Shown here: one piece after another, positions 1 through 64,000 of the stretch
How positions within the stretch are numbered: the stretch's first letter is position 1
How the letters are laid out: each line of letters begins with the position of its first letter
Assembly: GCA_000004695.1 (NCBI GenBank)
Contig: CM000155.2
Location: forward strand, 736,001-800,000
Direction: 5' to 3'
Length of the DNA stretch: 64,000 nucleotides
Source of the DNA: Dictyostelium discoideum
Lineage: Eukaryota
Position numbers and translations under genes: made by a program
Notes under the pieces: model-generated
What the model was told of the DNA's origin: nothing
The model's input: only the letters and a program-made list of their open reading frames with translations
Databases searched by the model: none

Positions 1-12930: not shown

Positions 12931-13387
12931 ACCAAATTTAATTAAACAATAAAATAATTTTTTTTTTTCTTTTTAGATTTATCAAAACTAGTTTTATTTT
13001 ATTTATTTTTTTATTTATTTTTTTATTTATTTTTTTTAATTAAGATTGTAGTTTTATTTTATTATCTTTTTTTTTATTTATTTATTCTTTTTATTTATTC
13101 ATTTGTTTATTTATTATAATAATGATACACCTAAAAATATAAAAAATAAAACTTCATTTGCTAAACCTGCTTTATCAATTAACCCTGCTGTACCTACCAA
13201 TAAATAAACGATGACCATAGGTTGATTATATTTTTTTTGCTTCACTTTTAACCCAAATGTATTTATTAATTTATTTATTTATTATTTATTTATTATTTAA
13301 TATTTAATTGTTTAATTGTTTAATAATTTATTGTCTTAATATTGAAAATATGAAAATAAAAAAAAAAAAACGAAAAAAAAAAAAATG

Positions 13388-13420
<33 letters not shown>

Positions 13421-13613
13421 ATTAACATATTGTAATTAATAATTAATAAACAAAAAAATAATTCCCATGTTAATTTATTATTATTTTTTAATAAAATGTG
13501 TTGGTAAACCAACTTTCAAATTTTTTTTTTTTTTTATTTTTTAAAATTTTTAGGTGATACCATTTTTTTTATTTTTTATTATTTTTTATTTATTTTTCAT
13601 GTTAATTATCACA

Positions 13614-13761
13614 ATGAAAAGGTTATCTCTACTATCAACAATAAATAAATTAAATAAATTTGGTATTTCACCAATCTATCAATATGGTTTAAATTCAACA
13701 ACATTAAGAAATATTATAACCATTCAACAAAGATCTTACGCATCATTATCATCAACACCAC

Positions 13762-13820
<59 letters not shown>

Positions 13821-16672
13821 CCATCACCACCATCACCATCACCATCACCATCACCATCACCATCACCATCACCATCACCATCACCATCACCATCACCATC
13901 ACCGTCACCGTCACCATCACCATCACCAACCACAACCTCAACATTTGAAAAAAAGTAAATAAATTAGAATAAAAAAAATAAAAATAAAAAATTTAAATTT
14001 ACCATTGTCACACATTCATATATTTATTTTTCTTGATTTATAGATATAGTTATCAATTTGAATCAAAATTATCAGAAGCAATATATACTCAAGAAATAGA
14101 AAAAAAAAAATTAATTGTAAATGAAATTATACAAAGTGATAAACTTTTAGTTTCGCGACTTACACCAACATTACTTTTACAATTAACAGATTATGATATA
14201 TCATTGGCATTAAAATTATTTGATAAATATCATAATGATTTGATGTGTCATATTGAAAATAAAAAAGAAATGATTAATCAAGAAGAAAAGCAAACAGATG
14301 AAAAAGCAATAGAGTATTTTAAAAAATATCAATTACAACCATTCGAAATAATGTTAGAGTATTATGTAAGAAAACAAGATATAGATGGATTGGAAGCATT
14401 CTGTGTGAAATACATTTCAAAATATAGATTTTATTTTTTATCAAAACCATTTTTTAATATCTTTAAACATTTTGGGAAAACTTCATTTGAAAAGTTTACT
14501 GAATTTGTATTCCGTCTATACGATATCAAATCGTTTGCATCACCAAAATCATCAATTAAAGTAATGATTTTATTATTGGCACTTCAAAAAGACTCGAATC
14601 GAGGTTTCAATAGATTTTTTAACTATCATATAGAAAGATGGGGTCGCATCACTAGTGAAGATGCTTCTAATATATTTAAATATTTAATAGCAACTAATGA
14701 TTTAAAAACAATCGCTAATGTCCTAAATTGTATCGACTCAAATAAAACTGATACTACTAACAAATTAATACCCAAAGAGATTATCAACTTATTCAGAGTC
14801 TTTTCAAAATCTGAAAAAGATATAACGATATTAGTTGGATATCAAGATCTAATATTCAAACAAATGAAAAAATTACATCCAAAAGAAATCGCAGCTATAA
14901 TCTTCTTTTATAATGTTATTGATAATACCCACTATAAAGGTGAATTTAAAATTAATAAACAATTCCTATCAAGATTACATGGTGAATTCTTAAGAACTCT
15001 ACCAAAAGAAACAATTAAAGTCATTATTGATTATTTGGTTAAATATTTCCTTTCAGCAAATGATTATGAAAAATCATTATATTGGTTCAATGCAAATTCA
15101 ACAATATTTAGTAATGAAATTAGTAAAACCATAATATTTAGTTTCATTGCTTACCATACATTACAATTACCATCAAATAAAATCGAAAAAAAGAGAATTG
15201 AAGAATATCGTCAATTTTGGAGAAAAATCTTAAAGCAATCTGAAAATCAAACTTCTAATGATAAATATTTAGGTGTGGAGGAATCTGTTTATTCAGATTT
15301 TAAGAATTTAAATCCTTTAGAAATATTGGAATCAATATATAAATTAAATATAGGCTATGAAAGGCTTCTAACTAGAAGATATGATTACAAACGTCTATTA
15401 ATATTTAATAAAGATTATCTTCACGATACTACTTTATCAGCAATGTTAAAAAATGATAATTTTAAAGGTTCAGAGATTTTCAATTACTTAAATGATAATT
15501 TCTTAAAGAAATCACAATTACCAGTTGGTACTTTATTATTAGATACAATTTTAAAAATTCAAAGTCTTAATAAAAGAGAAAATAAAAAAGAAGATAAAAA
15601 AGAAGATAAAAAAGAAGAAGTAGATGAAAAAGATGAAAAAGTAAATAAAAAAAAAGGTAAAAAAAAATCATTAATTAGTGATTATTGGGAAAATAATGAT
15701 TCAGGATTTTCAAGATTAACAAATAAAGAAATTAATTTTATTCAACCAATGTTGGAAGGAATAAAGAATGATTTAATACTTGATAGAGATATATTTGATG
15801 AAAGATATGATCAAATGTTATCGACAGCACAACAATTGTCATTGTCACGGAAATTGGGTAAAGATGAAATTCAAATATTAAGAGTAGCATTATTGAATCT
15901 TTATTTCTATAAAACTGAAGAATCAATGGTAGACTATTTAAAAATCGTCACTCAAATGATTAAAAATCGTCATAGAATTCCATTTGATGTATTTGAACAA
16001 ACTTGTTGGTTAGTTTTAGAACATTACAGTAAATTGGTCGATAATGGTAGTGTCGATATTACAATGTTAGTCGATTTCATCGAGAAATTCACTAGAGATA
16101 ATCCAACTTTTGAAATTGGCTATTTGGTAATTTTAAATTCTTTATATTCTCTTCAAAAATACAGTGAAGCTCCATCCTACATTAATTTACATTCAAATTT
16201 CAGAAATACTCATGACACTTTGTTATCTCTAACCAATTGTTTATTACAACTTAACCCAGAATCAATTGACTGGAAACAATTTTTAGATAGGATCGAATCA
16301 TTGAAAAAGTTTGAAAATCTAGCATTCTTATTGAATCCAATTATCAAACATTTAGAAAAACATCCAAAAGAATTGGTTGATTTCGAAAATTCCGTTTTAA
16401 CTGAATCTCCATACTCTACTTATTTAATCGGTATTGATAATCAATCTTTTGAAACACTTATCCGTCATCATATAAATGATCCTGTTCAATTGGAATATTA
16501 TGCCAGAAGTTATCTTCGACCTTCCCAAGTAACTAATTTTCTATTTGCCATTGAAGAAAATAAAAAATTAGGGAACAGGGAATTTATTGGGGAAGAAATA
16601 TTAAAATATAACAGGCTTTTTAAATACTCAACTCAAAATTTAAAAGACTCCTTTAATAAAAATAAAAAATAA
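13614..16672 (+). CDS. Gene A copy 2: ~989-aa paralogue; 2 exons (13614..13954, 14044..16672)
   Basis: Same presequence MKRLSLLSTINKLNKFGISPIYQYGLNSTTLRNIITIQQRSY. A greatly expanded S(19)/(PS)n linker comes from (TCA)n plus (CACCAT)n. Donor GTAAAT at 13955. Acceptor ttatAG at 14042-43. The phase joins into the 879-aa ORF. About 70-80% amino-acid identity to copy 1 by eye. Confidence 0.65.
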
Positions 16673-16695
16673 TAAAAGTTTAAAAAATAATAAAA

Positions 16696-16696
<1 letters not shown>

Positions 16697-16761
<65 letters not shown>
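16697..16761. repeat. (TAA)n microsatellite
   Basis: About 21 perfect units downstream of gene A copy 2. Confidence 0.95.
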
Positions 16762-16764
<3 letters not shown>

Positions 16765-16974
16765 TCACAAGAGGAAAAAAAAGTTTTAATTTATTATTTT
16801 TATTTAAATTAACATTAATAAAAAAACACCATACGAATTAAAAAAAGCTTTTTTTTTGAAATCTAAATTTTTATTATGGTCGGATGCAAAAAAATTTCAG
16901 CAGATATCCAAGCGGTGAAAAGTAATTTTATGTGGCTTGTCGCCTCTTTTTTTTATTTTTATTTTCTACGCGAT

Positions 16975-17400
16975 TTTTGATATGATTGAATATTTTTGGG
17001 AAATTCATTTGAAAGGTTTACTGAATTTGTATTGCGTCTATACAATAACAAATCGTTAGTACTAAGTTTATCACTTCTCACTATAAGTAAATCATTTAAC
17101 TCTTAAATATAATATATTTGAATATTTAACACCAAAACAATTGCTAATGTCCTAAATTGTATCGATTCAAGTAAAACTGAAACTACCAAATTATCACCTA
17201 GTTTTATTATTAACCTATTCAGAGTCTTTTCAAAATCTGAAAAAGATATAACGATATTAGTTGGACACCAAGATCTAATATTCAAAGAAATGAAAAAATT
17301 ACATCTAAAAGAAATGGCAGATATAATTTTCTTTTATAATTGATCAATTAAAAGAATATCTTCATGATATTACTTTATTAGCAATGCACACCTGATTTTT
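16975..17400 (+). pseudogene. Short, internally deleted gene A fragment
   Basis: gaaattcatttgaaaggtttactgaatttgtattgcgtctatacaataacaaa reads SFEKFTEFVLRLYNNK. TIANVLNCIDSSKTETTKL…NLFRVFSKSEKDITILVGHQDLIFKEMKKLHLKEMADIIFFYN follows, then a KDYLHDITLLAM remnant. Stops and deletions are present. Confidence 0.45.
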
Positions 17401-17745
17401 CTAAATATTCAACTGAATACACCTTAAAAAAAAATAAAAAAAATAATAGTGTTTAAAAAAAAAAAAAAAGAATAATAGTTTTTTTTAATCAAAAATGAGA
17501 AAAAGAAATAAAATAAAGAAAATATACAAATATTTATAAAAAACAATTACTAGTAATTATTTTATTTTTTATTTTTATTTTTATTTTTTTTTTATTTTTT
17601 TTTAATTAAAAAATGAAAAACGAAAAAAAAAAAATAAAAAATAAAAAAACAAGTCTAATAATTTTTCGCTTTTTTCGCTTTTTTTTTTTTTTTTTTTTTG
17701 AATTTTTTTTTTTTCTTTTACCATTTTTTAAGTTATTTATATAAA

Positions 17746-17988
17746 ATGATTCGTTTTATATTGAAACCACCAATAAATAGTAATTGTTTAAAAAATAGTT
17801 TTTATATAAAAAGATATTATTCATTTGAAAATAAAAAAAAATTAAATAATTATAAAAATAAATCTATTATTAATAATAACAATAATAGTAATAACAATAA
17901 TTATAATTATAATAGTGGTATTAATAATTACAATAATAATAGTAATAATAATAATAATAATAATAAAAACAATAATAATAATTTAGAA

Positions 17989-18023
<35 letters not shown>

Positions 18024-21000
18024 AAATCAAGATGAAAATGTAAATAATAATAATAATAATTTAGAAAATAATATTGAAATTGAAAGAATTAAAGAAGCTA
18101 TTTTAAAAAAATACCTTGTTAAAGGGTTTAGTGGTTCAAATGATTTTTCAATACTAGATTCAAAAACAAGTTATCAATTTTCAAATTTAAATGAACTAAT
18201 TCAAGAAAATAGAGTTAATTTTGGAGAATGTTTAATTTTATTTGATAAAATTACACTAAGAGATGATATTAAATTTTCAAATGTTTATAACAACTTCTTT
18301 TCACTCATCATTATGAAAGGTTTAAAAGAAGGTAGTATCCAAGCAACCTTTCATTTCTTTCAAGAGAGAATTCATCTTGCTCAAAATTTTGTTTTCACTG
18401 AAGAATTTTCATTCATGATGATAGAATTTTATGAATTTGAAAAAAAGCATACTAGTAAATACAACAACGATGATAGCATTAACATTAATAATAATAATAA
18501 TAATATCGATTCACCACTTGCCTATTTTAATAAGCCATTTAGAAATACATTGGATGTGTTATTTAAACATCATTTAGTAAATGAAAGAACACTTGTATTA
18601 TTATTTAAAATAGCATTATCAAATGGAAATTTAAAACTATTTGATTTTCTATTTAATTACTATATAAAGAGTGCAGAAATTCTCAATAAATATTTAACAT
18701 CAAATGAAATAGCTGAAAATGGAAATCAAGATTTTAATAATAATAATATTTATAATAATAGTTATACTATTAATTATATTAATAATATAAATATTAAACA
18801 TTTTGAATTAAGTAATGTATATCTATTAGCATTACCAAATAATTTACATGTTAGTTTAATTCAAAGAATGATATTAAATGATGAATATGACAATGTTTTA
18901 AAAGTATTAGATATTGCATTAAAAAAAGGTACACCAGAAATTATAGAATGTTTCCAATCGATTTTGAAAATTTGTAAATATAAAAAACAAGATCCAACCA
19001 AGTATATAGATGTTTTATTTAGAAGTGAATACAGAGAACAATTGAAAAACTATTATCCAACATTACTATATTTCAATCAGACCACACAAAATATCGAAGT
19101 TTTCAATCATCTATTCGATTATATATCAAATTATAAAGATTCAAATATAAGACATGAGATCTTTTCATCCATGGTTTTAACTTCACTCTATCATAGTAGA
19201 TATGAATTGGCATTGGATTGGTATTATCATACAGTATATAAATGTAAATTTGAATCAACTTATTCAATCCATATTTTCATTTTCTATTCAACCTATTTCA
19301 AGAAAATACCATTTCTTCAAAGATTTTGGTCAAACAAATTGGAGAGTCAAATGAATTCCGATGAATATTTTACAAAGATAAAATTAAAATTTGATTCCTT
19401 TCAACCAAATATTTCAAATAATATTATATTTTCATTATTACCAATAAATGTATTTTTTAAAAATCAAAAACCATTACATAAAATTATTTCACCAAAACCT
19501 AAAGTTTTACCAACATCATTCTCATTTAAACGTAATATAAAAAATGATCAACAACAACAACAACAACGACAACAACAAAATGAAGATGAACAAGATGATG
19601 AAGACAGATTAGAAGAGGAAGAAGAAGAAGAAGAAGAGGAAGAACAAGAAGAAGAAGAAGAAGAACAAGAAAGAGAAGGATTAAATAATGAAGGATTTGA
19701 AGATTTTATTAATAATAATACTAATTATTATAATAATAATTATTATAATAATAATTATTATAAAAATAAATATTTTAAAAATGATTATTTTAAAAATAAA
19801 TATTATTATGATAATAAAAAGGAAAAACCAATTAAAATTGATTTAGCAATTTCACGAAGTAAAAATATACATTCAATTAAATTTAATGAAGAATTAATTT
19901 TTCAAAAGATTATACTTACAAGTAGAGAACCAATTAAATTAGAAACTGATAGATATTTATTCTTTTTATGTACTTGTTCAACCGATTTAGAATTTATTAG
20001 AAATTATGTAGTTGAAAATTATTTTAAAACCAATAGGATCTTACCAAATGATTTATTGACTAGAATAATGCATATATTAAAGTTGGATCCTTTTATTTAC
20101 TTTAAAGCAATAAAAGATGCGCCAGAGTATTACAGATTCCTGATGTTTGATGCTGGCGTATTTAATAATCTATTGGTGAAAAATTTCGATCAAGTCATTG
20201 AATTTATGAGTGTAGATAATAGCTATTATATTTCATCGCCTCATTTTCAAAAAATCATTTACCGTGCATTAATTAATAAATACCGAGATGAGAGATCAAT
20301 TAATCTATCAAATGGAATGCTAAGAACAATGTTTAAGAAAGGCTTCGACTTGGACCCTATCGCCGATAGCATTGGCCATTTCGCACGTTATAATAATTTA
20401 CAAATTCCTAAAGAGGTTTTCGATCATTTATTCAAGAAAATGAAATATCAAAGAATTACCTCATTTCATATAATTAATTTAATCCGTGACCAAAAGTTCA
20501 AAGAAGCATTGGACTTTTTGGAAGGATCTCCACGTGATCTCATTGATACAGATACAAAGAAACTATATTTGGAACATGTTTTCCCGGTGCTTTATCCGCT
20601 ATCGGATCTGGATAATGTGACTGTCTGGTTTGACATTTTAAGAGATAACCCAGATAATAAAATTAGAAACAAAATTGGGTTCTTTAATTTTCTATTGGTT
20701 GATTTGGCTAAACATGGACAAAAAGATATTATCATTTCATTGATTGAAAAAGATAGTAGAATCATGTCAAATATAAATCAAAAAACTTTATTTATTATTT
20801 TATCTCAATTTGATTTACAATTACCAAAAAGAAATCAATCGAAATTAATTGAAAATTCAAATAAAATAATCTCATTTTTTAAAGCTTCAAGAGTGTACGA
20901 ACAATATCATGAAGATGTTGTTAATTTAGTTTCAAAAGCAAATGAAATAGTTAAAGATGAAGAAATTATGAAATTTTTAAGTGATTCTCCAATAAGTGAA

Positions 21001-21096
21001 TTTCAACCTCCAAAATTAAAAAAAGATCCAATTTCAATATCTCAAAATTCAATTGATTTCATTGAAAAATATTATATTGATGATGAATTTAAATAG
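17746..21096 (+). CDS. Large (~1116 aa) Asn/Glu-rich helical protein with mitochondrial-presequence-like N-terminus (MIRFILKPPINSNCLKNSFYIKRYYSF). Possible PPR-like helical repeats.
   Basis: Continuous ORF (track 17698..21096). The first upstream-clean ATG is at 17746. It contains a poly-Glu run and poly-Asn tracts. Segments such as FSSMVLTSLYHSRYELALDWYYHTVYK look like degenerate 35-aa helical hairpins. No firm family assignment. Confidence 0.55.
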
Positions 21097-21532
21097 AAAT
21101 AAATAAACAAACAAATAAACAAAAAGGTTTTTTTTTTTTTTTTACTTTAAAATATTTTATTTTTATTTTTATTTTTTTTATTTTTTTTATTTTTTTTTTA
21201 AAAAATCTGGGTTACCCATTATTCTATGTTTTATTTTATTATTATTTTTATTTTTTTATTTTTCATTTTCTTAAAAAAATTAAAAAAAAAAAATTAAAAA
21301 TAACTGGATTTTTTAAAAGAAAAATAAAAAAAAAATTAAAAAAAAAAATTAAAAAAAAAAATTAAAAAAAAAAAAATTAAAAAAAAAAAATTAAAAAATG
21401 GTGACTTAAAATTTTGCAACTATCAAGGGGGTTATATTTTTTTTTTTTTTAATTTTTTTTTTTTTTTAATTTTTCACTTATTATTTTAAGTTGGTCATTA
21501 ACTTAAAATATATATGTATTTTTTAAATTACT

Positions 21533-21568
<36 letters not shown>

Positions 21569-21606
21569 GTTTTTTCTCTCCCTCTGTTGATCTTTTTTAG
21601 AGAGAA

Positions 21607-22351
21607 ATGGTAACATTTAACCTTAAAAATGTAACCGATGAACACTATGATCCTTCTAATCTCAATCTGAAGACGATTTCAATGGAACAGGCTTTAGAGT
21701 TAGAAGAACAGTCAAAAGTTAATTTTTCATCTCCAGATTTTATGTTTCAATTTTTATTAATGGAAACACTTTTAATTAAAGAAGTTAAAAGGATAGAAGA
21801 AAGTAACTATTGTAGTTTAGAAAGAGGCGAAGGACCATATGTAAAAATCAATTGGACCCCAAATTTTGAGGATTTCATTTCAAACTCATTAAAAATAACT
21901 GAATATGAAATTGGTGAAAATTTTCATTTTAGAGATAATTTATTTCGTAAGTATTGGTTTAAAATTTTGGTTTCTTGTGATACAAATAAAAAATATACAT
22001 AAATTGTTATTATGATTAATATATATTTTATAGATATATATATATATTATACATATATACTAATCATAATTACAATTAGCTAAAAACTACTCACAAATGA
22101 AAAGAGATAAAGCTAAAAAAAGTTTAGAATCACTTAATTTACTTAAACACAAAGCTCGTAAAATGATAAGTGAGTTTCAAACATTAAAAGAACATTTAAA
22201 TGAAAAAATTAGGGAAGTAGAGAGTAACTATGCATTAAAAGTAAAGGAGCATAATCAAATATCCTCTGAAATAGAAAACCTAGAGTCACTTTTGTTATTA
22301 GATGAGCCACAACAACAATCATCTTCACCACAAAAACCACAACAACAACAG

Positions 22352-22382
<31 letters not shown>

Positions 22383-23339
22383 CTCAAAAGAAGGCTCACC
22401 ATAAACAAAAATCACCACCTCAAAAAAAACCACAACAACCACAGCAACAACAACAACCACCACCACAACAACAACCACCACCACAACAACAACAACAAAA
22501 CTCTGTTGGAATTTTACCAAAGATATTACCATCAAAAAGTTTGGCTGTATTACCTTGTTCTGTAAAGGATGCTGGTAATTTATTGTTAAAATCTACACCA
22601 AGTAAGTTGCTTGCTGGTGCAGATTCAAAAGAAGAACAATTTTTTGAAATAGAGATTATTCATCTTCATAAATATATTGAAACAATTGAATTGGAATTTG
22701 AATTACAAGTTTTGCCTGATCCCATATCAGAGCATAATCTTGTTCCAATCTCAACAGAACCACAAGAGATTCAACAAGGTGGAAGAGGATATAAACTTAA
22801 ATTTGCTACAACTGAGTTTATAAAATCCCCTCATCAAATGGTTACACTTGTACTTTGGGCAACAATTAAAGGTACAGAAATCTCAAGTAATGCAATACTA
22901 AAACCAATTAAAATCATCTCTCTACATAATAGTTCCAATAGAATAAATCAACAAAACTATTGTGGACTTGATGAAAATTTACAAAAAAGAAGATCACAAC
23001 TTCTCATTAATATCCATAAAGGTTGTAATATTGATGAAACCATTAATAATATTAATAATATTAATCATAGTTTCACTCAATTATTTGGCACATTTGAATT
23101 TTATGAACAGCAAATGAAAAAAAAGATATTAAAAAAAGAAATTAAAAAGAAAGAATATCAAATTAAATATCCTTATCCTCCAGATTCTAGAACAGTTGCA
23201 ACACATTCAATTAATTTTAGAAAGACAGATGCTAATGGTAATTATGTTTGTCATGGTGCTGTTGGTGCAAATAAAGTTGGTTATTTCTTGGGTTTCTTAA
23301 AAAATGGTGGTGAAGATTTTCCAATTCTTAAAAAAGATG

Positions 23340-23376
<37 letters not shown>

Positions 23377-23424
23377 CAATATAGCTGAAAGACCTGGTAG
23401 TAATAATAATATAGTTGAAAGACC

Positions 23425-23517
<93 letters not shown>

Positions 23518-23548
23518 TAGCAGTAATAATATTAATAATAATAACAAC

Positions 23549-23628
<80 letters not shown>

Positions 23629-24280
23629 GGTAGATACTATAAATCCAGGTAATCCAAATCAAAGAAATAAACAAGGTCAAACACCATTACATTTATCAAC
23701 TCATTATAGAATTGGATATGAATTTACACGTATCATTTTGAAGAAAAAAGGAAACGTTTTTTTGAAAGATAATTTCGGACAAACTTGTTTCCATTTGGCC
23801 GTGGAGAGATGTCATTCAACAATGGTTTTAAATCTACTGAGATTGTATCCCAATCTGGTATTTAAACAAAATAATCATGGTCTCTATCCTGTCCATTTCG
23901 CAGCAATGGATGACACGGTCGATATCATTGATATTTTCATCGATCATCAAATTCAACTACTGGAGAGAGACAAAAACGCGCCTTTGTTTATCCTTTTCCA
24001 AGATTCAGTCGGTATGACCCCTCTACACTGGGCTGCTTCACTGGGTTTAACTAGTATCTGCCAAAAGTTAGTCCAATTTGGTGGTTGCAACATTAGAGAT
24101 TTTGAAGGTGAAACTGCAATTTTCAAAGCAATTCGTTCGGCAAACCCTACAACTTTCCAATATTTCCTTAGTCTTCCCGAAGTTGATACCTCCATCATTA
24201 ATTTCAACGGTATGGGTATAGAGTCTCTATTAAAATTTAGAAATGTTAAAAAAATTCAACCAGAAATTTGTCAATTCTGA
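21607..24280 (+). CDS. PolyQ/polyN protein with C-terminal ankyrin repeats; probable 2-exon gene (21607..21946, 22080..24280)
   Basis: ORF 21607..22002 has a GTAAGT donor at 21947. Acceptor acaattAG at 22078-79 (or tatAG at ~22030) keeps the frame into the 22097..24280 ORF. Only 95 bp separate the two ORFs. C-terminal ANK motifs include GQTPLHLSTHY, GQTCFHLAVERCHSTMVLNLL, GLYPVHFAAMDDTVDIIDIF, GMTPLHWAASLGLTSICQKLV. Confidence 0.5.
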
Positions 24281-24311
24281 TCCAATAAACAATAAAATAT
24301 TTATTCACCTA

Positions 24312-24348
<37 letters not shown>

Positions 24349-25359
24349 TTGTTATATAATTGTAATTTTAATTATTTACCTTACAAAACTTACAAAATGA
24401 CCTAACCGATTGTTTTTAATAACCTTTATTTAATTAAAAAGTAAAAATAAAAAATAAAAAATAAAAAAAAAATATTTTAAAAAACAAAAATAAAAAATAA
24501 TAAACACATAATAGATATTAAAATAAGATTTTTTCTAATTAAGGGATAGAAATTAAGTCAAATAAATTTTTTTTTTTTTTTTTTTTTTTTATTTAATTTA
24601 AAGGTTAGTAATTTAAAGATTTTAAAATCAAAATTGTTATATTATTTAAGAATACGGAAATTTCATCAATCTTCTAAAAAAAAAAAAACAATCTATCATC
24701 GACATTATTTGTTTTTTTTTTTTATAAAATTATTTTTTATTTATTTTTTTATTTATTTATTTATTTTTATTTATTTTTTTATTTATCTATTTAATTATTT
24801 GTTTGTTTGCACCATTACCTTTTTTGAAAAAGACATTTAAAATTCCTTTGAAAATAACTTAATATTTTAAGCTTATGTTTTTTTAAGTTATTTATTTTAA
24901 TAACTTTGCCACAAAGATTTATTTTTTGAGTTTGATTTTATTTTCAAAAAAAGTTTTTAAAAAAATTAATAAAAATTTTTTTTTTTTTTTTAAAGTCTAA
25001 AAAAAAAAATTTAATCATTTTAAATAACAAAAAAATAATATTTTATGTTAATTTTGATAAATTTTTTATTTAATATAAAAAAAAAATAAAAAAAATTCTT
25101 ATTAAACTCAACACAAAGCATGCTTTACTTTGAATTTTTTTTTTTTTATTTTAATATTTATTTCAAGATTTATTTTATAAAAAAGATATATTTTATCTGT
25201 GTTTTTTTTTTTTTTTTATTTTATTCCATTTAACCCCATATTTAATTGATTGTAAAAAAAAAAAAAAAAAAAAATTTAAGATCCACAAAGAATAAAAACA
25301 TTAACATTTTAAAGGAGTTTAAATTATTAAGTCTTTTAAAAATCCGCAAACAGCTTTTG

Positions 25360-25393
<34 letters not shown>

Positions 25394-26031
25394 CAAGTTT
25401 ATTCGAATTTATGAGCTCATAATAAAATTTATCCCAGCCAAAAAAAAAAGGATTCGAAAATTCAACCTCTCAACAATCCGAGATGATAAAACAAATAAAA
25501 TTATTTTATTATTTCTTTATATATAAAAAAAAATCAAAAATTATCATACATGAGCGGGGTACTGGTTTAAATTAATAAAAAAAAAAAAAAATAATAAAAT
25601 TTTGTTTAAAAAAAAAAAAAAATATCTTTCTTAGGTCCGACAAAAATAAATATTATCATGAAATTTATATTTTTATAATTTCTATTATTTTTTTATTTTT
25701 TAAATTATTTATATTTCTATAATTTTTATTTATTTTTTTTTTATTTTTTTTTTATTTTTTTTTTGTTTTTTTTTGTTTTTTTTTGTTTTTTATTTATTTT
25801 CTTTTTATTTTCTTAATAAACAAAAAAAAAAAAAAAAAAACCCTAATGCTGGGAGTTTAAAAAATTGAATATGGAATATTGATTTATTATTAAAATCTAT
25901 TATTATCATAATTTTCCTGAAGTTTATTTGTGTGAATTAAAGAGAGAGTGTGAATTAAAGAGAGAATCCTCAAGTCACTCGAATTTTTGTTTTTAAAATT
26001 TGATTTTTTTTTAAATTTTTTTTTTTTTTTT

Positions 26032-26067
<36 letters not shown>

Positions 26068-26166
26068 GGATGACCTAATATACGTTGGAAATTATTTTTT
26101 TTTTATTTTTTTTTTTATTTTTTTATTTTTTTTCTACTAAACATAACTATAATACTAAATTAAATT

Positions 26167-26198
<32 letters not shown>

Positions 26199-26389
26199 GG
26201 TAACCCCTTAATAATAATAATAATATTTAATAATTCGCAATATTGTAATAACAACATAGATTTTTTTTTTTTAAATTTTTTTTTAAAAAAAAAAAATATC
26301 TCATTTTGTGTTGAATTAATCAAAAAAAAAAAAAAAAACAAAAAAAAAAAACCAAAAAATTTGTCAAACATAGCTATTTTAATTAAAAA

Positions 26390-27299
26390 ATGAATAATGA
26401 TGCCGATATTCCAACTCTTTTTGAACATACCAGAATAGGAGGAACTGTTTCTATGGATAAATATAGTCAAATTTTAAACGATAATGGTAAATTATATTAA
26501 TTAAAATTTTTAAAAAAAAATAATAAATAATAAAAAAATAAAATTGTTTCTTTTTTTGTTTTGTTTTTGTTTTATTTTATTTTGTTTTAATTTTATATTT
26601 TACTTATAAATTAATTATTAATTTTTAATTATTTATTATATTTTTTTTTTCTTTTTTTTTTTTTTTTTTAAATATAAATTATTCTTAATTTTTTTTTTTT
26701 TAGAATCATATTTACAAGATTTCTCATTCAGTGCAAGTACAAATGTTCTCGTTGGAATTAATGGAAATCAACAAACATCATCATCAATCAATCCAGCACA
26801 ATTAAATATGTCACAATCACAACAACTTTTTCAACAATATTTTAATACAGCACCAACAACCAATACTCCATTAAATCAATCACAACAACAACAACAACAA
26901 ATTGCACAACTTCAAAGTCAAGTGCTACAACTAATACAACAACAACAACAACAATCACAATCAACACCAATTTCACCACCACAAAGTTTACCACAATATC
27001 AATCACAATCGTCACCAGCTCAACCACCAACAAACTATACTGATAATAGTTATAATGTACCATCACCAACACAAGATTTAATGTCATTATTTCAACAATC
27101 ACAAAATCAAAATCAAGTTCAACCATCTCCACAACTACTACTTCAAGCTTTACAACAACAACAACAAATTCAACTTCAACAACAATTACAACAACAACAA
27201 CAGCAACAACAACAAACTCAACAACAAAATGGTATTCCATCATTACAACAAATTCAACAACAAATTCAAGCATTCCAAGCACAAAATCAATTACCACTC

Positions 27300-27338
<39 letters not shown>

Positions 27339-30299
27339 ATACCAGATAATAGTAATAACAATAATAATAATAATAATTATAGTGTACCAAATTATTCACC
27401 AGTTACAAATTTGGATCATATACCATCATCCCCATTATCAAATAATTCAATTCCATCATCTCCATATCAAAATCCAAATGCACCATCATTACAAATTGAT
27501 GAGATTGCAATGAATAATTCATTACAAAAGTTTGCTCAAACCTATAATACTATTGAACATCAACAACAACAATTGATGTCACAACCATTACATAGAGTCA
27601 CTGGTAATCTAACAAACTCTATTGAAGAGGATGATGAGGATGATAATGGAAAATTAAAGAAAAAGAAATCCAAATCATCACCAATTCCAACCAGTAGTTC
27701 AGCCAAAGTGAGACCAACATCGAGTTCACCAGTTTCAAGCTCAAAAATGACTACCAAATCTAAAGAGTTGACACAAAAAGAAAAGAGTTCAGAAAAGGTT
27801 AGAAAAGCAATTGAAGAACATAAGAAAAGACTCTCTTTACCATACGATATCCCAACCATTGAATTTTTACCACGTGATTTAATTCCTGAGCCAAATTCAG
27901 TTACCAACAATCATATCATCACACCACCAACAGTCATTAAATTAAATTTACCACAAAGTAAAACCGATTTCTCAAACTACTGGGTCACAGCTCGTTTAAC
28001 TGAAAAAGATAAATTCAAAATCGATTATACCAAAGAACACTTTGAATGGGATGGTTATGCAACTTTTAACATTAAAATCGAGAAACCAAAGGGTAATGAA
28101 AAAACAGAATTCTTTAAAATTCGTTATGACCTCTTTTGTGAAGATCAAGATGGTAATCCATTGTATTTAGGAAACATTATCTCTGACCAAATTCGTTATT
28201 GTTATCATACAAGTTCATTACCAAATCCAAAGATCGAATTCATTTCACCATCAATGGTTAATCCATTGGCATTGGTTCCAAAGTTAGAATTAAATTCTTC
28301 ATTCTTTAAACATGGTGATGCCCATCCATTGGTGGTTTTATTCCTTGACAAACATGGTAAACAAGTTCTTCATCATCAAAGACCTGCCAAAAGTAATTGG
28401 ACCTCTGAATGGTCTATTAATATTGAAACTCCAGTTTTACCACCTGGTTCATATAGAGTTTTCGCTGTTTATTTAAAAAAGAATGAAGAAATTACTCCAT
28501 CATTAATTAATAATTTAAATCAAGATTTCTCTTGTATGATTTATTATTCTGATAATACAATTATTAATTCAACAAATTTAATTAATAATTTAAATAATAA
28601 TAATGGTAATGGTGGTGGTGGTGGTAATAATAATAATGGTAATAATAATAATAATGGTAATAATGATAATAATAATAATGGTAATAATGATAATAATAAT
28701 AATAATAATAATAATGGTAATAATGATAATTACTTTGGTGGTAATAATGGTGGTAATGATGGATTTAGTTTTAATAATTATTCATTAAATGTTAATGGTG
28801 GTAATAATATTTTTTATAAGATTTATATTGAAATTAGTAAATGTGAAGAATCTCAATTATCAAAATATGAAACCTATAGAAATATTACTAATGAAGTTAA
28901 TGGTGATTCATTGTTAATGTATTCAATTTTATCAAATGATTTATCAACATTTAAAAAGTTACTCTTATTAAAGACAAATATTGCCATCATGAATAATGCT
29001 CACTTTAATGCCTTACATTATGCAGCTTATTCTTCATTACAAAGAGAGGAATTCTTTGAAATATTAATTTCATCAAAAGATCATCATTCTGCAACTTCTT
29101 TAGAAACCTGTATAAACACTCCAAATCAAATTGGTAAATATGTCATTCATATGTTGGCCGAAATTAAAAATACAACTGCTATCATCAACTTATTGAATAG
29201 ATACCCAACCATGTTCAATATGGTTGATGCTCGTGGTTTCATCGCTTTACATTACTTTGTTATGCATCGTGAGGAAATGGGCTCTTGTAAATTAATTGAT
29301 TTCTGGGAAAATAATCTCTCAACAACTATTTCATCACCAAATACTGGTTTAACTTGCCAAACCTATAGCTCCGGTATGAATGTTTTACATTTAGCATGTG
29401 CAATGGGAAATGTAAAGATTGTAAATAGATTATTGAAAACTCGTGCTTTCGATTTATATCAACGTGACAACAAAGAGGAATTATGTATTCATAAAGCAAT
29501 TGGTAATCAAAAATTCGATGTCATTCGTTTACTTAAATTCATTGGCTTTGATATTAGTTTGGTTTTAGATGAAATAAAATCTGTTCAAGATGATCTCGAA
29601 TCCTATGATGAAGATGAATTAGCTTTCACAAGTAGATGTCAATTAGATTATATCACTAAATCTTATACTCAAATCACTCCAAGTATGAGAGAATCTTCAG
29701 TTAACTCTAATAATACTACTAGCAACACCAGCGATCCAACCGTTGAAGAGGATTTAATCAATAGATTAATTAAATTATCACATTCAGACTCATCATCTCA
29801 TACTCCATCATTATCACATTTACCAAAATTATCATCATCTTCCTCTTCAGATACTACAACTCATTTACTCTCAGAGTCACAATCTTCCACTGGTGGTAAT
29901 GTTACCTATACATTTGGTCATAGTACAAAGAAATTGGATGAAATTCTTGAAAAATTAGCCAACAAAATCAAAAAATTAGAAACTACCAATAAAACTTTGG
30001 AACAAAGAATTAGTCAACAAGAAGAGAAACAAAGAGATTCAAATGACCCAACTGATGAAACTTATTTAGATGCTATTAATATGTTTGTAAAAAACAACTC
30101 CAATCAAACCTATCAACGTATTGATAAGAAGACTGGTAAAACTGTTATACTCTCTTCTGAAAGTATGAATGCCTTTAAAGATAATTGTAAATTCCTTCCT
30201 TCAAATATTATTGGTAAAATTATTTCTTCCACTGAAAAAGATGATCAATTAATTGTTGATGTTGATTTCTATTTCGAAAATGAACAAGCTTTAGTTTAA
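26390..30299 (+). CDS. PolyQ-rich ankyrin-repeat protein with C-terminal coiled coil; 2-exon model (26390..26486, 26704..30299)
   Basis: The main ORF is 26808..30299. Its frame stays open upstream to acceptor ttttAG at 26702-03. Exon 1 reads MNNDADIPTLFEHTRIGGTVSMDKYSQILNDN, with donor GGTAAAT at 26487, and is phase-compatible. ANK-like motifs include NALHYAAYSS, GFIALHYFVMH, GMNVLHLACAMGNVKIVNRLL. Confidence 0.55.
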
Positions 30300-30881
30300 A
30301 ACTTTAAACAATAATATCTAAAAAACTAAAAAACTAAAAAAAAAACTAAAAAACTAAAAACTTTAAAAAAAAAATTCTCTATTACAAACTTTTTTTATTA
30401 AACATTTAAATAAATAAATTATTCACAAATTTAGTTTAAAAAATTTTATTTATAAATATTTATGATATGATTTTTTTTTATTTCTTTTTTTCAAGAAAAA
30501 ACTGTTTAAATAATCATTTGTAGATTTTTTTTTTATCTGGTTTTGGGGATGGTATTAAAAGAAAAAAAAATAAAAATAAAACAATGGTTTAAAATTTGAG
30601 TAAACTTAAAAAAATGGGTGGTAAATGGGTTATAATTCTAGGTTATATTTTTTATCATCATTATTTTTATTTATTTTTTATTTTTTATTTTTTTTTTTTT
30701 TATTATTGTACCACAAATTTCTTTTCTTTTTTTTTTTTTTTTTTAATATCCAGATTTATTGAAGTATTTTTTTAGCTGATATCTTCCATTGGACTAAAAG
30801 GAAAAAAAAAAAAAAAAAAAAAAATTAGTTTTTGTTTATGAGTTTGTATTTGTTTTTAGGAAAATAAAATATAAAAAAAAC

Positions 30882-31128
30882 TTACTCTTCATATTGAGAT
30901 AATTGACCTGTATTCTTTCCAGAAGCTAATTTCTTTAAATAATTATTACTTAATGAAATCTTTTCATCCATCTCTTTAATCTTTGATTCTAAACCAACAA
31001 TATTGTTGATATTACGATCCAAATCATTTAAGATAGTTGGACCACTAAAATCTTCAAAACATTCATCAAAAGTAACCATACCATCTTTTTGATTAATAGT
31101 TGCAAAAATTTCCCCTTCTTCAATCTAT

Positions 31129-31179
<51 letters not shown>

Positions 31180-32092
31180 TTATTTTTTTTTGTTAATTAA
31201 AATATAAAAAAAAAAAAAAAAAAAAAAACTATAATAAAAGTAATTAATACAAACCATCTTTAAAACGAATTGTTCAGCTTTTGCTTTTGGAAGAGAAACC
31301 TTTTCAGCAATATCATTAATTGAAAGAGTCATAAAAGTTTGAGTGAGTTTTTTGATATTTCTACGATAGGTTGATTTAATTGAAAGTTTAACTAAACCCC
31401 AGTTGCTATCCTTTTGGAAGAATTCAGCACCAGATGAAGCTTTATTCATAATATCATTTATATTACCATTTGAAAAGGATTGAACAAATTCTGTGTATGG
31501 TTTACAATGAGATTTAATATTTCTTTGAACAACTGCTGGTGTACATTTTGGGAAATGTTGAACTGAACCAAATTGAATTAAATATACAATTAAATATTTT
31601 TTATAAGCTTCAACTGTAATTGCACTTAATGCTGATGCTGGTGCAGTAATAACCTAATTTTAAAATTATTATTATTATTATTATCATTAATTATAAATAT
31701 AAATAAATAAATAATTAAATAATTACAAATTTAAAAGCTTCAATTGCTTTTTTATATTTCTTAAAAGCAGTGAAAATGATACCAGAATAGTAAAAGTAAC
31801 AAAGAATATCTTTGATGGCGATTGAAGATTGTTCTGGATTAATGTGAGTGATGTTACTTTCAATTAATGGGAGTGCTTGATGATAACATTTTGAAAGGAT
31901 ACAAAGTTGTAAAAAATCTGTATGAATTGGTGTAAGAGTGGTTGTTGGTTTATTATCGGATAAAATATTAAGTGCATCTTTGAGTACTGCAACACCTCTA
32001 ATTGGTTGCTTTAATTCATATAATGCTTCTGTATAAAATTTACTAAGTTGTGATACTAAAATTATGTTTAAATGAAAAGAATTAATTAATTA

Positions 32093-32186
<94 letters not shown>

Positions 32187-32622
32187 TTTTTTTTTTTTTT
32201 TAATTTACATACATTGAGCTGGTGCTAATCTAACTTGTTCAACATTACAATTTCTAAAGAAATTATTACATTGATCAATAAAAACAGAACGATTTTTACC
32301 TTGATCACTGCCTTTGGCTTTTCTATTTTAAGTGGCAATAATATGTGTGTGATTATTGGTTGTTAATATGGTGATGATAGTTGTATATTTTTATATTTGT
32401 ATATTTTATGATTTAATGATAGTTTGATTAGAATATTAATAATAATAAAAATAAAAATACAAACAATACTAAAAGTTGACCTAATGAATGATTTCTGACA
32501 TCAAGGGCGCCTAAAATATTATCTAATGAGACATGTTGTCTTTCGAGTTGTTCTTCATATTTTAATAAATTTTTTAAATTTTTTGGGTTTGGGTTTTGTG
32601 CATCTAATACAAATGAATCCAT
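30882..32622 (-). CDS. csn3: COP9 signalosome complex subunit 3 (CSN3, PCI domain), 5 exons: 32622..32465, 32322..32213, 32055..31727, 31653..31255, 31124..30882
   Basis: Matches to human COPS3, recalled from memory. LDNILGALDVRNHSLGQ aligns with LDTVLGALDVQEHSLGV. VFIDQCNNFFRNCNVEQVRLA aligns with [34 protein letters not shown]…LCYFYYSGIIF aligns with KQPLRGIGILKQAI…LCYYYYGGMIY. SNWGLVKLSIKSTYRRNIKKLTQTFMTLSINDIAEKV aligns with [55 protein letters not shown] aligns with [19 protein letters not shown]. The last four exon boundaries are GTATGT/GTAATT/GTTTGT donors with phase-consistent AG acceptors. The exon 1/2 junction (donor GTTTGT at 32464) is the least certain. Confidence 0.85.
32095..32186. 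repeat. (ATT)n/(TTA)n microsatellite in csn3 intron 2
   Basis: About 30 units, read directly. Confidence 0.95.
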
Positions 32623-32767
32623 TTTATGTGTATTAAAAACAAATACAAAATAGTTGAAATATTTGAAATTTTGGTTATTAATAAATTAAAAAATAAAAAA
32701 ATTAAAAAAAATTAAAAATAAAAAAAAAAAAAAATTAATTTCACAAAGCACAATTAAAAAAAAAAAT

Positions 32768-32800
<33 letters not shown>

Positions 32801-32934
32801 ATTGATTTGGAGGAAAAAAAAAAGAAAAAAAAAAAAAAAGATATTTTTGTATTTATTTTAAAAAAATAAATCCAAAAAAAAAAAAAAAAAAAAAGTAATA
32901 ATGAATAATATATAATTTTAATTATTTTATTTTT

Positions 32935-33522
32935 TTAATTTTGAATTTTATGTACTTGATCTTCCCAATTTCTACCATCAAAATTTGAAATTTTAATTTT
33001 GGTAATATCAAAATTATCCAAACAACGATAATTTACATCGATATCATTTGGATGACTTCTTGCGATATAATATGGGCAAATACCACAGGTAGAACTGAGA
33101 TATAGAAAAAAAAAAAAAAAAAAAAAAAATTAATTAGCAACTTTTTTTTTTTTTTTTTTTTTTTTTCTCACTTTTTATTGTCAACTTACCAAAAATAATG
33201 TTTTGCAATATGTGTATTAAAAGTATATAATGATAAATTATCTTCACCTTGCAATAATTTAAATTTATCTTTTGTAACAATTAAATGGATGATACCTTTT
33301 TTGGTACACATTGAACAATTACAATAAATTCCTTCACAATCTTTTGGTGCTACTGCTTCAAATCTAACTTTTCCACAATGACATCTATTTTTAAATAAAT
33401 TATCTAATTTTAGTTTGATTTTTTTTTTTTTTTTTTTATTTTAAAATTTGATTTTTATTTTTATTCTTCTTGAATTAATTAATTTACCCTCCAGTATGTG
33501 TAACTTCTTGTTGCTCTGACAT
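32935..33522 (-). CDS. GFA/CENP-V-family zinc-binding protein (~129 aa), 3 exons: 33522..33488, 33384..33190, 33094..32935
   Basis: Exon 1 reads MSEQQEVTHTG, donor GGTAAAT. Exon 2 reads (G)CHCGKVRFEAVAPKDCEGIYCNCSMCTKKGIIHLIVTKDKFKLLQGEDNLSLYTFNTHIAKHYF, with the two Cys clusters CxC…CxCxxC typical of GFA/CENP-V; donor GGTAAGT. Exon 3 reads CSTCGICPYYIARSHPNDIDVNYRCLDNFDITKIKISNFDGRNWEDQVHKIQN*. Splice phases are consistent. All exons are under 60 aa, so the gene is absent from the ORF track. Confidence 0.75.
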
Positions 33523-33717
33523 TTTTATTTGTTTTTTTTTTTGTTTTTTTTTTTTTTTTGGTATTGGAGAATTGATCAAAAAAATTAAAATGAAAATGAA
33601 AATGAAAATGAAAATTCGCAACTAAAAAAAAAAAAAAAAAAAAAATAAAAAATAAAATAAAATAAAATAAAAAAAAAAATAGAGAGAAGTTTCAGGGCAA
33701 ACTGAAATATCCTTTCT

Positions 33718-33756
<39 letters not shown>

Positions 33757-33783
33757 GGGGGGGTTTAACTTTAGTTAAATATT

Positions 33784-34335
33784 TTATTTTGATAAATATT
33801 CAGTTGAAGTAATAACTTTAGCAAAAGCAAATTGTAATGCAGCCATATAAGCAGTGTGAACTAATTTTGCGGGAGTAGTATTACCATTGAAAGTTAAATC
33901 ACGAGTGGCACAACAATCTTCTAAAACGGTGATATCAGACCAACCTAAATCTTTGGCACCTCTAGTTGCAGAATCAATACACATATGGGACATCATACCG
34001 GTGATAACCAATTCAGTGATATTATGTTTCTTTAAATGTGCTTCTAAACCAGTACCAATGAACGAATTGATAGCGGTTTTAACAAAGATTTCTTCACCTT
34101 CAATTGGTTTAACACCTTCATGAATTTCACAACCAACTGAACCATCTTCAAAGAATGGGCCACCTTTTGGGAAAACATGTTGAACATGACAAACTAATTG
34201 TTTCTTATTTCTAAAATCTTGTAAAACTAATTTAGTTCTTTCCATAGCTTCTTCAGATCCAACTAATTCAAATTTACCATTTTTAGTTTTAAAATAATCA
34301 TTTTGTTCATCAACAATAATTAAAGCTCTTGTCAT
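33784..34335 (-). CDS. Isochorismatase-family (cysteine hydrolase, YcaC-like) protein, ~183 aa
   Basis: MTRALIIVDEQNDYF is the D-x-Q-N-D-F isochorismatase motif. The catalytic-Cys region is ELVITGMMSHMCIDSATRGAKDLGW. The track ORF extends upstream through poly-T junk; the real start is probably the ATG at 34335. Confidence 0.8.
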   Translation of the reverse strand: MTRALIIVDEQNDYFKTKNGKFELVGSEEAMERTKLVLQDFRNKKQLVCHVQHVFPKGGPFFEDGSVGCEIHEGVKPIEGEEIFVKTAINSFIGTGLEAHLKKHNITELVITGMMSHMCIDSATRGAKDLGWSDITVLEDCCATRDLTFNGNTTPAKLVHTAYMAALQFAFAKVITSTEYLSK

Positions 34336-34746
34336 TCTTTTTATTTTTTTTATATATATATATATATATTTATTTATTTTTAAAAATTTAAAAATAAAAA
34401 AAAAAAAAAATAAAAAAAAAAAAAAAATAACCACTTCACTCGATGTTGCGGTGGTAAAAAAAAAAAAATTAAAAAATTAAAAAATAAAAATAAATTTAAA
34501 TTTAAATATCCGTAAGGTGAAAATAAGTTCGACATTGTTTTTTATTTGAAATTTTTAAAAATAAACCCCACCCTCGCCACAAATAATTTTTTTTTGGTTT
34601 TTTTCGATGTCACTGAAAAAAAAAAAAAAATAAAAAAAAAAAAAAAATGATCGCGTAAATTCCCAAACCCTTTTTTTTTTAAAAGACTCAGATATTTTCT
34701 AAATTTTTTTTTATTTTTATTTTTTTTTTTATTTTTTTTTTTATTT

Positions 34747-36090
34747 TTATATTATGATATTAACTTCTTTTAAAGCATCTAATGCCCATTGTGGACAATC
34801 ATTATTTGGATATTGTTTATTAATAAAAGATTTTACAAAATTTGGGAAAGTTTGATCAATGATTGATTGACGAATTTGAGACATTAAAGACATTTGGTAA
34901 TGAATATTATGAAAAGTGAGTAATTGACCACCAATTGCTTCTTTACCAGCTACAATATGTAAATAAGCTTTGGTGTAATTCTTACAAACCATACAAGTAC
35001 ATTCTGAATCGATTGGAGTGAAATCAAATGCATATTCTGATGATTTTAAATTTAAAGATCCAGAAGCGACCAAAGCAGTTCCAAATCTGGCAGTACGCGA
35101 TGGGAATACACAATCAAACATATCGACACCCAATGCTGAGCAAACCACCAAATCCAATGCGTAGCCGACACCCATGAGATAACGTGGTTTGTTCTCTGGT
35201 AGTTTTGAAGTGCATTGATGGACCACACGCCAAAACATGTCTTTTGATTCGCCGCCACTCAAGCCGCCAATGGCATAGCCAGGGAACTCTCTTGCCATCA
35301 ACCCCTCCATGCAGATATCACGCAATCTCGAGTCGAGGCCGCCCTGAACGATGGCGAAAATATTTTGAGTGTCTGGCTTCTTATGAGCTTTAATGCAACG
35401 ATCGATCCAACGCAATGTTCTATACATCGCTTGTTCCACTCTTGGTCCGACAGTAGTACTACTAACGACGTCGTCCAATGCCATCATAATATCAGCACCA
35501 ATTGAATTTTGGATACCCATTGACAGTTCGGGTGTGAGTACCATGGTCGAACCATCGTGTGGTGACTGGAATTGCACACCCTGCTCAGTGATTTCTGCAA
35601 GTTGTAATAATGATACCATTTGAAAACCACCTGAATCTGTTAACATTGCACGTGGGTAATTCATAAACTTGTGCAAGCCGCCCACCGAGTCCATAACCTC
35701 TGGTCCTGGACGATGTCCCAAATGATATGTGTTTCCCAAAACCACCCCACAATTCAAATCAACCAATTGCTGTGATGTCAATCCCTTCACTGTGCCTTGT
35801 GTACCCACTGGCATAAACATTGGTGTTGAACATTGGTGATGTGGTAATGTTAATTTAGCAGCTCTTGCTTTTCCCCATTTACCAACGATTTCAAATTGTA
35901 ATGGTGGTATGACTCCCTCGCCTGTTGGTGTTGGATATTTCACTCCTGATATAACAATATCCTCTTCAGTTTTAACATAAACATCATTTATATCTGTACT
36001 ATTATTTTTACTATATTTATTTTGATCATCATTATTATTATTATTTATATTTGTTGTTTTTATATTTTGTTCATCAATTGTGGTTGTCAT
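34747..36090 (-). CDS. qtrt1: Queuine tRNA-ribosyltransferase catalytic subunit (tRNA-guanine transglycosylase, QTRT1)
   Basis: Single 447-aa ORF. TPMFMPVGTQGTVKG, LGNTYHL, MLTDSGGFQMVSL, FAIVQGG, YAIGGLSGGE and the zinc site CTCMVCKNYTKAYLHHL-like (CxCxxC…H) are all hallmark TGT motifs. There is an N-terminal Asn-rich extension. Confidence 0.9.
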   Translation of the reverse strand: MTTTIDEQNIKTTNINNNNNDDQNKYSKNNSTDINDVYVKTEEDIVISGVKYPTPTGEGVIPPLQFEIVGKWGKARAAKLTLPHHQCSTPMFMPVGTQGTVKGLTSQQLVDLNCGVVLGNTYHLGHRPGPEVMDSVGGLHKFMNYPRAMLTDSGGFQMVSLLQLAEITEQGVQFQSPHDGSTMVLTPELSMGIQNSIGADIMMALDDVVSSTTVGPRVEQAMYRTLRWIDRCIKAHKKPDTQNIFAIVQGGLDSRLRDICMEGLMAREFPGYAIGGLSGGESKDMFWRVVHQCTSKLPENKPRYLMGVGYALDLVVCSALGVDMFDCVFPSRTARFGTALVASGSLNLKSSEYAFDFTPIDSECTCMVCKNYTKAYLHIVAGKEAIGGQLLTFHNIHYQMSLMSQIRQSIIDQTFPNFVKSFINKQYPNNDCPQWALDALKEVNIII

Positions 36091-36280
36091 ATTTTTTTTT
36101 TTTTTTTTAGTTTTTTTTAGTTTTTTTAAATTATTTTTTTTTTTTTTTATTTTTAAATATCGTTTTTTCTGCCAATTGAAAAAATTAGTTTTTTATTTTT
36201 TTTTTTTTTTTTTTTTTTTTTTTGAATTTTTTTTTTTTTTTTTGAATTTTTTTTTTTTTTATTTTTTTTTTTTTTTTTTT

Positions 36281-36323
<43 letters not shown>

Positions 36324-36985
36324 CTCTTTGTTGTTCACCTCATAATAAAAATAATAATAATTTAAAACATCACAATATATATACCCGTATATATTTACAA
36401 AAGGTTTGTTTTTCTTTTATTTCACTTTATGTCACTTTTTTTTTTGTTTTATATTTTTATTTAATTTTTTTTTTTTTTTTCAGGGAAAAAAAAAAATAAA
36501 ATAAAAATTAAATAAAATAAATAAAAATAATATACTGCCTTTAAATTATTCATTTGCTCGCCTATATAATCATTTTTCACTTTTTTTTTTTTTTTTATAT
36601 TTTTATTTTATTTTATTTTTTTGTTTTAAACTTCATTTCTTTCATTATTTTATTTTATTTATTTTTATTTTTTTTTTTTTTTTTCTGATCACACAAAATT
36701 TCCTTATAAAATCCCATTTTTATTTTTATTTTTTTTTTTAATTATTATTTTTAAAAATTTCAGTGTGATCATCATTTTTTTTTTTTTTTAAAAAAAAATA
36801 AAATAAAAAAAAAAATAAATAAAAATGAAAAAAAAAAAAAAAATTAAAAATTTATTAAAAAAGATAACAACCACAAACTTTTCTTTTTTTTTTTTCTTCA
36901 CTTTTTTTTTTTTTTTTTCTCTTCTCACATGCCATCACACCACACAAATTTATTTTATTAAAACTAAACTTAAACTAGTAACTAA

Positions 36986-37025
<40 letters not shown>

Positions 37026-37119
37026 CCTATAAAAAATAAAATTTTCATTGAACAAAAAAAGCCATTTTTATTTTTCAAAAATCTTTTAAAAATAGAATTA
37101 AATTTTAAAAAATAAAATC

Positions 37120-37150
<31 letters not shown>

Positions 37151-37357
37151 ATTTAGTAAATATACAACAAACCTTTGTAAAGAAATATAAAAAAACCCTT
37201 GTAGATAGTAATAATAAACCCCCAAAAATAATAATAATAAAAAAAACCAAATTCATTCATTTTTCAATTTTATAAAATTAAAAATCAAAATATATAATAA
37301 TTATAAACCAAAGAATAAAATAAAAAAAAACATATAATACAAAAAAAAAACATAGTA
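36091..37357. promoter_or_regulatory. Divergent intergenic/promoter region between qtrt1 (-) and ddx6 (+)
   Basis: 1.27 kb almost pure A/T, with very long poly-T/poly-A runs, between two divergently transcribed start codons. The poly-F track ORF 36080..36499 is an artefact of it. Confidence 0.4.
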
Positions 37358-38746
37358 ATGAATAGTCAACAAAATAAATTACCACAACAACCACAACAAC
37401 CACCAAGGTAAATAATTGAAAAACATCCCCTCTCTCTCCCCTCTTTCATATATTAATATATATATATATATATTAATAACAAATTCATTTAAATTTTTTA
37501 TTTTTTTTATTATTATTTTTATAGTTCAATTGTTGACGACGATAATTGGAAATCACAATTAAAATTACCACCAAGAGATGAAAGAAGACAAACAGAAGAT
37601 GTTACAGCAACAGAAGGTAATGATTTTGATGATTTACATTTGAAGAGAGATTTACTTAGAGGTATTTTTGAGAAAGGATATGTAAAGCCATCACCAATTC
37701 AAGAGAAGGCAATTCCAATTGCATTAGCAGGTAGAGATATTATGGCACGTGCAAAGAATGGTACAGGTAAGACAGCATCATTTTTAATTCCAGCATTAGA
37801 GAAAACAGATCCAACCAAGGATGTCATTCAAGTATTGATATTGGTACCAACCAGAGAGTTGGCCTTACAAACCAGTCAAGTATGTAAGGAGTTGGGTAAA
37901 TATATGAACGTTCAAGTTATGGCATCCACTGGTGGTACATCTCTCAAGGATGATATTATGCGTTTGTATAATCCAGTACATATTTTAGTGGCCACTCCAG
38001 GAAGAGTTCTTGATTTGGCTCAAAAGAATGTTGCAAATCTCTCCAATTGTCACACAATGATCATGGATGAAGCCGATAAACTATTGTCACAAGAATTCCA
38101 ACCATTGGTAGAACAATTGATCAATTTCCTCCCACAACAACGTCAAATCCTCTTGTTTTCTGCCACTTTTCCCGTCACTGTAAAGAGTTTCAAAGAACAC
38201 TACCTTCAACAAGCCTTTGAAATCAATCTTATGGAAGAGTTGACCTTGAAAGGTGTCACCCAATATTACGCCTTTGTCGAGGAACGTCAAAAGATTCATT
38301 GTCTCAATACTCTCTTCTCAAAGTTACAAATCAATCAATCCATCATCTTTTGTAACTCTGTCAATCGTGTAGAGTTATTGGCAAAGAAAATCACTGAACT
38401 CGGTTACAGTTGTTTCTTTATTCATGCTAAAATGGTTCAAGCTCATCGTAATCGTGTTTTCCATGACTTTAGAAATGGCGCTTGTCGTAATCTCGTCTCC
38501 TCTGATCTCTTCACTCGTGGTATCGATATTCAAGACGTTAATGTTGTCATCAATTTCGATTTCCCAAAACATTCTGAAACTTATCTCCATCGTATTGGTC
38601 GTTCAGGTCGTTTCGGTCATCTCGGTTTAGCCATTAATCTCATCACCTATGAAGATCGTTTCTCACTCTACAAAATTGAACAAGAATTAGGTACTGAAAT
38701 TAAACCAATTCCACCAGTTATTGATAAATCTTTATATGCTGCTTAA
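37358..38746 (+). CDS. ddx6: ATP-dependent RNA helicase DDX6/Dhh1/Me31B/p54 (DEAD-box), 2 exons: 37358..37407, 37525..38746
   Basis: Exon 1 reads [16 protein letters not shown], donor AG|GTAAAT at 37408. Acceptor tttatAG at 37523-24. Exon 2 reads [84 protein letters not shown]…DEAD…SAT…[10 protein letters not shown]…. It is near-identical over long stretches to yeast Dhh1 / human DDX6 (from memory). The track ORF starts at an internal TTG. Confidence 0.9.
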
Positions 38747-38768
38747 AAAAAAAAAAAAAAAACTAAAA

Positions 38769-38770
<2 letters not shown>

Positions 38771-38827
<57 letters not shown>
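38771..38827. repeat. (AAT)n microsatellite in ddx6 3' flank
   Basis: About 19 perfect units immediately after the stop codon. Confidence 0.9.
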
Positions 38828-38829
<2 letters not shown>

Positions 38830-39773
38830 CACAATCAAAAAAAAAAAAAAAAAAAAATACAAAAAAAAAAAAAAAATTCACATGACAAAACAAATAATAA
38901 TAACTTACTAAAATTACTATAAAATAATCATATACAATCAAAATGATAAAATTAAAATCAAAAAAAAAAAAAGAAAAAGAAAAAAAAAACTAGAAAAAAA
39001 AAAAAAAAAAAAAAAAAAAAGGAAAAAAAAAAAAAAAAAAAAAAAAAACCTATAATCACTTTCCATATCAATACCTCAAATTATTCAACAACCAATTTTA
39101 AAAAAAAAAAATTCGAGACTTCTTGCTTACTTTTTTTTATCGATTAAAACGCAACAAACACCAATCAACCCCACACCTTTAACTATTACCTTATCAATAA
39201 TATGATAAACCCACATATGACAATAACTTAAATCCACCATAACAGAACCAAAAATGAAAAGTCTTATTCAAAATTGAATCAAAAAGAGGTACATTAATCC
39301 CCCACAATCATATAATCAATCAATCAACCAACACCCAAAAAAAAAAAAAAAAAAAAAACCTAATCACAAAAAAAAAAAAAAAAAAATTATTTATATAATT
39401 TGTTCTTTTTTAAGATATTTATTTTATTTTGTATAAACAGCACACAATAATTAAAACCAACAATGTTATAAAAAGTATTATAATTTTTAATCAAATTATA
39501 ATCATTTCCTTTTAATCTAATTATAACATTTGCATGCGCATAATCATACAAATAATATAAAAAAAAATAATAATAAAATAATAAAAAAAAAAAAACAAAA
39601 AAAAGACAAAACACCAAACAATAAATAAATTCAAAAAAACAAAACAAAAAAACATATCTTAAGAAATAAGATTAAGAATTTCTTTATTTTTTTTATTTTT
39701 ATTTTTCTTCTTTTAATATCTATATTTTATATTTATTTTTATTTCTTTAATAATAATTATTCTTTGTCAGATT

Positions 39774-41073
39774 TTAAAATTGTTTAAAGAATTTATTTTT
39801 ATAAAGTTTGATTAATAAAAGTGGGTGTTGTTGAGTATTTGGAAATTCGAAAATATTGAAATCAGCCTTTCTTAAACGTTCTAAAAAGTCTTCAACAACA
39901 GAGACTGATAAGAAAGCTTCAGTTGCAGGGTGTGGTATTTTACCTCTAAATTGTTTAGCTTTATCTAAATGTAATTTTGCACAACTTGCCATTTCATAGA
40001 TTGCATTTTGTAATTTTTCAATTTGAGGATCACCACGATATAATGATTCAACATTTATACCATACTTTGTGGTTAATGAAACTGGTATATAAGTTTTTCT
40101 TGAAGCAAGATGATAAACTGTACCACGAATTAATACCATTATACCAATTGCTTTACCTAAATGAGATGCACAATGTTCAACATCATGATTACCTTTTACA
40201 CCTAATCCTTCCAATGTCAATAACATTAATGATGAATGAATATCATCTGCATATTGCTCCAATTCTTCCATATCTTTAATTTGAACTTGTTGATTATCTT
40301 TTTCTCTTCTATTTAATATCTTTATAAACCATGTTTTTGTTAATTTCTTTTCTTTAATAACTTGTGCTAATACTCTTGTTAATGGTTGATCATAAACTTT
40401 ACCCTATTTTAATTATTATTAATATTATTAATATTATTTATATTTTTAATTATATATATTTATATAATCATTTAATAATTACATTATAGATATTGTTAAT
40501 TGCGTCTTTCCAAAATGATAATCTTAATCTTGATATTTTTTCAGATTTTGGTGAATGATCATTTGCAACAGTTTCAATATTGAATGCTCTAATTGCATAT
40601 GCTACTCTTCTTGCAATTGGATCACTAATTAATAAACTATTAATATAATTCTCTTTATCACAGGTTCTATTTATTTAATAATATAAAATGAGAATCGTTA
40701 GTATTTGGAAATTGAGAGAAAGAATAAAAAAAAAAAAAAAAAAACAGAAAACGAAAAAAAAAAAAAAATAAAATATAAAAAACCCCCTGTCTCCCACCCC
40801 TTTTTTTTCAACATACTTTATTCTTTCAAAAACAAAATTATAATCGGCATTACCAGCCAAATCTGAAACATCGATAGATTTTGATGATGGTGATGCTATA
40901 TTATCTTTATTTGAAATAGTTTCTGCTTTTTTTTCTACAGATTCTTTTATTGTATTATTTGTTGATGTTGAAAATAATCTAATATTACTATTAATTATAA
41001 CATTTCTATTTATTAATTTAACATTTGAATTTTTTAATGAATTAAATAAGATTCTACCACTATTTCTAATCAT
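39774..41073 (-). CDS. NDUFAF6-like (squalene/phytoene-synthase-fold) mitochondrial complex I assembly factor, 3 exons: 41073..40817, 40666..40483, 40403..39774
   Basis: Exon 1 reads MIRNSGRILFNSLKNSNVKLINRNV…LFSTST (presequence-like) …DYNFVFERIK, donor AA|GTATGT. Exon 2 reads KTCDKENYINSLLISDPIARRVAYAIRAFNIETVANDHSPKSEKISRLRLSFWKDAINNIYN; compare human …[41 protein letters not shown]. Donor GTAATT. Exon 3 reads GKVYDQPLTRVLAQVIKEKKLTKTWFIKILNRREKDN…MEELEQYADDIHSSLMLLTLEGLGVKGNHDVEHCASHLGKAIGI…; compare human …[40 protein letters not shown]…. Splice phases are consistent. Confidence 0.8.
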
Positions 41074-41239
41074 TTTAATATCTCTTTTATTTTGAAAATG
41101 ACTAAAAATAAAAAAAAAATAAAAAAAAAAAAAAAAAATAAAAAATTTGGCTTTATAAAAAAAAAAAAAACAAAAAGAAATGAAAATATTTTCATTGTTT
41201 TTAATTTTATTTTTTATTTTTTTTATTTTTTTTTTTTTT

Positions 41240-41310
41240 AAAACAATGATTTAAATATTGATTTGGTTTATTTATTATGTATACCAAATCAATATTTAAA
41301 TCATTGTTTT
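41240..41310. repeat. Perfect 28-bp inverted repeat (hairpin) with 15-nt loop
   Basis: aaaacaatgatttaaatattgatttggt | ttatttattatgtat | accaaatcaatatttaaatcattgtttt. Intergenic, about 170 bp upstream of the NDUFAF6-like ATG and about 420 bp past the stop of the convergently arranged LRR gene. Confidence 0.7.
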
Positions 41311-41728
41311 AAAAAAAAAAAAAAAAAAAAAATATGTATATTTATAATAAATAGAATACTCAAAAAAATACACAAAACAATAAAAAATATAAAAAAAATG
41401 AATGTAATAATTTTTTATTTTTTTTATTTATTTTTATTTTTGAATGCGTCTGGCACCAACCAAATGATAGAGAAAGAAAAGATTTTTCAATATCATTATT
41501 GTTAATGCCAATTATTGGAGATTTTAATTAATTTTTATTTTTTTAAAAAGCAACAAACAATAAATAACAATAGAAATTTTGTCAAAAGTTCATAAAAATT
41601 TAAAATCAAAGTCAAAAAACAAAAAAAAAATTATTTAATTAATAAACCCTAAAATTTTTTATTTATTTATTGTTTATTTATTTACATTATTTACAAATTT
41701 ATTATTATGATTTTTATTTTATATTTTT

Positions 41729-43364
41729 TTATTCACCAAATACCAATTTTGAAATTTTTTGGCTGGAATCAATTCTTTCGTAATTTCCATAATTTTTGGA
41801 AGCCGATAAAGGATAACTTTTTCTCTTTTTTGATTGTTTTGTTGGTGTTTCAACAATTGGTTCAATGATTACACTAATTTCTATATCTTCAAGTTTGATT
41901 TCACCATTTTCAGATTCTCTCTGTTTATATTCTGGACTGCAATTATATTTTGAAGGAGTATAATTACTATTATTCTTGTTATTACTTATATTTATAAAAT
42001 TGTTAATATCAATACTTAATAACTTGTTTGGTGTTATATTTTTTAATGGCGTTTGAGTTTGCTGCTGTTGTTGTGGTGATAATCTTAGTCTATGTGGTGT
42101 TTGTCTTAGTAATGGTAATTGAGGTGTCTTTTGGATTGGTGATTGGTTTGGTGTTTTTGGTTGTGTTTGTTTTGGTGTCTTTTGGATTGGTGATTGATTT
42201 GGTGTTTTTGGTTGTTGTTCTTTTGGTGTTTGTTTTGGTGTCTTTTGAATTGGTGATTGGATTGGTGTTTTTGGTTGTTGTTGTTGTTCTTCTTCTGGTG
42301 TTTGTTTTGGTGTCTTTTGAGTTGGTGATTGATTTGGTGTTTTTGGTTGTTGTTCTTCTGGTGTTTGTTTTGGTGTCTTTTGAATTGGTGATTGATTTGG
42401 TGTTTTTGGTTGTTGTTCTGGTGTTTGTTTTGGTGTCTTTTGGATTGGTGATTGAATTGATGTTTTTGGTGGTTGTTGTTGTTGTTGTTCTGGTGTTTGT
42501 TTTGGTGCCTTTTGAATTGGTGATTGAATTGGTGTTTTTGGTTGTTGTTCAAGTGTTTTTGGTTGTTCAGATATTTGTGGTTGAGGTTGTTTTGGTGTTT
42601 GTGGTTGTTGATGATTTGAAAGAGGTAAAATAATTGGTGATAGGGATTGGTTTAATTTTGGTAGTTTTAAAGGTTGCGATAGTGATTGTTGTTTTTGTTG
42701 TTGCTGTTTTTTAATCTTTTGTTTTTTTGGAGTATTATAGATTTCTTTTTCTTGATCACTAAATTCATCGTCATCATCGTCATCATCATTACAGTCGTAA
42801 ACACTAAAATCATATTTACGAGAAGGTTTTGGAGAGATTAATGGTGTTTGACTTGTTCTGAAGCCACCAGATTTCTTTATTGAAGAGTTTACTTTTAATG
42901 GTGAGAAAGCGAATTGTTGATTTAATGAAGTTGGTGATTGAGTTTGTGTTGTAGTTGTTGTTGTTGTTGTTGTTATTTTACTTGAGAATCTATTATAAAT
43001 ATTTAAATGTGAAGGTGATGAATGTACCTTTGAAATTGTTCTTTTAGTTGGTGATCTTGAGAATGGATCTTTAATTAATGGTAATTTAATACCACTACCA
43101 CTACCACCATCACCACCACCACCACCAATAAAATCATTTTCATCAAATAAATTTAATAATGGTGATTTAAATAATGGTGTTGCAGAGTTATTACCACTAC
43201 TACTATTTGTAGAAGACAATAGAGGTCTTTTAATTGGTGTTTTAAATACTTGATTATCATCAATATCATCATTGCTTATATTACTAAGATTTAATGATGA
43301 TGAAGATGATGTTTCACTATCAAAACTTGTATTTAAACTTGTATTGGTACTGTTGTTGTTATTT

Positions 43365-43412
<48 letters not shown>

Positions 43413-43520
43413 GTCAATATGACCTTAATGATTTGATCAACTGGCCAAACCTTATTATTTAATTTTAATGATTTATTGGTATCATTTTTATTATTATTAT
43501 TATCTATATCTTTTTCATTA

Positions 43521-43603
<83 letters not shown>

Positions 43604-44234
43604 GTTATTATTAATTAATTGAATAGTCATAAAATTTTGAATTATATTAATTTTACAAGTTGAAGTAGTATTTGAGGAAGCAAATTGATTTAATGCAATT
43701 TGTGTACATTTTGTATTTGATAAATAAATGGTTGATAAAGAAGGGAATTGAAGAAATATTGGTAATGATTGATTTGAAATAAAAGAATTTGATAGATTAA
43801 TTATTGATAAACTTTGAAATGGTTGAATTGAAATTGAACCACCATGATTGTAATTGTTTAATTGATTTTGAAATTGTGTACAAATGGAATGATCTGTGAA
43901 TGGAACGTTTCTAGCTACCAATTCTTTTAGTCTACTTAGTACCATTAGATATTTAAATGCTTGGTCATTTAAATTCAAATTATTCGATATATCCAATTGT
44001 TCAAGTCTTGTCATAAAACCAATATACTTTAATGATCTATTGGTAATTCTACAACAATTTGATATATCCAATTCTGTTAACTTTGGTAACCCTTTTAAAT
44101 ATTTTATACCTTTATCTTCTAATTTATTTGAATTTGATAAATTTAAAAATCTAATTGTTTTAATTCCTTTTAAAAATAAAAATAAAAATAAAAATAAAAA
44201 TAAAATATATTAATATATAAAGTAAAAGTGAATG

Positions 44235-44324
<90 letters not shown>

Positions 44325-44773
44325 TTAGGTATAAACTTACTTGAAATGTTTAAACAATGATTATTTGAAACAAAATTTGATTTTAAATCTAAAAATGTTA
44401 TAAAATGAAGAGGTATTGATAATGAAAGTTGATAAAGTATATCAACACTTAATTTATTTCTTTCAATTAATGCTTTAATTAATGTGTTATAAAATTTAAT
44501 TTTATTATTATTATTATTTTTATTATTTTTATTTTTAGTTATTGTAGAGATTTCATATAATTTTGAAAGTGGTGCATCTTCACTTCTATTAATACTTTCA
44601 AAACTATTGTCATTATAATATTCTTCATCATCATCATCTTCACCATTTTCATTATCATTTAAATTATTATTATTATTATTATTATAATCTGTGATATTTT
44701 CTAAAAAATATTCATCATTAGTTTTTACAAATGAATTGATTCTATCTAAACAGAGATTAAATAATGAATTCAT
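41729..44773 (-). CDS. LRR protein (cysteine-containing FBXL-type LRRs) with poly-Asn tracts and C-terminal tandem P/Q/K/T repeats; 2 exons (44773..44341, 44166..41729), ~956 aa
   Basis: Exon 1 reads MNSLFNLCLDRINSFVKTNDEYF…HCLNISS, donor A|GTAAGT at 44340. The intron contains (AT)n. Acceptor tttaaaAG at 44167-68. Exon 2 reads RIKTIRFLNLSNSNKLEDKGIKYLKGLPKLTELDISNCCRITNRSLKYIGFMTRLEQLDISNNLNLNDQAFKYL…. Splice phases are consistent. The C-terminal half has about 8 repeats of ~21 aa (…QSPIQKTPKQTPEEQQPKTPN…). Confidence 0.65.
42110..42550. repeat. Tandem ~60-66-nt coding repeats (imperfect, ~8 units) within the LRR gene
   Basis: The unit ggtgtcttttggattggtgattggtttggtgtttttggttgttgttc… recurs. 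It generates periodic shadow ORFs on both strands (42028..42633 +, 42106..42552 -). Confidence 0.75.
44229..44319. repeat. (AT)n microsatellite in intron of LRR gene
   Basis: About 45 AT dinucleotides. Confidence 0.95.
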
Positions 44774-45003
44774 TATTGCTTTATGAACTTTTTTTTTAAT
44801 TAAAATTAAAATAAAAAAATAAAAAAAAAAAATTATTTTTATTTTTTTGTGAAAAAATAAGAAAAAAGAAAAAAAAAAAAAAAAAAAAAGAAAAAAAGTG
44901 GCGCCAATTAAAAAAGTTGTTTATAATAATTTTAAAATATTTGGCGCCAAAGTAAGATTTTTAAAATGTTAAAAAATAAAATTAAAATATATTTTTTTAT
45001 TTT

Positions 45004-45049
45004 TGTTGTTTTTGTTTTTGTTTTTGTTTTTGTTTTTGTTTTTGTTTTT
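45004..45049. repeat. (TTTTTG)n hexanucleotide repeat
   Basis: About 7 tandem units just downstream of the 45062..47638 gene. Confidence 0.85.
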
Positions 45050-45061
45050 TTTTATAATATA

Positions 45062-47638
45062 TTATTTAATAAAATCAATTAAAAAATTAATTTTAAATTC
45101 TTTTAATAAAAATGAATTATTATAAACAACATTATTTTTAATATAAACATTATTTGGAATTGTAAAACCATTTTTAATTGCATTACAAATTAAATCTTTA
45201 AATTGATTTAACATAAAATCAACGATTTCCAAATTTGTATTATCAATAGCTATAACAAATAATTGGAATAATTCTTTTTCACAATCAGTATAAACCCAAA
45301 TGAAATTTTTAGTTAAATATTTTAAAATTTCTAAATTTCCATTATAAACTGAAACTAAAAAGAATTTTCTAATCTCTGATATAATACCTTGAGAGATTGA
45401 AGTCATTCTCGAACCTGGTATAAACAAGTGTGATAATAAATGTGAAACAATTTCAATTTCACCTCTTTTAATAATATAATCTAGTAAGGAATAAACCACT
45501 AAATTTAATCCATGTTTTTTAATTAATTGATCAATTATTAATTTCTTATTCAAAATATATTCAACAACATTGCAATCACCATTACCATATTGATAAATAC
45601 AAATTAAGACATCAACAATCTCGGATTTATATCTATTATTATTAATATAATCAGGTCTATTATTTAATAAATAATGAATTTGTTTCAATTGATTTATTTT
45701 TAAAATATTTGATGGTGTGGAATATGAAAATTTAAAAGAATTTCTTGAATTTTTATGAGTATTTTCAACCAACCATATGAAATCATCAATTGATAAATCC
45801 ACTGGTAAATTATTCCAAATGTCTTGTATTATCGTATCGGTTTGTCTATCGGTATGATAATCTGTGAAATCATTCCAATTTGAAAAAATGAATTTTGAAG
45901 AATTTAATAATTTCACGGTATCAATACCATAGATAATAAAAGATAAATTAACCAATGATGTACTAATACACATTTGATATTCCTTTGGATAACTATTTTT
46001 AAAATGAAATGCTAAATGTGGTTGATATTTTAAAAATTTATGAAACAATTGTTGAATTTGTAAATCCACTGTAATGATTTCATTTTTATCATTTATCCTT
46101 TGTTTTATTGGGAATTTCTTAAACAATAAATCAAATACTTTTGGTGACTGGATTTTAATTGAAATTTTATTAACATCAAATACATTGAAAAATTTATATA
46201 GGTTACCACAACTACCTTTACCAATTAATAAATCAACAACTAATTGTAAATAATTGAAATTATCAATATTTATACAATAAAGTATAGTTTGAGTATTTAT
46301 TAAATATTTTTGATATTTATCAGTTATTTCATTTTTTGAATATTCACAAACTGCTTTCAAGAAATCTAATTGTTTTTCTTCTTCTTGTGGACAATATTCA
46401 AATATTTTAAATTGGACATTCTTTGAACATTTATGATTGAAACATGATACTTCACCATTTTTTAATATTAAATCTTCCTTTTTAAAAATACCAAATCTAT
46501 AAGATTTAAATAATAATGGTGATAAATTTGGTGAAATAAAAGATAGTCCTGTTGATGACAAGGATTGATGATGAAAGTATTTAGATTTATAAAATAAAAA
46601 ACTTTCAAACATACATTTTTCACCTTTTTTTCTATTAAAAATAATTAACATATTATATAATTTTCTAATCATATCATTTGATGATGGGAATTTATAAATT
46701 TCTAATTTTAAATTATTTTCATCATCATCATTAAAACAAAGTTTACATTTAATTTCATCCAATTCTTCAACTGATAATAATATATATTTTTCATTTAATA
46801 ATTGTTCAACCATAATTGAATTTTCACCTTTTAATTCATTTCTAATTAATGTTACATTTTCAATATTTGTTTGAAAATCATTAATATATTCTTGAATATA
46901 TGATTTTAAATAAATTATTGAATAACAACAATCCAATATTAATTTTAAAGGTTGTCTATAAATTTGAAAACTAAATAATCTACCACATGATAATAAAAGT
47001 GGATTGTTTTGTTGAATTTTTAATTTATTAATAAAGAAATCCAATGATTTACTTAAATCTTCATCTAACGGATTTAAAATTATTTTTGTAAATAAATTAC
47101 TAAGTTTATATGACCGGATTTCATTCTCTTTTAATGATAATAAATAAGCTGCAACTTGATATGACCCAATTTCAATTGAACTTTCAATTATACTATAATT
47201 AAATTGATGATTATACTCTTCAACCAATACTTGTATCAATGCAACATTATCAAATTCAATTGCAATCTTTTCCAAAAATGATGAATTCTTTTCAGTTGGT
47301 TTAAAATAATTTGGATAATTTAATAATAATTTTGAATAAAATATTTTATCATTTTTAAAATAATCAAATAAACATTTTTTTTTAATTTCTTTTAAAATTG
47401 ATCCTTTAAATACTAAATAACTACCTTCAATCACTTTCCACCATAAAAGGTATTGATAATTAAAATTTAATAACCATTCAACTTCAATAATTTGATTATA
47501 TTGAAAAACTCCAAATTTCATTGGTTCAATTATTTTAATATTTTTAAATATTAAATTTCTAATAAAACAATTTCTAAAAATAGACCAAAAATTATTTTCA
47601 TTTTCTCCATTATCTTTATAATTTTTTTTATTATTCAT
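45062..47638 (-). CDS. Hypothetical 858-aa protein. Possible ankyrin-like repeats near the C-terminus; no firm family.
   Basis: Uninterrupted ORF with an upstream A/T promoter-like tract. C-terminal segments look ANK-like (YIIKRGEIEIVSHLLSHL, VYNGNLEILKYLTKN, IAIDNTNLEIVDFMLNQ). The N-terminus FWSIFRNCFIRNLIFKNI is hydrophobic and periodic. All of this is weak. Confidence 0.55.
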   Translation of the reverse strand: MNNKKNYKDNGENENNFWSIFRNCFIRNLIFKNIKIIEPMKFGVFQYNQIIEVEWLLNFNYQYLLWWKVIEGSYLVFKGSILKEIKKKCLFDYFKNDKIFYSKLLLNYPNYFKPTEKNSSFLEKIAIEFDNVALIQVLVEEYNHQFNYSIIESSIEIGSYQVAAYLLSLKENEIRSYKLSNLFTKIILNPLDEDLSKSLDFFINKLKIQQNNPLLLSCGRLFSFQIYRQPLKLILDCCYSIIYLKSYIQEYINDFQTNIENVTLIRNELKGENSIMVEQLLNEKYILLSVEELDEIKCKLCFNDDDENNLKLEIYKFPSSNDMIRKLYNMLIIFNRKKGEKCMFESFLFYKSKYFHHQSLSSTGLSFISPNLSPLLFKSYRFGIFKKEDLILKNGEVSCFNHKCSKNVQFKIFEYCPQEEEKQLDFLKAVCEYSKNEITDKYQKYLINTQTILYCINIDNFNYLQLVVDLLIGKGSCGNLYKFFNVFDVNKISIKIQSPKVFDLLFKKFPIKQRINDKNEIITVDLQIQQLFHKFLKYQPHLAFHFKNSYPKEYQMCISTSLVNLSFIIYGIDTVKLLNSSKFIFSNWNDFTDYHTDRQTDTIIQDIWNNLPVDLSIDDFIWLVENTHKNSRNSFKFSYSTPSNILKINQLKQIHYLLNNRPDYINNNRYKSEIVDVLICIYQYGNGDCNVVEYILNKKLIIDQLIKKHGLNLVVYSLLDYIIKRGEIEIVSHLLSHLFIPGSRMTSISQGIISEIRKFFLVSVYNGNLEILKYLTKNFIWVYTDCEKELFQLFVIAIDNTNLEIVDFMLNQFKDLICNAIKNGFTIPNNVYIKNNVVYNNSFLLKEFKINFLIDFIK

Positions 47639-48432
47639 TTTTTTTTTTTTTTTTTTTAATTATTTATTATTTTAAAAATAATAATAATATAAATAATAAA
47701 GATATATATATATGAAAGTTGAGAGTTTTGTTTTTACCCTTTATAATAATAATTATTTTTTTTTTTTGGTGTTTTTTTTTGGGGGCCAAGAATAAAAAAT
47801 TAAAAAAAAAAAATTAACTTGCTATTATTATTATTATTATTAAAAAACAAAAATAAAAATTAAAAAATAAAAATAATAATGATGGATGTGTGTGGTATTA
47901 TTACAATTTTTCTCAATAAATCAAAAAAATGCTTGTGGTGTGTTTTTTTTTTTTTTTTTTTCTAATTTGAGATATATGGGTTTTTTATTTTTTTTTTTTA
48001 TTCAAAAATGTAAAATCAAACACAACCACCTTTTTTTTTTTTTTTAATTATTTTTATTATTTTTTTTTTTTATTTATTTGGGAGTTAAAAAAATAAGAAT
48101 AGTAATTAGAAAATTATAAATCATTAGATCCGGATAAGACCTATTTTTTATTTTTTATTTTTTATTTTTTTTTTTTCAATATATTTTAAACTGAAGGTAA
48201 TGGGAAAAATAATCTTTTTTTTATTTTAATTTTATTAAATTCCAAAAAAAAAAAAAAAATTAAAAATCAAGATACTTTTTTATTTGATTTTTTTTTTTAT
48301 TTTTTTATTTTTTTATTTTTAATTTTTTTAATTAATTGTTGGTTTAACAACATTCTTTAAAACTCTTCTAATATCACGAACTAGGATTAAATTATTATTA
48401 TTTTTTTTTTTTTTTAAAAAAAAGATTAGAAA

Positions 48433-48445
48433 TTAGATCTTTGGA

Positions 48446-48478
<33 letters not shown>

Positions 48479-50499
48479 ACAAAAATATACTTACTTTTAT
48501 GAGCAAAATGTTGAATATTAGTTTGTTTATTTTGTTTAAAATCAATTTGATAAGCCCAAGCACCAGATTTAACAGAACGAACATCAGTATATGGATTAGT
48601 TAACCATTCTTGATAAGCTTCTTCTACTACTTTACTAGCATCATTATCATAGTCATTCCAAGTTCCATGTAAATATTGCCATACTGGGACTTCCTTTGGT
48701 TTTTCAATTTCACCAGAAACTTCAACACCTAAACGGAAACGATGATCTAAAGCCAATAACCAAACGCAACAATTCTTTACATAACGACCAGTACCAGCGG
48801 AAAAGAATTGAGCAAACAATTTAGTGAAACCACTATCAATGACAACACGACCACAATTTGCGTCGACTTTAGTTGGATCGGTTGAACTGACCAACATGAT
48901 TTTATTACCTTGGGAAGAGGAGGCTAAAACCTCCAATTTTCCATTGGCAGGGGTGATATCAGCGAATGAGGAGATGGTGACACCTTCGTAGAGATTAACG
49001 ATACCACTGGTAACCAAATGGCTTGAGAAATGTTGTTTATCCAAACCATTACCAAGTGTAAGGTCTTGTTTACCTGGTTCGTTACCATCGGCAACTACAC
49101 CATATAATCTCTTTGTCACCCAATTACCTTGTAAAATATATGGTGCATTGTCATTCCAAATGAATAAACCTTTACCAACCTTATGATATTCTTCAACTTT
49201 ATCAGCAAACTCTTGTTCAGTTGTACTATTATCATTGACATAACCAGAGATAATCAATGCAATATCAGATTGTGGTAACTTGTTAATGAAATCCTTTTGA
49301 GTGAGTGCTTCAACGATTTGGAAACCTTTGGATTTCAAATCTTTAATACATTCAAGGTCTGATGCACTGTAGAATCTACCAATGAGGATTGTAAATTGTG
49401 TGAATGCACCTTCAACACCTAAATCATGTTCAACACCTTTTGGATTTGAATATTGATCAAGTTCAACATTGGTATTAATATGTGTACCTGCATTCTCTGT
49501 ATAATAATGAACAATACTTGATCCTTTTTTAATTGGTTGAAAGAATGATGGTTGTTTCATTACTGATTTTGGTGGTGCAGTAGTGGCAGTGGTGGTAGTG
49601 GCGGTGGCAGTGGTAGCAGCAGCAGTGGTGGTGGTTGCAGCAGCAGTGGTGGTGGCTTTTTTAGTTGATTTCTTTGATTTTGGTTTAGCATTTGCTGCTC
49701 TTTTCTTTGGAGTACCATCTTCTTTTTCTTCATCAGTATCACCACCTTCATTTTCTTCTTCATCATCATCTGATTCACCTAATAAACCCAATGTCTTTGC
49801 TTTTTCCATTGCTTTCTTTTGCATGTATCTAACAAATTCATCCATTTCAATTGTACCATTACCATTTTCATCACATTCATTTAAAATTTTATCAATTCTT
49901 CTTGTTAATGGTCTTTTACCCATAGCACGAATAACAGCTAAAAATAAAAAAATACACATACACATATATTAGTATTTTTTTAAAAAAAAATAATAAATAA
50001 ATAAAAAAATAAATAAATAATTACATTTTAATTCATCAGCACCAATAGTTTTACCATTTCTAGAGAATAATCTAAAAATCATTTCTAATTGTTGTTCAGT
50101 TGGACCAGTGTAATCATTACCAAGTAAATTAAATAAAGAAGCTTGTCTTTGTTTAGTATTTGAAATTAAATCTAAAGCTTCTCTAGCCTTCTTTCTAATT
50201 CTAGTTTCAATATATTTTGGTGGTTGAGTAGTATCAACTTCTTTTCTTTTATTGTTTGGTGGTGAGTTGGTTGAAACTGTTGTTGATGTAGTTGTGTTAG
50301 CAGCTGCAGTTGTAGTTTGACCATTTGATGATGTACTTTCAGTGGATGAAGTAGTTGGTGCAGTGGTTGTTGATGTTGAAGCTGAAGTATTATCAGTTGA
50401 TGTTGATGTTGATGTTGATGTAGTATTAGTAGCAGTGTTAGTGGCTTCAGTTGCTACATCTGTGTTTGTGATTGATTCAATATTTTGTTGTTCTGTTGA

Positions 50500-50502
<3 letters not shown>
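48433..50502 (-). CDS. EF-hand pair + central unknown domain + C-terminal WWE domain protein; 2 exons (50502..50025, 49937..48433), ~660 aa
   Basis: Exon 1 is a Thr/Ser-rich N-terminus, then …QLEMIFRLFSRNGKTIGADELK, donor T|GTAATT at 50024. Acceptor ttttAG at 49938-39. Exon 2 reads SVIRAMGKRPLTRRIDKILNECDENGNGTIEMDEFVRYMQ, a canonical DxNxNGxI…E EF-loop. A poly-Thr/Ala linker follows, then a ~280-aa region of unknown fold. The C-terminus reads VWQYLHGTWNDYDNDASKVVEEAYQEWLTNPYTDVRSVKSGAWAYQIDFKQNKQTNIQHFAHK, the WWE signature (W…W…Y…IDF…Q.N). Splice phases are consistent. Confidence 0.7.
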
Positions 50503-50530
<28 letters not shown>

Positions 50531-50700
50531 CAAAAATAAATTACTATTATCTGTTTATTTAAAAAAAAAAAATAACCGTTATGAAATTATATAATATATT
50601 TTTAGAATAAAGAGAAAAAAAAATAATGAAAATAAAAAAAAAAAAAATTATGAAAATAAAAAACAGTTAAGATATTTTTTTTTATGATTATAATAATATT

Positions 50701-50742
<42 letters not shown>

Positions 50743-50834
50743 TTTCAAAAAAATCATATTTTCCCAGAAACCAAGGGTTTTGTTTAAAATTTCAATAAAA
50801 TAATTTTGGTTGGGGCTCAAAAATAATATTCTGG

Positions 50835-50915
<81 letters not shown>

Positions 50916-51014
50916 CAATAGTTTATTGTTTACTTTATTTTTTTGCTTTTTTTTTATTTTTTTTATTTTTTTTTTATTTTTTTTCCAGGATTTTATATTA
51001 TTTTCTTTTCTTTT

Positions 51015-51415
51015 TTATAGTTGATGAACAGTCGAAGATTTTTCTTCCTTTTTAGCGATAATTACAACTACACCATCCCTTTTACCAACGGTTGAAGCAG
51101 CTATTGGAGAGGATAATCTAATAACCTTTGAAAAATGACCTTCTTGAATATCAGTTTGTCTACAATTTACTTGAGTATTTGGTACAGAGATTTCTGAACC
51201 GTTTGGAATTTGAATAGTATCTGGTAATGAGATAATACCTTCTAAAATGATATCCATTTGATTGACAGTGATTTTTAAAGCATTTGGTTTATAGAATGGT
51301 ATAAAAGCATAGATTATAAATGATTCACTAGTTTCAGTTACATTAACAGGAATACTATTCTGTTTAAAAAAGTTTACACAACTATTACCACCAATAGTAT
51401 TATTTTGTTTGTTTA

Positions 51416-51452
<37 letters not shown>

Positions 51453-64000: not shown

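Follow-up and report, generated by a model that had tools for sequence, protein, structure and literature searches.

WWE domains are understood mainly as couplers of poly(ADP-ribose) (PAR) to ubiquitin ligases or PARPs. In RNF146, Y107, Q153 and R163 contact the ligand (PMC10877565), and the hydrogen bond between the Gln and adenine is a feature common to all ligand-bound WWE structures, with the WWE domains of DTX1, TRIP12, ZAP (WWE2) and PARP11 having been studied as ADP-ribose/PAR binders (PMC11269756). A precedent for a WWE on a hydrolase-type domain instead of an E3 ligase or PARP is human DDHD2, a phospholipase that combines WWE, SAM and DDHD modules (PMC11269756). Among proteins with a class-I glutamine-amidotransferase-like fold, IFT52N lacks catalytic residues and binds its partners via a conserved hydrophilic surface patch (PMC4818760). 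Here, we describe DDB_G0291810 of Dictyostelium discoideum, in which an EF-hand pair, a central core domain and a C-terminal WWE form a combination that, judged from the sequences, is both genuine and unusual.

Within the window, i.e., the whole 64,000-nt stretch of DNA that was analyzed, the gene starts with the ATG at 50502 on the minus strand and comprises three exons (Table 1). The initial annotation had proposed two exons with a lower edge at 48433, which is wrong and overlooks the 17 final codons: position 48433 is merely the stop of an ORF that runs through the canonical GTAAGT donor at 48494, with intron 2 taken as coding (...KSKYIFVKFKKKK, followed by the stop). Joining 48495 to 48380 (acceptor ...CCTAG) instead makes the protein continue from ...HK into IRDIRRVLKNVVKPTIN and the stop codon. 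An error of this kind at the 3′ end might suggest that the gene was falsely predicted or that unrelated ORFs merely happen to lie side by side; however, we consider this almost certainly wrong. The two introns carry the canonical GT and AG at their ends, with a GC content of 8% and 10.5% compared with 32–36% in exons 1 and 2, and the spliced 657-aa product is identical at every residue to the deposited [quoted passage not shown] (P0001). Moreover, an orthologue search revealed the same order of EF-hand, central domain and WWE in at least 13 species or assemblies (44–94% identity), so the combination is not due to chance, and the three-module architecture proposed earlier is real and kept across dictyostelids. 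A scan of the window for RNA features, tRNAs included, returned none.

Table 1. Exons, introns and protein modules of DDB_G0291810 (positions within the window; residues of the 657-aa product)
Feature	Position	Strand	Description
Exon 1	50025..50502	(−)	Codons 1–160 (first base of codon 160); ATG, Thr/Ser-rich low-complexity N-terminus, basic helix, EF-hand 1
Intron 1	49938..50024	(−)	87 nt, GTAATT...TTTTAG, phase 1, 8% GC
Exon 2	48495..49937	(−)	Codons 160–641; EF-hand 2, charged/Thr-Ala linker, central domain, most of WWE
Intron 2	48381..48494	(−)	114 nt, GTAAGT...CCTAG, phase 1, 10.5% GC
Exon 3	48328..48380	(−)	Codons 641–657 and stop; IRDIRRVLKNVVKPTIN, then stop; completes WWE and supplies the invariant Arg that pairs with RNF146 R163
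Basic helix KYIETRIRKKAREALDLIS...	50128..50217	(−)	Residues 96–125, N-terminal of the EF pair; kept in every orthologue and in P0021, a relative fused to TerD
EF-hand pair	49816..50094	(−)	Residues 137–200, split by intron 1; EF1 loop (146–156) degenerate, EF2 loop (182–193) canonical
Low-complexity linker	49531..49803	(−)	Residues 205–295; acidic, then Lys-rich, then Thr/Ala-rich
Central domain	48700..49530	(−)	Residues 296–572, 277 aa; class-I glutamine-amidotransferase-like fold (predicted), no conserved Cys
WWE	48364..48684	(−)	Residues 578–646, split by intron 2

The EF-hand pair recognized earlier passed the Pfam thresholds of EF-hand_6 (29.0 bits; cut-off 25) and EF-hand_1 (25.8 bits; cut-off 25.4), and the pair model EF-hand_7 scored 29.3 bits, 0.7 bit short of its cut-off of 30. 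Specifically, a canonical 12-residue Ca2+ loop was found in the second hand only (DENGNGTIEMDE; the match to a PROSITE PS00018-type pattern spans D182 to F194), while the D. discoideum EF1 loop (SRNGK-TIGADE) is one residue short and begins with Ser instead of Asp. A regular-expression search for the loop showed that at least one intact Ca2+ loop is kept in every orthologue; which hand is intact differs by lineage, and some orthologues keep both. Intron 1 had been placed at the loop between the two hands; it does lie between both Ca2+ loops, but its exact site is in the exiting helix of EF-hand 1 (codon 160). In phmmer searches, the lobe matched calmodulin and troponin C (E ~1e-17), with which it shares the layout of a two-EF-hand lobe. 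In comparison with these proteins, however, the product of DDB_G0291810 has a single lobe with one degenerate loop in D. discoideum. Since this lobe is embedded in a protein of 657 aa, the UniRef name “Calmodulin” for the product is misleading. The adjoining linker gave only compositional Pfam matches (MUCL1 and Prothymosin), both under cut-off.

At the C-terminus, the WWE profile PF02825 scored 47.0 bits against a cut-off of 21.1 and was covered from position 2 to 67 of 67, which requires exon 3; the ORF-based reading cuts the domain short. In a two-domain model of core and WWE, built with 12 sequences only (pLDDT 72, pTM 0.62, core–WWE linker pLDDT <50), the predicted secondary structure is beta-beta-alpha-beta-beta-beta-beta, the order expected of a WWE fold. 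A profile of the 12 orthologous WWE domains matched the solved WWEs of DTX1 (7e-7), TRIP12 (4e-4), ZAP (5e-4) and PARP11 (1.6e-3), with only a weak match to RNF146 (E = 0.25). Alignment to the RNF146 sequence of 3V3L by hhalign paired Y582 with Y107, Y622 with Y144, Q631 with Q153 and R642 with R163; Y622, Q631 and R642 are invariant among the 12 orthologues, and position 582 is Tyr or Phe. The predicted module is thus a bona fide WWE that retains, from RNF146, the Tyr that stacks on adenine, the Gln that bonds to it and one Arg that binds phosphate, i.e., key ADP-ribose-contacting residues, in line with its initial recognition as a WWE.

These residues bear on whether the WWE reads ADP-ribose at all. 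The full iso-ADP-ribose phosphate cradle of RNF146 (R110, W114, K175) was not found in the orthologue profile: the first loop is shortened, an invariant His takes the place of R110, the position of W114 varies between N, L, F, Y and H, and K175 falls outside the hhalign alignment. The affinity for iso-ADP-ribose compared with ADP-ribose or ADP is therefore uncertain, and one could argue from the loss of R110 and W114, together with the weak match to RNF146, that the WWE is a generic interaction or structural module and that the protein has no connection to ADP-ribose. We consider this unlikely, however, since the domain keeps two Tyr, the Arg equivalent to R163 and the adenine-recognizing Gln, which makes the shared adenine bond, and since the top profile matches are studied ADP-ribose/PAR binders (PMC11269756).

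The partners of this WWE differ from those of the RNF146, TRIP12, DTX1, ZAP and PARP11 domains, in that no RING, HECT, DTC or PARP domain is attached. The initial view that WWE domains normally occur with ubiquitin ligases or PARPs was too strong, as the counterexample of DDHD2 illustrates, and WWE domains of the same subtype were also found fused to linker histone and to bactofilin. DDHD2 itself differs from the protein described here in its unrelated catalytic fold and in having no EF-hand.

Between the linker and the WWE, the central region proved to be a discrete and strongly conserved domain of ~277 aa that belongs to no curated family, consistent with the earlier remark that it carries no obvious signature. 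Residues 296–572 had no Pfam match at E ≤ 1 and no NCBIfam match at E ≤ 10, GATase models included, and a core profile run against sequences of solved structures gave nothing above background, the matches being de novo Rossmann designs with E ~1e-3. A match to BrxC, the sole one in an NCBIfam and PADLOC search with the core and its bacterial relatives, was dismissed at 12.6 bits. The AF2 model of the core (pLDDT 92.2, pTM 0.92) has, by structure comparison, a class-I glutamine-amidotransferase-like (flavodoxin-like) fold; the structures nearest to it are the IFT52 GIFT domain (PDB 5FMS/5FMR), OST48/WBP1, a ThuA-like protein (1T0B) and STM3548 (2GK3), at a sequence identity of just 8–16%. A catalytic class-I amidotransferase was rejected because the core has no conserved Cys (none at ≥80% among 125 non-redundant members) and hence no Cys-His-Glu triad.

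The modeled core is best described as a previously undescribed branch of the glutamine-amidotransferase fold that lacks the catalytic triad, and it is nearest to the non-catalytic IFT52 GIFT/OST48/ThuA/STM3548 group. In common with that group, it has no Cys nucleophile and carries a strand-loop of the “GG.L.(I/V)W.D” type in place of the amidotransferase G-x-C-x-G, the would-be nucleophile elbow reading W-(G/N)-D-N-x-P in the core family. It differs from the group in a conserved 45-residue N-terminal extension (D..NP.G..DLG.EGAF), in 16 near-invariant polar residues peculiar to it, and in its domain partners and phyletic spread. A few relatives gave weak Pfam matches to DUF4350 (1.3e-5; 2 of 73), ThuA (0.013 in 2 of 73 and 3.4e-6 in 1 of 70) and IFT52_GIFT (9e-4; 1 of 73), which may lie outside the core; the Dictyostelium core itself matched none of the three, even at E ≤ 1. 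We take the core family to be a sister of the GIFT/ThuA/DUF4350 group and not a member of it.

In comparison with the amidotransferases TrpG/PabA, Pdx2, GuaA, HisH and CarA, we infer from the secondary-structure order of the model that core motifs occupy matching places: W.IS after strand 3 (cf. “LSPGP”), W-G/N-D-N-x-P after strand 4 (cf. “G-x-C-x-G”) and D.GFT after the last strand (cf. “H-P-E”). Unlike these enzymes, the core has neither the conserved Cys nor His-Pro-Glu, matches no Pfam GATase model and is joined to no synthase partner domain.

A profile search with the core retrieved 1,352 clusters (50% identity) at E ≤ 1e-3 and 453 at E ≤ 1e-30. The family is marked by the motifs D..NP.G..DLG.EGAF, LKSKGF, W.IS, GxGLxxW(G/N)DNxP, HLxTxG, YEGxT, GRxxxDxGFTKL and AGTxRYxxNxxxWL. 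Over 125 sequences with a mutual identity of <60%, 16 polar residues are conserved at ≥90% (D320, N324, D331, K363, S390, D422, N423, N431, H466, E477, T480, R523, D527, T531, R544 and N548), all of which are present in the Dictyostelium core, while bacterial and amoebal cores share an overall identity of ~30%. From the strand topology of the model, we infer that conserved core residues are gathered in one pocket.

OST48 is a non-enzyme. Conserved polar residues are no proof of catalysis, because neither OST48 nor IFT52N is an enzyme and the latter uses its hydrophilic patch for binding (PMC4818760). By analogy, the core could be an inert protein–protein scaffold and the whole protein a pure adaptor that bridges ADP-ribosylated proteins to a partner in a Ca2+-dependent manner; the missing Cys and triad, as well as the weak matches of a few members to IFT52_GIFT and DUF4350, would fit such a role. 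However, the conservation of 16 polar residues between bacteria and amoebae at so low an overall identity is far above that of a usual scaffold surface. Moreover, the secreted and cytoplasmic bacterial copies are 50–70% identical, yet could hardly have a protein partner in common, and none of the conserved neighbors in the 66 bacterial loci analyzed (see below) was found to encode one. A purely inert scaffold is thus possible but not the reading we would choose; a Cys-independent hydrolase or a specific ligand-binding pocket has, in our view, a slight edge over it.

The family is present in Bacteroidota and Myxococcota, in secreted or cytoplasmic forms, i.e., with or without a predicted Sec signal peptide. 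Most members are bacterial proteins, secreted or adjoining signaling genes, or fusions to unrelated modules. Specifically, the 70 long members include fusions to EF-hand (n = 12), HSP70 (n = 9), ubiquitin (n = 7), WWE (n = 7), TerD (n = 4) and vWA (n = 3) modules, with TROVE, alpha-kinase and PARG occurring once each, while FHA, LIM and PG_binding_1 were found among the short members. Around the bacterial genes, synteny is local and tandem duplicates occur, and subsets of the loci contain kinase, phosphatase or two-component genes. Checked for a TerY-P-like signaling context, i.e., recurrent vWA, Ser/Thr kinase or PP2C neighbors or fusions, the bacterial loci show a protein kinase directly upstream of the core gene at L003 and L007, a vWA–core fusion near a PP2C/protein kinase/TerY_C-vWA triad at L005, and a SpoIIE phosphatase upstream at L011. 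Neighbor clustering covered 66 of 80 genome loci, the other 14 being omitted since the target gene was lost in ORF calling, with antisense ORFs in GC-rich genomes as the probable cause. Among these 66, a Ser/Thr kinase with TPR repeats occurred in 5 and histidine kinases or response regulators in ~7, and neither the clustering nor nine loci viewed singly revealed a universal gene partner.

This distribution also bears on the earlier suggestion of a novel domain that joins Ca2+ and ADP-ribose signaling. The two flanking modules are real and conserved, but the scanned family members carry a WWE in 9 of 143 cases and a PARG in 1 of 143. Because most relatives of the core are bacterial or fused to unrelated modules, any link between Ca2+ and ADP-ribose would stem from the flanking modules, and the structural check likewise points to an amidotransferase-like fold that has no intrinsic ADP-ribose link. 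One could still argue that the core itself binds or processes ADP-ribose or PAR, which would make the protein a self-contained, Ca2+-regulated reader and eraser of PAR, given the nine WWE fusions (dictyostelid orthologues not counted) and the one fusion to a microbial-type PARG catalytic domain (P0083). We regard this as very unlikely: none of the GATase-like structural neighbors acts on ADP-ribose, most fusion modules (EF-hand, HSP70, ubiquitin, TerD, vWA, FHA, LIM and PG_binding_1) are unrelated to it, and ADP-ribosyltransferase or macrodomain genes did not recur among the conserved bacterial neighbors sampled. Furthermore, many members have predicted Sec signal peptides and would act in an extracytoplasmic setting, which is not expected to contain PAR. 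Given that near-identical domains are exported by bacteria, ADP-ribose itself is an unlikely ligand of the core.

Taken together, we lean slightly towards viewing DDB_G0291810 as a modular signaling protein, with a conserved “output” domain placed between two small “input” modules. The WWE, carried on a linker modeled with low confidence (pLDDT <50), would target the protein to partners modified with ADP-ribose or poly(ADP-ribose); a Ca2+ response would come from the EF-hand lobe, possibly through action on the adjoining conserved basic helix; and the core would do the actual work through its conserved polar pocket, located at the topological positions of the amidotransferase active site (after strand 3, strand 4 and the last strand). 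A bolder version, which we consider rather improbable, is that the core is a new enzyme family on an amidotransferase scaffold with an Asp/His/Glu-type or metal site, gated by Ca2+ and delivered by the WWE to poly(ADP-ribosyl)ated targets in amoebae, and sharing ancestry with secreted or signaling-linked effectors of social bacteria (Myxococcota and gliding Bacteroidota). In the literature, we found no biochemical or genetic work on DDB_G0291810 or any member of the core family, and nothing relevant on TerD/vWA/WWE/amidotransferase combinations or on WWE with EF-hand in Dictyostelium; the core fold is not mentioned in the conflict-systems paper of Kaur et al. 2020.

Dictyostelium is an organism with well-studied ADP-ribosylation-dependent DNA repair. 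In DDB_G0291810, a WWE whose adenine pocket is intact by sequence is combined with a calcium sensor and with a different kind of output domain, which, if the proposed working is true, would imply a PAR-dependent pathway independent of ubiquitination. Should the core also be an enzyme, the protein would represent an effector directed at PAR for which no animal counterpart is known. With ~1,350 clusters at 50% identity, the core family is large; it has no Pfam or NCBIfam model, is common to amoebae and behaviorally complex bacteria, and is repeatedly joined to EF-hand, TerD, vWA, HSP70, FHA, ubiquitin and WWE modules; a family name and a ligand would annotate thousands of “hypothetical proteins”.

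Reanalysis of the minus-strand gene DDB_G0291810 revealed that the initial annotation had recognized a real gene by joining two adjacent open reading frames (ORFs; 49969-50502 and 48433-49965) into a two-exon reading at 48433-50502, but its coordinates and exon count required correction for a second intron. The C-terminus proposed previously (...HKSKYIFVKFKKKKKKKKNPKI, then stop) is read-through of this intron, and the true product ends in ...HK followed across the junction by IRDIRRVLKNVVKPTIN and the stop codon. The spliced product of 657 aa is identical to the database entry 'hypothetical protein DDB_G0291810 [Dictyostelium discoideum AX4]', whose UniRef name is 'Calmodulin'; the gene is, therefore, already known to databases as a hypothetical protein. 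Its surroundings are very AT-rich (GC of the window, 23%), and poly-T/poly-A runs of up to ~70 nt flank its 5′ end; very long runs of this kind are typical of Dictyostelium intergenic DNA. None of the five neighbouring long ORFs in the table below matched a Pfam family at E<=1e-3. An 858-aa neighbouring ORF gave a sub-threshold Pfam ankyrin match, and the 304-aa ORF at 51015-51929 carries long poly-Asn tracts.

Features of DDB_G0291810 and its surroundings (window positions)
Feature	Position	Strand	Details
Gene	48328-50502	minus	
Intron 1	50024-49938	minus	GTAATT...TTTTAG, 87 nt, 8% GC, phase 1
Intron 2	48494-48381	minus	GTAAGT...CCTAG, 114 nt, 10.5% GC, phase 1; missed by the initial annotation
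Basic helix	50128-50217	minus	residues 96-125
EF1 loop	50035-50067	minus	SRNGK-TIGADE
EF2 loop	49837-49872	minus	DENGNGTIEMDEF at residue 182
Core		minus	residues 296-572
Pfam WWE		minus	residues 578-646
Stop codon	48330-48328	minus	
Poly-T/poly-A runs	~50840-50913; 50503-50530		
Neighbouring ORFs	41729-44071; 45062-47638; 51015-51929; 52130-53107	minus	
Neighbouring ORF	55270-58833	plus	

The architecture itself (EF-hand pair, central core and WWE) is genuine, conserved and unusual. The combination is no artefact: it recurs in orthologues with 44-94% identity (first homologue search), which include several proteins from transcriptomes or metagenomes besides those of Dictyostelium dimigraforme, D. 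citrinum, D. firmibasis, D. purpureum, Polysphondylium violaceum, Acytostelium subglobosum and Tieghemostelium lacteum. Literature searches found no description of a WWE domain with EF-hands and an amidotransferase-like core. WWE domains, described in the initial annotation as normally accompanying ubiquitin-ligase or PARP catalytic domains, have a precedent for a non-E3, non-PARP partner in DDHD2 (PMC11269756). Other proteins (P0024-P0030) carry WWE domains 55-63% identical to that of DDB_G0291810, some with unusual partners, namely linker-histone H1/H5 (P0025, P0027 and P0028) and bactofilin (P0030).

The predicted C-terminal WWE scored well above the Pfam threshold (47.0 bits versus 21.1), with the full match requiring exon 3. 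A profile (A4) built from the WWE domains of 12 orthologues matched the solved domains of DTX1 (7e-7), TRIP12 (4e-4), ZAP WWE2 (5e-4), PARP11 (1.6e-3) and RNF146 (0.25). In RNF146, the adenine is stacked by Y107 and bonded by Q153, while the phosphates are held by R110, R163 and K175 (PMC10877565); all ligand-bound WWE structures share the double hydrogen bond between Gln and adenine (PMC11269756). After confirming that the RNF146 WWE sequence is identical to the 3V3L chain, we aligned it to the A4 profile. Y582 corresponds to Y107 (Tyr or Phe in the family), and the invariant Y622, Q631 and exon 3-encoded R642 correspond to Y144, Q153 and R163, respectively. An invariant His occupies the position of R110, the variable N587 that of W114, and K175 has no aligned Dictyostelium residue. 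Given this alignment, the adenine pocket is intact and the phosphate cradle partly remodelled; the domain is an ordinary member of its family, albeit with a cradle not fully kept, and on sequence grounds likely binds ADP-ribose or PAR.

The EF-hand module is also an ordinary family member, with the caveats of a degenerate loop 1 and a pair model below its Pfam cut-off (EF-hand_7, 29.3 versus 30); EF-hand_6 (29.0 versus 25) and EF-hand_1 (25.8 versus 25.4) exceeded theirs. The lobe matched calmodulin and troponin C at E ~1e-17, with a one-residue deletion in the EF1 loop in these alignments, and a PS00018-type pattern fits loop 2 only. Pattern matching of P0001-P0013 (the DDB_G0291810 protein and relatives) revealed that every orthologue keeps at least one canonical Ca2+ loop, although the hand alternates between dictyostelid lineages: the D. 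discoideum group keeps only EF2, D. purpureum and Acytostelium keep only EF1, and Tieghemostelium and a more distant relative keep both. One functional Ca2+ site, supplied by either hand, seems to be enough. Directly upstream of the pair lies a basic helix (K/Y-I-E-T-R-x-R-K-K-A-R-E-A-L-D), kept as ETRxRKKAREAxD in all orthologues and in P0021, a relative with a C-terminal TerD replacing WWE; it looks like a putative target peptide that the protein carries for its own calmodulin-like lobe.

The central region was correctly described as lacking an obvious signature, with no Pfam match at E<=1 and no NCBIfam match at E<=10. Its supposed novelty holds at the level of family and not of fold: the predicted model and Foldseek resolve it to the known class-I glutamine-amidotransferase-like fold, while the family is undescribed. 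Its structural neighbours (scores in parentheses) were the IFT52 N-terminal domain (16.3), OST48 (15.8), ThuA-like 1T0B (15.1), MetA (14.9), a Site-1 protease domain (14.8), STM3548 (13.6) and the catalytic amidotransferases Pdx2, GuaA, PabA, CarA and HisH (12-13), in agreement with the top Foldseek ranks (STM3548, IFT52N, TrpG and ThuA-like). IFT52N has the same fold without catalytic residues and works via a conserved hydrophilic patch (PMC4818760). Among 125 members mutually <60% identical, no Cys is conserved, while 16 polar residues, all present in Dictyostelium, are >=90% conserved: D320, N324, D331, K363, S390, D422, N423, N431, H466, E477 (100%), T480, R523, D527, T531, R544 and N548. 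In the model, S390 follows strand 3, D422-N423 strand 4 and D527/T531 the last strand; judged by strand order rather than coordinates, we infer that these residues map onto the oxyanion loop, Cys elbow and His-Glu of amidotransferases, respectively. The core shares the amidotransferase scaffold but fails the defining Cys-His-Glu triad, and it matches none of the profiles of its structurally nearest groups (GIFT, ThuA, DUF4350 and STM3548). We classify it as a new sister family inside a known superfamily.

When the core profile was searched against 1.84 billion representative proteins, 1,352 clusters matched at E<=1e-3, of which 453 reached E<=1e-30. More distant homologues join the core to EF-hand and TerD or to HSP70, or carry it alone behind a signal peptide; a Balamuthia mandrillaris member has EF-hands and core without WWE. 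Pfam partners among 70 long members were EF-hand (12), HSP70 (9), ubiquitin (7), WWE (7), TerD (4) and vWA (3), with single cases of TROVE, alpha-kinase, microbial-type PARG, Chromo, CCCH and HEAT. The 73 short members showed WWE, FHA and ubiquitin (2 each), LIM and PG_binding_1 (1 each), plus weak matches to DUF4350 (1.3e-5), ThuA (0.013) and IFT52_GIFT (9e-4). In one recurrent fusion, a nearly complete HSP70, comprising its nucleotide- and substrate-binding domains, is followed at the end of its profile match by the C-terminal core (locus L051 4243-6705; P0048, P0082, P0098, P0110, P0127, P0129 and P0143), with at least one case in a Planctomycetota genome. Two giants combine a core (1675-1947) with a microbial-type PARG catalytic domain at 198-308 (P0083, 1954 aa) and a core with a Ro60-type TROVE domain (P0119, 1304 aa).

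Named bacterial sources were Bacteroidota (Fluviicola, Crocinitomicaceae, Marinilabiliales and Mucilaginibacter oryzae), and scanning one genome from each prokaryotic species by pattern confirmed 227 core loci, mostly in Flavobacteriales, Bacteroidales, Cytophagales, Saprospiraceae and Myxococcota, with a few in cyanobacteria, Planctomycetota and Desulfobacterota. Bacterial forms are either cytoplasmic or, at ~305 aa in length, equipped with a Sec signal peptide, yet the two are 50-70% identical; tandem paralogues of the secreted form (L002 8983-9897 and 10001-10918) are 78% identical. This export, together with the majority of fusions being unrelated to ADP-ribose, argues against the stronger form of the initial annotation's idea, in which the core itself handles ADP-ribose; this is very improbable, the WWE and PARG fusions being the sole points in its favour.

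At two loci (L003 and L007), the cytoplasmic copy starts 1-3 nt after a Ser/Thr kinase gene within an operon of unknown genes. In M. oryzae (L003 7139-13795), a tight operon (vWA_4, unknown, Ser/Thr kinase, core, unknown and DUF4407) sits on a mobile element adjoining an NB-ARC/TPR gene; on a metagenomic contig (L007 4753-11764), the core gene directly follows the kinase, close to SMODS and Mrr genes. With defence- or mobility-like genes nearby (NB-ARC, SMODS, Mrr, relaxase and zeta toxin), these operons may represent conflict or signalling systems not yet characterised; neither they nor the core domain are covered by a PADLOC model. Elsewhere, a copy fused to vWA is located 5 kb from a PP2C/kinase/TerY-type vWA triad, and a different copy follows a SpoIIE phosphatase. 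Neighbour clustering of 66 loci found no universal neighbour but local synteny, and 19 extra adjacent copies as tandem duplicates; ~7 loci have hybrid histidine kinases or response regulators nearby, and 5 have TPR Ser/Thr kinases.

DDB_G0291810 combines one Ca2+-competent EF-hand, an intact WWE adenine pocket and a core of amidotransferase fold that lacks the triad but bears a deeply conserved set of polar residues; the core-WWE linker has pLDDT below 50 in a two-domain model (overall pLDDT 72, pTM 0.62). Because 16 polar residues are near-invariant and the secreted bacterial copies are nearly identical to the cytoplasmic ones, we lean, though weakly, towards a pocket that is catalytic or binds a specific ligand rather than a bland scaffold. 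The same evidence makes a catalytically inert scaffold rather unlikely, but the closest solved relatives of the core are non-enzymes, which both speaks for such a scaffold and keeps our preference for a pocket weak. More specifically, a new Cys-independent enzyme family, brought to PAR by the WWE under Ca2+ control, would be a long shot. The core may be the constant 'output' unit of the family, joined in evolution to a wide range of modules for targeting or sensing. In dictyostelids these would be a sensor of Ca2+ and a reader of ADP-ribose, a combination from which we propose that a rise in Ca2+ would lead the protein to act on ADP-ribosylated targets or in their immediate vicinity.
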